DNA of 64,000 bases, from contig NW_002060945.1 of assembly GCF_000150275.1 (NCBI RefSeq), forward strand, positions 9,006,011-9,070,010, read 5' to 3'. The translations under genes and the position numbers were made by a program. The notes under the pieces are model-generated. The model was not told where the DNA came from. It saw nothing but the letters and a program-made list of their open reading frames with translations, and did not search any database. Source of the stretch: Trichoplax adhaerens (taxonomy: Eukaryota > Animalia > Placozoa). Of this stretch, positions 1 through 64,000 are shown in pieces; within the stretch, counting starts at the first letter, position 1; each line of letters begins with the position of its first letter.

Positions 1-764
1 TCAAGATTTAGTTTGGGTTTAAATGGATAACAACAGAAACAGGGATGGAGCGACAGGATTTTTTGAATACAAATGTTAGCTAGGTCATGAATTATTCAAT
101 TCCTTGACTAATACCTAATCTATCAAGATTATTTTCATGGTATCATTGGATTATTGAGTTGGTTAAAGTGAATGCCAAAGAATAATTAATTCAACAAGCA
201 TCTTTATACCATAGAGTAGATTTATCGATGAATAGGATGATCTTGTACTTGAATAGCAGGAGAAAAATACAATTTAAAAACAACGATACAATCGTCAATA
301 CCATCCAGATCTGCTCCATATTTATAATGATCTTTTTTCAGCTATTTATTGTTGCTTTTATTGATGTATATAGACATGGTAAGAAATAGTGGATAGTTGA
401 TTATAATTATCATCTTTTAACAAATATCATTATTGACATAAAAAATTGTCTGCCATACGGACAGTCATGGTGTTATGATTTGGATGTCAATATGATCTCT
501 TGACGAAGATAGAATTTGGCAATTTCACTCTTCCATCAAAAAAGTGGAAGACTATTTGCAATAACACTAGAATGCTAGGAGATATTTTCCATCTTGAGGG
601 TGATTATCAACGTCATTAAACTTAATCAATCGCTGAAGATAGGGATCAAGATACCGCTAGATGGATAGATGAGGGATGATGGCTCTATTTTGAGTGCTAA
701 AAATCGTGATAGAATAGCGTAGGAAATTCAAAATAATAAATGGTAAAAAATGTTATCGTAATCT

Positions 765-1470
765 TTCATTCTTATGTAGTAGGATAGGGGTAGAAGAATT
801 GATTTTCGGTTTGCTTGTACAATTATGGTAGGATAGGATACCCAATTAGAAGATCAACTTGATAAATTAGGAAAGCTTGTTCAGTATCTCTCATCAAGTA
901 GGGAGTTGAAGGAAGAATATCTTCTCATGCTTAAACATCTCTTTTCGATTAAGGCATTGATAGGAGAATCAGATTCCCTTCTTCAGATTCCCCTGCAATA
1001 ACTATTGATAAGTTGTAAACATGAAAGATAATTTCTCATCCTGTAGCATAGGACTGAAAGAATTTATTTTTGTTTCTAGCTTACTTAAACATCTCCTATC
1101 GAGTAAGGCATTGATAAGAGAATCAGATTCCCTTGCAATAACTATTGATAAGTAGTAAACATTAAAGACAATTTCTCATGTAGTAGAATAGGAGTAAAAG
1201 AATTTAATTTATTTGCATACTGTATAGCTAGCTCGACCTCGCCCTATCGAATACGTCGTTGATAGGCGAATAGATTCTCACACAATTATAATATTAGACC
1301 ATTAATAAATTGTTAAACACTAAAGAATATTTCTCATCCAGTAGAATGAACGTGAAAGAATTGATTTTTATTTTACTCATTCAATCATGACCAGATAGAA
1401 TAAAACCTTTTAGCTTGTTCACTATCGATCAAGTAGAACGTTGATGGAAGAATATGTTCCGTCATGACCA
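765..1470. repeat. Degenerate tandem/direct repeats, ~155-180-bp unit
   Basis: TTAAACATCTC...AAGGCATTGATA.GAGAATCAGATTCCCTT...GCAATAACTATTGATAAGT at ~931 and ~1085, with a weaker third copy near 1250-1370. AGCTTGTTCA.TATC...ATCAAGTAG...GTTGA.GGAAGAATAT is duplicated at ~874 and ~1413. Confidence 0.75.
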
Positions 1471-3152
1471 TGTTCAAAAGATACGGAGGCTAATAATCAA
1501 TCATTGCATACTATTTTTTATTAATTGCCATTCTTATCTTAGCCTATTTAATATTGGTGTAGTAGAATCTTGATCGAATTTGATGTACTTCTATTTATCG
1601 AGGTATTACCCTATACTAAATTGACACAATAAATCCATTCTTAGCTAAGCCTAGGTAATATTAATGGAATAGAATTTAGACAGAGCTCTATATACTCCTA
1701 TTTGTCAAGGTATACACTAGATCGATAAGCTTATCAATCCTTAAGCTGGAAATTAATCATGCCTTCACAAGTAGACTCAATCAATCAATCCAACATCTCT
1801 TTGGGAACCAACTCCAATTTCTATTACTTTTATTAAATAAGCTGTCATCATTATAATTATTGACAGTTGGTAAAGTCAAATAGGATCTTCCTTGTATGTT
1901 ATGATCATTGTAGCTAAATAAATGGAATCCTGATTCATATAGTCGATATAGTATAGTTTTAGCTTGGAATAACGAAGATAAATCCGTTACTATCAAGAAA
2001 AAACAAAACTATATTAGCTGTATGATGATGGCTATTCCTTCATCATCACTTTGTCCAGCTTACGTCAATTGATTAACTATGAACTAATGACGATCAAAAG
2101 TAATTTATTGCAACATTGGGATGATCGAGTAAAAGACATTATTCAATCTTAAGCGTTTGTTATTTATAGGTAGTAAGTTGATCGTATTCAATGATTACAT
2201 CGACCAGTTTATTTCTTTCATATCGAGTTGTTTTTACCGTAATAGACATAAACGTTGAGTATAACATGCCTATACATTAACTGATGATTTTAATTGAAAC
2301 AATAACGTTCAAGAAGAATATTTTATTGTCATCCATGACAGTTAAATCATCAAGATAGGCAGTTATTGGATCGATGTTGTCAATGTGGTAGAAGAAAGGA
2401 TAAGCGAAGAAAAAGAGAGAAAAAAAGACTGATCTTCTACTTTTATAATAAGACGATGGTGATGATGAAAATAAAAGTGATTTTACCATTTCCAATTAAT
2501 CATCATCATGACAATAACATAGTATAAACACTATGGATACAATCAACAAAAAAATGGAAAAAAATCCAATCGACTGCGTCATTGGGTGGAAATCTTGCAA
2601 TCTCCCAGTCTATAACTAAAGACAATCTTTTCAATAGTTGATTTTTTCATTCTTGTTTAATTAAGTCATTTTTTTATTTTACTTTGTCTCCTATTTGTTT
2701 TTTATTCTCTTGGCTTGAATTATTTTTCTAAACTCTTACGTCTTTGTTGACGTTGCAAAAATAATTTTATTTGTAAATGACTACTCAAGCTTACGTCAAT
2801 AAAACGGGATTCTATTTGAAACAGGGACCAGCTGGATAGAGGTTATAGTTTTCACCTTGGTATTATCCATTCTTCCATTCTATTTTGTCTTCTGATTCTA
2901 TAGAATACACCCAATTTAGAATAGTTCAATTTTTTTTTCTTACTGGATAGGCAGTAATTGTTGCTGCACTCATTCGTTTTGTCCTATTGACTTTTAATAC
3001 TACGACAACTCAAATTGATTTTAATGTAATTGAATAACATCAAAGTTATCGGGGAGAAAATAACATCTACTATTTCTCCTGACTTGGATGGATGATTTTG
3101 AACCAATGTAATCCTATCTATCTCTTAATCTTTCCTACTATTCTATTATTAG

Positions 3153-6100
3153 ATGTTAGTACGCCATCCAATCTACCTATCGATCCAGCCAATTTAGGTA
3201 TGACAACCATGCAGGTAAATCATGATACAGCGAGTTCATCGCTTCAACGTGAATTAATGGCTATGCAACAGCAACGACATCAATTAGAGCAACAAAAATT
3301 ACAGCAACAACTTCCACTTAGTCATCAACAGCAACCACCACCCACTGGACAACATACTATTTTACCCTTATTTCCACCGGCAACAGCAACAGCTGCCCAA
3401 CTTTTATATCGTAAACGTAATCAACACTTAGACCATATCCAATTGCCACGACAACAATCTTTGCCGGCATCCCTTGAGCAACATTCGCCATTAGATCGAT
3501 TTCCAGATTCACAGCGAGGTAAAAGAGTAATCTAATAGTATATTCTATCCTTTTATGATTGATTCATCTACTTTTCAAGAAGTAATTGCAACTTTATCAT
3601 CCCGTAAGAATCATAAATTAGTTGAATAGTTGAAGTTCAATTCGAGTAGGTTGAGAAATAGATTGAATAATTGCATACTTCCAAGTATTAAGATAGCTCT
3701 CTTTCCTACCTCTTCTCCCCCAAATTGTAAGCGATCATAATGATTCTGTCGCTAGAGCCTATTATACAAATAGAGTAGTCTAGCTACAACCTCATGGTAA
3801 AATAGTATTTGAATTCGTGCTTAATAGGCTTCCTATAGGGTAGTGTTGAACTATCATGGCTTATACCAATAAAGTGTTGTTATTTTAGCGATTAGAGTAG
3901 ACAAGTATTAATCATCAATAGACTTTATAATTTCTTCTTCTTTCAATTCGACTCCAATCGTCATCATACTGGTGACTTGAGCTACGAATTAATAAATAAA
4001 TGATGATTAGAAATAGTTATATTAATGAGTAATCTAAACTGATTATCTCGTAATTACACTCATGATATCTATTAAGACATTGATTGTAGTCTAGTAATTA
4101 CTTATGTTGATCTATTCTTGATTGAAATAGAGTAATGCTATGTAGATTTGCTAGAGCTAGATCTATTCTTGATTGAAATAGAGTACTGCTATGCAGATTT
4201 ACTTAGGTTGATCTATTCTTGATTGGAATGGAATACTGCTATGTAGATTTACTTAGGTTGATCTATTCTTGATTAAAATTGAATGCTAACGTATAAATTT
4301 ACCTAAGCTAACCTGTTCTTGATTGAAATAGAATGCTAATATGTAGATTTACTTTGATTAATCTATTGTTTGATTGAAATAGAACGCTGACGTCGGCATG
4401 TAGATTTACTTAGGTTGATTTATTCTTGATTGGAATAGAATGCTGATATAAACATGTAGATCTGCTTGGATCAATCTTCTTTAAATACTGATGACATGTA
4501 GACTTTTACTTAACTTGATCTGTCCTTAGTTAAATACAAGTAGAATGCCCGCATATATACAGAGATTTATTTACTATACGTTGATCTATTCTCGTTGGGA
4601 ATAGAGTGTTTGTATAGACGTACAGGTTTACTTATGTTGATCTATCCTTGATCGAAATACTAGCAAAATGTCTACGTAGATATGGAGATTTACTTCCTGC
4701 GTGTTGATCCATTCTTGACCGAAACAGAATTTTTACATAGATATATAGCTTTAATAATGTTGTCTTGCCTTGATTGAAATAGAATACTTACATAGATATG
4801 TTAATTTTACTTACGTTGATCTATTCTTGCTTAAAATAGAATGCTTAAAATAGAATAATTACATAGATGAGTAGTTTTACTAATGTTGGCTATACTTGAT
4901 TGAAATAGAATACCAAATTAGATACATAGATTTTACTTATATTGATCTATTCTCGATTAAAATAGAATCTTTACATATATATAGATATTGATTTATGTTG
5001 ACAATACTTTATTGAAATAGATTACTTAAATTTGATGTGTAGATTTTAATTATATCGATTTATTCTCGATTAAAATAGATTGCTTAAATAGATGTAGACA
5101 TTGACTTATATTAGCTATACTTGATTGGAATATATATGTAGAGTTAACTTAGAGAGATCTATTCTTGATTGAAAAGGAATGTTTACATCGATATCTTCAT
5201 TGACTAACTTCAGCTATCCTTGATTGAAATAGAACGCTTAATTACATACGTAGATTTTACTTATAGTGATCTATACTCGATTGCAATAAAATGATTACAT
5301 GCATTTATACTTTGACTTATATTAGATATATTGGATTGAATTAGAATGCTAAAATACGCTTGCAGATTTAACAATGTTGATCTATTCTTTATCGAAATAT
5401 CCTTCATCCGTAAACACATAGATATTCCTATACAATTAGAGTAGTGTCGATACTCTGAGACATAGAAATTGATGGGAAAATATGGCTATGTTATTAACCA
5501 TAAATTGAATTATTGACCCTTCTAGATGGCCATAAAGATGTTAAACAACGATTACAAGAATTTGTATTAAATAAACAGCAAAGCATGTCTTCAGGTAGTA
5601 CACCATCAACACCAACTAAATCGGATCATTTCCAGCCTAGCATATTCTCGCCAGCTCAGGAAATTGAACGAGAAAGTCGAGAAGCAAATGCAAAAAGACC
5701 AACTCAAGGGGAACGAGAATTAACCAAGAGAGCATTACGGGATCCTTTCCCTTTGCGTAAAACAAGTAAGTACATGCATTGAAAAGGTTCATTCAACTCC
5801 CTTCATTTCTATTTTTAATTAATTTTCTCCCTTACTTTGTTAACCATCGTAAATATTAATTAACAATGACAGTTGAATGTCATTAACATCGTTTGGTATT
5901 TCAATTTTATTGCTACCACTTGAATGGTAACTTTAGTGTCGGAACCCGATGTGCAAAATATGAAAATGAAATCAAAGATGAAATCCCAATTGACTCGATG
6001 CTATCGTAAAACGCCTATAGGAAGTCCAGCTAGTCGTCGTCGTGATATGTTTCGATCTACTCATTGTCGATCTTATAGTAGTAGTAATGAAGATGTAAAT

Positions 6101-9100
6101 TATGAACCTCGTCGAAGACATTATCAATCATTTGAAGGTATAGTAACATTCTCATACTGAAATAAGTTCTCTAAATCAGTCCATCAGTAGGAAAGCTGTT
6201 GTTTAATCCTGATTTACGTTCATTAAAAAACAATTTAAACTCTTCATTTTAAGTCTACAAGTTTAATATCAGATCTCAAGTTTAGAACTACGTATTTTTT
6301 ATATCAAAACTTTTCCTTTTGACCTAAAACGCGTCAAGTCGTTGTTTTCTTTTTCATGGCAGTTATTGCATAGGCATCTATTAACTAATTAACTTGATAA
6401 TTAAATCTCCGCTTCAGTATTTGGATTTTGCAATTAATTCATCAGATAGCTAAAATACCTAATTTATCTATACTAGTACTGCTATTTCTTTGTCATTGTT
6501 GTATAGTAATGAAATTGAGCCCTCAATTAAATGTCCGTAACCCTAATATCGTGCCTTAAGTATAGAACTACATTTTTCTATATAAGCACTTTTCCTTTTG
6601 ACCTAAAATACCTTTATATGATCGTTTTCGTTCGCTTTAAAGTAATCGTGTAGAGCATTTATTCTCTCATATATTTTTTTTAAAATGAACTTCCATACGT
6701 TGCGCAACTATTTTATTGGATAACTTTTAATCTATTGCTTGCGATCTTACTATTTATTTAATCAGTCACTGTAGTTAGTTCGATAGTTTCATATTTATTT
6801 ATCAAGTCAATCTCGATAATTGATTATATTTCCCTTAATCAACTTACTTACTTTAATCAGTCATTATAATGTAGCTTAATAATGGCATGTTTATGAAATT
6901 AGCAACTGATAATCAATTGGATTTTCCTTGATCGTCTTATTTATTTCATTAACCATTATAATGTACCGTAATCATTCCATATTTATAAAATCAGCAACCT
7001 ATAATCAATTTAATTTTTCTTGATAATATTTAGTTAATCGGTAATCACAATTTAGCTTGTTAGTTCGTATTTAGGGAATCAGCTATTGATAAAAAAATTA
7101 ATTTTTTCTTGATCATATTAATTACTTCGTCATGAGCCGCAATTTAGCTCGATACTGCAATATTTATGGATTTATCACCAAGAATGGATTTTATTTTTCT
7201 TGATCATGTTAATCAATTGATTATTAACCATAATTTAGCGTGATAATTTCATATATATGGAATTCACCATCAGTAAATAGTTTGATTTTACAGTTCGCTA
7301 ATTGAAATTATTTCATGAGAAGAATACTTTAATTAATTAGCTGTTGACTACTTTATCTGCAAGCATTACTTGGAGCTTAAGGTGATAAATTGGTCTACGA
7401 TTTATTTTTACTCACTAGCATTAGATTTTCTCGTTATTATACCAAATAGCTAAATATAAATTAAAGTATTAACGACATCTTGAATTGTTTATAATAGAGG
7501 ATAGCAGAAGTGGCACAAGTAGCCCACTATTAGAGTCGAATCCATCACCTACTGGGAGTAAGGTCTGTTAAAAAGTGAATTATAATCTAGATTGCAGATA
7601 CAGTACTCCATTGCAGATTGTTTCGCTTAGGATCCTTGATTTCAAGTACTATCTTTCATATCGCAAGGATTGATAATTCCCTATAATACTGACGTTTCTG
7701 CCTAATTTAGTTATCGTTTAATGATTGTGTTATTGGTTGCTAATTTTAGCGATATTTTAGATTTCTTGTCTATTAAGTTAGCAATAAGTCTAGGCTGAAG
7801 TCTCATTGGAGTTGCAAATTTTTGAGCTGTTCAATTTGTATCTATTTAAATAGGAATCACTACATAATTTGAATATTAGTGGGCAAGATAAAGTTGCTGC
7901 AGCTGAATTACTATCCAGTGCAACACCACTTACATTGCCTTCATCTTCTATAACATATCCAACAACAACACCACATGGTAGGTTCCATATTTTAATAATT
8001 GCAACGGAGTTTTGAGCATAAAGACTGAACATATCCAGTATTTACAATACTACAGAAAGGATAATCTCGTGGAAAAAACATTTATTATTTCATTTTGTTA
8101 TTATATCAAGAATAAAGTTTTAATCAAGTTTTAGGAATATAAATAATAGTAATAGAGTTATTACGATAATCGACAGTAGATAAATTTTTACGTAATATTG
8201 CCCCAAATAAAACGCTACGGTATCTAGCTGAAACCCGAAAAGCAATACTGCTAAGATTTACTTCTTGTCTCATAATCTGTCATTTAAAGATGTGATGCAA
8301 TCTAGTAAGTGGCTATGGATGTAAGTTAGTAAGGAAATCTTACCGATTTGTTATAAATTATAAATAGAAAGAATTTAAAGATAAGGTGTCGATCCTTCAT
8401 TATCCCACGTTGTTGATACTTTAATAATGGTATTAATCATGTCAATATATTCATCTGCACCATTTATATCACTTTCCCAGTCTTAATACAGTATAATTTG
8501 ATATAATACTAAGGTTATTAACAATTGCTAATTCGAATAAGTGAGAAAAGGTGTTATTCTACATTTAATGCACTTTGGACCGTATCTGCTATACATTTAG
8601 ATACTTCAGCGTATAACTCATTTTGAATTTTCTTTTTCTATTTCAAGCACAATTTGGCGTTGGGTATTCATTTCCGATCTCATCTGTACATCCTTCCCAT
8701 ATGCTAGGTGGTCTTGTTAATGTTGGAAACAACGTTAATTTTACTGATAGTTCACAAGCTGCTCATTTTCCTCGACCTGTTGAACCAGTAACGGGAATAC
8801 AATCACCTCATAATACACTATATAATTATCCTACGCCACAAATGATAACATTAGGCGACGCAATGAAAGACAATTTACCGCCTAATTTTATTTCAACTAA
8901 TGTTGGCTCGATGTCTACATCAACATCTGATAATCAACAACCTTACCCTATTTCTAACTATATTTTACCTAATAATCCAGCTCTAAATCAGCAAATGCAT
9001 CAGTTTTTACAACAGCAACAATCTCAACAGGTTGCTATCGTTTCAGTTTTTATATGCTAATATTATTAAATTAATCCATTCTAAAATTTGGCTTTTATCC

Positions 9101-12100
9101 TATGTTAATTGTAAAATTATCGTAGATGTTGATGTCGGAAATATTTATGCTATATAGATATTACTACAGCAGCAGCAACAACAACAGCAACATAAGCAAC
9201 AGCAAATGTACTTTTTAGAGATGCAAAGGCAGCATCAAGAGAATATGAATAAAGCAGCCAGTGCTGTACAAATGCAAGGTAGTTTATTCTATTATTCTAA
9301 TTTATTTCTGGTAAACATTATAATTGAAAAGAGAACAGTTGTAAAATGGTTGATGATAACTAGATAGTTCTTTAGAATACGATATAGCTTATATATATAT
9401 TATTGCTAGGTGGATTTAACATATATATCCATTTTAAAAATTATAAGTTATGACATAGATGAATATCTTAAGCTGTGCATTATTTTACTTTCAAAACACT
9501 GTAGCTGATCAAGAACGAGTGGAACAAGTACCTAATGTAGCTTATGTAACTATGCCTACCAGTGGTCTATCAGGTCAACAAATAACTGGCATTGCTTATG
9601 ATAATATTATGCAAAAGCATATGTGTAAGTGTGAGAATCCAACAATTCATCGAGAATCAGGCGGTCGATTGCAGAGTATTTGGGCAAGACTAAGAGAAGT
9701 TGGAATACTTCGATATTGCGAAGTAATGATATCATATTTGTGTATAGTAACAAGCATAATATACTTATATCATTCAGGATATAACGTGTGAAAAAGATCG
9801 ATAGCGTTATCATACATGCTCATTAATGGGGGCTATTGTCATTATTACTGTTATATTAATTTGCTATTAATTAATTTCAAAATCTATTATAGAAAATTAA
9901 AACACGAAAAGCGACTACACAAGAATTACAAACAGTTCATAGGTCTGAATTAAAATAATAATTCTATGATAACTAATGAATACGAATAGTAGTAGTAGTG
10001 AATATCGTTATATTTTTACTCTAGTGAAAAGTATGTATCGTCCTATTTGGATAAAATGCAAGTAACTGCTAAAACAGATCATGATGAACTAGAAGGTAGG
10101 ATATCATAACATAGATAGAATCTATATAATAAAATTCATAATAGTTTATACAAGTCTTTCTGCTTGCCAATGGGAATATTACTAATTTTCATATTAATTC
10201 TTTTAATTGTACCTAGTGGATGTCACTGATGTATCGACAAATGATTTAAATTTAATCCGATTACCATGTGGTGGCTTAGGGGTAAGATTGGATGCAATAT
10301 TAATGCTTTAATGATGAATTTAGTTAACTCTATCGAGACTCAATTTTATTTCTCTAGATTGATAGTGAAACTGTATGGGATCCATGTCATACACCTAAGG
10401 CGGCTAGAATTGTATGATCATAAATTACACTATGTTATTTCACTTCTTGATTTACATTGACGAATTTGTTTATTCCAGGCTCGAGTCTTATGATATTAAG
10501 TATTGCCTTCTTATTTATTTTAGGCTGTTGGATGTGTCGTGGATCTAGCAACTAAAGTAGCCAGAGGAGAGCTACGGGTACTTAATAAATTTTGATCCAA
10601 TTTAATGATATTCCATTTTAGTCTAATTTCAGCCATTTTAATTTTCTCTTAGAATGGCATGGCAATTGTTAGACCTCCAGGACATCATGCTGGACGTGAT
10701 ACAGCAATGTAAGGATTGAAAATAGTTTCAGATTTACCTTTATAAATCCTGTTGAGAAAGATAATTCCAAGACATTAAAATCTACTTGATGTAGGGGAAG
10801 CTGCTACTTCAATTCAATTGCAATTACGGCTAGCATTCTGAAGCAAAAATTGAACCTACGTAAAGTTTTAATATTTGATTGGGTAACTATAACAGCAATT
10901 AGAATTAGCGCTCCCTAAAATGATCACTACATTAGAAATATTGATTTCAAGATAATTATTATTATCTGAAATATTTATCTTATTTATTTTAAAGGATATT
11001 CATCATGGAAATGGCACACAGAATACATTTTATGAAGATCCAAATGTTCTAACAATCTCAATACATCGATACGATAAAGGTTTATTTTTCCCTGGTACTG
11101 GTGCGATTACTGAGGTAGACAAACAGATATTAGAATATCTATTCTGTGAAACTTATTAAATCATGTTTAAGAGAGTTGCAGATAGTATGTAATCGTATCA
11201 TACTCACGACTAGTTGTAATAATTTACAGGTAGGAAATGGATCTGGAACAGGCTTTAACGTCAACGTAGCATGGGATAGCGGATCAGGTAATATCATTTA
11301 GAAGATCATCAATTGCTAGATCATGTTATATATTAAAGCAATTTTATTATTTTCCAATTCTATTTAAATTGAAATAGATGTTAAAATGGGAGATCCAGAA
11401 TATTTAGCGGCTTTTAGGTAAATTTTAACTATCGAATTTTTTGTTTTAAGCATACTACAAATGGATAACAGTAGTACATGCATTAAAATCGATGCTCACA
11501 AATCTACATAGTCTCATATCGGATATGTATATCTTTTATATAGATAAAAGCTGCTCACTTTAGTTGAAAAATGTACGTCTAATATTTCAATTTAAAATTT
11601 TATTTATTACGTAGATGTGTGGTACTACCTATTGCAAAGATGTTCAGTCCTGATATAATCTTAGTATCAGCTGGTTTTAATGCAGTTGCGGGACAAGCTC
11701 ATGAAAATTTTAATTATAGAGTATCTCCTGCATGTAAGTAAAGCATTTTAGTCTATAGGATCCTTATAACAAATTCTAATCTTCAATAGTTCTAATTACT
11801 GATGCTTTCTTTGATATCATGTAATATATATATTTTACATATACCCATTTTGGAATTATGGCGGATATTCCTGACGTAAATCATTGGTATAACTATAGGT
11901 TTTGCAAATATGACAAGAAAATTAATAGAAAGCATCAATAGCAAAATTGTACTAGCCTTGGAAGGAGGGTAATTATAATAGATATCTACCTAATTTAAGC
12001 TGCTTGTTTTGAGACAATATTTTATGAATGACAAATTATTAAGTTAAAATTTTATCTATAAGGCACGATTTACCTGCGATTTGTGATGCCTCTGAAAGTT

Positions 12101-12408
12101 GTATGAGAGCACTACTATTAAGCGACCCCATGCCTGCTGTATCAAGCGAAGAACGAAATAAAGAGCCCAATCAGGCGGCTGTTAAGGTTTTAGAGAAAGT
12201 AATTCAGATTCAACAAGAACATTGGCCGCAGATTAAGCGAATGGCATCGTATACTAAATACTCGCAAAACGAGGCCGAACGGCATGAAAAAGAAGAAGTA
12301 GAAACAATATCTGCTTTAGCAGCTTTATCTATGGGTGTTACAAGTGAGTTTGAAAATGTACTCATTCATTTATTACATTTAGATTTTAAAAATTATAAAG
12401 AGAACTAA
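3153..12408 (+). CDS. HDAC4: Class IIa histone deacetylase (HDAC4/5/7/9 orthologue), 21 exons, ~950 aa, likely catalytically impaired
   Basis: Manually spliced GT-AG exons with consistent phases: 3153-3518, 5526-5765, 5937-6137, 7498-7562, 7854-7977, 8648-9030, 9158-9278, 9505-9722, 9893-9942, 10025-10095, 10217-10281, 10358-10411, 10524-10577, 10653-10708, 10795-10882, 10995-11114, 11230-11287, 11378-11417, 11615-11733, 11899-11968, 12063-12408 (or donor after 12343). Motifs: Q-rich N-terminus; MEF2-binding [13 protein letters not shown]; FPLRKTMSEP (14-3-3); [16 protein letters not shown]; [10 protein letters not shown]; LPCGGLGIDSET; RPPGHHA; [10 protein letters not shown]; FFPGTG; LEGGHDL; C-terminal NES-like [16 protein letters not shown]. 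The start is unresolved: in-frame ATGs at 3092 and 3200, acceptor at 3151-3152. From ATG 3200 to stop 12408 the product is 953 aa. Confidence 0.95.
4095..5400. repeat. Intronic minisatellite, ~24 degenerate units of ~50-57 bp
   Basis: Recurrent core GTTGATCTATTCTTGATTGAAATAGAATGCT..ATGTAGATTTACTTA, counted about 24 times inside the HDAC intron 3519-5525. Confidence 0.9.
6755..7275. repeat. Intronic degenerate tandem repeat, ~90-bp unit, about 6 copies
   Basis: Recurrent ATTTTTCTTGATCAT...AATTTAGCT...TTCATATTTAT...AATCAGCAAC..TAATCAATT in the HDAC intron 6138-7497. A separate ~50-bp direct duplication (TAGAACTAC...CTTTTCCTTTTGACCTAAAA) lies at ~6283 and ~6563. Confidence 0.7.
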
Positions 12409-14632
12409 TCCGGAGCCATAAAATTATTTATTGATTTATTTAACCGAAATCGTCAATATTTAACTTTGTGCTGGATTTATAGACTATTTAGATTATAATT
12501 AAATCGAGTACTTTTAATTTTTCATTAGATTATGCTCATTAGTTTGGCTTTTCCTTCCGTTGAAAATATGGATATGTTTCTATAGTAAAATAAATATTTA
12601 AAAAAGTTGAGCACATTTAAGGATACAATATCTACTCGCTGCTGTCAACTTGATTTTTACCATTTCTATTGATTAAGAGATAATTTATTCCATTGCTTGA
12701 TTACAACTGAAATGAAAGTGTTGATGATTCGTTTACTATCATAGAGAAAGATTTTTGTTGTCGATATAAAAAGTTGGAAAACTTTGTAATAATATGACTA
12801 ATATGTTTCAAATATGATAGAAAATTGTTTATGATGAAAAGTAATATAATATTGTACGAGCTTGCTAGGCATCATGAGTACGGCATAGCTTAAAAATTAT
12901 AACAACAACTATTTGACGATAAGAGAAATTTATCACTGCCATCATCATAATCATATTATCGACGTTACAACCTTTGTTTAGTATAAAATGATCTGAGCTG
13001 CGATCTTATATCAGCTTCTCATTAAATTGCAGTATTTGAATTATAATATTGTAGACATAATTCATACATTCCTAAACTATCCAAATAGTTTATTTAACCT
13101 ACGTAGGTAAAGCTATATTATAAAGTTGAAAAATTCTAAGATTGAAATATCTGTTCCTTGCGATGGTCATAATGATAACTTTACAGAAAATTTGTTCTTG
13201 TTTGATATTAATGCGCGCTGATGTTGATTTTATATCTATCATGAGAAATCACTTTTAACAAAAAAATATTGAATATAACAATCTTACTTAAACTATACTT
13301 ATTTCATGGAATGATTACGTTGACTACTTCCATCCAACTTGTATTATCATAAATAATTTCTATTACAAAAAATATGTGTAAAAATTTACCGATGCATTGT
13401 CATGCATATAGCAGATGCTTTTGCAACACTGCAAAATTTCTCATTGCCATTTAGGCGAGAGAAAGAAATGTTTTCTCTCATTTTAATCATATTTTAATGT
13501 TGGTAAGAATCTTTGGAATTCATGGATAAAGATACAGATTCGATTTTGTAGAAAATTCATGCAAATGCCGCTGAATAAGTTTGAAAGAGTTGTTCTTATA
13601 GTCTGTTAAGTTCTTTTGCCTTTGATTAAGATTACTACAGTATTAACTTTCAATTTCGTATAATAAATTAAACCTGTTTGAATAATTGTGATTTGCGTTA
13701 ATATCGTTCTTATCATTGATGTCTAAATAATTGCTATAACAGGTATTCCCTTCTAAACTACGATACTTATTTACATAGTAATAGCATACCATGGCGCTAG
13801 CATCCGCTACCGTAATATTTCTATAAAATATTTTTTAAATTGTATCAAAGGAGTACGTTTGATCTTAAATTTATTTTACACGTGATAACCATTATTAAAT
13901 GCACGGGTAATGAGCTTTTGCGTAAAAGTAGTTAATAGTCCTTATGTATATCTAGATAATCGCTAACTTTAATTTGTTATTAACTAAGCTATGCTTAGTT
14001 ACTGATGATGTTTGCAGTATTGACCACTAGCTAATTTTCATACAATGATATTAGTAGCTCGATAGATTAATGCCTACCTGCGTGCAATTGATAAGGATAT
14101 ACCGGTACTTCTTATGGTAGATATATTTTACGGTAGTTTGACTTGTAATAGATAAAAGCTCAAGATAGATAACTATAACAGAAGTTGTAGATATTAAAGA
14201 CAGACCAGTTAGAAACTCATAGGGTATTTATTTGGAAATGCTTAAATTAGAACAGTTTGATGGATAAAATATGGCAATAGAATGATGATATTAAATTTTG
14301 AGTAAAGAGTATTATTATTGTACTTCTTTTATCACAAAATTAACTGAAAATGTTAGAATTTGAAATCATCATATAAGGATCATAAAGGAATATTAAGTAT
14401 AATATGATACTGATTAGAAATACTGCAAATAAAAATTTGTAAGTTATTTTGTATTAGTTTATACCGCATAAATTTTTATAAGGTAGTAAAGTATCCTTAG
14501 CTGTTTATTCCTTCATCGTGAATTTATTAAGTTAAAAGCAATGACCTATCGTAAAAAATTGAATTAGATTTATTGGTAGCGCGNGTTCCAAGTAGAGCTG
14601 AAGTTAGTGAAGATTCTGCTATAGCAGCTTGG

Positions 14633-14682
14633 NNNNNNNNNNNNNNNNNNNNNNNNNNNNNNNNNNNNNNNNNNNNNNNNNN
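14633..14682. other. Assembly gap (50 N)
   Basis: Run of N; a single ambiguous base at 14584 indicates a low-quality contig end. Confidence 0.99.
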
Positions 14683-17471
14683 TATAGCATTTCTTTAGCG
14701 TTAGCTATCAGATACCCGTGATGGTAAATACAAAATTGAACCAACTCTATTTTTATGAATATTACTAAACTGTCGCGATAGAATTCCTGACTTTAATTAA
14801 AAAATAAAATTCTTTCATCGATCCCATGATCCCATTATCGTGCTAAAAATGTGTTCAAAATTTTACTTAGTCATGATTTATGAAAGACATATTTATAAAG
14901 ACTCCATTTCTAACAACTCCGCATTTCTACTGTAGAAATGTTGCAGATTCCGATTCTTTTGCGTTAGAAAAGAATAATAGCTAGCTAAATTAAAAATGAT
15001 GGAAAGCAATAATGTTGTACGCAATAATTTCATATGATCATTTTAACAAGAGTCAAACTTGTTTACGAGTAGAAGCAGGTGCTGAAGAAATTCCATTAAT
15101 ATTGCACTAGATTATTGTCTAATAGGATGTCACTTTTAATACACAACTATTGTATTGGATAGCGTTCTAGCATTACATAATAAAAGTCACGCTTATATTG
15201 CTAATTTAAGCGTGAAAGATGATCCCATAGTGATGTCCAGCTGTCTATTGATCTTTTAAATTATTTCCGTATATAATTTTATGTATTTTATAATATTGCT
15301 TTCTATTGACTTTATTAGATACTATTGCAAATGAGAAATTGCAATCCTACTTTAATAAAAAGGATTATACTGTATTAATAGTCTACTTTTTATTCCAAAC
15401 AGAGAAAGTCTCGATTCAAATTGCTCAGGTTAATTTTTTATAATAGCATAGTCTTAAAAAATAAAATAGACGTTTTTAATGGAAATAGATTGCAATTTTT
15501 GTTTTTTGGGATTATTTCCATTAATGAATGTATTTTGGTAGCCATATTTAAAACGGAAATTTGCTGTTTTAAATTGAATTAAAATAATAAGCTATCTCTT
15601 TCTTTTTCTATGCTGGCAAGATGTAAAAAATTTACTATATCGTCAACTGCCGTAATAGATAAATGTTGACTGTACAATATCCTTCATTTATTTTACTTAG
15701 GTAATTTCTACTCAAATATCTTTACTTCGTTACTTTTTACTGCATTAATAAACAACTAAATCGATATGTTACTTCATCATTGTAGCTACATTTATTAATA
15801 ATTGAGTTCAGAATAATCATACAATGGAATAATGAACGTATAATAGAGAAGTACCTTTTACGAGTCATATTTTAAATATTTTTTATATATGTTCAGTATG
15901 ATTATATCGATATATACACATCTGGCATAGAGGATCTATTCAATAGCCATTAACAATAGAGGTTATAGAATAACAAATTAGCTATATTCATTCGGGTAGC
16001 ATTCATATGTTTACCTACTAAAAATTTTAAAGAATTAATAAATAAACTGGGCTAGAATTGATTTTCTTTCAATACGTGGTAATCGCTATGTCTAATAGAA
16101 TCAATAAAGATATAGCAAACTAACCATATCTATTAAAGTAATAATCATATACTGTAATTACTTGGTAAATTTTAAAGGATTAAAATAGAAAATGAGGTGT
16201 AATTAATTTTCTCAATATAAGGTAGCGCTGTATAAAATAGATACTGTCAAATAGACTCCAGATTAAAATAGAGTAGATTTAACACGAATTAACTATAAAA
16301 TAGTCGGCATAAAGTTATTAAGATAATAATCAGTAAGCTTTAATTAATTCGAAATCGAGAAATTGCGAGAATTTTATATTGATACCAGAATTCTTCTGGT
16401 CATCCTAGCAGTAGTGATCAATAAATTGTTAGTTTTATCAAGGAATATCCTTTCTAGCATATCCTATCATGACTAGAAGCAAAACAAGAATAGGTTGATT
16501 ACATTGATGAAGAATAACGGGGGAAATTTAATATTTTTAATAGGTGATAGAGGAAATGAGCTACGGAAACATCTGTGCTTATTATACGAGATAAGAAAAG
16601 AACAGCAAACCTAATAAACAGGAAATAAATAATAGAAAGAACAAGTTATACAGAAATAACTCGAACATATAAATTCAAGAACAGAAAAATACTTGATAAG
16701 TATATCGAAATCAAATTATACTGATGGTTGATAGATAAATCGTTAGGAAATGATTTCTTTTCTTTTCATATACGGCTTTCTTCGTTCACATAATCAAATC
16801 GTAATATGCACCAATAAGTCAATCCATAATTAACCGATATTAATTAAAATAATCGAAATGGCTACTAAATATTACAGTACGACCTATAAAGTAGATGGTT
16901 GAATTATTACAATAAAATATTAGAACTTCTAATCATCATTTATGCTAGTAGATTGTACATTCATAAAAGTTTAGTTGTTAGGCAAAAGAAATATAAGATC
17001 CTGTTATTTATCAAGTAAGCTAGCGACGGTTTAAGGAACTGTTGAATAGGATGCAATTATAACTATACATGTTATTTAATTTAACAAATTATTGCGTATT
17101 CTTTGATTAGTATCTCGAACTACTTATCAGGATTAATTTCGCATGAAAACTGTAAATTTTTTCTAAAATTTTAACGGCAAAAACGATATAGACTTCTTCT
17201 GATGCATTAACGGTTAAATAAGGAACTCTATTTATTTAAAAAAAATAAGTCATTTTTATATCTTTTATCTATATTTGCGAGTAGCCGCATACTAATAAAC
17301 AATATGGCAGTCGCGTATTCTTAGACCTAATTTTGTACCTAATTTTGTATCACTTTATGCTTTTGTCACGGTACGAACTACTGTGAAGAAATAGCTACCT
17401 AAATTTGGTGAATATAATATAGTGATAATACAACTAGTTACTTACAATAGGAATTACTCTAATTATAAATG

Positions 17472-17794
17472 TGTTACAGTAAATTTAATGCTGTGCTGTA
17501 ATGTGCATTGAAATGATTCTGTGAATGGACATGTTGTAGTCCGAATGTGAAAAATTAGTTAGGAGATGTTCTCACCGAAGTATTTTTATAAGATGACTCA
17601 TGAATTTTAGCTGCTGTAGAAGGGTATATAAGCCTGTCAGATAGTTGAATAAAGTAGTTCTCAATTGTCTAGTTGAGTTTAACGTAGAATCAAAGGCGTC
17701 TAAATTCTTGTGAGTAGGGATACTGAATCCGCAGATTTTTAGAGATTTAGAGATTTATTTTACGTTATCCTTGTCACGAAGCTGGTTTGTGACA
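17472..17794 (+). mobile_element. Shorter, diverged LTR related to the 633-bp solo LTR family
   Basis: Starts TGTTACAGT and ends GCTGGTTTGTGACA. Shares collinear blocks with the 633-bp LTR: ATGACTCATGAA, GTATATAA, AATAAAG, GTTTAACGTA.AAT...AGGCGT.TAA, CGTTATC. No TSD (flanks AAATG / GCTTT). Confidence 0.7.
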
Positions 17795-20700
17795 GCTTTA
17801 TTTTAAAATACGTTAATGTACTTATATAACATGAGGTAGTCATGATCAAAAACGATCTGGCCTTTGAGCTATCTTATAAATTAGGTATCTAACTAATTAA
17901 AAATAAAATAAAATAAAATAGGTATCTTAGATAATCTTAACATAAATGAATGATTCCCAAGCAATAAAAGAAATTCGTTTTCTGTTACCCATGGTTTTAC
18001 ATATGACTGAAAATAAAAAAGCACATTTTAGTGATTCCGTTATTTACAAGAGTAGAAACAAGCTTGGAGAAATATAAAGCCAGATAAAATTGTCCCTTCA
18101 TAGACAATAAACGAATTAAAGCCAAGGATTTTAATCTTATACTGCCTTTGTCAATGACTTGATTTATGCTCATTCAGGTTGGCGATGAATGGAAAACCAT
18201 CCTACGTGTATCATAAATTCAGCCGTGAGACTATGATTCTGAATAGAATAATGTACAGAGATCTCTTTTTACTGTATTAAGGGTTTCGATGACTTCGCTA
18301 TTAAGGTATCAAAAATTTTTCTGCCTTGTTTTACTCAGAGTGTTAATTTGATAAATAAGCTATTGAATGCTACTTGTGTTCTTGCTAATCTAAATATACA
18401 GTATTACCTATATATATTTTCGAAATTTTATCTTATAATTAAGTTAGCTGACAAGTCTGAACAAGCGAATGGTTGGCAATATGGATTTATAATTAAATGC
18501 ACAAGAAAGTAATTTTGACTTCGTGCTTTATAAAATCTGACGAGCTAACCATGATGAGCACATTCGTAAAGCAAAATAATAGAGCGAATAATCTTAAAAG
18601 AATCTTCGATTTTTGTCAGTAATATGAAGGAAATATTTGATATTAGCTGATTTGATGGTATTGTTATTCTCATGAGGTAGCGGCAGGTAGAATTAATCCT
18701 GTAACTCATTGCAAGGTTTCAAAGTAATATTATTAATCAGGGCTCGAGAATCTATGAAAAATAGTATATAATGCGGAATACTGTGTAATAGAAAAATAGT
18801 TCTTAAAATTAGTGTTTAATATAAAATAAGCCTAAGTCTAGATGTTACTAACTAGGAGAGGAAAAGTGTTCCCAATAGCGTAGATATTGTCTCTGATACA
18901 TGATTCACGAACTCGACTTGTTGATCGTAAATTATGCTATTCTATTGTATAGCCGTATCATAATGAGGAAATAGAATTAAAGTTGTTCTACTTTGTCATT
19001 TAACTGTAAAAGTTTAGTTTCCATCCCGATCTTATTTAGTCCGGATTTGAACATTCATTCTTAAAAAAATTTTCTATCAATTTCCTAAGGCGTAGTTAAA
19101 CTAGCTATGGCTACTTTATAACATGAAATTTTATTACAGTGCGTAGTAAAACTCATAAATGATTGCTATAATGAATAAAATTAGCATACTAAATTGTTCT
19201 TTCTGGCGTTAAGGTTAATATAAGTCCTATATAGATACCGGTAATTATGTAGTATTTTTGAACTCTTTTAGCTATATTCGCTAACGAGTCTCTTATATTG
19301 TCTATGGCTATCAGATTACGTCAGAATATAAAATATCTAAATTAACAGTTATATATTAGTAAATAAATCGCAGTATTAAAAGAGATTATATATTATATGA
19401 TGTGAATGAGTCTATTGCAGGTCCAATTTCGATATACTAATAGCTGTGATATTTAGTAAACGACGTGAGTTGGTTACGGCAGCTTGCTAATAAACAAAAC
19501 TTGTATGCTTAGCTGTCCTTTCTGACTGAGTATGGAGTAATAAAATCGATTAAAGGCGCGTATCTGTTTATATTCGGTCGTCAATATACGTGAACTATTT
19601 TCTGCTATCGTTCCATGTTAGTGTATTATTTCCAATTATGAGACATTAAAGTAACTATTTTTATTCGTAAGTCGAATCCAGTCAGAATTAAGGGCAAGAC
19701 TAGATGCTTATATTAGTGGGAAGAATCCGATATGGATACATTTTTTGCAACTAGTGATGAATTTGGTTTACGGGAAATATTATTTAGCGTTTCCTTGCGC
19801 TCTTAACGAAATATCGCAGGATAATTTTTTAATTTGTCAATATCGATAAAATAAAGGGATTGCCTGGAGGATGTTGTATATTTCGTCCTCAATTAGAGGC
19901 GTATTGATGTAAATGATTAGAAATAAAGTAATAATTATTCGCTAGATTAAAATTCATCATTATTAATTATATATAATCGTCTTTCAAGAGGTTATTTGGT
20001 TTCTGTGCTTTATATCTAGTTGCCTTAGTATTTTGATGACGTATTACTGTTCCACGTTGAGATAGCGATTTAATAGTAGCTCACTTGCTTTACAGTAAGA
20101 CTAGAATCTAGTTCCAGGTCATATGTATATTACCTTAATATTGAATATTCAGTTTAGCTGCTTGATTCTATTTTCTAAATATTACAATTACATAGTAGTG
20201 AATCAACATAATGTCGGTATAATTAATAATTAACAACGTCGATTATCTTGTTGACAACAAAGTCTTGGCGCAATACAACATCCAATTTGTTCAATACAAT
20301 CATTAACAGCTGCTGTTCTTGTAAAATAAAATTTAAATCAATAATAACTTTATAATTCTAAATAGATTACTTGAGGTTAATACTTTTTCGATCTGTTCGT
20401 GGATAAATTGTTAATAATTCAATCTAATCTATTCTTTCGTGATCGTGTAGTGTAATTACTCTACAAGTTAAATGAAGAATAGAATTAGATTGATTGATAG
20501 ATTAGTTATTTTAATGAATAATTGTAGACAATAACAACCTAAATAATTGAGATAAAATAATTTTAAAGCTATTATTCATCGTCAATGATTATTTCTTTTT
20601 CTGTATCAGCACAGTTGTCATCAATTTGCCTGTTCTCGTTTAAGATAAATAGATTTATACAACTAGAATTAGATAAAATACCTGTATGCTTACTTTTAAG

Positions 20701-23700
20701 GCTGAAAGATCAATTTTTAGAATGCCTTAACTCCAAATCATACCAGACCATATTAAAATGAAATTTGTATAAAAATATCTTTGTTTTAATAGTTGAAAGG
20801 GTCATCTTAACTGTATCACGGATCAAAAATGAGATAGGAATAAACGGAAATCCGATAAAATAGCTAGGCTTCTATTATTGTCTATGAACATCTATCATTA
20901 TTATCAAATAGAATGACTAGCATGCGGCAATTATCATCCTACTTTAAAGCTATACTATCGATTCTTACAATTTACAAATTGCATATTAAGATTTATATGT
21001 CAAATAAAATTCTTTTTACAAAAAATATCTCGATTAAAATAATTAAAAGGTCATGATAAACTATATCATGGACAAGATAAGAGGTAGAATGGACAATTCG
21101 TCTACTGCAAGTACCTTTATTGATCAAATAAATTTGCGTAGGACACTCAATTTATTATCAATTATGAAGGAAATTGAGATTGGAATGTAGATGAACAATA
21201 AGATTTTCTTGCAGGTGCTATAAGTTAACATAGTAATGATTCTGTCTTGAAATTATTCAATGGTTATTTCAACAAGGGTTATATTGAACAATTGGGTTTT
21301 GGCCGTTTGTTTGTCTAAGAATCACTATCAATATTTTATTAATATCAATGAAAATGGAAGAGCGGTAGTTTTTATCTCTACAGCTATCTAAATCATGAAT
21401 ATAATAATTATTAATAACAGTCAGCTGGAAAAGAATATAATACACTTTCATCATAGGCTATTATAAGCAAGCAATAGCCTCACAGCTGGCCGGATCAGCA
21501 CTTGCAGGAGTAACGTATTATCTGGCTATTTTTCCTGTATCTACGTTTCCTGTTTTTCATCTGATGATACCGTTATTTTCTGACCATATTCATACCATAT
21601 CATGCTAAAATACCTTATTATCACTAAAATTGGCCTAGAAGTTGATATTTACTTTTCTACTCAATTAAATCAATGATATTAAACTAAGAATTGAAAATTA
21701 ACTGACTAAAAGTATCAAAATAGAAGCCCTGTATTGTTTAAACTTTCAATTTTTTATCATGCTCGTTTTCTATCTTTTACGACTAGGACCTCTCAGTCGA
21801 TACTAAGGAAAAAGCCACATAGGAAATCAGCAATCATCGCCAACTTCTGATGCAATTGATTAATTCTAAATTGCTTATTAGCTCAGCATTCATTTTATCG
21901 GTCATTTTTAAACGATTTTGTCGCGCCATTAAATCTTGAATTCCAAGTAAAAATACCGATTTAAATTTATAATTTATGGATATATAGGCTATAGTTTGTG
22001 ATAGTTCGATTCAATTGGAGGTTAATCTAATGCTATTTCTATATTTTAGATCCCTCGATTTTGGAATATACGAAAGTTTTATGTAGCACTTCTTTGACTC
22101 TTTGTAACTACCATAATGTGTATTAGCTGATAAATTGGCGTATGTTATTCTTATTCTAGATCATAAGATACTAACATCATGGAAAGGAGACTGAGAGGTC
22201 AAGATATAAATACTATCCAGCTGTTCCAGCTGTCATTTTTTAACAATTTTATCACGCTATCCGATTTTGAATTTGTAAAGTGAAAGTATCTCTATTAGAA
22301 GTAAATTTTAATTCACTACACTTAGATCATAACTTGTAATCTTCAGGCTCAATTTAAGATTAAATGATGGAATCTCTCACATTTGAAATTCACAAAAGCA
22401 TTATACTGTACACTAATAAGATAGGTCGTGAAAGCAACTTTCTTCATATAATTAAAGATATTTTTACACTACGTAAATAATTGCAAGCTAAAAATATTGA
22501 TATCTACTTATTCATCGAAAGAAGATAGTTAGGTCATGATAGGGATACTTCCTTCTTGGAAATAGATTTCTGCGCCTTCGGAATAGTTGCAACCTAGAAT
22601 ACTCGTGCATCAATTTATCGAAAAACTAGGTATTACCGTCAAAGCAAAAACAATTTTTTTTTTCTCAAAATATATTTCTGTATATTTTCAATAGTTTGAG
22701 CTTAAGAACTCATATGTAGAGTTAGTAAATCGATACATTAGCCATTTTTGCTTCCATCAGAATTCATTGATGCTTGCTAAAAAAAGCCCAATTGCTTTAA
22801 GGTTGATTTTCTGATATTCTTCTTATTCTTTAGCTGGAATTTAACCTTGAAGCATGTAATTATTTGGCTACAGATTAGATATCCTTTTTTTGAATTAATT
22901 ATGGAGATAATAAAATTTGATTGTAATCATTCTCCTATAGAAAACTTAAACCAGCTGAAATCCTTCTTTCTACTATGATTATCACGCATAGCGTTACTTA
23001 ATTATCATTCGGATCAAGGGTCGCGCATTAATATAGCTCTAGTGTAATAACGTTTAAACTCTATTTCAATGATTAATTAAGGCATTTTAGTTTTATACTG
23101 TCCCCATGCTCATCTCATCTTATACTAGGGTCGTATACGTAATTTTATGATGGAGAAAAATTTATATTTCTAGATATTACCCAAATTCGATAATTAATAT
23201 CCAATTGATAATCTTGGCAAGGGAATGTATGCAATTACTGCCAATCATCAATCCTATACGACAGCATTCTTTTATCATGACAAGATGAAATAAATTCAAT
23301 TTAAACAGGTGAAAAAAGAATCTGAATTATCTACAGTATATCCAAACCATAATGTTACTAACACAGTAATAATTATTGTTGATAAAAATCGTTCGATTTA
23401 GAATAAGATCCAAGATGAATGGTATTATAATTTAAAATAAGAATTTATCCATTTTTCTGTAGGCTCCAAAGACTATAAAATTGAAATTGACGGGCTATGA
23501 TTTCTTGTTTCATTTTTTTATGACAGAGTAAATTGAGCTAATTTTATTTAGATGAGTAAATAAATGTCTGTCAAGGATGTCATCATGATGTCTGGATAAC
23601 TTTAGGTACATCAATCATCTGGTCTAATTGTCTTTACTTAAAAGGAGTTACAAGACAGACAGGTTTCCGTCGATAATTTAGATTGGAAATCAAGAAAAAC

Positions 23701-26700
23701 TTAAAAGTTAGTGTTAAGTCAGACAAGCAGCTTGATCAATAGCAGAGAGATATCGGTATAGCTACCCCAATAAAAATTATTAACCATCATAGTTATAAAC
23801 GTAGCCAGTAAATCATAATTATTATCATTAGGAAGCAGGAGATACACATGTAGATTATTGAAAAGATATTATGAGAATCTGGTATTTTGTACATCTACCG
23901 GACTGCATAATATTGTTAATTGAGTTTATATGAAGTAATTCAAGATTTTTATATGATTAGAATAGGCTTTGCTTTATTTGCTTTACTTAACTAGTGTCGC
24001 ATTACTATAGCTTCAAAATAGGAAGAAACCGGGAATTTACTAGGGAGTCATGGAAATAAACTGAAATTAGCTCTGAATTTGGTTCAATTTTAGAAAAAAA
24101 TTAATATTTCCATTTTTGGCTTAGCCATATCGTGAAACGGAGTTTAATAATGAAAATTGCATGCTACAGTTCACGTACTTACAAATTAAATGGTGATATC
24201 CTTGCAAAGGATTTTTTAACTGAATATTAACTACCATTGATAGTCATTCTTTAATCTTTATTGGCACTATTGTCCTGCCTTGCTACTAAATAAATTGACA
24301 AACAATCCGTGCCATGCAATTTGTTATTTCTTTCTTTACTCACAGACCAAGTAACGTAGTAATAAGGCAGTAGATGATTTTTAACCAAATATTAGCTACT
24401 GATTAATGTCTATTCCTGAATATTTATTTAATTTATAATAGAGCATCTGTTCTTAAATGGGCAGATAATCGATCAATAGTGTTCTTAGTAAGATCGCCTT
24501 GCTATGACTATGGGATTGAGAGGAAATCGCACTTAACAATCGCAATTTTTATGTATCTTTTCCTATCGTTTTCATCAAAATAAAGCATTCATACGGCTGA
24601 ATTCATGCCTATCATCGGTGGCTAATTCTGCAATATTGTATTACCTACTGTGTCCAATATCAACTAATTCCAAGTAGAACGACTAGAATGTTTGGGATAG
24701 TTTAAGTCTAATTGTAATCATATTGATTAAATAATATTAGCATAGCTTTGCCTTTCAATGGACTGACTTTTGTGCTATAATTTTAATTGATACAAATTTT
24801 GCTTGGGGTTGCTATAGCATTAAATGAAATCTTGGGATATTTGAAATTTTTAAACTCCCATTCTACGATGTTTATTAAGATGTAAAGAAATGATTACTTA
24901 AGTATCGGCTAAAAAATATCTAACATTTACCATTATGAATAGGGATAATATTGATAATGAATATAACTTTTTGGAATAGTCGTAAAATATTGATATTTGG
25001 ATTATAGATAAGCTTAAGAAATACGGAAAACAGGAAAACTTAAGGGGAAAGATTATCTTGAATTGTTATAAATATCTCAGAAAATTGATTGACATGAATG
25101 GAACGAAATAACTGCTGGCAGTAGAAATTGCTAAGGGACTTTGATAATTATAGAATAGACTATTGCTACTGTATAATAGACGTTTCATGGAACGAATAGT
25201 TTCTAGTATTCAATCCGCTCGCTAAAGTAATCAAAATAAAATCAATTAGCAATAGAAAGAACTTCTCATCAAAATCTATGTTATAATTTTCTAAGATTTT
25301 CATTGAAGAAGATCCTCCCATTTAATTGATGGAAATCAAGTAATTTAAGTTATTCTATATCTTCGCTGTGTAAGTTGTCGCCTAATATAATAAATAATCT
25401 GCCTAGCTAAAGTAATCGCTTACATATTTACTCTGACCTAAACTACTTCTAAGCATGCGAATAACATAGTCTATTCATTTATGAATTATTTCTTTCCGCT
25501 TTTAGTTTCAAAACATGATTACATGATATTTAATAAGTCATTATCACGTAAAGTGTACATACTATATATAGACATTTAGCTTCGTATAAATTTCGTAATG
25601 TGAAAAGGCAAACATAAACCTTTGTAAAATTTTAATATAACTGTACCAAAATAGTGGTAGTGCCTGTCAATTGGAGCAAATTGGTTAATTCTACTAATAT
25701 AAGTGCTACAATTATACTACCTTATAGACAGAATTCGTGGAAGAGCTAAAGAATTCGCGATGATTCTCAGATAACTTGCGTAATCAATATTCGATTGTTT
25801 TTACTTTTGATACTCGGTAGACATATTACTGTATATGAATTTTGCAATATCGATATAGCAAGCCTAAATTTTTACAATATTAATAACAAATAATACTCAG
25901 GTAAAATCATGTTGGCACTTGTCTGTATACTATGAGAATCCTGCTTGATTCATTTTATGCACTTTTGTATGCATTCTATTCGGTAATATCTAATTGTAAT
26001 TTTGAGTATTACTATCAAAAAAATATTTTAAAAATTGATAGACTTAGTAAGTAACATAATTTTATAAGAAAAATAAGTCAATACCAGTGTTATCATTACT
26101 ATTATGTTGTACTTACAATGTGTAAGTTAAGGATTGAACTACACAATATTTATCACAGTTGAAGAAAGTTTAAAATTCAACATAATATTGATCAATAGTC
26201 GAATATCTTTTCGATTAGATTAATCTTGACGAAGATGCTAGATTAGATATACCTGAAAACAGTTTATATTTATGGAATAAATTTCTAGTATGGTTATTGT
26301 TCGGTTAAAGCAGTAATTATTATCAATATTTCAAATTTCGTCAATCCGGTTAATTATGTGGTTGAAATGATATGGATCAATAAAATAATCCAATATATCT
26401 GTAATTATTTACTGCTATAGCAATATTCGTTTGAGAGGTCAAAAAATTGTAATGAATTTAATTAGCCTAAAATAAAAATATCGCCGATATAATATATCTT
26501 CTGTATAATAGCGAAAATGATTAACTAATTAATACGTTTACCAAATTTTTATGTAATTTATCAAATTCTGTAACAATCTTTTCAAGTTAGGAGCAGCAGC
26601 TTGATATAACCAAGAAAGTAACGAATCAGCTTCAGCAATTACATAAATGTCGTCACCACTGTGATGAGCATCACTACTTCAAATCTGTAGAAAGAGTTGA

Positions 26701-27870
26701 ACTATAGATTATCTACTTAGTCGATGGTAAATCTCATAGCAATTCTCTACAACGTCTTTTGCGGCTGTAGTGGTCGCTATTAATCGTTTAATAACAAATT
26801 ACTATTTCATGTAAAGTAATAGTAATAATCGAGCTAATCAATTATTTTGATGAATTATTCAATGATTTAACAGTTATTTTAGAGTGCATGTTTAAAATAG
26901 TAGTCAGTCAATCTAGCCATAGTGAATTTTACTGTTGATGAATTATTAGAACAAACCGAGGAAGTGTAAGATACCCTTGCTACTGTTTCTTAACAATGAC
27001 AATTTAAGTAGCTTTTACGTATGATATGTTTTATATCCTATTCTCGCTGTATGATCTATCGGTCGTAAAGTAAAGGTTAATCAAATAACGTACTGAAGGC
27101 CAATGCGATTGATTTCTCATTTTTAGCAAAGGCACTCAAGATCTGAAGGTTTCCGTATATTGTATCGTGATGGTAAAATAATCAGCTAAATAGTACATTA
27201 ATGGCGCTTTTAATTTACTTACAAGATATAATAAAATACCATATTACATAAAATTCTCGCTTTTGGTATGTTATGGTAATTTTGCAAGACTTGTTTTATC
27301 CTGCCGTAGGTCTACTCGTAACATAAATTCAAAGGTTAACTTAAAATTCTATTTAGCTCACGTCTATTGCAATCTGCAAATCGTAAAAAAGTATAGTGTA
27401 CTATTATATATAATGATCCCTAGTTATTTAGTGTATTTATAATGACGTATTATTTTCCTGTAGTAGGTTTACCAATAATGTATTGAATGCTTAATTCAAT
27501 CTTGCCTTAGCTTTTTCCAATTTAAGAAATAACTTCCGTTAATGACGTAGATCATTGAATCTTTGTTAAGCTCAAGTGATCAGCCAAACAAAGATGGACT
27601 TCGACGGAACTAAATTAAAATTTTCTGAGGATATTTCCATCTCAAGAGTTGGTATCACGATCGCACTCTAATATAGTAGCCTTGGTGTAGAGTAAACATA
27701 GACCGCAGTTAAGAAAACGAAATAGTTGTGTTTATTCACGAAAAAAGTTTTCGCAATCAACGCTTAGTTCAAATACGTTGCAATCAAAATTGTAAGGTTC
27801 ACCTTAATCGATGTTAACTTGGTCATAATATTAAAAACTCTCCTCGTCATATTTATTTAACGTAATCAAG

Positions 27871-28503
27871 TGTTACAGTGTTAAATACTGTATTACAGTA
27901 GAAATAACTATGTTAGGATAATTCTGTTAGACTATCCTTATTTAGTTAACTTCTAATTTGGATATACTGTATTTTAATATAGCACTGACTTTTTATGACA
28001 GTGACACTTATACACATACTGAAATTATAATAGTTATAATAGGGAATGCAAATCATCTGCTTACAGTTCGAATCATTGTGATTGTAATTTACTTATGATA
28101 GACTGTAAATTATCATGGAGATGTTCCGTGATAGGACATATCGTAATCTGACTATTCTGTATTAGTTATTACATGTCTATGTTCGTAAATACTGTTGTCT
28201 GCATTAAGAGAGCAGTAGCTAAAATTAATATCTAATTCAGTAAATGATTCTAATGTTAATTGTATTAACTATGACTCATGAACTATTGAGGAATAGTATA
28301 TAAATGCAGTATATCGTGAAATAAAGAAGAATTGTCCAACTTAGTGTTTAACGTAAAATACGAGGCGTTTAAGTCTTTGTGTAGTCTGCTAGTAGAGCAA
28401 AAGTGTTTGCGATAGTGCAGATATCGTTCCTTGATACGTGGTTCAAGGAATTGACTTATTGATCGTATATTGCGTTATCTTGTTGCAAAGCTGTTTTGTG
28501 ACA
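27871..28503 (+). mobile_element. Solo LTR, 633 bp, 5-bp TSD TCAAG
   Basis: Termini TGTTACA...TGTGACA; TCAAG at 27866-27870 and 28504-28508; internal TGACTCA 28272, TATATAAA 28297, AATAAA 28320; near-identical reverse-complement copy at 41958-42590. Confidence 0.9.
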
Positions 28504-31500
28504 TCAAGATTAAGAATTGTTTGGCTTGGTTGTAAAAAAGAATAAGCTAATTGTCTATAGGTCAGGTAAAAGTCATTGTTAGGGTAGATACTATTTTCAT
28601 TCTGGGAATATGGATTCATTATATTTTTACTGATAGATATGAGATTTGATGAATTGATATCCAGTTTGATATATAACAGCTTAAAATTAATAATATAGAT
28701 AATCAACTTTGCAATCAAGTTTTGTTTAACTTATTATCAATTGTCAATAAGTTTTATGTATTCATGTTTAAACTTAGTTTCATCTTATATAGCATTTATT
28801 GTATTAACGGGCCTAAATTGGAGTAAGTAAATAGGGAAGAATGGTACGGTTGTTATCAAATTTTATGCATTATTTAATTATAAGCATTTCATGGCATAAA
28901 TGCAATTTACAGGTAATCATACGTATTAAATTTTTACATCATTTAAATGGCTTTTTGCTATTGAAGTATATTCATATCAGGATTTCATTCTAAGATATAT
29001 GATTTCATTGAATCCAGAATGATGAATTTTATTACATTAATCTTGTATTTGCGCCTATTATCAATGTCTACGAATCAACGGATCGAATTTGAAGATCGAG
29101 GAAAATGGAATTCGACGAAATATTTCTAATTTAGACTGAATTACCATCATTTGCAGTGTCCTCCATAGTCTAAGAATATTTTCTTGACTAGTTCTCAAAT
29201 AGTACTACGCTACAAATTATTGAGTCGTAAGTGTGCAGCATTGAATAAGTAACAGAACGGCTTAAAAGACAATTTTATGTACGATCTATTTGCAAGAATA
29301 CTCTACCAATATTGCTTGGTAATAGTAATTTGACCTACAAATGCGACAATCATTTATATACTTAAAATAGAATAGATCATTTATTCTGTAAAGGTAGTAA
29401 TACTCCATCTATTGCCTTATTTTGTCTTTCTCTTCTGTTCCATATACGTCATACTAAGAAGAAATAGTGTATACTTCAATTGGATGACATTGTTGTTAAT
29501 TTCAATGAATGATAAAAATTCACCAGGTAAACGAGGCATGTGCGATTTGTCAGGTCCGACTACTTGAATGATTCAACAATAGGATTTGCATATAACATTC
29601 TCTTTGGATAATAGATGTTATAACAAAAGACAACAGCAACACATAAAATTGATATAATTACTAATTTCACCTGGACCATAGGCTAAACAATACCTTGCAG
29701 ATAGATGACCATCAAGTTATCGCCAAAATCGAGTAAATAGTAGTTAAACGTGTAATTAAAAACTAGGTAAAAAAATGAAATATTTCCAGAAAGTATATTA
29801 TGTTTAGCTTGAGAATCATTGTCCATATGCTTTATTTGATTCACAAAGTTAGGTTACTATTTTAAAGTAACGCGAGATAATAGCCAATATAGAATACTAA
29901 TAGAGTTGTTAATGAATTTTTTATTTCATCCATCATCATCTCTGATCTACTAGCTACATGTCAGTGATTATAGAAGTAAAATAGGAGTAGTTGCTGTCAG
30001 TTGTTCGTTATTAGCCAAGATTATGTATAATATTTTAGGTATATGAATTAAAATACAATTTGTAATGCTAAAAAAATGAATAGATTTAGATACACAATTT
30101 ATCCTTTCAGTATTTTGTTTATGGTATTATCATCGCTAGATAACTTAATTTTGTAGCTTGCTACCTTCGTGATCATGTAATGGGAAAGGAATGATCTTAA
30201 ATCTTTCGTATAGAAACTATGAAAGGAGACAGGTTACTCTAGTTATAGCTATCTCATCAAATTTGTTGCTTTAGATTACTACTTTCTACAAATAAATATT
30301 ATATTACGACTACATAATGAATAATTAACAAGTTCATACATTCATATATTATATCATCAGCAGTCTTAGAAGCGAAATATGAGTTGATCAAGTAATAGTG
30401 ATTTGCATTTCTTCGTATAAATTGAGGATGAAAATGGTGAAAAGAAAACAGAAGTTAAATAATCAGAATATCCAAAAGACCTGCTGCGTAAAATGCCGTT
30501 TACCATAAAGAATAATATTTCGACTTTTATTTTAATCATACAATACTACAAATTTTGCGTAACATCTAAAATAATTAATATAATCGTACCATCAATCTGA
30601 AGCAATGGTTAATAATCCATGCAGAAGATGTTGAGGTCAACATTATTTTATAATGTCTTTGTTATTCGATGGGATGAATAAGAAACTTGAAATGCATTAA
30701 CTAAACTTCACTTTTTCAATTTCCTTTGCATGACAAATATAGATGTGCATATAATTACTTCTAAATATTCATGTGTACATATATCTATAACACACCTATA
30801 TAAAATAAAAATAATTGAATGGTATCATAGAACAGAAATTCAAAAGATTAAAACCAAATGATTGAATTGAGACTATTTCCAATTCTATATTCAGTGAATA
30901 CTGATACATGCCATATATTCTATTGGCTTTATTAAATGTTTTATTTCTATCTTATCTTATCTGCAGCTGCTAAATATGATTTATTTTTTAATGTCCAATA
31001 TAATAATAATAATACTAATAGTAATAATAATTATATCGATTGCTTAATGACACTTTCGTCTACTTTCTTTTCACAGTAATCTCTATCATTACTTTGCCAG
31101 ATGTTCCAAATACAATTTAATTTAATCAATAGTGAGATCGATAGATGACACGTATAGAATATGTATGTGTGCTCATCTGTAAAATTGAAAACATCTTTAA
31201 ATTACTAATAATGTTAGCAAAATTACTTCTCTCACCCAATTTTTTATCTGACCTTGATGAGTTGGAAGTAAGATGCTCCTCTCAAAAATGACATTGTGCA
31301 GTTATTACTTTACTGTGAATTAAATAATAGAGTATTGCTGATTGAAACTTTACAATTCAAAACTTGACTGCTATTATCCTGATTCCTACTTGATATTGTT
31401 AGGCCATCGTATCCGGATAGGCATTTACAATTAACTTTTACTTAAAGAATATCGAACACCAAAGCAAATTGCTATGCTTTACAGTATCAAGCTTTCGATT

Positions 31501-32611
31501 TTAAAGCACTGATATCGATATGACAATCAAATGAGTATACTTTTAAATTAACCTATATTAAATTATTAACACATTAAATTACGGAGTACTTTTAATTTTT
31601 CTTGTTTTCATTTAATGAATGTTCAAATGTATTGATGTAGATGCTTTACAATAGGATATATTCGCCAACTGATTACAGTTTATAATTTCTCTTGTGTATA
31701 TTAATTTGCCAAATATATGCCGTTTACTGATTAGTAATGTGGATACTACCATATAATCTTTATATAGTATATATATGTATGGGTTACATGTATAATATAT
31801 ATGAAATATACTGTAGATTTTAGTGTGATATATTCATCTATCCATCTATCTATCTCTCTATATTTCTCTCTGTATATATGTATTATTGTTTTATAGTTAT
31901 ATCTATATAAATATGTTTATATATTTCTGTATATCGTGAATATATACTTGTTCTGTGCTTGTATTTTGTATACAGTATGCGCAAATGGATATTTCTAATA
32001 ACATAACTAACAGCCATAGTAAACGAATACAACAGAATTTACAAGTATGAATAAGTCTATGATCTAAAATGTTGATATGAAATATTTGATAGTCAGAAAT
32101 AAGAATATAGAGTGAGAAAAGTCAAGGTGTTGAAGGAGAAAATGGAATGATTAGACACGTGTAAAAGATTTTTATATTATTTTATCGCATAATAAATTAG
32201 AAATTGTTAATATATTAATGTTTAGCCAAGCTATCATAGAACATGTTTGGCAAAAGCATATTTTATTTATGCTCAAGCAACATCAAATTATTCGTCATTG
32301 CTATATGATATATTGTCGAATAACATCATTTTCGTTATTGTATTTCCGTATGATTCCACTTTTTTTTAAAAGCTATCTTAAATATTGATCACAAAGGTTC
32401 TGATTGGATTTTATCCAGCAGTTCGTTTTAACAGCAGTTAAGATAAATTAATTATGTATCGTTGGTTTTATACTAGTATTATATAGACTTATACTGATAG
32501 TTTAAATTGAGACTAAATGTTTAAAACAAAAATACTAAAGATGCGGTTGATTCCATATCAACATCTAATATAGTGTTGTCGATATTTGATCTGCTGTAAT
32601 TTGAAAATTTT

Positions 32612-32896
32612 TCACCTTTTCTGGCTCTGATGATTGTCGGTAGTTTGTAAAGTTTGTTGTAAGAAATCGATATACATTATAGCTAAGCGTAGTATTTCAA
32701 AAGGTGTTATGTCAGTTTCTTCTTGAAATGTTGGTACATGGCGTTTTAACTCCTGGATTGCTTGATCAATTTCTAAGTATGTCTCATCATCATTCTCTGC
32801 TGTTAGACATGTAGCTTGATGCTGAGAAATTTGTTGCTGTAAAAATTCTTTGTAATTTAAAGCAACTTGTCCAGTCTGTAAGTCAGGGATTCGCAT
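32612..32896 (-). CDS. 94-aa helix-loop-helix protein of PTF1/Fer type lacking the basic DNA-binding region (acidic instead)
   Basis: IDQAIQELKRHVPTFQEETDITPFEILRLAIMYIDFLQQTL aligns without gaps to the class A HLH consensus IN.AF..LR.HVPTF..E.RLSKI.TLRLAI.YI.FL...L. Intact single ORF with aaaATG start; minus-strand AATAAA near 32262-32267. Confidence 0.85.
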   Translation of the reverse strand: MRIPDLQTGQVALNYKEFLQQQISQHQATCLTAENDDETYLEIDQAIQELKRHVPTFQEETDITPFEILRLAIMYIDFLQQTLQTTDNHQSQKR

Positions 32897-33267
32897 TTTG
32901 CACAGTGAATTTTAATCGACTTTTGATATCAATAAGTGAAGATAAGCAAGATAAAGGATATATTGACCTGTCGACTAGCCTACTTTCTCTTGATTAGGCT
33001 TAACTGATCTGGTAAATGTCTACAGACGGTTCTGACAGCAGGTTGAATTGCTACTTCTATCGCTAGGATTATGACCATGAGATGTACGCTGTCGATTAGT
33101 TAATTTTTAGTAGATTTGGTATCGATTTTCCAACTGTATTAAAACTTGATTTGACCCAAATGTCTTAATTTAGTATAATACTATTGAAGTTGAATAATTC
33201 CGATTCAATCAATATGTAATAGAATGAAAGTCTTAATATTTTCGATCACTAGATAGGAAAAGAAAAA

Positions 33268-36200
33268 CAGCTGTAGGTTAGAGTAGAAAACGATTTAAAG
33301 ATAGACAGACTACGGGTAGTTTAAATTAGTTGGTTTGATTCTATTGATGAAACGATGGAAATGTAAATAATACTAGTGGAGCAAAATGATGGCTAGGCCG
33401 TTACATGATTTTAATACCACGATGAAAATAAAGACTGAAGAATATAGTGTACATATTGATCAAGGCAAGTACGAGCAAATTTTCGACCTTTATCACTATG
33501 TTGCCTACAGTATGTACAATCTTACCTTAAGAATGATAATAATAATCGCACTTGGATAGAATAATAGGCAATTTTTAGCTGGATGAAGGGGAAAAGATTT
33601 GATCACTAATAATGTGTCGACGTTTGGTTTTATATCCTTTCTTTTTTTTCAACGGTATCAATCATTTAAGTCGCTACCAGCTGATGTAGACGTCAAAACA
33701 GTTACAGGAATTAGGCGTAAATTTAAGGCTAGAAATGGATGGTGTTACCATAGGCGAAGTTGGAAAGGAATGAAGAGCAGCTGTTTGTACCAATGGGTAT
33801 TTGTGCCACTAAATTTAAAAATTTTTGTATTATGTAATATCATGAAATAAAAAATTATACATCCGGCTACAGGTGCGCTGTATTGTGTACTGTCCAGATG
33901 CCAAAATGTGCATAATAACTTTTGCTTCATTGTCCATTCAGATGCAATGTTGTCTATTGTCATTAGCCGGCTAGCAATAATAGTGTGTGTGGATAGTAGA
34001 TGGAGAGTAGAGTTGTATAGTTGGCAACGATTAAGAGGATGGAAAATAGTTTAGCGGTCTTGCCATAGCATAAAGCAACATCAATAGTTGTAAGCTATAC
34101 AAATCGATACAATTTACAACTATTGAAATGGAATGGGCCTGTAGTTGCATCTTCTTCTCGATCCATCTCTCCATACGTCTGGGCAACACTTTTCTGTCTG
34201 TTCCTCTCATTGAAAGAGGTGTGGAATTAAGCTAGCGATTTAATGGATGTTATTGTTGCAGAGAGAGAAAGTTCTACTGTCGATACAGGTAGTATCGATT
34301 AGTAGAGTCTGTTGGTTGGTAAAATATTGGATATTAATTAACAATCGAGCTTATTCTTTCCACTCCAATCTATACAGTAGATATTGATCCAAACGATGAC
34401 GTATTGATCTACATTCGATCTTACTGCTTGAATTAAGTCTCTTATTGACTCATGAGTCTATCCTTCATCTGGAGCGTAATAAACATTTTCCCTATCAAAT
34501 TGATTTCCTGTTGACTAGTAAAATATTACAATTTAGATATAGATAGGTAATAATAGTATTAATACTTTCTGTACAGATTTATCGTCATCATCATCATTAC
34601 GCTTCAATAAATAAAAAAAAGGGAGAAAAAATACAGCAAGATCATCTTTCCATTTTATTGGTTAATATCAATGTTTACAACTAAATACGAGCTAGCCTAA
34701 ACGATTCAGGCTAATGAAATCGATCTATTCGGGCTTAAAAGAGGAGTGATGAAAAATAGGACTGGTCATACGCAATAAAATCCATATGACAAATAGCATT
34801 TATCTTAATCGAATGAAACACAACCATTCCGCAACACATAGTTCAAGGTAAAGTGTTTAGGAATCATTGAATTAGCATCATCTTCAATTTTTAATTAATA
34901 CAGCTGGATACAATCATGGATCGCTCAATTTTAAATAGGTAAAAGGACTACTTTTTGTTAACCCGCCTTTAAAAAATTAAATTTTATTCTGCCTTTTTTA
35001 TAATGTGTTGATTTGTAGATCTAATATATGGCTACACTCCCACGATGTTAGCTACAACTGTAGTGTAACCTCTCTTCTAGTCAATTTCGACACTTGTATT
35101 TGTCTGGTACCTATTCTATTTACATCATTGTTTCCTTAGCTATCAAACAGTAAAATATACACAGGTGCATTTGTTAAAAAAATAAAATATAATAAAATGC
35201 GACTATCAGTTTTATCCGTTGTATGTTACTATTATGCAAGATAAAAAAATTGGGGTGCCTTTTAAATAATTGATCATCCATTGATGTTCTTCAACTCATG
35301 TATGGGATATATACATCTTCAAGATATTGTTTTTATTTAATATTTATTTTTATTTTCTATACTTTCATTCAACATCTATTATTTCATCTACTGATGTCAT
35401 CTGTATATCTATGATGGAGGAATTTTATTCTCCAGCTGGACACTTTTACCCTTATGGAATGAAATTATTAATCGAATTTGCTTATCAAATTGATAAGATA
35501 GGATGACTAAAAGGGCTTCTTGAATGCATAGATCACGAATGACAATCTACTATAGAGCAATAGACGACATAAAGCATCTACTTCAATGACTGTCCTAACC
35601 AAGACCGTGGATGAATGATGAGTAGGTAAAGCTAACTGCCAAAACATTCGATTTAATGTACGAACAGATGATATTGAAGAGGGCAGAAATGTTAATGATG
35701 ATAATTATTGGAATGGGGTTTATTCTCTAATAATAATAATAGCAAAGGAATTGAAAATATGAAGAATTCTATATTAGCTCGTAATGAATGCATTCTTGTA
35801 TAACAATATATGATGAAAAGTATCATTCACTTTGTATTTTCAGTGAATTTCAACTTAATGTTTAATATTTATTAGGCTACTCACTATTCTATACTATCCT
35901 TGCTCAAGACAAGAGGTTTTAAAAGTTAATATTTATAATGGTTAATCTCTTTGCTTTTTATCAATTTGAGTCCTACTAGCTGGCATGAGAATGATTGCCT
36001 GCCACCATAAGTATTGGATAGATTCTACCGTAGTGTATTATATATAATGAAAATTGTCCGTACATAAACCTAGCTTATAGAATCAAGTAAATTATAGATT
36101 GAAAATTGATTTTGGATCTTAAATTATAGCTAATCAACTGCTAGCAATGCTCTTTCTTCCATGTTCATTTTATTAAATCATCTGGCTATAGTTAATATCT

Positions 36201-36488
36201 GATGATAGATTAATCGTTGTTGTTCATCGCTAAGGGGAAGTTAATAGAATGATCAAAAGAAATACATTTATGTTTAATATAGTGACGTTGTCATAATTTT
36301 CTAAGACTATTTTTATATCGCCATATGCCATGGCAGAATAACAACCAGCTGTCGCTAAATATGATAACTTTTGACATATGCTCTTTAGTAATAAATTATA
36401 CAATATTCTTTTTTGTTTTACTTATTGCTTCGATAGACCATCTTTTATTAATAAGTCTATAATTGTATTTTATTTTCAATTACAGGTG
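33268..36488. promoter_or_regulatory. Cluster of class A E-boxes upstream of the HLH gene
   Basis: CAGCTG at 33268, 33678, 33778, 34901, 35433, 36346; CAGGTG at 33870, 35162, 36483; CAGATG/CATCTG at 33895, 33939, 34466, 35398. Confidence 0.45.
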
Positions 36489-39400
36489 AGAGAAAGTTTG
36501 TATGGAAAGAAGAATAACTAATTTTCAAATGTTAGATAGATGGAAATTAATGTTATAAGTGTAGAGCACTATTTTGTTTCATATCAGGAAAGTTTAATTT
36601 TTTTTGCCGCTACAAATTCTTCATTTCCAATATCTTCCAGTCATGAGCTTATCAACTTCTTATCCCCATTAAAAATTAGTACAAACATGTATTTATTTTA
36701 GTCCAAGGGAGTGTATAAATGCAAATTGAATTTTTGCCATCAGTGCAATATACAAGTTTCATTCAACAGTAATCTTTGGATCGTATTGCAATATCTCTAG
36801 CTGTGACAAGATATTGACCTCAAATAGGATTTATAAAATATTAACTTATGACGGTATTGAAATAACATAATGACCAAAATATAAAGATGATAACCATTGG
36901 TGTTGACCTGGAGGATAGGTAAACTAACAAAAATGAGCTCATGTTGACCAGTACTCCTGGTCAACATGGTGTAATAGATACTCATTTACCTTGTTAGTTA
37001 GTTGGTTGCTTACTCAACAACCTATGTTGATATCATTTTCCATTTAAAAATATGTTGAAATAATTGATTGATTGATTTGGCTTTTCATTGAGTAAAGCTC
37101 ATGAAGGGATAGACAAGCATATTGACTCTTTCTCTTAGACTCAATAATAATATCCCTCAGTAATTCCTTTCTATAATCAAGACAAAAGTTCACTTTGTTA
37201 AAGTGTACAAAACTGATTATTATTCATTAAAAATTGATGCCGTTTCATGGATTGCATTACACGTGTTGTTTTGTTGGTAAACTGTAGCACATTTTCACAC
37301 ACCTTCTACTTTAAAATTGACCACCTGCATATCAGTTTCTTTTCTTGACAATGTAGAAGTATTATTATGTTGTCTAATTTGTTAGACATTCACTATACAA
37401 ATGACAATCTGGCTAATATTAAAATATAATTTCCTCTTGTTGCCTATACATTGAGTGCTCATCATTTATCTTGGACGCAAAAATATGCAGTAAAATTTAG
37501 GGTTAATTTTAATTTTAGCCATTGAAATTGCTTATTGGAACATATATCAATGATAATAACAATAACCACTATAGCAGTTAGAATACAATATCTGCATTAA
37601 ATAAAATATATCGTGTTTCCACTATAAAATAAACTTAGATATTACTACTTTCTCTTTCTCTTTTAATGGAAAAGTATGTTAGGAAATGAAAAGGAAGTTT
37701 CTATTCAGTATTATAGACTTATGGCTATTGTTTTATTACTAGCTGTAATTGTCCTCAACTGAATTTATTAACCTTATACAGCAAGCTAAGAATCTTGGTT
37801 CGATTTCCTGAAAATCTGTATTACAGGTTGATAATTATGGAGTAAATTAGAATGGAATATAGACTCTAGACATTGAGATGATTTCACATCGTTAACATTT
37901 CATTAGCCATCGATCTATGTAGACATCTAGTATTAAATCATCTAGCAATATTGGTAATAGTGACTACTGTCAATTAATCATTATTTAGTTAACACTAAAA
38001 TTAGATACCGAAATGGTAATCAATTGTATAACTCTTATTATGGAGTAAGTAGATGAAAAACAAATACGGTTATACATGATAAGGCTTATGATATTTCGGG
38101 AATATAGCCGAAAATCGGGTAACTAGCGTTCATAAACTAATTCGACGGCATAGTCATATCCAGTAAAGGATGGAACGCCTGCTACATTCCTAATTGAGTT
38201 GAATGCATCTTAGGTTGTTGACAAATTTTGTTTAGTTTTCATCGGATTCGGACAATAAAATAACATTTGTTCAGCGTCACTAAGCATAATATGCGAATAG
38301 GATTCTAGCTAAATAGTTCAATTCATAATTTTATCCATCATTTATTAGGTGTGTTTTTATCTATCTCCCTCATAACAACTATGGGAATTGCCACATTATT
38401 TTTGATTAATTTTATGGACTGAAGGTTACGGTTTTTATTTATATTTTTTAATTCGGCGGGAGGGGGAAATTATAACCGTAAATTACTTTTGTGTATCATC
38501 ATTTACTATCAATGTAGTAATCCAGAGGGTTGATGCAAATTCGAAGCAGGTGTCGCATGAGTGGGAGTGGCAGCATATGTCTAATATGTCAACAAATACT
38601 TTCATTTCCCTTTGATTCGGATTAAATGATCGATTGAAAGGTGACTATTAATCGAATTTTATTTTAGCTAGAGATATAAGTATCTTCTAATACATTGCTT
38701 CCTGAACAATGGAATAGTTAGGGACGAGTAGAACTTATATGAATAAAGCTATGATAGAAATTACTTTTATTATTATTAAATCCTGATATAAAAACAGAAT
38801 TAAAAATATTGATACCATCATGTATCATTTTTTGGGCTAACTAGATCTAGTCCAGATGGAATCATGATACACAGTCTTATATCAATAAAGTCAGAATCAT
38901 AACGATAGACTGTTATTGTCGATTGTCTGCAAATTAATCAACCAAATATATTTGATTAGCTAACAATTCCAGCATAGCATTTCATCAATTGGAACTTCAG
39001 CGGACCACGTGGACTATTTCCTAAACGATTATATTACAACAAAAAAGTCTTTTCGTAGATAATTATCGACAAAATATTTTTCTATATTATATTACGAAAT
39101 ATTCTCCCACTATCGATAATGTTTGATAAATCTTAGGGTAATAATTATCCGATATATCAACTCAGTCTTTATTTCAGGCAATTTCCCTTTAAATATGTGT
39201 TAATAGTTTGCCTTAGTAATTCAGTTATTTTCCTTGCGATGAATCAAGACTGATTAATTTGCATTTCTAGACCGTTATAAATAAATTTTTGTATAAAACA
39301 TGCGCGGTAGATGTATTACCACGATGAATAAGGATAGAGATGGCAGTATTAGATAGCGTGCAAAATATAGGAAAGCAGATATTACCTGTAATTGATTTAC

Positions 39401-41957
39401 CCTTCAAGTGAATCTGTTAAAGATATTATCATCCTTTAGCATTGTAGTCTTTGTGAAATATCATAAACTTTGCTAATATTAGAACATAGAGTGCTTAAAA
39501 TTGTAGATAACATTAAGTATGAACATCTGCCGATGGAAATGAAATAATTAATATGAATGATAAAGTTTTTATGAGATAGCGTCATTGATGGATGATGAAG
39601 GAATAAATGTGTTAATGTATTATTACATTTTTTAATAGTAAATTCTACAGGAGTTGTATCGTTGTAGCGCAATATTATAGTTTACCTAGGAACTATGTGG
39701 TGTATTAAGCATTTCTTCGTAGTGCAAATTCTACTTTATTCCGTATTTTTATTTATAATTAATTATTTATGCTAATATATGGAACTTTCATTATTAGACT
39801 TCACGAAGGCCTATTTATAATAACTATTATTAGAAAATAGTTTATTAAATATTTGGTGCAGTAATTCTTTGTATTATATTCAAATTTATCTAAACAGTTT
39901 GGCGCCGGTATTAATATACAATATTGATCATAGTACCATGTTATTACCCACTTAGAAGATCAATCACAATTTTTCTCTACTAGAGTCTTATGTCGTCAGG
40001 ATTAATTCCACAACTTGTAACAACAGTCACCCTATCGCACAGCTATAGCACTCGTGCTATAAAGTAATATTGCCATAAAATTAACTAACCTGACGATACC
40101 AACAATTCTTGAAATAAATTTTGATTATAAAATCTAATTGACACACTGTGTACACCAAATTAAGGCACAATCAGTGTAGTCAACTTAAACTAACTGGTTT
40201 AAAGGGGTGCATCGTTGATATCGACTAGGAATAAAATATCAGTATCTTACTATTTCATAATACTATTGAAACGACGAAATCCATAAAAACATTAATGTAT
40301 TCAACTCATAGAGATAAGATCTCAAAAGAATTGTTATATGATAAAGTCCTATTATAGGCTATTAGCTCTATTAATCAGGCTTTGTTAAGTAAAAATAATG
40401 AAATAGCTTTTGTTTTAGAATGTTCATCAATTCTAAAATTTTAAGCTGTCCTTTCTTATTAATGTAATCAAGCTTATCTGGAAAAAACTGAAAACCCAGA
40501 AGTATTTAATCTCATACCAATACAGATTGATATTTGGCAAGGATAGCTACTATTTGTAACTATGATTTGTATATGTTTATACAACCTGAAACTTCTCGCT
40601 TAGTGGATTAATAGCGTATCGGTAATCACGATTATGATATAACCCAATGGCGAAAGGAAAGCCTCGAAAATTTGTATTGTTAACATGTCGATCCAAATGT
40701 TTCATCTTTAATAACCAAACAACATTGGACTCTCCAGTTATAGTTTGAAGTACAAAATAATTTTTATAATTAGCCTTTGTAATTAATTCCTTTAAATTTC
40801 CTAAATTAATTTATAGTAATGACATGAAGTAATCAAATTACAACTGCATGATCACTTATCTTGATGTATCTTTAAGGCTTAATTCAGTAATTATATCAAT
40901 TAAACGATTCCATACTATTGCACTCATCTCTCCAACTTACTACTGTATCATACGACAACAGTGTTTAAAATTAAAGAGTATATTGTAAACCTATAAAATT
41001 ACAGCAGCCGAAAATGATCACACCTGTCAATGTATTGCTGATGTATGCTATTACTTCAGTTTAGATTTGAGATTTATCATTCTTCAACCAACGATGAACT
41101 ATGAAATAGCAATTATTGATGGAGGAATACCGGTGCGCTACCGTATGACATATAATTTCATAACATCTTTTAAGGTGTAATGTTATACAAATGAGGTTAT
41201 ATAAGTTACTTTCAGTGTTATATAGAGGCGGAAATTACAAGCTTCCTACTTGATGAGCACTATATTGCCTAGCATCAGTAAATATTCTAAGGTTATTCCA
41301 ATAGATTTCATGCTACAATATATAATACTGTAATTGATTCGATTCAATGATGACTCCAAAGAAAGAACTGCTATCATCCAGAGTGTGCAGATGATTATGA
41401 AGGTTGCCGTATAAATTCTCGTTAGTAGATCTTTTAAGTTTGGTATACATTGGTAATATGTTGTTTGATTATAAAAGTAATTAAATTATGATTATAGTAG
41501 GCCTATACTAATTTTTAGCTTATTTTTGTTGCACTTTCGAAATAATGATGAAATCTCGATAATATAGATTTAATTAAAGTCAAAATGAATGCATGTTTAA
41601 AATATAACCTATTTCTTGACAGCTTTACAACGTGAATAATATATTCTAATTTACTGTCATGATACTTATTATTTCATAGATAGATTAATCTTTCTCAAAT
41701 ACCGTTCCATTATTCAAACATCTGGAATGAATTAAATTATTAACAATAGAAAACGATTCTCGTTATGTTGTTGTTATCAGCTATCAACTAATGAGATTGC
41801 TGCATATTAAAGATTTATTTCTACTATTTTATTAAGATATCGACTTATTATGTTAATTAAACGAGTTTATGACTCGCTCCAGATGTTTAATATATTAGAA
41901 AATAATAATTTCTGCTTCTTGATAATATATTTTTAATTTGATTCACAGATAGACTAC

Positions 41958-42590
41958 TGTCACAAAACAGCTTTGCAACAAGATAACGCAATATACGATC
42001 AATAAGTCAATTCCTTGAACCACGTATCAAGGAACGATATCTGCACTATCACAAACACTTTTGCTCTACTAGCAGACTACACAAAGACTTAAACGCCTCG
42101 TATTTTACGTTAAACACTAAGTTGGACAATTCTTCTTTATTTCACGATATACTGCATTTATATACTATTCCTCAATAGTTCATGAGTCATAGTTAATACA
42201 ATTAACATTAGAATCATTTACTGAATTAGATATTAATTTTAGCTACTGCTCCCTTAATGCAGACAACAGTATTTACGAACATAGACATGTAATGACTAAT
42301 ACAGAATAGTCAGATTACGATATGTCCTATCACGGAACATTTCCATGATAATTTACAGTCTACCATAAGTAAATTACAATCACAATGATTCGAACTGTAA
42401 GCAGATGATTTGCATTCCCTATTATAACTATTATAATTTCAGTATGTGTATAAGTGTCACTGTCATAAAAAGTCAGTGCTATATTAAAATACAGTATATC
42501 CAAATTAGAAGTTAACTAAATAAGGATAGTCTAACAGAATTATCCTAACATAGTTATTTCTACTGTAATACAGTATTTAACACTGTAACA
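41958..42590 (-). mobile_element. Solo LTR, 633 bp, 5-bp TSD ACTAC (same family as 27871-28503)
   Basis: Reverse complement of 27871-28503 with about five substitutions seen by eye; TGT...ACA termini; ACTAC at 41953-41957 and 42591-42595. Confidence 0.9.
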
Positions 42591-45500
42591 ACTACATCTA
42601 ATCAATCGAAGATTTCCTGTACGTATACAGCTGCACATCTATCATCGCATTGCTAAAACTCAATGATCATAAATTAACAACTTAATTTCTTGCACCTCAA
42701 TCTGTTGGTGATTTAGCTATTAATAGAATCTTTATGTAAATGGCCTAATTCAAGTTATTAGCATACATTTAAAAAAGGTAATATTTAAGATGGCATCTAT
42801 CGTAGGTTTAAAGTCAAATACCGTATAACTGTATATCAAATAGATCACTTCTTTTTTTGTATCTTGCTCATATAGAATTATTCAAAATATAATACTTTCA
42901 AGTGGCTGATAGGTTTGATACCGATATCAACCTATAGAATCGAGTAAAGATTTTTGTTACTCAGTTTCAATATGATTGTTACTAATAGTTTCTCTTCAAT
43001 CTTCAATCGTCCTATAATTTACACTAACATTTTTTCAGCCTACATGCCTGAATTAATATCGAAACTAAAATTAACTTACAATGAACATTAAAAAATACTT
43101 TTCTTAATCTCGTCAAGAAGAGCAGCAGTACTATTGTAATTTACTTATTAGCTAACAAGACGTATTTGATAAGACTAAATGATTCTTTTCCCATATTGCA
43201 TCATTCGTTGACATTATTAGACGTACTGATATCGAATTTACATGAATTGTTAAAATCGTTTCCATTAACCGTAAAAGAATTTATTTTGTTGCTCTCTGTA
43301 TGTATATCCTCACAATCAACATAAATTAGATATATCATTAAATGCTGTTAATAAGAAAGTCTGAATAGCCTGTATTTAGATTATTGCTTAATATGTCTTA
43401 CTCTATAGACTTTACTTACTGTGATAGAGTCTAGTAACATATGTCTTAAGATCAAATATAATCAATTAACAAAAGTAATCATATATACCATTTTCCGTTA
43501 AGAAAAGATCAATAAAGCGCAAGCGCATACACAGATCTCTATAGAACAGCTATTACATATGGATGACAAGAAATTTTTGTCGGCTTATTGGCAGTAGTAT
43601 TGTGTAGCGAACACAAGCTCGAATAGTATTAACTAAAGTGACATTAATTAGCGAATAAATTAAAGGAATCGTATCATCGGCATCGTAGGATTTGATCTTA
43701 AAATTATAAATTCCCGTTAATTTTGGCACAAGATCCCGAAATATTAGAATCATTGTCGATTTCACATTCTTACAGAGGAATACAGTGACGAGATGAGTCG
43801 TAATGGTCGATTATGTAGTATAAATACATAACAGTTATTATGTTAATTCAAAGGTTGTACGCGAAAGCTGCATGATAGTGATATTAATAAATAAAAATAA
43901 AACGGATGCATATACGTATGTATGTTGAGCATCCAATATGACTACATATTGTGGAATGAAAGCAAGCTTAGAAAGAATTGTTATATTATTATTGAGCTCT
44001 GGCCTCTGAAATTTATCTCTATGGTTGTGATCGCGGATATCTTTCAATACGATAACTTGTTTCCACTTACAATATTGAAGCGGCTATCCTGAGATAGATG
44101 TATGGAACATAGAGAACAGCATGAAAGATACAAGCCTAACTGGTATATTGAGATACCTAAAACGTTTAAGAAAAGGATTTTGCTATAAGATATGATGATA
44201 AGTGCGATTTCATACCTCGCAATATTGCATACCATGTAATAAAATCAAAACGCCTTTTAGGAATAATCCTATCCAAAATTTATTTATTTCATCTAACATA
44301 AATTACCATATTTAATTAAGTTAAAATGATATAGAAAGGGTGGAAAGCACCACAGAATTTATTTTTCTAGCTTGAATGCAAAGTTGTTAACGCTGTATAA
44401 TTTAGGTTGTGCAATATTTATTGCTAGTCGTTAATCTGTCATGTTGATATACTCGTATGAGTTTTTCCATTTCAAGTTTATCTATATATTCTACTGGTTT
44501 ACTCATTTTGTTTATTTAGGTTTAACCTTGTGCATAAAAGGAAATGAGTTGAAAATATACCACCAAGCACTTTATGATAGTACTGCAATTGCATGCACTT
44601 ATATAGAGATAGTTAAAATCGGATTGTTATTTAGCTGTTGAAGCTGATGATAATTAATGGACGGTACTACCTTACCCATAATCTATCATCGGGATTATCG
44701 TAGAAGCTGGCTGTACTAAACATGGTCGACTATTTTTCCGCTCCAAAGTTTCGATACATGCTTACGTCTATGATGATAGAGGTGGTACAGCATCTCAATC
44801 TTAGAAACGCAGTAGTGGCAGCATATTTGCAAGGTCAAGACAATCACGTGTTTTTCTAGAAGTATCATAACATCTTCTATTCATTAGGCGTAGGCATCCC
44901 ACATTATGCAGGGTTGGAGTCTACATTTAGTCTCCTGTCTGTAGTCTGTAGTCTAGTTTATCTGTCTGGCACTTCAATGTATAACATTAGTAACGAATTC
45001 AACGCAAAGATCAATCGTAAGTCGTCTAGCGTATTGTTTAGCATTGAGTATGGCACATATTAGCTAGTTTACGCCTTCATTTATTGGACGGCATCGGCAG
45101 TTTGTTTGATCTATCAGAGGCAGCATATTATGAATAAGAATTACTACATTTGAGGCAGTGCAAAAATAAATTTATTTATTAATATAATACTAAAAGAGTA
45201 AATTATCTTACAATAGCCTATTCAGTTGTGGAACCTCTATACGCATTAAGTAGACATGTATGGGGTTGGTATAGAATTTAACGGTATACAAGTTACGGGA
45301 AGATAACACCTATATCATGCACGAAGATACTCTTATGATCGCTATAGAGGTTTAACATAACAAAATTATATAAAGTCGATATAGCTAATTTAGCTACTAA
45401 GCTAGTTGTGCAGACTAGCACTTGATGATTTGGTAGTTTTAAACTAAAAAGGAATCAATCTGACATCTTAGGATGGCATCAGTGGTATTGTATAGATAAA

Positions 45501-46858
45501 GACAAGTGATAGTAAACGCATGGCTCAGATTATTTTTATTATTAACATCATAAAAAAACACCTTCGAATACATTGCAGCGTGCACTATAAGTAAAGTACA
45601 GCCAAAATGAAGATAGAAAATTGATAGCATAGTAGTAGTATTATATTCTAGACATAAATTCACTATTCCCTGTTAGCCATCTACCTAACATGTATAGTAT
45701 GTCATGTAATGTCTAGTGCTGCTATATATGGACTATACGAGCATTTTAGCTTCACAAATTTACATTAATGGGTCATAAATGGTCAGAATAAACGCAAGAG
45801 ATAACTTATTCTTGTATATGCTTTGTTAATTACACTATAATGATTGCGAAGCTTTTAGTAATACTGTAGTACTTATTTGATAATTATAATTAGGACGTGC
45901 ATTTTTAGTAACTAAACGAGTACTACATGCGCTCACCTTGCTGTATACTATAGTACTTCCTAGTGGCTAATGCTGTCAAAGAAAGCTTAATGTACGTATA
46001 GACTGCAATTTAAAGAGATCGTCTCAATAATCAGAAATGATGGCAATAAATTATAGCTCTGTACTCCATAAAATCAAAATGCATCTGACTATAGCGTCTG
46101 ATATACTGTAAATCTAATATCATATAATGACAAATATTGTTCATGCCAAATTTATGACAATGTTATGACTTTCAGTAATGCCCAAATTATACAAGCTTTC
46201 AATAATATTATGCTACTCTGACATTAAACCAAAGATTAAAAATAAGATCTAGGTTATACTTTCATATAGTATATAACACTAATATCTATCTTAGTACTGA
46301 AAATTTGGATAGTTTACAGTATTATATAATTTAAACTATTAGCTAAACAGATCCTACTTAAACCGGAATCGCCTGCTACAGCTCTATGAAATTACTGAAA
46401 GTTTCAACCTATGGAGATATATCGTATATAGAAAGCCATGAGTACATTAATACTCTTTATATTGGCAAAAAGGTGTGGCCCTTCACTGTTTCTATTATCT
46501 ATACTTTGTAAGATGGTTTAGTATTTAGTATGTAGGTACTCTACTATATCTAAATAAAAATCTCTAAGTTGCGGATGATAAAAGATTACATCGATGTAGC
46601 CAGGTGCACAACGCGTAAACGCAATTCGTTCTTCCCTCGCTTGATATTTTTCAGGTCTAAAATATTAAGTTTTATAGATGTAGCCTTTCTGACATTGAAT
46701 GTTTACTTAATTGCAATCCGTGTACATAGGGCTTAAAAACGATGGTATAATGCATATATTAGCGATTCTATGGATAGTAAGGTATACTATAGACATATAC
46801 ATGTACGCTGTACAGTGAACAACTACCGATACTGTTGTTACCTCCACTAGTCCAATAT

Positions 46859-46883
46859 TATATATATATATATATATATATAT
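46859..46883. repeat. (TA)n microsatellite
   Basis: About 12 TA units. Confidence 0.95.
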
Positions 46884-49639
46884 GTATAATATTTCATTAG
46901 TATGGGTTAATTTCTGTCGTAGCAGCAGATTCTATCTAAAAAATTAGGGGAACAGCGTCAATAAAAGCATAAACGAAGCAACATATATTAACTACTATTT
47001 CCGTTTAAGGTAATAGATATCGTTGCAATATACACTGTTTAAAGGCAATTTAAGTGCTATATTATCTACAAAATACATTAATAACCGCGCTATGATAACG
47101 GTACCATGTTGATTTATCTAATCATCAACACGTAATTTAACATTCAGAGCGACAAAAGTTATTAACAATCATATGCCAGTTTAAACAACCACTATTAATG
47201 AAACAAGGTCAATGGGAGTGACTAATGATGAAATTTGTCTTCAACTTGACGTTTCCAGTATATAAGTATGCAGTCACCATGCAGTAGTGTCTAGCTATTT
47301 TTACTAATCTTTGCAATTTTATGTTATTTTTACTCCTATAGTTTATTTTAGCTATTGATTGAACAATAGAACTTGTCCTGGTTTGTCTATAGCACTGTAA
47401 GTGCAGAAACAAAGGTCATAAATTTCGATAAGTAAAAATACTATTTATGATTATAATAACAATATAAAATTAATAGAAGAATGATTTATAACTGTGCAAT
47501 AATTTGCATTTTCAATACAATAGTAACTACGCATGTAACACAGTCGTTAGGTAAGAAAATGTTAGCGCTATGCATGACAACAGTCGATAGCAGATATCTT
47601 TACTTGTATCGAAAGGGATCCATATTCATTGACATAGTAACTTATTTGTATTTTTCTTATTTATCACAGCAGGATAGCTATCGCCATTTAGTAATGACGT
47701 TCGACCGCAGCAGTTTCGATAGTACTTAACTTGCTTGTGACGTAGATTCTATTTTGATCATCAAGATTAAAACTTATGAGTTACAAAGAAAGGATTTGCA
47801 GAAATTAGATAAATATGATGTAATATCTTAATAAATATTATCAATATTGATAGCTAGTAATGTTAATATTTAAGATTGAATCAGCCAGTAACGTCACCTT
47901 TATTAGGAATACAGATTTAAGTCTTACTCCTGTCGACGTTAGGTACAAAGCTGAAATTTTGCTATATATCTGTTAGTTTGTGGCAGGCATATGCCTAAAA
48001 GATTGATTTAGCTATTAATTAGATGTTTTGTTTTAAATACTATCAGTTAATCTACTTCAATGAGTAAAAAATTAATTTCTGTACTAACTTTCACTTGAAA
48101 TCTAGCTGGAAATATTTCTTCCAAAATGCAGCAAGAGAATCGATTCAACTTTAAATACCTGGTTGATAATAATACTTCTAGAAATATTTTTCTGATACAT
48201 TTCAGTGATTTATAGTTACCAAGGATATAAATATACTACTGATATATCAGCAATCTAAAATTGGCATTTAACTTGCTCAGTCTGATAAAAATTATTGCAT
48301 TTAGAAGCCATCGATTGCATTATAATTTATTAAATATTAGCCAATATGCTATGGACCAATGATGAATTATAAGTTATTAATAACTAATTAACCTAAACAA
48401 GTTTTACAGTAACTAAAATAACTAATCTTTAATCATCTAAACAATTCATTTAGAAAAATGAATACTATCATTCAAATCAATAATTTAAAACTAATAACAA
48501 ATTATCAATTCAAGTTATTTAAGACCTATAAACAAATTTCATGTGTCAATTTTTTAGTCCCAGATGTTGATAAGCTACCGGCTAAGGTATAGTTTAACCT
48601 TTTCAATTCCTTACAAAACTCATTTCAATCAGTAATGTTATGGATAGTTTCCGAATTGTATAAATTACTAGGCTAACAACTAGAATGCATCCGATAATTA
48701 TTGCTGCTTATTCTTATGATTAATAAAATTTACAAAAAATCAAGAATATTTGTCTATATGCGGAGGCAAATGTCATTTTTTCATGAGCTTCATTTAGAGT
48801 ATTATCAAATTCTTGCGCTTTTACCTCGTAAATTTGCATACTGTTTTTGTCTTATTGTTTAATTTCAATTTAGATAAATAAACGTAACGTAGTTAATTCC
48901 CTTGCACAGTTTTTAAGCTGTTGGTAAAAGTCAGCTCTCATTCATTTCAATATAATCCAAAATAAACTTTGATACAATAACATGTTATAACGAAATGGCT
49001 AAGTATAAAATAGTACCTACAAAGCCTTGCGAATTCTTTAAGCTAACACAAATATATAGACTATTATCGGAGTCATATTTTATATGCGTTTGTATTGATA
49101 TCGACTTTAATTAATTAATTAATTTATGGATTATTCAATAGATATACATGTATTTTCTTTAAATTAGGAAATTACTTATAAGAAATTATCGTATTATGTA
49201 ATACTGATGATTCCTGTAATAATAAAATATCCTATTTCATCATGAGCTATTAACCAATTTGTCTAGAATTTTATAATAAATTAAGAAGATAATATAAAAT
49301 TTTAGTGAAGTTCAATTATAAATATAAAAGAATGGAATAGTTACATTTACTATGCTCGGAATAAGTAGATAAATTTGTTAAAATAAAGTAGTTATGATGT
49401 TTAAACAATTAGTAGAATGTTATTTTAATGTTCATATTTGAAACTATTGAAACAATTTTTGGGTAAACAGGATAGTCGCATTATAAATCAGGTTGATATA
49501 GTAATAAAACGGAATAAATCTATCAATTACTGGATATCGAAAGAAAATTTAAATTGATTATAATGAAAAGATAAAATCTTACATTGCATTGAGTTAGTTT
49601 ATAAAATTTTATGTTGTCATGAGCAAGCTATGAGACAAA

Positions 49640-49910
49640 TTAAATTGGAGTTACTGGAAAGTTAAAATTGATGAATAGGATTCGTATTTTAATGAGACAT
49701 ACTCAACTTTCTTGAGATTAAGCTGTACTGAAGACATAAACGCCTATTTATTGTTAGAAGCGTGGGCTGAGAAGCTAGAAAACAACCGTAAGTAAGTGTG
49801 TATTATGAATCTTCTATGGATAAAATTTGATTATCCAACTTTTTAAATTAAATTTAGCACAACAAGATAATCTAGAATATGCTAGAAAGATGTTTTGGTG
49901 TTGATACCAA
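49640..49910 (+). pseudogene. Possible decayed two-exon coding relic, weakly death-domain-like
   Basis: LNWSYWKVKIDE*DSYFNETYSTFLRLSCTEDINAYLLLEAWAEKLENN joined through a phase-consistent 70-bp GTAAGT...TTTAG intron (49788-49857) to PQQDNLEYARKMFWC*; in-frame stops present. Confidence 0.25.
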
Positions 49911-52338
49911 ATCAAATTTTAAACAAGCGAATAACCAAATACAGATAGAATTGGCAATTATTGTTGAGAGAAACTAGCATTTTAATTTGCTTGCTTATAC
50001 TGAATTAGTATAGTTTGATGCAACTTTTAACCATAAATAAAGCTTACTACTAAAATGATAAACAAATACGTCATTTCAAGATTAATCAAGTAGCTAGTTG
50101 ATGATCGTATTTTTACACTTAAGAGCTGAGATCGATTTGCCCATGCAGTGGCGTGACGGAGGTTATTTTGACATTGGAAATGTTTTCCATTAGTTTTTTA
50201 AAGTAAATTTGAAGATGCAATTTTATGGCATTGATTGATGACAATAGCATAATAAGATATATCTAAGTAAAAGGTAAAATAACATTGGATAAAAACGAAT
50301 TTAAAACAGTATCAATAATAGGTAGAATTGAAAGAAATTCCTTCAGTTAATTATACTCATAAAAAGAGTCTTCTTGTCTTAGCAGGTGGGGGAATCAGAA
50401 GGGAGTCATTTCCCAGACAGATCACAGCGGTTATTAACTATTCAAATTCAAATATGATCAATAACTTTACGTTTGCGACATGCTAATGAATTTTATTTCT
50501 TTAGACAGTTAGTTCTTTATCGTGTAGTTGGATTATTTTCTATAATAGATCATTTTTTCTTATAACCTTTGAATAATGACGATGATGATGGTGCGCTATA
50601 TCATATGGAAATAGAATGCGTTGAATAGTCATGATTTTTCTTGAATAGAATTGAATATTGTTACTTTTTTTTTTACTTGATGATGAAAATAATCGGTTGT
50701 TCAAATGATTGATTAATCTGTATACACAAAGATGTATGCGGTCTACACTTAGAAGAGGCTAATTCTAGATGCAGAAAAAAAAATTGTATTATTCGTTCCA
50801 TCCTCTTAACTGTTAAGTTATGGGGGGTCGAGAGGATGTTAAAGGCAGTATTAATGGTATTGTTTAACATGGAATGCTTGAAAAGCTGCAGTAATGCCAC
50901 ACTATTTGTGCTTCAAATATAGTAGTTTAGTAGTAAACAGTGGCCATTATTATCCTTATATTCAATAGGTAAAAGTTATTACAATACTGTGTAGTTGTCA
51001 ACAAATGTATAACAATCGTTCTTCTTAGCTATAGTTGGGCCATCTTAATGATTGGCTAATTTAGTTATTTCCGAGATGTCCTCGTGTGCAGCTATATACA
51101 AGTGATTGGTGTCATCGTTTCTAATGGACTTTTTTTCCAAGTGATATTAAACACTGTAATACACGTATCATTTACAAGTAACAATTCTACAAAACGATTT
51201 TAATCCTCATCTAAGCAAAAATTTTTTTAAGCATTTTGTATGCTATTACTGTTATGTAACCAACATCAATTATCATAGTATAATCATAACCCGCATCATC
51301 TATCGATTGGATACAAATCTATTATTGCCTACATGCACTTTACTGGATTAATCTTGATTTCTATTAGCCAATTTTACATCAGCATCTATGCAAGTTGGTT
51401 ATTTCTTCGCTATTTTCATCGTCTTAGTGTCGTTCATCCGTTGGAATAATTCCCATCTACCATCGTAATCCAAGTTAAATTAACCATTTGCGGCAAAGAA
51501 AAAAATTGAGACGTGTCCGTTCTGGATGTAGGAAAAGGGAATCTATCTTGCGTTACATATCTAGATTATTCATCGTCAATAGGATTTGCAGGTTGTTCTT
51601 CTTATTGACAATTATTTTCACCTACGCGTACTTTTAAACACATGTGTTGATAAAAAGTCGCTAGCATTGGCCATTATTCTATCATCAAGAAAGCGTTAAA
51701 AGTAGCTAAAGAACTATAGCGACAAAAACAAGAAGAAGACAAGGGGTAAAAAGTGTGTTATACTTTAATTTAGCGTAAACAAGTTTGAAAAATTTAATTT
51801 TTGTATTTTTCTTTCCATGTACTCAACGTTGCTGGTACCGTCATCATCGTTTATCTTATGCAACAGACGGTCATTTTTTTTCTCCTTTAATTTATACTAT
51901 CGTTGATTGGTCATCATTTATCAATCTGTAGTCATCAAATTTCCTGTCTGTCTTGCGATTATTGCATAACTATTAGACTATCATTAGCACAACGAAAAAT
52001 AAAACAACTTCAAATTCCACGTTGCCGCAGTAGCAGATAACATCTAAATCGTCGGCAGTTAATTTACCTGAAATTTAACTGGAAGGTGTTCATTAGCGGA
52101 AGTGTGCGCAGGCACCAAAGAAAAGGAAATTTAATAATTACTGTAGTTGTCTCAATTCATATAATATTGTTGTTCAAGACAATTTCATTCGATTTGTGTG
52201 CCTTGTATTCGAAGCCAAGAAAGGAAAAATTGTTACCTAAATTCACAAACAAACAATTTTAATCTCATCCAACTCTTTCTATTCTGCTGCTTCAATCCGC
52301 CATTATTATCCATCAGTAAATCACTTTTCTCAAGCAAA

Positions 52339-55300
52339 ATGAGTGAAAAGCCGAACGTTACAACCAATCGTATAAATTATCGGCCAACTTGCCATGACAT
52401 CGAAAAGCGTCCAGCAGCAGCGATGTTGTCAAAACATCCTAAAAATTCGCGCTCTAGCAGTTTTTTAATGTTCGTTACTTTAAGTATTATGGCAATTTCA
52501 ATTGCGACATTGGCTATTCTTTTTCACATGCAACGAATTGAATTGATCCAAATACGACAAGATATACATCAGATAGCTACACAGGTAAGCAAATATTGCA
52601 GCACTATTATGTTAGCTATTTTTCTTGAAGACATAAAATTGAAGATAGGGGGCGTTTTATTTGATATCTAGTGAGTGCTTGTCATCTTCTCCAAACAACA
52701 TATCGCTATTTTGATTTGACTTTCTTTGTATACCTGAATACTCGTTCTATTTTTATTATTTGCCTAGCTAAAGATACGAGCTGTACTATGCATACATTTA
52801 AAATTATAATAATTTTCTTGTAAATACTGACGCAGCCAAAATTCCATACAGTACCGTAAGTCAAGGGGATACAGCTTCTAGTTATTGCAAAAATGTTAAA
52901 AATGATTATCACACATTACTCGTGAAGAATTGTAAGGGAATGCAAAAGCACCTTCTTCGTTTTACTTTCATCGGTTAAATATATCTTAATACTATACAAA
53001 TATTTATTTTACGAATGATTTCTAATATTAATTTATTTCAATTTTGACGTTTTATAAGTCGGTTGAGTTATGACGTATGATATTACGACATTTATTGTCG
53101 AAGTTTCTACACAGTAATTTATAAGAAATTAATAGCTATACTTATACGGGTACTTGTTCGACTACGATATCCATGTTACGTTAATCGAAAGGGGTTAGAT
53201 CAAATTCTAATACCAAGATCATATTTCAGCACCAGTAACAGCAGTTGCAATCATTTGTAAGTTAGATGGAGATGTAAATGCACACGTTTGCAAGCTGATT
53301 CTAGGGAAAGCTGCGGGAGATCGCTCGCTATTACACCGGCAGATGCATTCTGAAGACATCCTACCTTAATACCATTACGTAGTATCAGGGTTTTACTGAC
53401 TTTTTACGGTTATTCTGCTAGCTATTTTGACGCTAATCTGATCTAAATAGCTGAATCATGATAAAGCGCAAAGCGATTTTTTACATCAAAACAACTAATG
53501 GTAATTCAATATACTCTTCGTTGGAAGGCTCTAGTAGGTTAATTAATAATAGGGATATCAGGAATATGAAAATGGCATTATTCCTACCATTTCTACACCT
53601 TATCCGTATGAAAATAAGTTAATTTCAAAAATCATCATCACTCGATAGCGATGAAATTGATAAAATTCACAAAATTAAACATCTTTCCATTAAATTAGTT
53701 ACAGTATTAATAGTCTTTGCTATTACGGAAAATTTGTATGGTACAGAATGTAGAGTACATAATTAAAGAATTTATCGCATTTAAGTATTTTTGCCAGCAC
53801 TACAGTATGGGGATCGAACATAAGGTATGGGATCGCTTTAAGTTAGCTGGCTTGTTACCTTTCTATTGCATATCACAATATATTTATTGCAATTAGAGTT
53901 GAACAGTGGTTCCTTTTATTGAGCTCAGTTACATTATTTGTACGCTTTCTACAATATAAAAACAAAATATTTATCAGTTGATTATTATAAAAAATAAGTA
54001 GCTTTCATTAAACTAGTCAATCATAGTCATTACTGAATTTGATTTATTGCCAACTTATCGAGCTTAGTACGGTATTATAAAAAGTTAGTTTAGTAATTCA
54101 TAGCCACAATATTTCACTGTTGTTTGTATAGTAATAATGTTGTTTACATATGAATATGATTCCAAACATACACCGACGCTAATGATTGCCCGTCCTCATC
54201 TTTGAAAGCACGTCATGATTCAATTAATTATTATTAGTATAATCCCTTATTTGTCACACTGAGATTATCGACAATTATGAGGATAATGAGAAGATATCCT
54301 ATTTGGTACGTATTTCATTTTTTTAATCAATTCCCGCTGCACCAGGGCGATGGCGGCGTATTTCAATGAATAAGATAATAATCCAATTGATCATGTATAA
54401 TTTCATTTCTACATTTTGACGCCTGTATATTGCTAGAATTCAGCTACTGTTATCTCCTCTTTTCCAAATTTTTCATAAAAGCTTGCGAGAGCGTCACTTT
54501 TCGGAAATGTCAGGATACAATATTGAAAGTAAATGAGAAATAATATTGTTGTAATGATAGTCAATGAAAACTATATATTGAGAAATCAGCTTGCCTTCGC
54601 AAATGTGAAGGCTTATGATAGTAACTTACGTAGGAAATAGTTGTTACACTTGTTCATGAGGATAACAGGTCTTATTGAAAAAGAAAATTAGCTTAGAGAT
54701 AATAAATTGCAAATTTTATATATGTAAATTTATTAACTGATCCGACCCGTATTGATTACCTCTAGCTAATTCATTATAGTAATTCAGAAAAAGGTCACCA
54801 TGTCTATTCTACATGCTTTTTATGAAAGTCTTAATAATACAGTGAACAATTACGCATGTCCTTTGAACTTCAGCATGTTGCCATCTTATCTTCTATGTCA
54901 ATATCAGCAATATTAGAGTACTAAAACTTTAAACTATAGCATATTAGACGATTACTTACTATTAATTTGTTGCGACATTAATTTATATGATCGCTAATTT
55001 TAGAAATTCTTCAACCTTATCGTCTCTAGAGAATGTACCGTAGTTGCCTTGATCTATATCCTAGTTAATGTATTAGAAATGCACATAGAATCTTTTATCG
55101 TGCTCAAAGATGGATTAAATGCTGGCAGTGCCGATGTAAAATCAACGCAGAACATATTTTAGCTTAATATTTAAAATAGGGAAAAGAAGATAAAATAATA
55201 TTTTTAAAGCAGCTGTAAAATAGAATTTTTTGAATAATCCATCATCGTTAATCAATTCCATGATTACCGTTGCTACCGAGGATTTTATTGGATATATAGA

Positions 55301-57254
55301 TTAAATTAATCTTATTGATGAGTCAATATCTGGCTCATCTGCTGTTTCAAATCATGATAGCGTACGGAAGTATCGCTTGAATAATTACCAGTCCCCATGT
55401 ACAGAAATTAATAAAATTTTAATTTACTTATAGATTGCTTTAAAATTTGATAATCTTCGAAATGTTGTTGCGTAATATTAGCTTTCGTGTATCATTAGCT
55501 GCTTTATTGGCAAAGTATTGTTAGTAAAATAGCGTGATAAAGAGACTTTTCCAGTCCTCTAGTTTAGCAATGGATCGTATAATATCTGAACGGAGTAATT
55601 CTTACGATCCGATAATATAATCTACCTCATTATTTACAGATAAGTAAGTACCAAGGATCACAAAAAGATACAACGGCTGCAAGTAAAAGGCGACATCAGT
55701 TTATTTCCGTAAGTAATGCAATCTATAGGGATACTTACACAACAATTGCTAAGGAAAAATACAGGCGAATAAATACTTATTTACTAAAAATATAAGAATT
55801 GCAAAACCGATACTAAGCTTATTACTTTACAATAGACTACCAATAGCAAGGCAACTACACCTACAACTCCCAACTTGGCATCTAGCCCAGCACCAGATGT
55901 AACTCCAAGTAAAAATGCAACTTCTACGCCTACTGGAAAGCTAAACGCTACTCTAACTTCATTATTACAAGTATGCATTATGAAGAATTATGATATTAAT
56001 ATTATAAGAGTTAGAAGTCAAGCTAATGAGAGCAAACTAGCTTAAATTATAATCAAACGAACTTCCGATAAATTAATAAAACAATACAAAATTAAATTTG
56101 ATCAATAGAATAATGTTAATGGGAGTACTACATCGCTTAATTCAACTGAAAGCAGCATCCAGAAGCAGGTAAGCTACTAATTATCAATCTTATGAATAAG
56201 TGTACATAATGAAGCAAGACATCTGTTTTCAATAAAATAAAATGTCTACCGATTATGCAATGTTATGTAATGTTATGTACGTTGTTGCTGTTGGGAGCAA
56301 GGCATGATGATAGTACCGTAATTAAAAGAATCTAGATATGTAAATGTGATACTTAAAATGATTCAATAAGATTGGATATATAGTGTCGCCATCGTTTAAT
56401 TATGCTGTGTTAAGAAATTCTTTTGTTAATATTTATAATCAGAAAGCGACTTCAACACCTTATGAGTACTTCAGAATTAGGACGAAGGATAAAACTTTAG
56501 TTTATGTGACCAGAATTGATAGTAAAGTAAGTAAAATTTACTAGCATTACATAAGGAAATGTTTTAGTAAGTCACTGTTTTGATATTTAATTAATTTTCT
56601 ACTGATAACTTATAATAATGTGACTAAGTAATCCAATTAATATAATAGGTGGATAATCTTGACAACAAGGTGACGAAACTGCATTCTTATATGAAAAGGA
56701 GTATAAAAAAGTTGCTAAAATTACACCAGGTATCGTATGATAACTTATAAGTTTCGCTTTACCGCGATTTTTTGGAAATTATCGTTAGAATTTAGCGTAT
56801 TCTACGCAATTTACATAAACAATCAATGTAATAAATTATCTTTACTAACTTAAAGGACGTTATTAGTACAGAATAGAATAATTATAAGCAAGTAGCAATA
56901 CAAATTATTGGAGTCGGTCTAGATCAAGCGGCATTATTTCCTCGTATCCGTCAATAGTGTATCTGTACACTTGATACAAAATATGATATTGGCAAAATGT
57001 ATAGATTTCTTTTATAATTAATGATTATTAAAAAAAGCTCAGACAGTCTAGCAAAATATTTAATTGTAATAATTTATCTTACTTAATAACATTGTTTATT
57101 AACTCTATTTACCATGCAGACATCGCCATCAAGTGGAAAGAATAACAGTAATAAAGACAAAGATACAGATGAAAAGAAAGAAAAAGATAAAATTAGTGGC
57201 TCGGATTTCTTGGACATGCTTAATAAAAATAGTAAATTAAAGGACAAGGATTAA
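52339..57254 (+). CDS. Uncharacterised type II single-pass membrane protein, 7 exons, 269 aa (signal anchor, coiled coil, S/T/P-rich stalk, charged C-terminus)
   Basis: Exons 52339-52584, 55640-55708, 55836-55970, 56109-56168, 56443-56526, 56649-56729, 57120-57254. All are GT-AG, multiples of 3 and free of internal stops. TM segment FLMFVTLSIMAISIATLAILF follows a basic N-terminal tail; then a heptad-like segment, SKRR, a TTPTTP...SSPAP stalk with N-x-S/T sequons, and the end SKLKDKD*. Extra exons in the 3-kb first intron cannot be excluded. Confidence 0.8.
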
Positions 57255-57647
57255 TGCAATTGTAAGGAATAATGGGGCTACGTGATAGAGCAATGATGGA
57301 ATGAATCTGACAAAATAGCTCCAAACTGAAAGTGCGCCGGATTCTTTTAAAGCACAATGCAACATATACTAGAAATTAAAACGGCGTTGGGTATTACATC
57401 AGATTGAGGCGGAAAAGATTTAACCTGAGTACTTGTAAATGGTAGCCTAAAACGATATAGAAATAATTGATAAATCTGAAAACCGCGTGATATTATATAT
57501 ATTTATATATTAAGGAAAATTAATACTAAAGTCTACCTCATCTGCAGAGCATCGAGCACAATTTACAGTAACTATATACACTTTCGACATGGTTATTTAC
57601 ACTTTGCTATTGGTATCATCGATGCTACTCCTAAATAACATTATTAA

Positions 57648-57747
57648 TAGTAATAATAATAATTATAATAATAATAATAATAATAATAATATTGCTAATA
57701 CTACTACCAATAATAATTATAATTATTATAGTAACAATTATAATAAC
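57648..57747. repeat. (AAT)n microsatellite / low-complexity tract downstream of the membrane-protein gene
   Basis: Interrupted AAT repeats at 57651-57691, degenerating to ~57747. Confidence 0.9.
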
Positions 57748-60700
57748 AAAAACAGGCTGGCATAAAATTTAGATCAAGTTGGAACTTTTACTGACGCACT
57801 GATTGTTTTATAATACAACAAATTGCATTATCAATTATATTTGCTAAATGCAAACTTAAAGATGCTCTTAATTATAGGTAAACGAATTAAGTTCATCTTA
57901 TTTCAGTTCCTAAATTAATTGCAAAATAACGTGGTCATTCTATGTATAATTAAAATCATAAGTAGATGTTTAATTTCCCTGCCGGCTTACAATAGCATTA
58001 TACTTGATCTTTGTCCATAAAAAGAGTTTATGCATAATAAGTTTAACCTATTTAAAATTTTTAGTGATGCATCAATACTTGCCTTAACTATGTATTATGA
58101 TTTGAGACTCGATCGAGTTTAATTATAAATTTTGGCTGTTGTCTACTCCTGGGCGGCCTTCACATGATTAACCTATCAATTAGGTATAGCAAATTAAAAT
58201 TGGCATATTAAGTTTCATCGCAGTATCCATAATGTTACTTCATCTATAAATGTTTTTATCTTCATACTTACTTACACTGTTATAATTCAATACACATGCT
58301 ACATGTATCATTCACTTCATCTTAATTTAGTGGTACCGGAATTTGCTTTTGCCACTGTCTCATCACACAAGTTGTTATTTAATGCATTATCATGATCAAT
58401 GAATACAGACAAGGAATAGATTTTAAAATTAACATTAACCTTTAAGGCCATTAATTAACTTTAATATTAAGAATCTTAACGTGATGGTAACAGGAATCTA
58501 TCAGATTCGGTTACGCCGAAGGGAGAGTAAAATTTAAAAGTTATATAAATGATTGATTTTTGACCACTATGCTATTGGTAGCATCATACTAAAGCTGCTT
58601 GATTATGTAATTTCAAATATTCTTAATTTCTCTGTCCGGTAGAGTTGATTTATGACTATATCGCGGCAATTAGCATTGATTCACTTATGTATGTTTCCTA
58701 AAAGTTTTGGCTATTTGGTCCAAACTACCTTGAAATACTTTAAATAATGATTTTGATTTGTAATTGTTCATATAGAATTCATTTTATTTAAATTCTGAAG
58801 TAAATCCTGGTATATTGTAGACTATCTGGATAATAATATGTAAAAAGAAATCAAGCTATTCATCATAGGGCACCATTATAACTTATATTAATAATACTCA
58901 GCAAGGTTCACTATGACTCATAATCTGCACTAGATTTAATCTTATTTTAATTAATCGCTTGTTCATGCTTGATCGTATCTCTTTGTCGTCCACTATGATT
59001 GATTGATTGATTGATGATCATGATAATTTCTTTAATGCACTTCCTATTACTGATACTATATTGGTATAGATAGCAGTAACAAAATTAATTGAAATTTCTG
59101 CCAGTAATCTTAGACATTTACACGTCTATGATTGCTATTTTAGACAGTCTATTAAACGTTACTGTTGCTTTTATACCGGTACAAGTTTTTGCTAATGTTA
59201 TTATTAAGAATTGGTAGTTATCTTTTGCTTGCAACTCAGTAATCGACAGTAGGAGGGTAATGTATGGACGGTGGCTTACAACGAATTAAATGCTGATATA
59301 AATTAAGCTAAATACATCTCTAGCTCATTTAAGCTAGGAAATAAGAATAATTAATTTATTGTATAAATAAAAAGTTTCGCCTGGTACCTAATCAATATAT
59401 GCTTCTTAAAACTGCTGATACAATAGTAAAGGCCTTCTGCATATTATCCATAATATTTCACCGTATTAAGTTCATTTAACGAGCTGTTTGTGATAGAAGT
59501 CTACAATCTTGTCGCATGATTGAATAAAAATTTTTGGTCAGTCTTAATCATTGATATACTGATGCTGTGACTGATATTATGATTATTTTCTACCGACACA
59601 GTCAGATACTGCATTAGCTAGATAGAAATGAAATATTATGGATTCATTGAGGAATTGTTACTATCCGAATTGGATAGTCTTATTTCATATAATCCTATAT
59701 TAAATAAGTAGGGGAAACGATGAAGGATACTATAAGTAAAGAATTAGGAAGTTTTTTTTGTAATGCCACAAGTTATAGTATTTTAAGAATACAATAATTC
59801 AGATTTAGAAATTGAAACCATTCCGTGTAACTATAAGCTAATGTTGCCTTTGGGAAGCTAGTATACCCATGCAAAGTTATCTTTACAACCGCAATTACTT
59901 GCTATAGCTTGCGTTTTATTTTTAATTCATGATTATTATTAACCTAATCACTTACATCAAGGCTAGAAATTATGCATGTTTAATTAAAAAATTGATTTAG
60001 GATATTAGTACGTACTTGAAAATGTTATGTTGTAAATGTAACATGATACGATATAAAAACTAGTCTTCTAAGTCAATGACAAAATATCTCAGCGTTATGA
60101 ATAAGCTTAAATTGATGATGTATATTCTATTGTTATTCGTTAGGTAAATACTGCAATTTTTGTTGAGTTGCTTTGAAAGTGATCGTACCTACAGTGTGGC
60201 TAAGATTAATAACCTGCATTATGATTGGTAAGCTTTCATAACCATTTGCTAACGCATATGATATAACCAGTCTATAAGATATTGTACTACAGTATAGTCT
60301 ATAATATTTTCTATCGATTTTATGCTGTTTTTTTTTGGCTTAGCTTTCCTAAATAAATTATTACAAGTGAAAACTTGAGCAAGTGTATGTTTACCTATGA
60401 CTGGATTACTTCGCGGAAAAAAATTACTTTGTGGTATCATTTTAGTGCTGAATATTCATGAGGAGGAAATATTTATTTGTTTTACGCGGTAATACTTTAT
60501 TTTATTGAATTGTATGTTTCTAGGAAGAGTACGTTTTCATTGTTAAATAGGATATTCTCGATACATGTGAAGTTATACAAGTCGTTAATGATGTATGATA
60601 TCTTTTAGCCCAGATATGGCCCAAAATATCAAAATCGTAATCATTGTATATTTCTTATAGGCGTAGTTATCTAACATGTAAATTTTCCATAATTATGTCA

Positions 60701-62775
60701 AGGTGCCATCAGTAAGGATAGTATACACAAAATAATTCGTAAGACATTGATGCCGATAATAATCCCTGTTACGAAATGATATCCATGAGTCAAATGACTA
60801 AATTGATATAGAATTATTAATAAAATTTATGATGATATAACAAAGCAATCCAGAAAAAAAGAAGTACAGCATATGTTAAGACAATGAAAAATGTTGTTAA
60901 CAAAAGATTTCATTAGGTAAGCTTACTATTACTACTGGGTAGTTTATTAACTGGTTAGAACTAGCTACCGCTGAAGTAAAAAATTTTCTTCTGTACTATC
61001 CTATACTTTGTCAGTTTTGGGTATTGAATTTCGCGTGTCATACCAGATAAATTGTCAGCCTTTGCCAATTTGTATTTAAAACTAGCAATACAGTAATCAC
61101 TACCACATTCACTCTGATTTTTTATTTTTAGTCTTCCATACTTGCACCATATGCGGAGTTGTCTAGAATTTCTGGGGACTTTCTAAAACGATGCAAGAGA
61201 ACTCTTGAAATAATAATTAATTACAAAAGCATAGTTTGAAAAGTTTTGTTCAGGATGATATTTTGAAAGTGATGATGATTGAATTATGACGGAAGAAAGT
61301 ATAGATTGGTAATAGATAACAACCATGTCCCATCGTTATGGTCAATACCAATTGGTAAGTCATAACATTGCACTAGGAATAATTTTGATGGAATAGTTAA
61401 CAATACTACTTAAAGTTGTACGGATAGTCGTGGATCGATAGCTGAATGTACACACATGGTGTAGTAAATTTACAGAATTTTTTTTCATTCTTGTTTATAT
61501 TGTCGCATGCTATACGAATAATGTGATGTATTGCATTTACTGTGACCGAGTAGTTTACGAGTCGATTGCTTATCGTTAAAAAACGGATACGTGTACCCAT
61601 CGAAGATTGGTCATTTTCGATTCTGTTCATTCCATGAGTAGCTATTCTTAACACCAATGTGATGTAGATATAATAGCTCTAATATCTTAATTATGGAGGA
61701 ACATTTGCACGAATTACAGTCACACTATTTAAGTGATTGTACTATTTTATGCTTCTTGGCCTAGTATTTCCTGTAGTATGAGTGATTTATAATCTTACGT
61801 TTGATATTTTAATCGATTTCGCCAATGAATAAGATTGTATAGGGCAATACGGGATATTGTCATGATTTACATGATTACTAATTAGTCGGTGCTTTTGGAC
61901 ACGATTGAACCATTTCACCTCTTTATTATGCATTATTCTATGGGTACATTATTGGTAAAATAACGCGAAGTGATCTACTATTATATACATTCCAATTATT
62001 GCTACTCTTGTTCAAGTCGGAATCAGTAAACTATTGTATGGCTGGTACGAGGCAGACGCTTCGCTAACAGACATGTTTGCAATTCGAATCATCCATGATT
62101 TTTAAAATGTGCTTTAATGAAGGACTTATTGGATAGAACCGTTGAGTTCTCTTGATTAGTCGCTAACGAAGGGGTGATAGACACAGATACACTCCGTCTA
62201 GTCAGCTTCCTAATTTTGCCTTTCTACGAGATTGATCGTCTTTCAATACCGTCTAAGAAGGTCATACATCATGGTGTGTTCTAGCCGTGATTCCATATCA
62301 TACTCCTATCTTACGAATAAGCAGCTGCTTATCGTAACAACTTTCTTCCATACATAGCAAGATATTTTTAATCCTTGTTAATATGACCACACGACCATTG
62401 AATTTACTATGATTGTGTACCAGACATCTATAGGTATTTCACTAAAAGATTGTGTTGTCCAGTGGATCGATCAAATTGTATGGGTGGCAGAGATCTCAAT
62501 GGCACTCTATTGAAAATTCTTCTACTTGAAACTTGCCCGATTATAACTTAGAATCAATATCTAGCTATGACCAGAGACTTCTCTTGAGAAGTCCCTGGTG
62601 TATCCTAACGAAAGACCGTTGCTATTCGTTGGCCATGGATTGCTGTATGTGAGGCCATAATTGTGCTGTACAGACTAAATTAAATTTTATTACTATCAGT
62701 CGTCGACATCTTAAATGATGTCGACAACCGTAAATACAAGTAGACGACTCTATGATACCATCCGCTTCATATAAA

Positions 62776-62836
62776 ATAAAATAAAATGAATAGTGTGTAT
62801 GCACAGTGTACATACGCACTATTCATTTTATTTTAT
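62776..62836. other. Near-perfect ~29-bp-arm palindrome/hairpin
   Basis: ATAAAATAAAATGAATAGTGTGTATGCAC-AGT-GTACATACGCACTATTCATTTTATTTTAT; one G:T and one C:A mismatch. Confidence 0.85.
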
Positions 62837-63084
62837 ATATCTTCTTGATTTCTTGTAACTGTAGTATTTATCACATAAGGCCGTTACTCTCTTCCATAAT
62901 CCATGACCAAAACGGTCCATTTCAATTCGATCGTCAGTCACATGCTGTACTTACTATATTACGATAACTGTAACGATTACACACAGTACTGTACTATACA
63001 CTGAGTACTCTATGCAATCTAATGTACTCCACTATAATCAGATGTGATAATAACTTATCTGAGAATGCAGACAGTAAAGCGTAT

Positions 63085-63735
63085 TATTTGCCTCAATAAA
63101 GTCATGTATCTGTAAAACCAGAATGGTGTCTTCAATAAAGTAAAGTATCTGTAAAACCAGAACGGTGTATTTGTGACAAGAAAACATGACACTGTGTTTC
63201 AGTATACCGTACTGTAATCGATTTGGTTTTCGTGTCTTTTGGCACTGTCTTCTATTCTAATACACGACTTTCTACTTGCCTCAATAAAGTAAAGTATCAG
63301 TAAAACCAGAACGGTATCTTCAATAAAGTAAAGTATCAGTAAAACCAGAACGGTATCTTCAATAAAGTAAAGTATCTGTACAACCAAGACGGTGTCTTCA
63401 ATATAGTAAAGTATCTGTACAACCAAGACGGTGTCTTCAATAAAGTAAAGTATGTGTAAAACCAAAACGGTGTCTTCAATAAAGTAAAGTATGTGTAAAA
63501 GCAAAACGGTGTCTTCAATAAAGTAAAGTATCAGTAAAAGCAAAACGGTGTCTTTGTGACAAGAAAACATGACACTGTATTTCAGTATACTGTACTGCAA
63601 TCAATTTGGTTTTCCTGTCTTCTATTCTAATACACGACTTTCTATTTGCCTTAATAACGTAAAGTATATGTCCAACTAGAACGGTGTCTTTGTGACAAGA
63701 AAATATTACACTGTATTTCAGTCTACTGTATGTAC
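63085..63735. repeat. Nested tandem array: 39-bp minisatellite (2+7+1 copies) inside three larger units ending TTTGTGACAAGAAAA
   Basis: Unit CTTCAATAAAGTAAAGTATCTGTAAAACCAGAACGGTGT. Blocks are separated by a shared linker TTTGTGACAAGAAAACATGACACTGT.TTTCAGTATAC...ATTTGGTTTTC...TCTTCTATTCTAATACACGACTTTCTA. Confidence 0.92.
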
Positions 63736-64000
63736 AATATCTGAGTAATCCGGGTTATAATGGCTAGGCCTACTTTACAAGAATCGATTTGGTTTTTTGC
63801 TTATAGTGGACTGCCGCTGCTTTGCGGTAAAAATTGACCTCACGAATTACTCTTGGATGGACAGACATTTTCCGCTCCATCTTGTCAAAGTATCATGTCC
63901 AACATTTGCTGATGGACAGTACTTACTTATGCAGATGATCGCTTTAAATTGACTGATTTTTTCTAAATTAAGTAATATTACGGCCAATCTTATTATCTGT

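Follow-up and report, generated by a model that had tools for sequence, protein, structure and literature searches.

The purpose of the deacetylase domain in class IIa histone deacetylases (HDACs) is an open question in the field. A 2015 paper left three options for the vertebrate domain, namely that it is inactive, that it is activated by an unknown mechanism, or that it performs a different chemistry (PMC4505066), and the title of a 2025 review describes these proteins as being '...with Unclear Enzymatic Activities' (PMC12383505). Vertebrate class IIa proteins (human HDAC4, HDAC5, HDAC7 and HDAC9; PDB 2VQJ and 3C0Y) lack only the transition-state Tyr, so a latent activity is possible there, and reviews place this Tyr-to-His change in vertebrate evolution (PMC12383505). 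The pocket of human HDAC4 also serves as a docking surface: the Ile in the GSI motif of SMRT lies sandwiched between F812 and F871, and a hydrogen bond of D759 is required (PMC6294515). Binding is lost or weakened in the human mutants D934N, D759Y and F871L/S (PMC5881490, PMC6294515). In particular, D934N abolishes co-precipitation of NCoR1/HDAC3 (PMC5881490; the loss of NCoR1/HDAC3 is likewise reported in PMC10317903), and H803A also loses NCoR1/HDAC3 (PMC5881490).

Outside vertebrates, class IIa proteins of Nematostella (XP_048579720), Glandiceps, Apostichopus, Lingula and Babylonia are encoded by orthologous single-family genes. All of them retain the Asp-His-Asp triad, GFC, P.LGGY and the catalytic Tyr (EGGY), and hence look like competent enzymes. 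No paper in the library searched was found to link Trichoplax or other placozoans with class IIa HDACs. Here, we describe a class IIa HDAC gene of Trichoplax adhaerens that keeps the fold and the regulatory motifs and has a dismantled catalytic pocket.

Gene structure and copy number

The window analysed (the whole stretch of 64,000 nucleotides) contains, at 9505-12408 on the + strand, 14 GT-AG exons that encode the deacetylase-fold domain of a class IIa HDAC. AG/GT borders with consistent phases were found for 14 of 14 exons of this catalytic domain (26 intact splice borders), and the 440 exon codons are free of stops, compared to 0.095 stops per codon in the introns (P ~1e-19). The sequence-only reading had described an intact frame of 21 exons; this stands for the 14 modelled exons, while the roughly seven N-terminal ones are open frames with tblastn matches whose borders are incomplete. 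The features are as follows (residue numbers are those of human HDAC4).

3083-3532, + strand: putative first coding exon, Gln-rich N-terminal region, open frame; weak tblastn matches to Gln-rich N-termini of natural class IIa HDACs, borders approximate
5537-5581, + strand: MEF2-binding helix of 15 residues; tblastn alignment with five natural class IIa proteins
5747-5956, + strand: FPLRKT / (M)SEPDVQ, a site of 14-3-3 type interrupted by an intron whose donor GTAAGT follows 5765 and whose acceptor precedes 5933
7473-9364, + strand: linker exons as open frames (Ser/Pro-rich 7473-7568; 7854-8012; 8617-9057; Gln-rich 9158-9364), borders approximate
9505-9722, + strand: exon 1, with H665, C667, C669 and H675; HRES at 9648-9659 (P676 to Arg, H678 to Ser); PDB match
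9893-9942 and 10025-10095, + strand: exons 2 and 3
10217-10281, + strand: exon 4, LPCGGLG, structural-zinc Cys751 retained
10358-10411, + strand: exon 5, IDSETVWDP; V756 to Ile, D759 to Glu (rim), N763 to Asp
10524-10577, + strand: exon 6
10653-10708, + strand: exon 7, RPPGHHAG; His802-His803 retained (10683-10688), E805 to Gly
10795-10882, + strand: exon 8, (M)GSCYFN; tunnel Phe812 to Ser (AGC, 10799-10801)
10995-11114, + strand: exon 9, DIHHGNGTQ...FFPGTG; D840, H842 and Phe871 retained; PF00850
11230-11287 and 11378-11417, + strand: exons 10 and 11; G896 to Ser, P900 to Val
11615-11733, + strand: exon 12; Asp934 to Asn (AAT, 11679-11681), loop 939-945 HPTPLGG to QAHENFN
11899-11968, + strand: exon 13, ...KIVLALEG(G); G966 to Ser
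12063-12408, + strand: exon 14; His976 (CAC, 12064-12066) after G-G, export-signal-like C-terminal stretch, stop TAA at 12406-12408

Exon 14 also contains a GTGAGT donor at 12344 that could yield one further exon.

Several lines of evidence identify the domain. Matches to PF00850 (Hist_deacetyl) were obtained for exons 8, 9 and 12 (profile positions 121-253), with exon 9 the only single exon to score above the family cut-off of 27.9 bits (55.6 bits, E 6.6e-15). The full domain was aligned exon by exon to Nematostella HDAC4. Exon 1 (E 8e-11) and exon 14 (HDAC4 chain residues 332-412 aligned, E 1e-11) had HDAC4 and HDAC7 as their sole PDB matches. Two hallmarks of class IIa are present, the structural zinc subdomain (C667, C669 and H675 from C-K-C...H of exon 1, C751 from LPCGG of exon 4) and the C-terminal extension in exon 14 (HDLxAICDAS ... 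ETxxAxAxLS). Overall, the protein is still 50-59% identical to its natural class IIa counterparts. The closest match of exon 1 in a representative library is 61% identical, and no relative from a placozoan was among the matches; a word search with the 110-aa open frame around this exon gave no candidates.

A genome-wide search found this gene to be the only class IIa copy (HDAC4/5/7/9 type) in T. adhaerens, and no second one, canonical or otherwise, was detected; a canonical paralogue, which the sequence-only reading had named, together with lack of expression of this copy, as a finding that would speak against it, is missing from this genome. The remaining HDAC loci belong to class I or class IIb and have canonical site residues. 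The T. adhaerens genome is about 105.6 Mb in size with a GC content of 30%.

In the N-terminal half, the MEF2-binding helix retains the Leu and Val equivalent to L175 and V179 of human HDAC4, and the FPLRKT(M)SEP site corresponds to human LRKTASEPNL (S246). As for potential partners, the genome contains one gene for MEF2, in which both the MADS and the MEF2 domain are present, as well as a GPS2_interact match that is NCoR-like. In 40 kb of the gene strand from the latter match, no G-S-I-x-x-G-x-P motif was seen in any frame, which is a weak negative since it comes from a reading of raw frames.

Active-site residues

The HDAC4 numbers given in the sequence-only reading are right: with an offset of 644 from the index of PDB chain 2vqj, indices 168, 290 and 332 correspond to F812, D934 and H976. 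A codon-by-codon check also bore out all of the codon coordinates. The third catalytic zinc ligand, D934, is Asn (in S-A-G-F-N-A), and in the alignment this residue stands opposite the GFDA Asp of HDAC4, HDAC6 and HDAC7. The zinc triad Asp-His-Asp is therefore incomplete, with D840 and H842 present (D-I-H, 10995-11003). Likewise, the Ser of G-S-C-Y-F-N in exon 8 pairs with HDAC4 F812 and leaves the tunnel Phe pair with F871 only (FFPG). The changes from HPEH to HRES, from DSDT to DSET and from HPTPLGGY to QAHENFNY all read as had been claimed, and so do the retained elements, namely the His-His charge-relay dyad (H802/H803 in RPPGHHA, complete), the two remaining zinc ligands, C-x-C...H and LPCGG. 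The new QAHENFN loop has the same length as the canonical 939-945 loop and adds His941 and Glu942. The transition-state Tyr is absent too (EGG-H, with His at Y/H976).

Comparison with natural class IIa proteins

A set of 14 natural class IIa proteins yields 108 invariant columns. The Trichoplax gene departs from 14 of these, with the changes concentrated in the pocket. When each reference was left out in turn, between 0 and 7 of the same columns were broken, none of them catalytic. These counts come from an exon-wise alignment (mafft --addfragments) from which two columns of the short, variable exon 3 were excluded. D934 is kept in 41 of 41 fetched natural class IIa proteins, GF at 811-812 in 42 of 42, and H803 in 44 of 44. 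The metagenomic survey of residue states found 12 class IIa loci with exon 1, none of them close; D934, F812 and LGG are kept in all nine metagenomic class IIa loci covering these positions. Hence, the earlier proposal that this class IIa HDAC has a dismantled site and a maintained fold is upheld: the changes are specific to the pocket, and neither the 41-44 natural class IIa proteins nor the nine metagenomic loci show them.

With vertebrate class IIa proteins (domain identity about 56-58%), the Trichoplax protein shares the MEF2 helix, the 14-3-3 site, the fold, the structural zinc subdomain, the export-signal-like tail and the His at 976; it differs from them in that D934, F812, the rim residue D759 and loop 939-945 are altered in addition. 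With the non-vertebrate proteins listed above (domain 51-59% identical), it shares the same N-terminal motifs, whereas their intact catalytic set sets them apart. At position 976, 28 of the fetched proteins in which the LEGG motif was readable have Tyr and 9 have His. His976 of Trichoplax arose outside vertebrates, in contrast to the placement given by the reviews. The engineered D934N mutant of human HDAC4 has the identical substitution at the identical position; it is, however, a laboratory point mutant with an otherwise canonical site, whereas the Trichoplax change is natural and is accompanied by further pocket changes.

A similar erosion was observed in a marine animal lineage of class IIa genes from ENA metagenome contigs, including TARA and SOLA samples (L014-L020). 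The contigs behind it include ERZ25073835 ctg56848 and ctg56096, with full lengths of 95-292 kb. These genes have D934N and H678S (HKES versus HRES) in common with Trichoplax, and, as in Trichoplax, F812, D759 and the 939-945 loop are altered with the structural zinc motif intact. They differ in that H803 (Met), H842 (Glu) and G811 are lost as well, the loop is deleted, Tyr976 is kept, introns are fewer and GC content is 40%. Within this lineage, dN/dS between L014 and L016 is 0.016 over 360 codons, with H803M, H842E and D934N in place. The genes thus lack H803 and H842 as well and are yet strongly constrained, which means that constraint on the domain needs no chemistry. Their flanks contain only a microsatellite and a retroelement fragment. 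We considered whether these genes come from a placozoan relative that has D934N by descent. This is unsupported: their identity to Trichoplax (53%) does not exceed the values for other animals, and the 40% GC, the few introns and a best named match to Nematostella (55%) speak further against it. Judged by that identity, the pocket changes common to the two are probably convergent. A further, third group of class IIa genes from metagenomes has Ser in place of H802.

Interpretation of the dismantled pocket

Taken together, the Trichoplax gene probably encodes a selected, catalytically dead class IIa adaptor that docks on MEF2 and has no vertebrate-type NCoR docking, a reading that we favour with reasonable though far from full confidence from the residues described above. 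The N-terminal half is intact as an adaptor, with the MEF2-binding helix, the 14-3-3 phospho-site and the Gln-rich segments; it would dock on MEF2, and the protein would act as a signal-regulated co-repressor adaptor. The C-terminal half retains the deacetylase fold, the structural zinc subdomain and the export-signal-like tail around a pocket that has been dismantled by the changes of Asp934 to Asn, Phe812 to Ser, Tyr to His and Asp759 to Glu and by the replacement of the 939-945 loop. With the pocket dismantled in this way, the protein is most likely unable to hydrolyse acyl-lysine, and we infer that metal would be lost at the altered zinc site. Natural selection may maintain the dead domain for a structural or regulatory role; selection on the Trichoplax gene itself is presumed by analogy, the precedent being the constraint measured between L014 and L016.

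The sequence-only reading had suggested a scaffold role with NCoR/SMRT-HDAC3, and one could propose that the dead domain is a docking platform that still bridges to this complex in the vertebrate mode. Much of the SMRT-binding surface is indeed retained (C667, C669, H675, C751, H842 and F871; PMC6294515), D759E is a conservative change, and the genome has class I HDAC loci together with the NCoR-like match. Nevertheless, one of the two Phe residues that enclose the GSI Ile (F812) has become Ser, D934N and H803A of human HDAC4 both lose NCoR1/HDAC3, and no GSI motif was seen near the NCoR-like match, weak as that negative is. Of the docking positions, H842 and F871 are kept in Trichoplax, and D759 (Glu), F812 (Ser) and D934 (Asn) are altered. 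Because the altered residues are those that vertebrate HDAC4 needs for the SMRT/NCoR GSI motif, recruitment of NCoR-HDAC3 in the vertebrate way is improbable and the proposed scaffold role is doubtful. The Trichoplax domain probably dispenses with such recruitment, and we regard the bridging platform as unlikely; the human D934N evidence comes from another protein background. A pocket that has been remodelled rather than lost is a distinctly unlikely alternative. Here, Asn934 and a new ligand from QAHENFN would hold the metal and Ser812 would widen the tunnel, so that a bulkier acyl-lysine or another ligand is bound or hydrolysed. Zinc coordination by an Asn carbonyl oxygen is feasible in principle, the site retains the His-His dyad as well as D840, H842 and F871, the new loop supplies a His and a Glu at unchanged length, and conservation across the remainder of the domain is good. 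On the other hand, Asn at the 934-equivalent ligand occurs in no sampled arginase/deacetylase-fold enzyme, Tyr976 is absent too, and L014-L020 are strongly constrained with the same D934N even though H803 and H842 are gone. The more specific form of this idea, in which Asn934, His941 and Glu942 make up a different metal or ligand site behind a Ser812-widened tunnel and confer a new binding or hydrolytic specificity (e.g., for a bulkier acyl-lysine or a non-lysine ligand), has a slender chance of being right; if true, Trichoplax would provide the first natural case of a class IIa HDAC whose active site has been re-purposed.

Two further explanations would deprive the changes of functional meaning. 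The loss of several catalytic residues is what would be expected of a decaying or unexpressed pseudogene in which a stop or frameshift is yet to come. Such a pseudogene is very improbable here, given that the gene is the sole class IIa copy, that its 440 codons and 26 splice borders are intact against the stop density of its introns, that 94 of the 108 invariant positions and the MEF2 and 14-3-3 motifs are retained, and that the changes lie in the pocket and are not randomly spread. An artefact of sequencing, assembly or exon modelling could account for AAT in place of GAT, which differ by one base. It would hardly produce differences at 14 separate invariant positions, a change from TTY to AGC that requires at least two base changes and a rewritten seven-residue loop, and no alternative exon encoding GFDA or GFC was found in the window or in the rest of the genome, which makes this explanation barely credible.

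Significance

In an early-branching animal, a single class IIa gene lacks a zinc ligand, the tunnel Phe and the Tyr, and keeps the fold, the structural zinc and the regulatory motifs. Together with L014-L020 and the set with Ser at H802, this suggests from sequence comparison that the active site has eroded repeatedly among animals and that the fold serves a conserved purpose other than catalysis. With one class IIa copy and one MEF2 gene, Trichoplax offers a simple system for the role of the domain without chemistry, and this role may possibly be approached there without the vertebrate mode of NCoR docking as well.

Gene model and class assignment

By three-frame translation and anchor-based exon finding, the catalytic domain of the Trichoplax gene was resolved into 14 exons (9505-12408, + strand), with AG/GT borders throughout and consistent phases. 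Pfam Hist_deacetyl matches exons 8, 9 and 12, and HDAC4 and HDAC7 are the sole matches of exons 1 and 14 among all PDB chains, which places the gene in class IIa. Human HDAC4 numbering was transferred from the PDB alignments (2vqj chain index + 644). In them Ser aligns with F812, Asn with D934 and His with H976; the F812 and D934 numbers of the sequence-only reading are thereby confirmed, and translation and exon model recovered all the codons it had cited.

Active-site codons read in the catalytic domain
9648-9659, +, HRES
10683-10688, +, His-His dyad
10799-10801, +, Ser (AGC) at the F812 position
10995-11003, +, D-I-H
11679-11681, +, Asn (AAT) at the D934 position
12064-12066, +, His (CAC) at the Y/H976 position

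Open frames upstream of the catalytic domain align with class IIa N-termini, and other exons in this upstream part are Gln-rich and Ser/Pro-rich. Together with the 14 modelled exons, these frames fit the roughly 21 exons proposed earlier, the N-terminal count being approximate and its borders not fixed.

Regulatory elements in the N-terminal half
5537-5581, MEF2-binding helix (15 residues), aligned to class IIa N-termini
5747-5956, 14-3-3 site FPLRKT/(M)SEPDV, split by a GTAAGT intron

Erosion of the active site

Class IIa HDACs have already been termed pseudoenzymes. The Trichoplax gene was compared exon by exon, each exon as a separate row, with 14 natural class IIa catalytic domains from Nematostella and bilaterians obtained by a representative search. 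It departs at 14 of the 108 covered columns that are invariant in these references (H678S, V756I, D759E, N763D, E805G, F812S, G896S, P900V, D934N, H939Q, L943N, G944F, G945N and G966S). When each reference was left out in turn, it showed 0 to 7 differences, mostly conservative and none at a catalytic residue. Compared with class IIa proteins of animals ranging from cnidarians to vertebrates, the Trichoplax exons still show 50-59% identity. The gene is not fast-evolving in general, and its changes cluster in the pocket.

Among fetched class IIa proteins, D934 and the DxH motif are each kept in 41/41, G811-F812 in 42/42 and H803 in 44/44. D934, F812 and LGG are also retained in all nine JGI metagenome class IIa loci (of 12) covering these positions. 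Position 976 is Tyr in 28 and His in nine of the fetched proteins with a readable LEGG motif. The Trichoplax His976 lies in a non-vertebrate gene, and Tyr was found in the named non-vertebrate class IIa proteins read; reviews date the Tyr-to-His change to vertebrate evolution (PMC12383505). The feature is real; active-site erosion has gone further here than in the class IIa HDACs already termed pseudoenzymes, and it has done so in a non-vertebrate. In the literature searched, nothing connected class IIa HDACs to Trichoplax or placozoans.

Integrity and copy number of the gene

The exons contain no stops in 440 codons, compared with 0.095 stops per codon in the introns (three frames), and GC content is 39% in exons and 25% in introns. 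The TTY to AGC replacement and the rewritten seven-residue loop cannot have arisen from single-base errors. The assembly searched comprises 105.63 Mb in 1414 contigs (~30% GC). Whole-genome searches with exons 1, 8, 12 and 14 gave no related match besides the gene itself, and exon 9 found distant paralogues only (≤56% identity over most of the exon length). The genome therefore lacks both an alternative exon and another class IIa gene, and the canonical paralogue considered in the sequence-only reading is absent. The remaining HDAC loci belong to class I (L001, L004 and L007) and class IIb (L012). Their alignable motifs are canonical (GFC and DxHHG in L001, L007 and L012; GxD and GGY in L001 and L012), the L004 alignment being confined to its N-terminal part.

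Class IIa variants in metagenomes

The best library match to exon 1 (61% identity) was to contigs from marine metagenomes in ENA, TARA and SOLA samples among them. These contigs (40% GC, up to 292 kb) come from an animal and carry an intron-poor class IIa gene.

Marine class IIa HDAC gene
L014:2250-4429
L016:10001-12340
also on L015 and L017-L020

This gene has H803M, G811V/F812G, H842E, D934N, D759Q, H678S and a deleted 943-945 loop, and keeps Tyr976; its site is deader than that of Trichoplax. Two marine forms differ by dS ~1.1 and dN ~0.018 (exon-by-exon sums covering 360 codons; dN/dS 0.016), indicating that very strong constraint can act on a class IIa fold even when its site no longer works. 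The marine and Trichoplax genes have D934N in common. Overall, the marine gene is no closer to the Trichoplax gene than the class IIa genes of other animals are, and the shared substitution is therefore probably convergent. The L016 gene is flanked by a reverse-transcriptase-like retroelement open-frame fragment and a long (GA)n microsatellite (16517-16972 and 484-856).

Four further metagenomic class IIa loci on JGI/ENA contigs (L021, L022, L026 and L028) have Ser at H802. In the last three, which differ greatly in GC content (33-58%) and are otherwise canonical at the site, the motif PPGSHAE was seen by direct reading. This Ser may represent another recurrent active-site variant.

Possible function and partners

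With a zinc ligand, a tunnel Phe and the transition-state Tyr lost, hydrolysis by the Trichoplax domain is very unlikely, judging from established HDAC enzymology. The sequence-only reading had suggested a dead but maintained fold acting as a scaffold or corepressor. A dead fold is favoured here; a scaffold for NCoR-HDAC3 is doubtful in the light of HDAC4 data. Engineered HDAC4 D934N loses co-precipitation of NCoR1 and HDAC3 (PMC5881490, citing Fischle 2002; PMC10317903). In HDAC4-SMRT peptide structures, the GSI-motif Ile is sandwiched between F812 and F871, a hydrogen bond from D759 is required, and binding is weaker with D759Y or F871L/S (PMC6294515). In the open conformation, H678 is an alternative ligand of the structural zinc (PMC4505066); this residue is Ser in Trichoplax.

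An NCoR-like GPS2_interact match does occur in the Trichoplax genome (73163-73282, minus strand; G000:C1393:53300-73299, L039/L037), and no GSI-x-x-G-x-P docking motif was seen in 40 kb of the gene strand from this match, a weak negative. The NCoR-like gene looks compact, at ~4.5 kb, and includes a Ser-rich open frame of 479 aa; a short-chain dehydrogenase gene comes next.

The genome also encodes a MEF2-type MADS + MEF2 domain. Its canonical exon (L033, G000:C1412:6683335-6683451) lies on the same scaffold as the HDAC gene, 2.3 Mb away.

Given the HDAC4 D934N result, the F812/F871/D759 docking contacts, the H678 change and the lack of a visible GSI motif, a MEF2-tethered, 14-3-3-regulated adaptor is favoured over a vertebrate-type NCoR-HDAC3 bridge. 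In such an adaptor, the dead domain would serve a structural, regulatory or other partner-binding role.

What the first reader, a model, noticed from the sequence alone, without database searches (positions are those of the whole stretch)
32612..32896. Natural 'acidic HLH': PTF/Fer-like dimerisation domain with DNA-contacting charges reversed
Seen: the positions of the basic RERxR motif read NDDET (AENDDETYLEID), and there is no Lys/Arg from residue 17 to 50. The loop EKRLSK consensus reads ETDITP, losing the conserved backbone-contacting Lys, while the hydrophobic dimer core (AI..L..HVP, ILRLAI.YI.FL) is intact. No PTF1a-type C-terminal Trp motifs are present. Established: Id/emc proteins inhibit E-proteins by lacking a basic region, and engineered dominant negatives use an acidic extension to zip onto a partner's basic region. 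Inference: the sequence resembles PTF/Fer (HVPTF, LRLAI.YI) more than Id (LVP, LQHVIDYI), so this may be an independently evolved, DNA-mimicking bHLH inhibitor. With the E-box cluster, it is the best candidate here for an undescribed regulatory system.
Basis: partly seen in the sequence, partly recalled or inferred. Interest (0 to 1): 0.8.

Follow-up and report, generated by a model that had tools for sequence, protein, structure and literature searches.

The report
Placozoan HLH protein without basic region
A small, well conserved Trichoplax gene encodes a helix-loop-helix dimerisation domain of the PTF1A/FERD3L type whose DNA-contacting basic residues have all been replaced, mostly by acidic ones. 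It is therefore most likely a home-grown, Id-like blocker of bHLH transcription factors in an animal phylum that has no Id gene.

Summary
Window 32612-32896 (minus strand) is a 94-aa ORF of Trichoplax adhaerens (TRIADDRAFT_55034) with a significant Pfam HLH match that covers helix 1, loop and helix 2 only.

- **Charge.** The 13 positions aligned to the basic region hold no Lys or Arg, with net charge -4. In 22 comparison bHLH domains the same positions hold 4-8 Lys/Arg, with net charge +2 to +7. The loop charge is reversed too.
- **Conservation.** Two other placozoan genomes carry the same 94-codon ORF with the same start and stop. dN/dS is 0.09-0.13, and 0.09-0.13 over the N-terminal 41 codons. 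DNA similarity stops about 10 nt before the ATG.
- **No hidden exon.** An in-frame stop lies six codons upstream of the ATG. No bHLH-type basic motif is found anywhere in the window, so a spliced-in basic exon is very unlikely.
- **Kinship.** The nearest relatives are PTF1A- and FERD3L-type proteins, not Id. Najle et al. 2023 already list the gene as 'like FERD3L/PTF1A', and their placozoan catalogue has no Id. My trees could not resolve its position.
- **Mechanism.** A dominant-negative role is inferred, not shown. The acidic 'zipper' idea is untested.

The scan also noted an acidic, basic-less HLH in a different Trichoplax gene (s1-784906). I rate this a new variant of a known kind, of moderate interest.

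The parts
32612..32896 (-). Complete 94-codon coding sequence plus stop of the basic-less HLH protein (TRIADDRAFT_55034 / TriadT55034)
   Evidence: ORF. Pfam HLH. 100% match to P0001. Same start and stop in L003 2379-2663 and L033 315-599. dN/dS 0.09-0.13.
32816..32896 (-). Codons 1-27, a strongly conserved N-terminal motif (MRIPDLQTGQVA..YKE.LQQQISQ) of unknown role
   Evidence: dN/dS 0.04-0.09 at dS 0.5-1.8. AF2 predicts a helix at residues 13-35 with low confidence.
32774..32812 (-). Codons 29-41, the 13 positions aligned to the bHLH basic region (TCLTAENDDETYL): no K/R, net charge -4
   Evidence: Alignment and charge table. Acidic residues at 34, 36 and 38 (and at 42, in helix 1) are kept in all three species. 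dN/dS about 0.2 for codons 28-45.
32735..32773 (-). Codons 42-54, helix 1 (EIDQAIQELKRHV)
   Evidence: Pfam match begins at residue 42. AF2 helix at 41-53.
32702..32734 (-). Codons 55-65, the loop (PTFQEETDITP). Acidic where relatives have EKRLSK, and the conserved Lys is lost
32645..32701 (-). Codons 66-84, helix 2 (FEILRLAIMYIDFLQQTLQ)
   Evidence: Pfam. AF2 helix at 65-92. Foldseek top hits are all bHLH chains.
33735..33944 (.). Conserved non-coding element 840-1050 nt 5' of the ATG, with three conserved class-A E-boxes (33778-33783 CAGCTG, 33870-33875 CAGGTG, 33895-33900 CAGATG) and a TATAAT. Probable promoter or enhancer of the gene
   Evidence: 89.6% identity over 212 nt to L003, with a core almost identical. 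Equal tblastx scores in all frames plus a 1-nt indel indicate non-coding DNA. Densest E-box cluster in the window, P about 0.01.
32137..32260 (.). Conserved non-coding block 350-470 nt 3' of the stop (probable 3'UTR or regulatory element)
   Evidence: blastn to L003 and L033. The alignment has indels and stops in all frames.

Best explanation
This is an intact, translated, single-coding-exon gene for a 94-residue HLH-only protein, so far seen only in placozoans. It arose from the PTF1A/FERD3L (48-related) branch of class II bHLH genes and lies 46.6 kb from the Trichoplax PTF1A-type gene on the same strand. It kept the dimerisation helices. It lost every DNA-contacting basic residue of the basic region and the loop Lys, and most of these became Asp or Glu. 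Shown here: the anatomy, the conservation and the kinship. Inferred: it dimerises with the placozoan E-protein (TCF3/4/12 orthologue TriadT8076) and/or with PTF1A/FERD3L, and the resulting dimer has only one basic region, or a repelled one, and cannot sit on an E-box. It would then act as a dominant-negative titrator, as Id/Emc do in other animals, in a phylum whose catalogues hold no Id. The conserved E-boxes in its upstream element suggest that bHLH dimers switch it on, which would make a negative feedback loop. That last step is also inferred.
For: HLH domain significant, basic part of the profile unmatched. 0 K/R and net -3 to -4 in the 13 basic positions in three species, against +2 to +7 in 22 comparators. 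ORF with the same start and stop in three placozoan genomes, dN/dS 0.09-0.13, 0.09-0.13 for codons 1-41, and most differences at third positions. DNA similarity begins 10 nt before the ATG and ends 1 nt after the stop. An in-frame TAA lies six codons upstream of the ATG and there is no AG between them. No N-x-R-E-R-x-R-like motif in any frame of the 64-kb window. The PTF1A- and FERD3L-type paralogues carry basic region and HLH in one exon. Nearest relatives in 1.84 billion representatives are of PTF1A and Fer3/N-twist type. Closest paralogues in the genome are L011 (FERD3L-type) and L005 (PTF1A-type, C1412:9085467-9085619). Najle 2023 supplementary file 4 lists TriadT55034 as 'like:FERD3L/PTF1A' with orthologues in four placozoan species, 3-4 gene numbers away from PTF1A in three of them. 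The same file lists a TCF3/4/12 orthologue and no ID1/ID4 entry. No Id-like locus appears among the 28 HLH hits in the genome. Foldseek's best hits are bHLH chains. Upstream conserved element with three conserved E-boxes.
Against: No transcript, expression or interaction data could be reached, so dimerisation and inhibition are pure inference. The acidic segment is the least constrained part upstream of the C-terminal tail (dN/dS about 0.2). Two of its acidic positions vary (D37G, D44H), and net charge of the whole protein ranges from -8 to -3 among species. AF2 confidence is modest (mean pLDDT 67). The trees leave the clade unresolved inside group A, and AU tests do not prefer PTF/Fer over ASC or Atonal-like placements (p 0.09-0.10). 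The JGI and H2 models give a different C-terminus (122 aa) through a donor that overlaps the stop codon.
Confidence: 0.6

Rival explanations
1. Non-inhibitory cofactor. The protein dimerises through its HLH but serves as an adaptor or positive partner. It might bring the strongly conserved N-terminal motif (residues 1-27) to a DNA-bound complex, or give a heterodimer half-site specificity, in the way SCL/TAL1 can work without its own DNA contacts.
For: Residues 1-27 are as constrained as the HLH core (dN/dS 0.04-0.09), which simple titration does not require. The best solved-structure match is TAL1.
Against: Nothing recognisable lies outside the HLH. The loss of all basic residues together with charge reversal in the loop points to avoidance of DNA. 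Id proteins also carry conserved flanks.
Confidence: 0.2
2. Hidden bHLH. A basic region is supplied by an unrecognised upstream exon spliced to the AG at 32773-32774, in all transcripts or in an alternative isoform, so that the protein is an ordinary DNA-binding bHLH.
For: An AG is present at that spot in all three species. A 5'UTR intron is plausible.
Against: The 41 codons upstream of that AG are under purifying selection in this frame, with a conserved ATG. The AG is just codon 41's third base plus the GAA of E42, and it follows purine-rich sequence. No bHLH basic motif occurs in any frame of the window, including the 31 kb upstream. The related paralogues have no intron there. Conservation ends 10 nt before the ATG.
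Confidence: 0.05
3. Decaying duplicate. This is a redundant copy of PTF1A/FERD3L that lost its DNA-binding residues by drift and is on its way to becoming a pseudogene, or it is a mis-called ORF.
For: Long stem branch. Ab initio gene model. Expression was not verified here.
Against: The ORF is intact and of identical length in three genomes separated by dS 0.4-1.3, with dN/dS about 0.1. Orthologues are listed in four placozoan species. Conserved non-coding blocks flank it.
Confidence: 0.03

Closest known systems
PTF1A and FERD3L/Fer3/N-twist (PTFa/PTFb, '48-related' class II bHLH, group A)
   Same: Helix 1, loop length and helix 2 are most similar to these proteins (HVPTF, LRLAI.YI.FL). They are the best hits in an exhaustive search. 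The closest paralogues in the genome are of these types, and the PTF1A-type one is linked at 46.6 kb. Published class: 'like:FERD3L/PTF1A'.
   Different: No basic region (0 K/R against 5-6). The loop EKRLSK is replaced by EETDITP. There is no C-terminal Trp-bearing RBPJ-binding motif, since the protein has no Trp and ends 12 residues after helix 2. The whole protein is 94 aa. Monophyly with PTF/Fer is not resolved.
Id1-4 / Extramacrochaetae (group D HLH inhibitors)
   Same: An HLH without a basic region in a small protein. The expected mode of action is titration of E-proteins and class II partners.
   Different: The HLH sequence is not of Id type. The orthologue profile scores Id1 at 14.3 bits (E 0.36), below TAL1, Twist1, ASCL1, NeuroD1, Myf5 and SREBP. 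No Id chain appears in the single-sequence PDB search, and no Id-like protein appears among the library hits. This indicates an independent origin. The ex-basic segment here is net acidic.
Engineered acidic-extension dominant negatives (acidic Max, aMip, A-ZIP designs)
   Same: Acidic residues stand where the basic region was, next to an intact dimerisation module. The concept is described in PMC7780693.
   Different: The natural stretch is far less acidic: 3-4 D/E in 13 positions, against an almost all-acidic designed 17-mer. It is only moderately conserved. AF2 predicts a break at residues 36-40, at low confidence, so it may not continue helix 1. No evidence shows that it pairs with a partner's basic region.
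Plant atypical HLH inhibitors (PRE/ILI1, KIDARI, PAR1 types; from general knowledge, not tested here)
   Same: These are non-DNA-binding HLH proteins that arose independently from DNA-binding bHLH ancestors and act by titration. They are a precedent for convergent origin.
   Different: Different kingdom and a different bHLH lineage. No sequence comparison was made here.

Membership tests
HLH superfamily (Pfam PF00010) | Significant match to the helix-loop-helix profile | tested here: met
   30.5 bits against a cut-off of 20.7, E 3.1e-7, profile positions 15-53. Foldseek top hits are all bHLH chains, with probability 0.85-0.99 for the top twelve and weak E-values, as expected for a small domain.
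DNA-binding bHLH (groups A/B) | Basic region with the E-box-contacting residues (N/H-x-x-E-R-x-R pattern, at least 4 K/R) | tested here: not met
   0 K/R in the 13 aligned positions in all three orthologues, against 4-8 in 22 comparators. Only the Glu-equivalent stays acidic (D36).
PTFa/PTFb (PTF1A, FERD3L) families | HLH sequence closest to PTF1A/FERD3L | tested here: met
   The single-domain best hits P0008, P0010, P0011 and P0012 (35-39 bits) are of Fer3/N-twist type. P0004, P0005 and P0007 are of PTF1A type. TAL1 reaches only 24-26 bits. Najle 2023 class it 'like:FERD3L/PTF1A'.
PTFa/PTFb (PTF1A, FERD3L) families | Forms a supported clade with PTF1A/FERD3L in a phylogeny | tested here: inconclusive
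   The orthologue clade has 100/100 support but sits on a long stem in an unresolved group-A polytomy. AU tests: p 0.088 (with PTF/Fer), 0.087 (with ASC), 0.10 (with Atonal-like). No Twist, Hand, SCL or Id rows were available by reference.
PTF1A proper | C-terminal Trp-containing motifs that bind RBPJ/RBPJL | tested here: not met
   There is no Trp in the 94 residues, and only 10-12 residues follow helix 2.
Id/Emc (group D) | HLH without a basic region | tested here: met
Id/Emc (group D) | Id-type HLH sequence and orthology | tested here: not met
   Id1 scores 14.3 bits (E 0.36) with the orthologue profile, behind seven chains from six other bHLH proteins. It is absent from the single-sequence PDB hits at E up to 10. 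The published orthology is to FERD3L/PTF1A.
Id/Emc (group D) | Binds E-proteins and blocks their DNA binding | not testable with these tools
   This needs co-IP or two-hybrid tests and EMSA. No multimer prediction tool was available.
Acidic-extension dominant negatives (functional analogy) | Acidic helix continuous with helix 1 that pairs with the partner's basic region | tested here: inconclusive
   Net -3 to -4 over 13 positions. The AF2 monomer model shows helices at 13-35 and 41-53 with a break at 36-40, and pLDDT 54 for residues 31-40.

The most novel reading that the evidence does not exclude
Placozoans, which have no Id gene, evolved their own bHLH inhibitor from a PTF1A/FERD3L duplicate. 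Its conserved acidic residues do more than remove DNA binding: they pair with the partner's basic region, a natural counterpart of engineered acidic-extension inhibitors, and so give tighter and more selective inhibition. bHLH dimers induce the gene through the conserved upstream E-boxes, which closes a negative feedback loop in the peptidergic-progenitor programme where PTF1A and the E-protein are expressed.
Probability: 0.2. Interest if true: 0.75.

Novelty: new variant of a known kind. Interest (0 to 1): 0.5.

Why it matters
HLH-only inhibitors (Id/Emc) are central brakes on bHLH-driven differentiation. In the surveys read here, the published family tables list none in sponges, and the published placozoan transcription-factor list has no Id entry. 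A separately derived, conserved HLH-only protein in placozoans would show that this regulatory logic was invented more than once in animals, as it was in plants. It would also give a simple handle on the PTF1A/E-protein programme of placozoan peptidergic progenitor cells. If the acidic patch really engages partner basic regions, it would be a natural precedent for a protein-engineering trick. All functional claims remain to be tested.

Tried and rejected
- **Upstream basic exon.** Rejected on codon-level conservation of residues 1-41, the in-frame stop upstream of the ATG, the end of conservation at the ATG, and the lack of any N-x-R-E-R-x-R-like motif in six frames of the window.
- **The 72-aa ORF at 33745-33963 over the upstream conserved block as an exon.** Rejected. 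A 1-nt indel shifts the frame between species, and tblastx scores are equal in all frames.
- **The 3' conserved block at 32137-32260 as a second coding exon.** Rejected because of indels and stops.
- **Rfam scan of 30000-37000.** No hits.
- **Transcript evidence from Logan/ENA contigs.** L004 is identical to the genomic contig L003, and L033 is collinear with it. They give no splicing information. Look-ups of the Trichoplax proteins themselves returned nothing.
- **Phylogeny.** Two trees and three AU tests left the family position unresolved. The named alignment in Fortunato 2016, supplement 2, could not be brought into a script without typing it in, so that step was left out.
- **Lead from an earlier scan note (E-box + ATGATAT + TATA promoter module of peptide genes).** The composite GCACCTGT-N10-40-ATGATAT occurs 9 times in the genome against 7 for the control, which is chance level.
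- **Literature.** Text searches for the gene identifiers found nothing. Gyoja 2014 is not held.
- **Spliced model.** The 122-aa spliced JGI/H2 model was handled only by its protein id.

Full report
**What is there**

The minus strand of window 32612-32896 holds a 94-codon ORF. It scores as a Pfam HLH domain (PF00010, 30.5 bits against a cut-off of 20.7, E 3.1e-7). Only residues 42-80 match, and they match profile positions 15-53. The part of the profile that models the basic region finds nothing.

The genome is Trichoplax adhaerens. The ORF is 100% identical to the first 94 residues of TRIADDRAFT_55034 (XP_002111267, UniProt B3RQL8, a 122-aa ab initio model). Trichoplax sp. H2 has the near-identical TrispH2_005726. 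The window is G000:C1412:9006011-9070010.

**Check of the observation**

- There is no Lys or Arg between K16 and K51.
- In an alignment with 15 complete Trichoplax bHLH domains and 7 foreign PTF1A/Fer-type domains, the motif R-E-R-x-R falls on N35-D36-D37-E38-T39.
- The 13 basic-region positions read TCLTAENDDETYL, with no K/R and net charge -4. Every one of the 22 comparators has 4-8 K/R and net +2 to +7.
- The loop reads TFQEETDITP (net -3) where PTF/Fer proteins read TFPYEKRLSK (net +2).
- The core positions A46, L50, P55, L69, L71, I73, Y75 and L83 are invariant with PTF/Fer relatives.
- The protein has no Trp and stops 12 residues after helix 2.
- An AlphaFold2 model (mean pLDDT 67) shows helices at 41-53 and 65-92. 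Foldseek's best PDB matches are all bHLH chains: SCL, NeuroD1, Myf5, MITF and MyoD. Probabilities are 0.85-0.99 for the top twelve, with weak E-values as expected for so small a domain.

**Is it a real, complete gene?**

Two further placozoan genomes carry the same ORF. These are P0002 on ENA contig L003 (2379-2663) and P0013 on Logan contig L033 (315-599). They are 82% and 79% identical in protein. Each is 94 codons long with the same ATG and the same stop.

- DNA similarity to L003 begins 10 nt before the ATG and ends 1 nt after the stop.
- Differences fall 11/7/30 on codon positions 1/2/3.
- Nei-Gojobori dN/dS is 0.13, 0.09 and 0.10 for the three pairs.

| Segment | Codons | dN/dS |
|---|---|---|
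| N-terminal motif | 1-27 | 0.04-0.09 |
| Acidic segment | 28-45 | 0.18-0.22 |
| HLH core | 42-82 | 0.04-0.06 |

The 41 codons that would be intron under the 'hidden basic exon' idea have dN/dS 0.09-0.13, so they are translated in this frame.

Several further points argue against a hidden exon:

- An in-frame TAA lies six codons before the ATG, with no AG between them.
- The AG at 32773-32774 is the last base of codon 41 plus the first base of the conserved GAA (E42), and it follows purine-rich coding sequence.
- The PTF1A- and FERD3L-type paralogues carry basic region and HLH in one exon.
- A six-frame regex scan of the whole 64-kb window finds no bHLH-type basic motif. This includes the 31 kb upstream on this strand.

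I therefore take the 94-aa product, starting at 32896, as the real protein.

The 3' end is less certain. The JGI and H2 models splice from AG|GTGAA, which overlaps the stop codon, to a 28-codon exon at 30711-30794 whose product looks like junk. The heptamer AGGTGAA is present in all three species, but the orthologue contigs end before that exon. This does not touch the HLH or the acidic segment.

**Kinship**

An exhaustive phmmer search of 1.84 billion representatives gave 11 proteins at E up to 1e-3. After the orthologue they fall into three groups:

- PTF1A-type: P0004, P0005, P0007.
- Fer3/N-twist-type: P0006 (Culex 'n-twist'), P0008, P0010, P0011, P0012.
- Two others: P0003, a Caenorhabditis brenneri protein with repeated HLH units, and P0009, which I did not examine.

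Several top scores are inflated by duplicated domains. The single-domain Fer-type hits score 35-39 bits. Solved structures score lower: TAL1 24-26 bits and Twist1 about 21. With a profile of the three orthologues, Id1 reaches only 14.3 bits (E 0.36), behind TAL1, Twist1, ASCL1, NeuroD1, Myf5 and SREBP.

Within the Trichoplax genome the closest paralogues are L011 (FERD3L-type, C1410:7663644-7663796) and L005 (PTF1A-type, C1412:9085467-9085619). L005 lies 46.6 kb away on the same strand.

Independent support comes from the literature:

- Najle et al. 2023 (PMC10580291, supplementary file 4) class TriadT55034 as 'HLH.HG2.37:like:FERD3L/PTF1A'. They list orthologues TrispH2_005726, Hhon_g09440 and HoiH23_PlH23_002459.
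- In the three species with serially numbered gene models, these lie 3-4 gene numbers from the PTF1A orthologues (005730, g09437, 002456), so the linkage is kept.
- The gene was also in the alignment of Fortunato et al. 2016 (PMC5064789, supplement 2) as Tadh_fgeneshTA2_pg_C_scaffold_3001041. It is listed there next to sequences I did not recognise as belonging to a named family, and its 'basic' columns read LTAEND-DETYL.

My own trees are not decisive. The orthologue clade is solid (100/100) but sits on a long stem in an unresolved group-A polytomy. AU tests do not separate placement with PTF/Fer, ASC or Atonal-like rows (p 0.09-0.10). No Twist, Hand, SCL or Id rows could be added by reference.

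**Context**

All other HLH loci found in the genome by the Pfam profile have ordinary basic regions, or their basic region is cut off by an intron, and none looks like Id. Najle's placozoan transcription-factor list has a TCF3/4/12 E-protein (TriadT8076) but no ID1/ID4, TWIST1 or TAL1 entry. The same paper names Ptf1a as a marker of peptidergic progenitor cells. An earlier scan note (s1-784906, s1-784836) reports another basic-less, acidic HLH in a different Trichoplax gene that joins an HLH to an HMG box. I did not test that.

The gene lies in a stretch (about 24-42 kb of the window) with no other plausible long ORF.

A conserved non-coding element lies 840-1050 nt upstream of the ATG, at 33735-33944. 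Its core is almost identical to L003. It is frame-independent and has a 1-nt indel. It holds three conserved class-A E-boxes: CAGCTG at 33778, CAGGTG at 33870 and CAGATG at 33895. With two non-conserved E-boxes nearby, this is the densest such cluster in the window: 5 in 300 nt, with P about 0.01 for such a maximum. CANNTG as a whole is not enriched in the window, at 212 sites against 203 +/- 13 expected. A second conserved non-coding block lies 3' of the gene at 32137-32260.

**Mechanism**

Shown: a conserved protein with an intact class-II-type HLH and without any of the basic contacts.

Inferred from established bHLH biology: such a protein can still dimerise. A dimer with a single basic region does not bind an E-box, so the protein should titrate its partners, as Id/Emc do. 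The likely partners are the E-protein and/or PTF1A and FERD3L. I give this 0.6.

The stronger idea is that the acidic residues pair with the partner's basic region, as in engineered acidic Max (PMC7780693). This idea is open:

- The acidic character at positions 34, 36, 38 and 42 is kept in all three species.
- Positions 37 and 44 vary.
- The segment is the least constrained part upstream of the C-terminal tail.
- It is much less acidic than the designed extensions.
- AF2 predicts a break at residues 36-40, at low confidence.

The tight constraint on residues 1-27 is unexplained and leaves room for an adaptor role. The upstream E-boxes suggest control by bHLH dimers, and so feedback, but nothing here tests that.

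**Novelty and verdict**

The gene is catalogued, and its PTF1A/FERD3L affinity is published. In the papers I could search, I found no mention that it lacks the basic region or that the charge is reversed. Gyoja 2014 could not be read.

HLH-only inhibitors are a known kind. An independently derived one from the PTF/Fer lineage, in a phylum without Id, is a new variant of that kind. Interest is moderate (0.5) because the anatomy and conservation are firm while every functional step is still inference.

Noticed in passing
window 33735-33944: Upstream conserved non-coding element. About 140 nt are almost identical between Trichoplax and a placozoan that differs by 18% in the neighbouring coding sequence. 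It holds three conserved E-boxes (CAGCTG, CAGGTG, CAGATG on the + strand), a TATAAT, an ATTGG, and a possible GTAAC donor that would make a 5'UTR exon.
   Followed up: partly
window 32137-32260: Conserved non-coding block 3' of the HLH gene, shared with L003 and L033. It contains a CACGTG in Trichoplax (CATGTG in the others) and AATAAT-like words. It may be a 3'UTR or an enhancer.
   Followed up: partly
window 32610-32616 and 30711-30794: The heptamer AGGTGAA that spans the last codon and the TGA stop is kept in three species. The JGI and Trichoplax sp. H2 models use it as a splice donor to a 28-codon exon at 30711-30794 with a junk-like product. It is unclear whether this splice is real.
   Followed up: partly
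window 24000-42000: About 18 kb around the HLH gene has no other ORF of 70 aa or more that looks coding. This is a gene-poor setting, typical of developmental regulators. Further weakly conserved blocks lie at 34216-34526 and 34929-35143.
   Followed up: no
G000:C1412:9085467-9085619 (L005), 15 kb beyond the window's end: PTF1A-type bHLH gene on the same strand, 46.6 kb from the basic-less HLH. By gene numbering the linkage appears to be kept in three other placozoan species.
   Followed up: partly
P0003 (Caenorhabditis brenneri CAEBREN_11271, 606 aa): A protein with five HLH repeats, of which only one has a basic region. It may be a real multi-HLH protein or an assembly or annotation artefact.
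   Followed up: no
window 32816-32896 (residues 1-27): The N-terminal motif MRIPDLQTGQVA..YKE.LQQQISQ is as constrained as the HLH core and has no recognisable family. A Fer3-type protein (P0010) has a loosely similar GEVQLPYEEYL before its bHLH, which may be chance.
   Followed up: no
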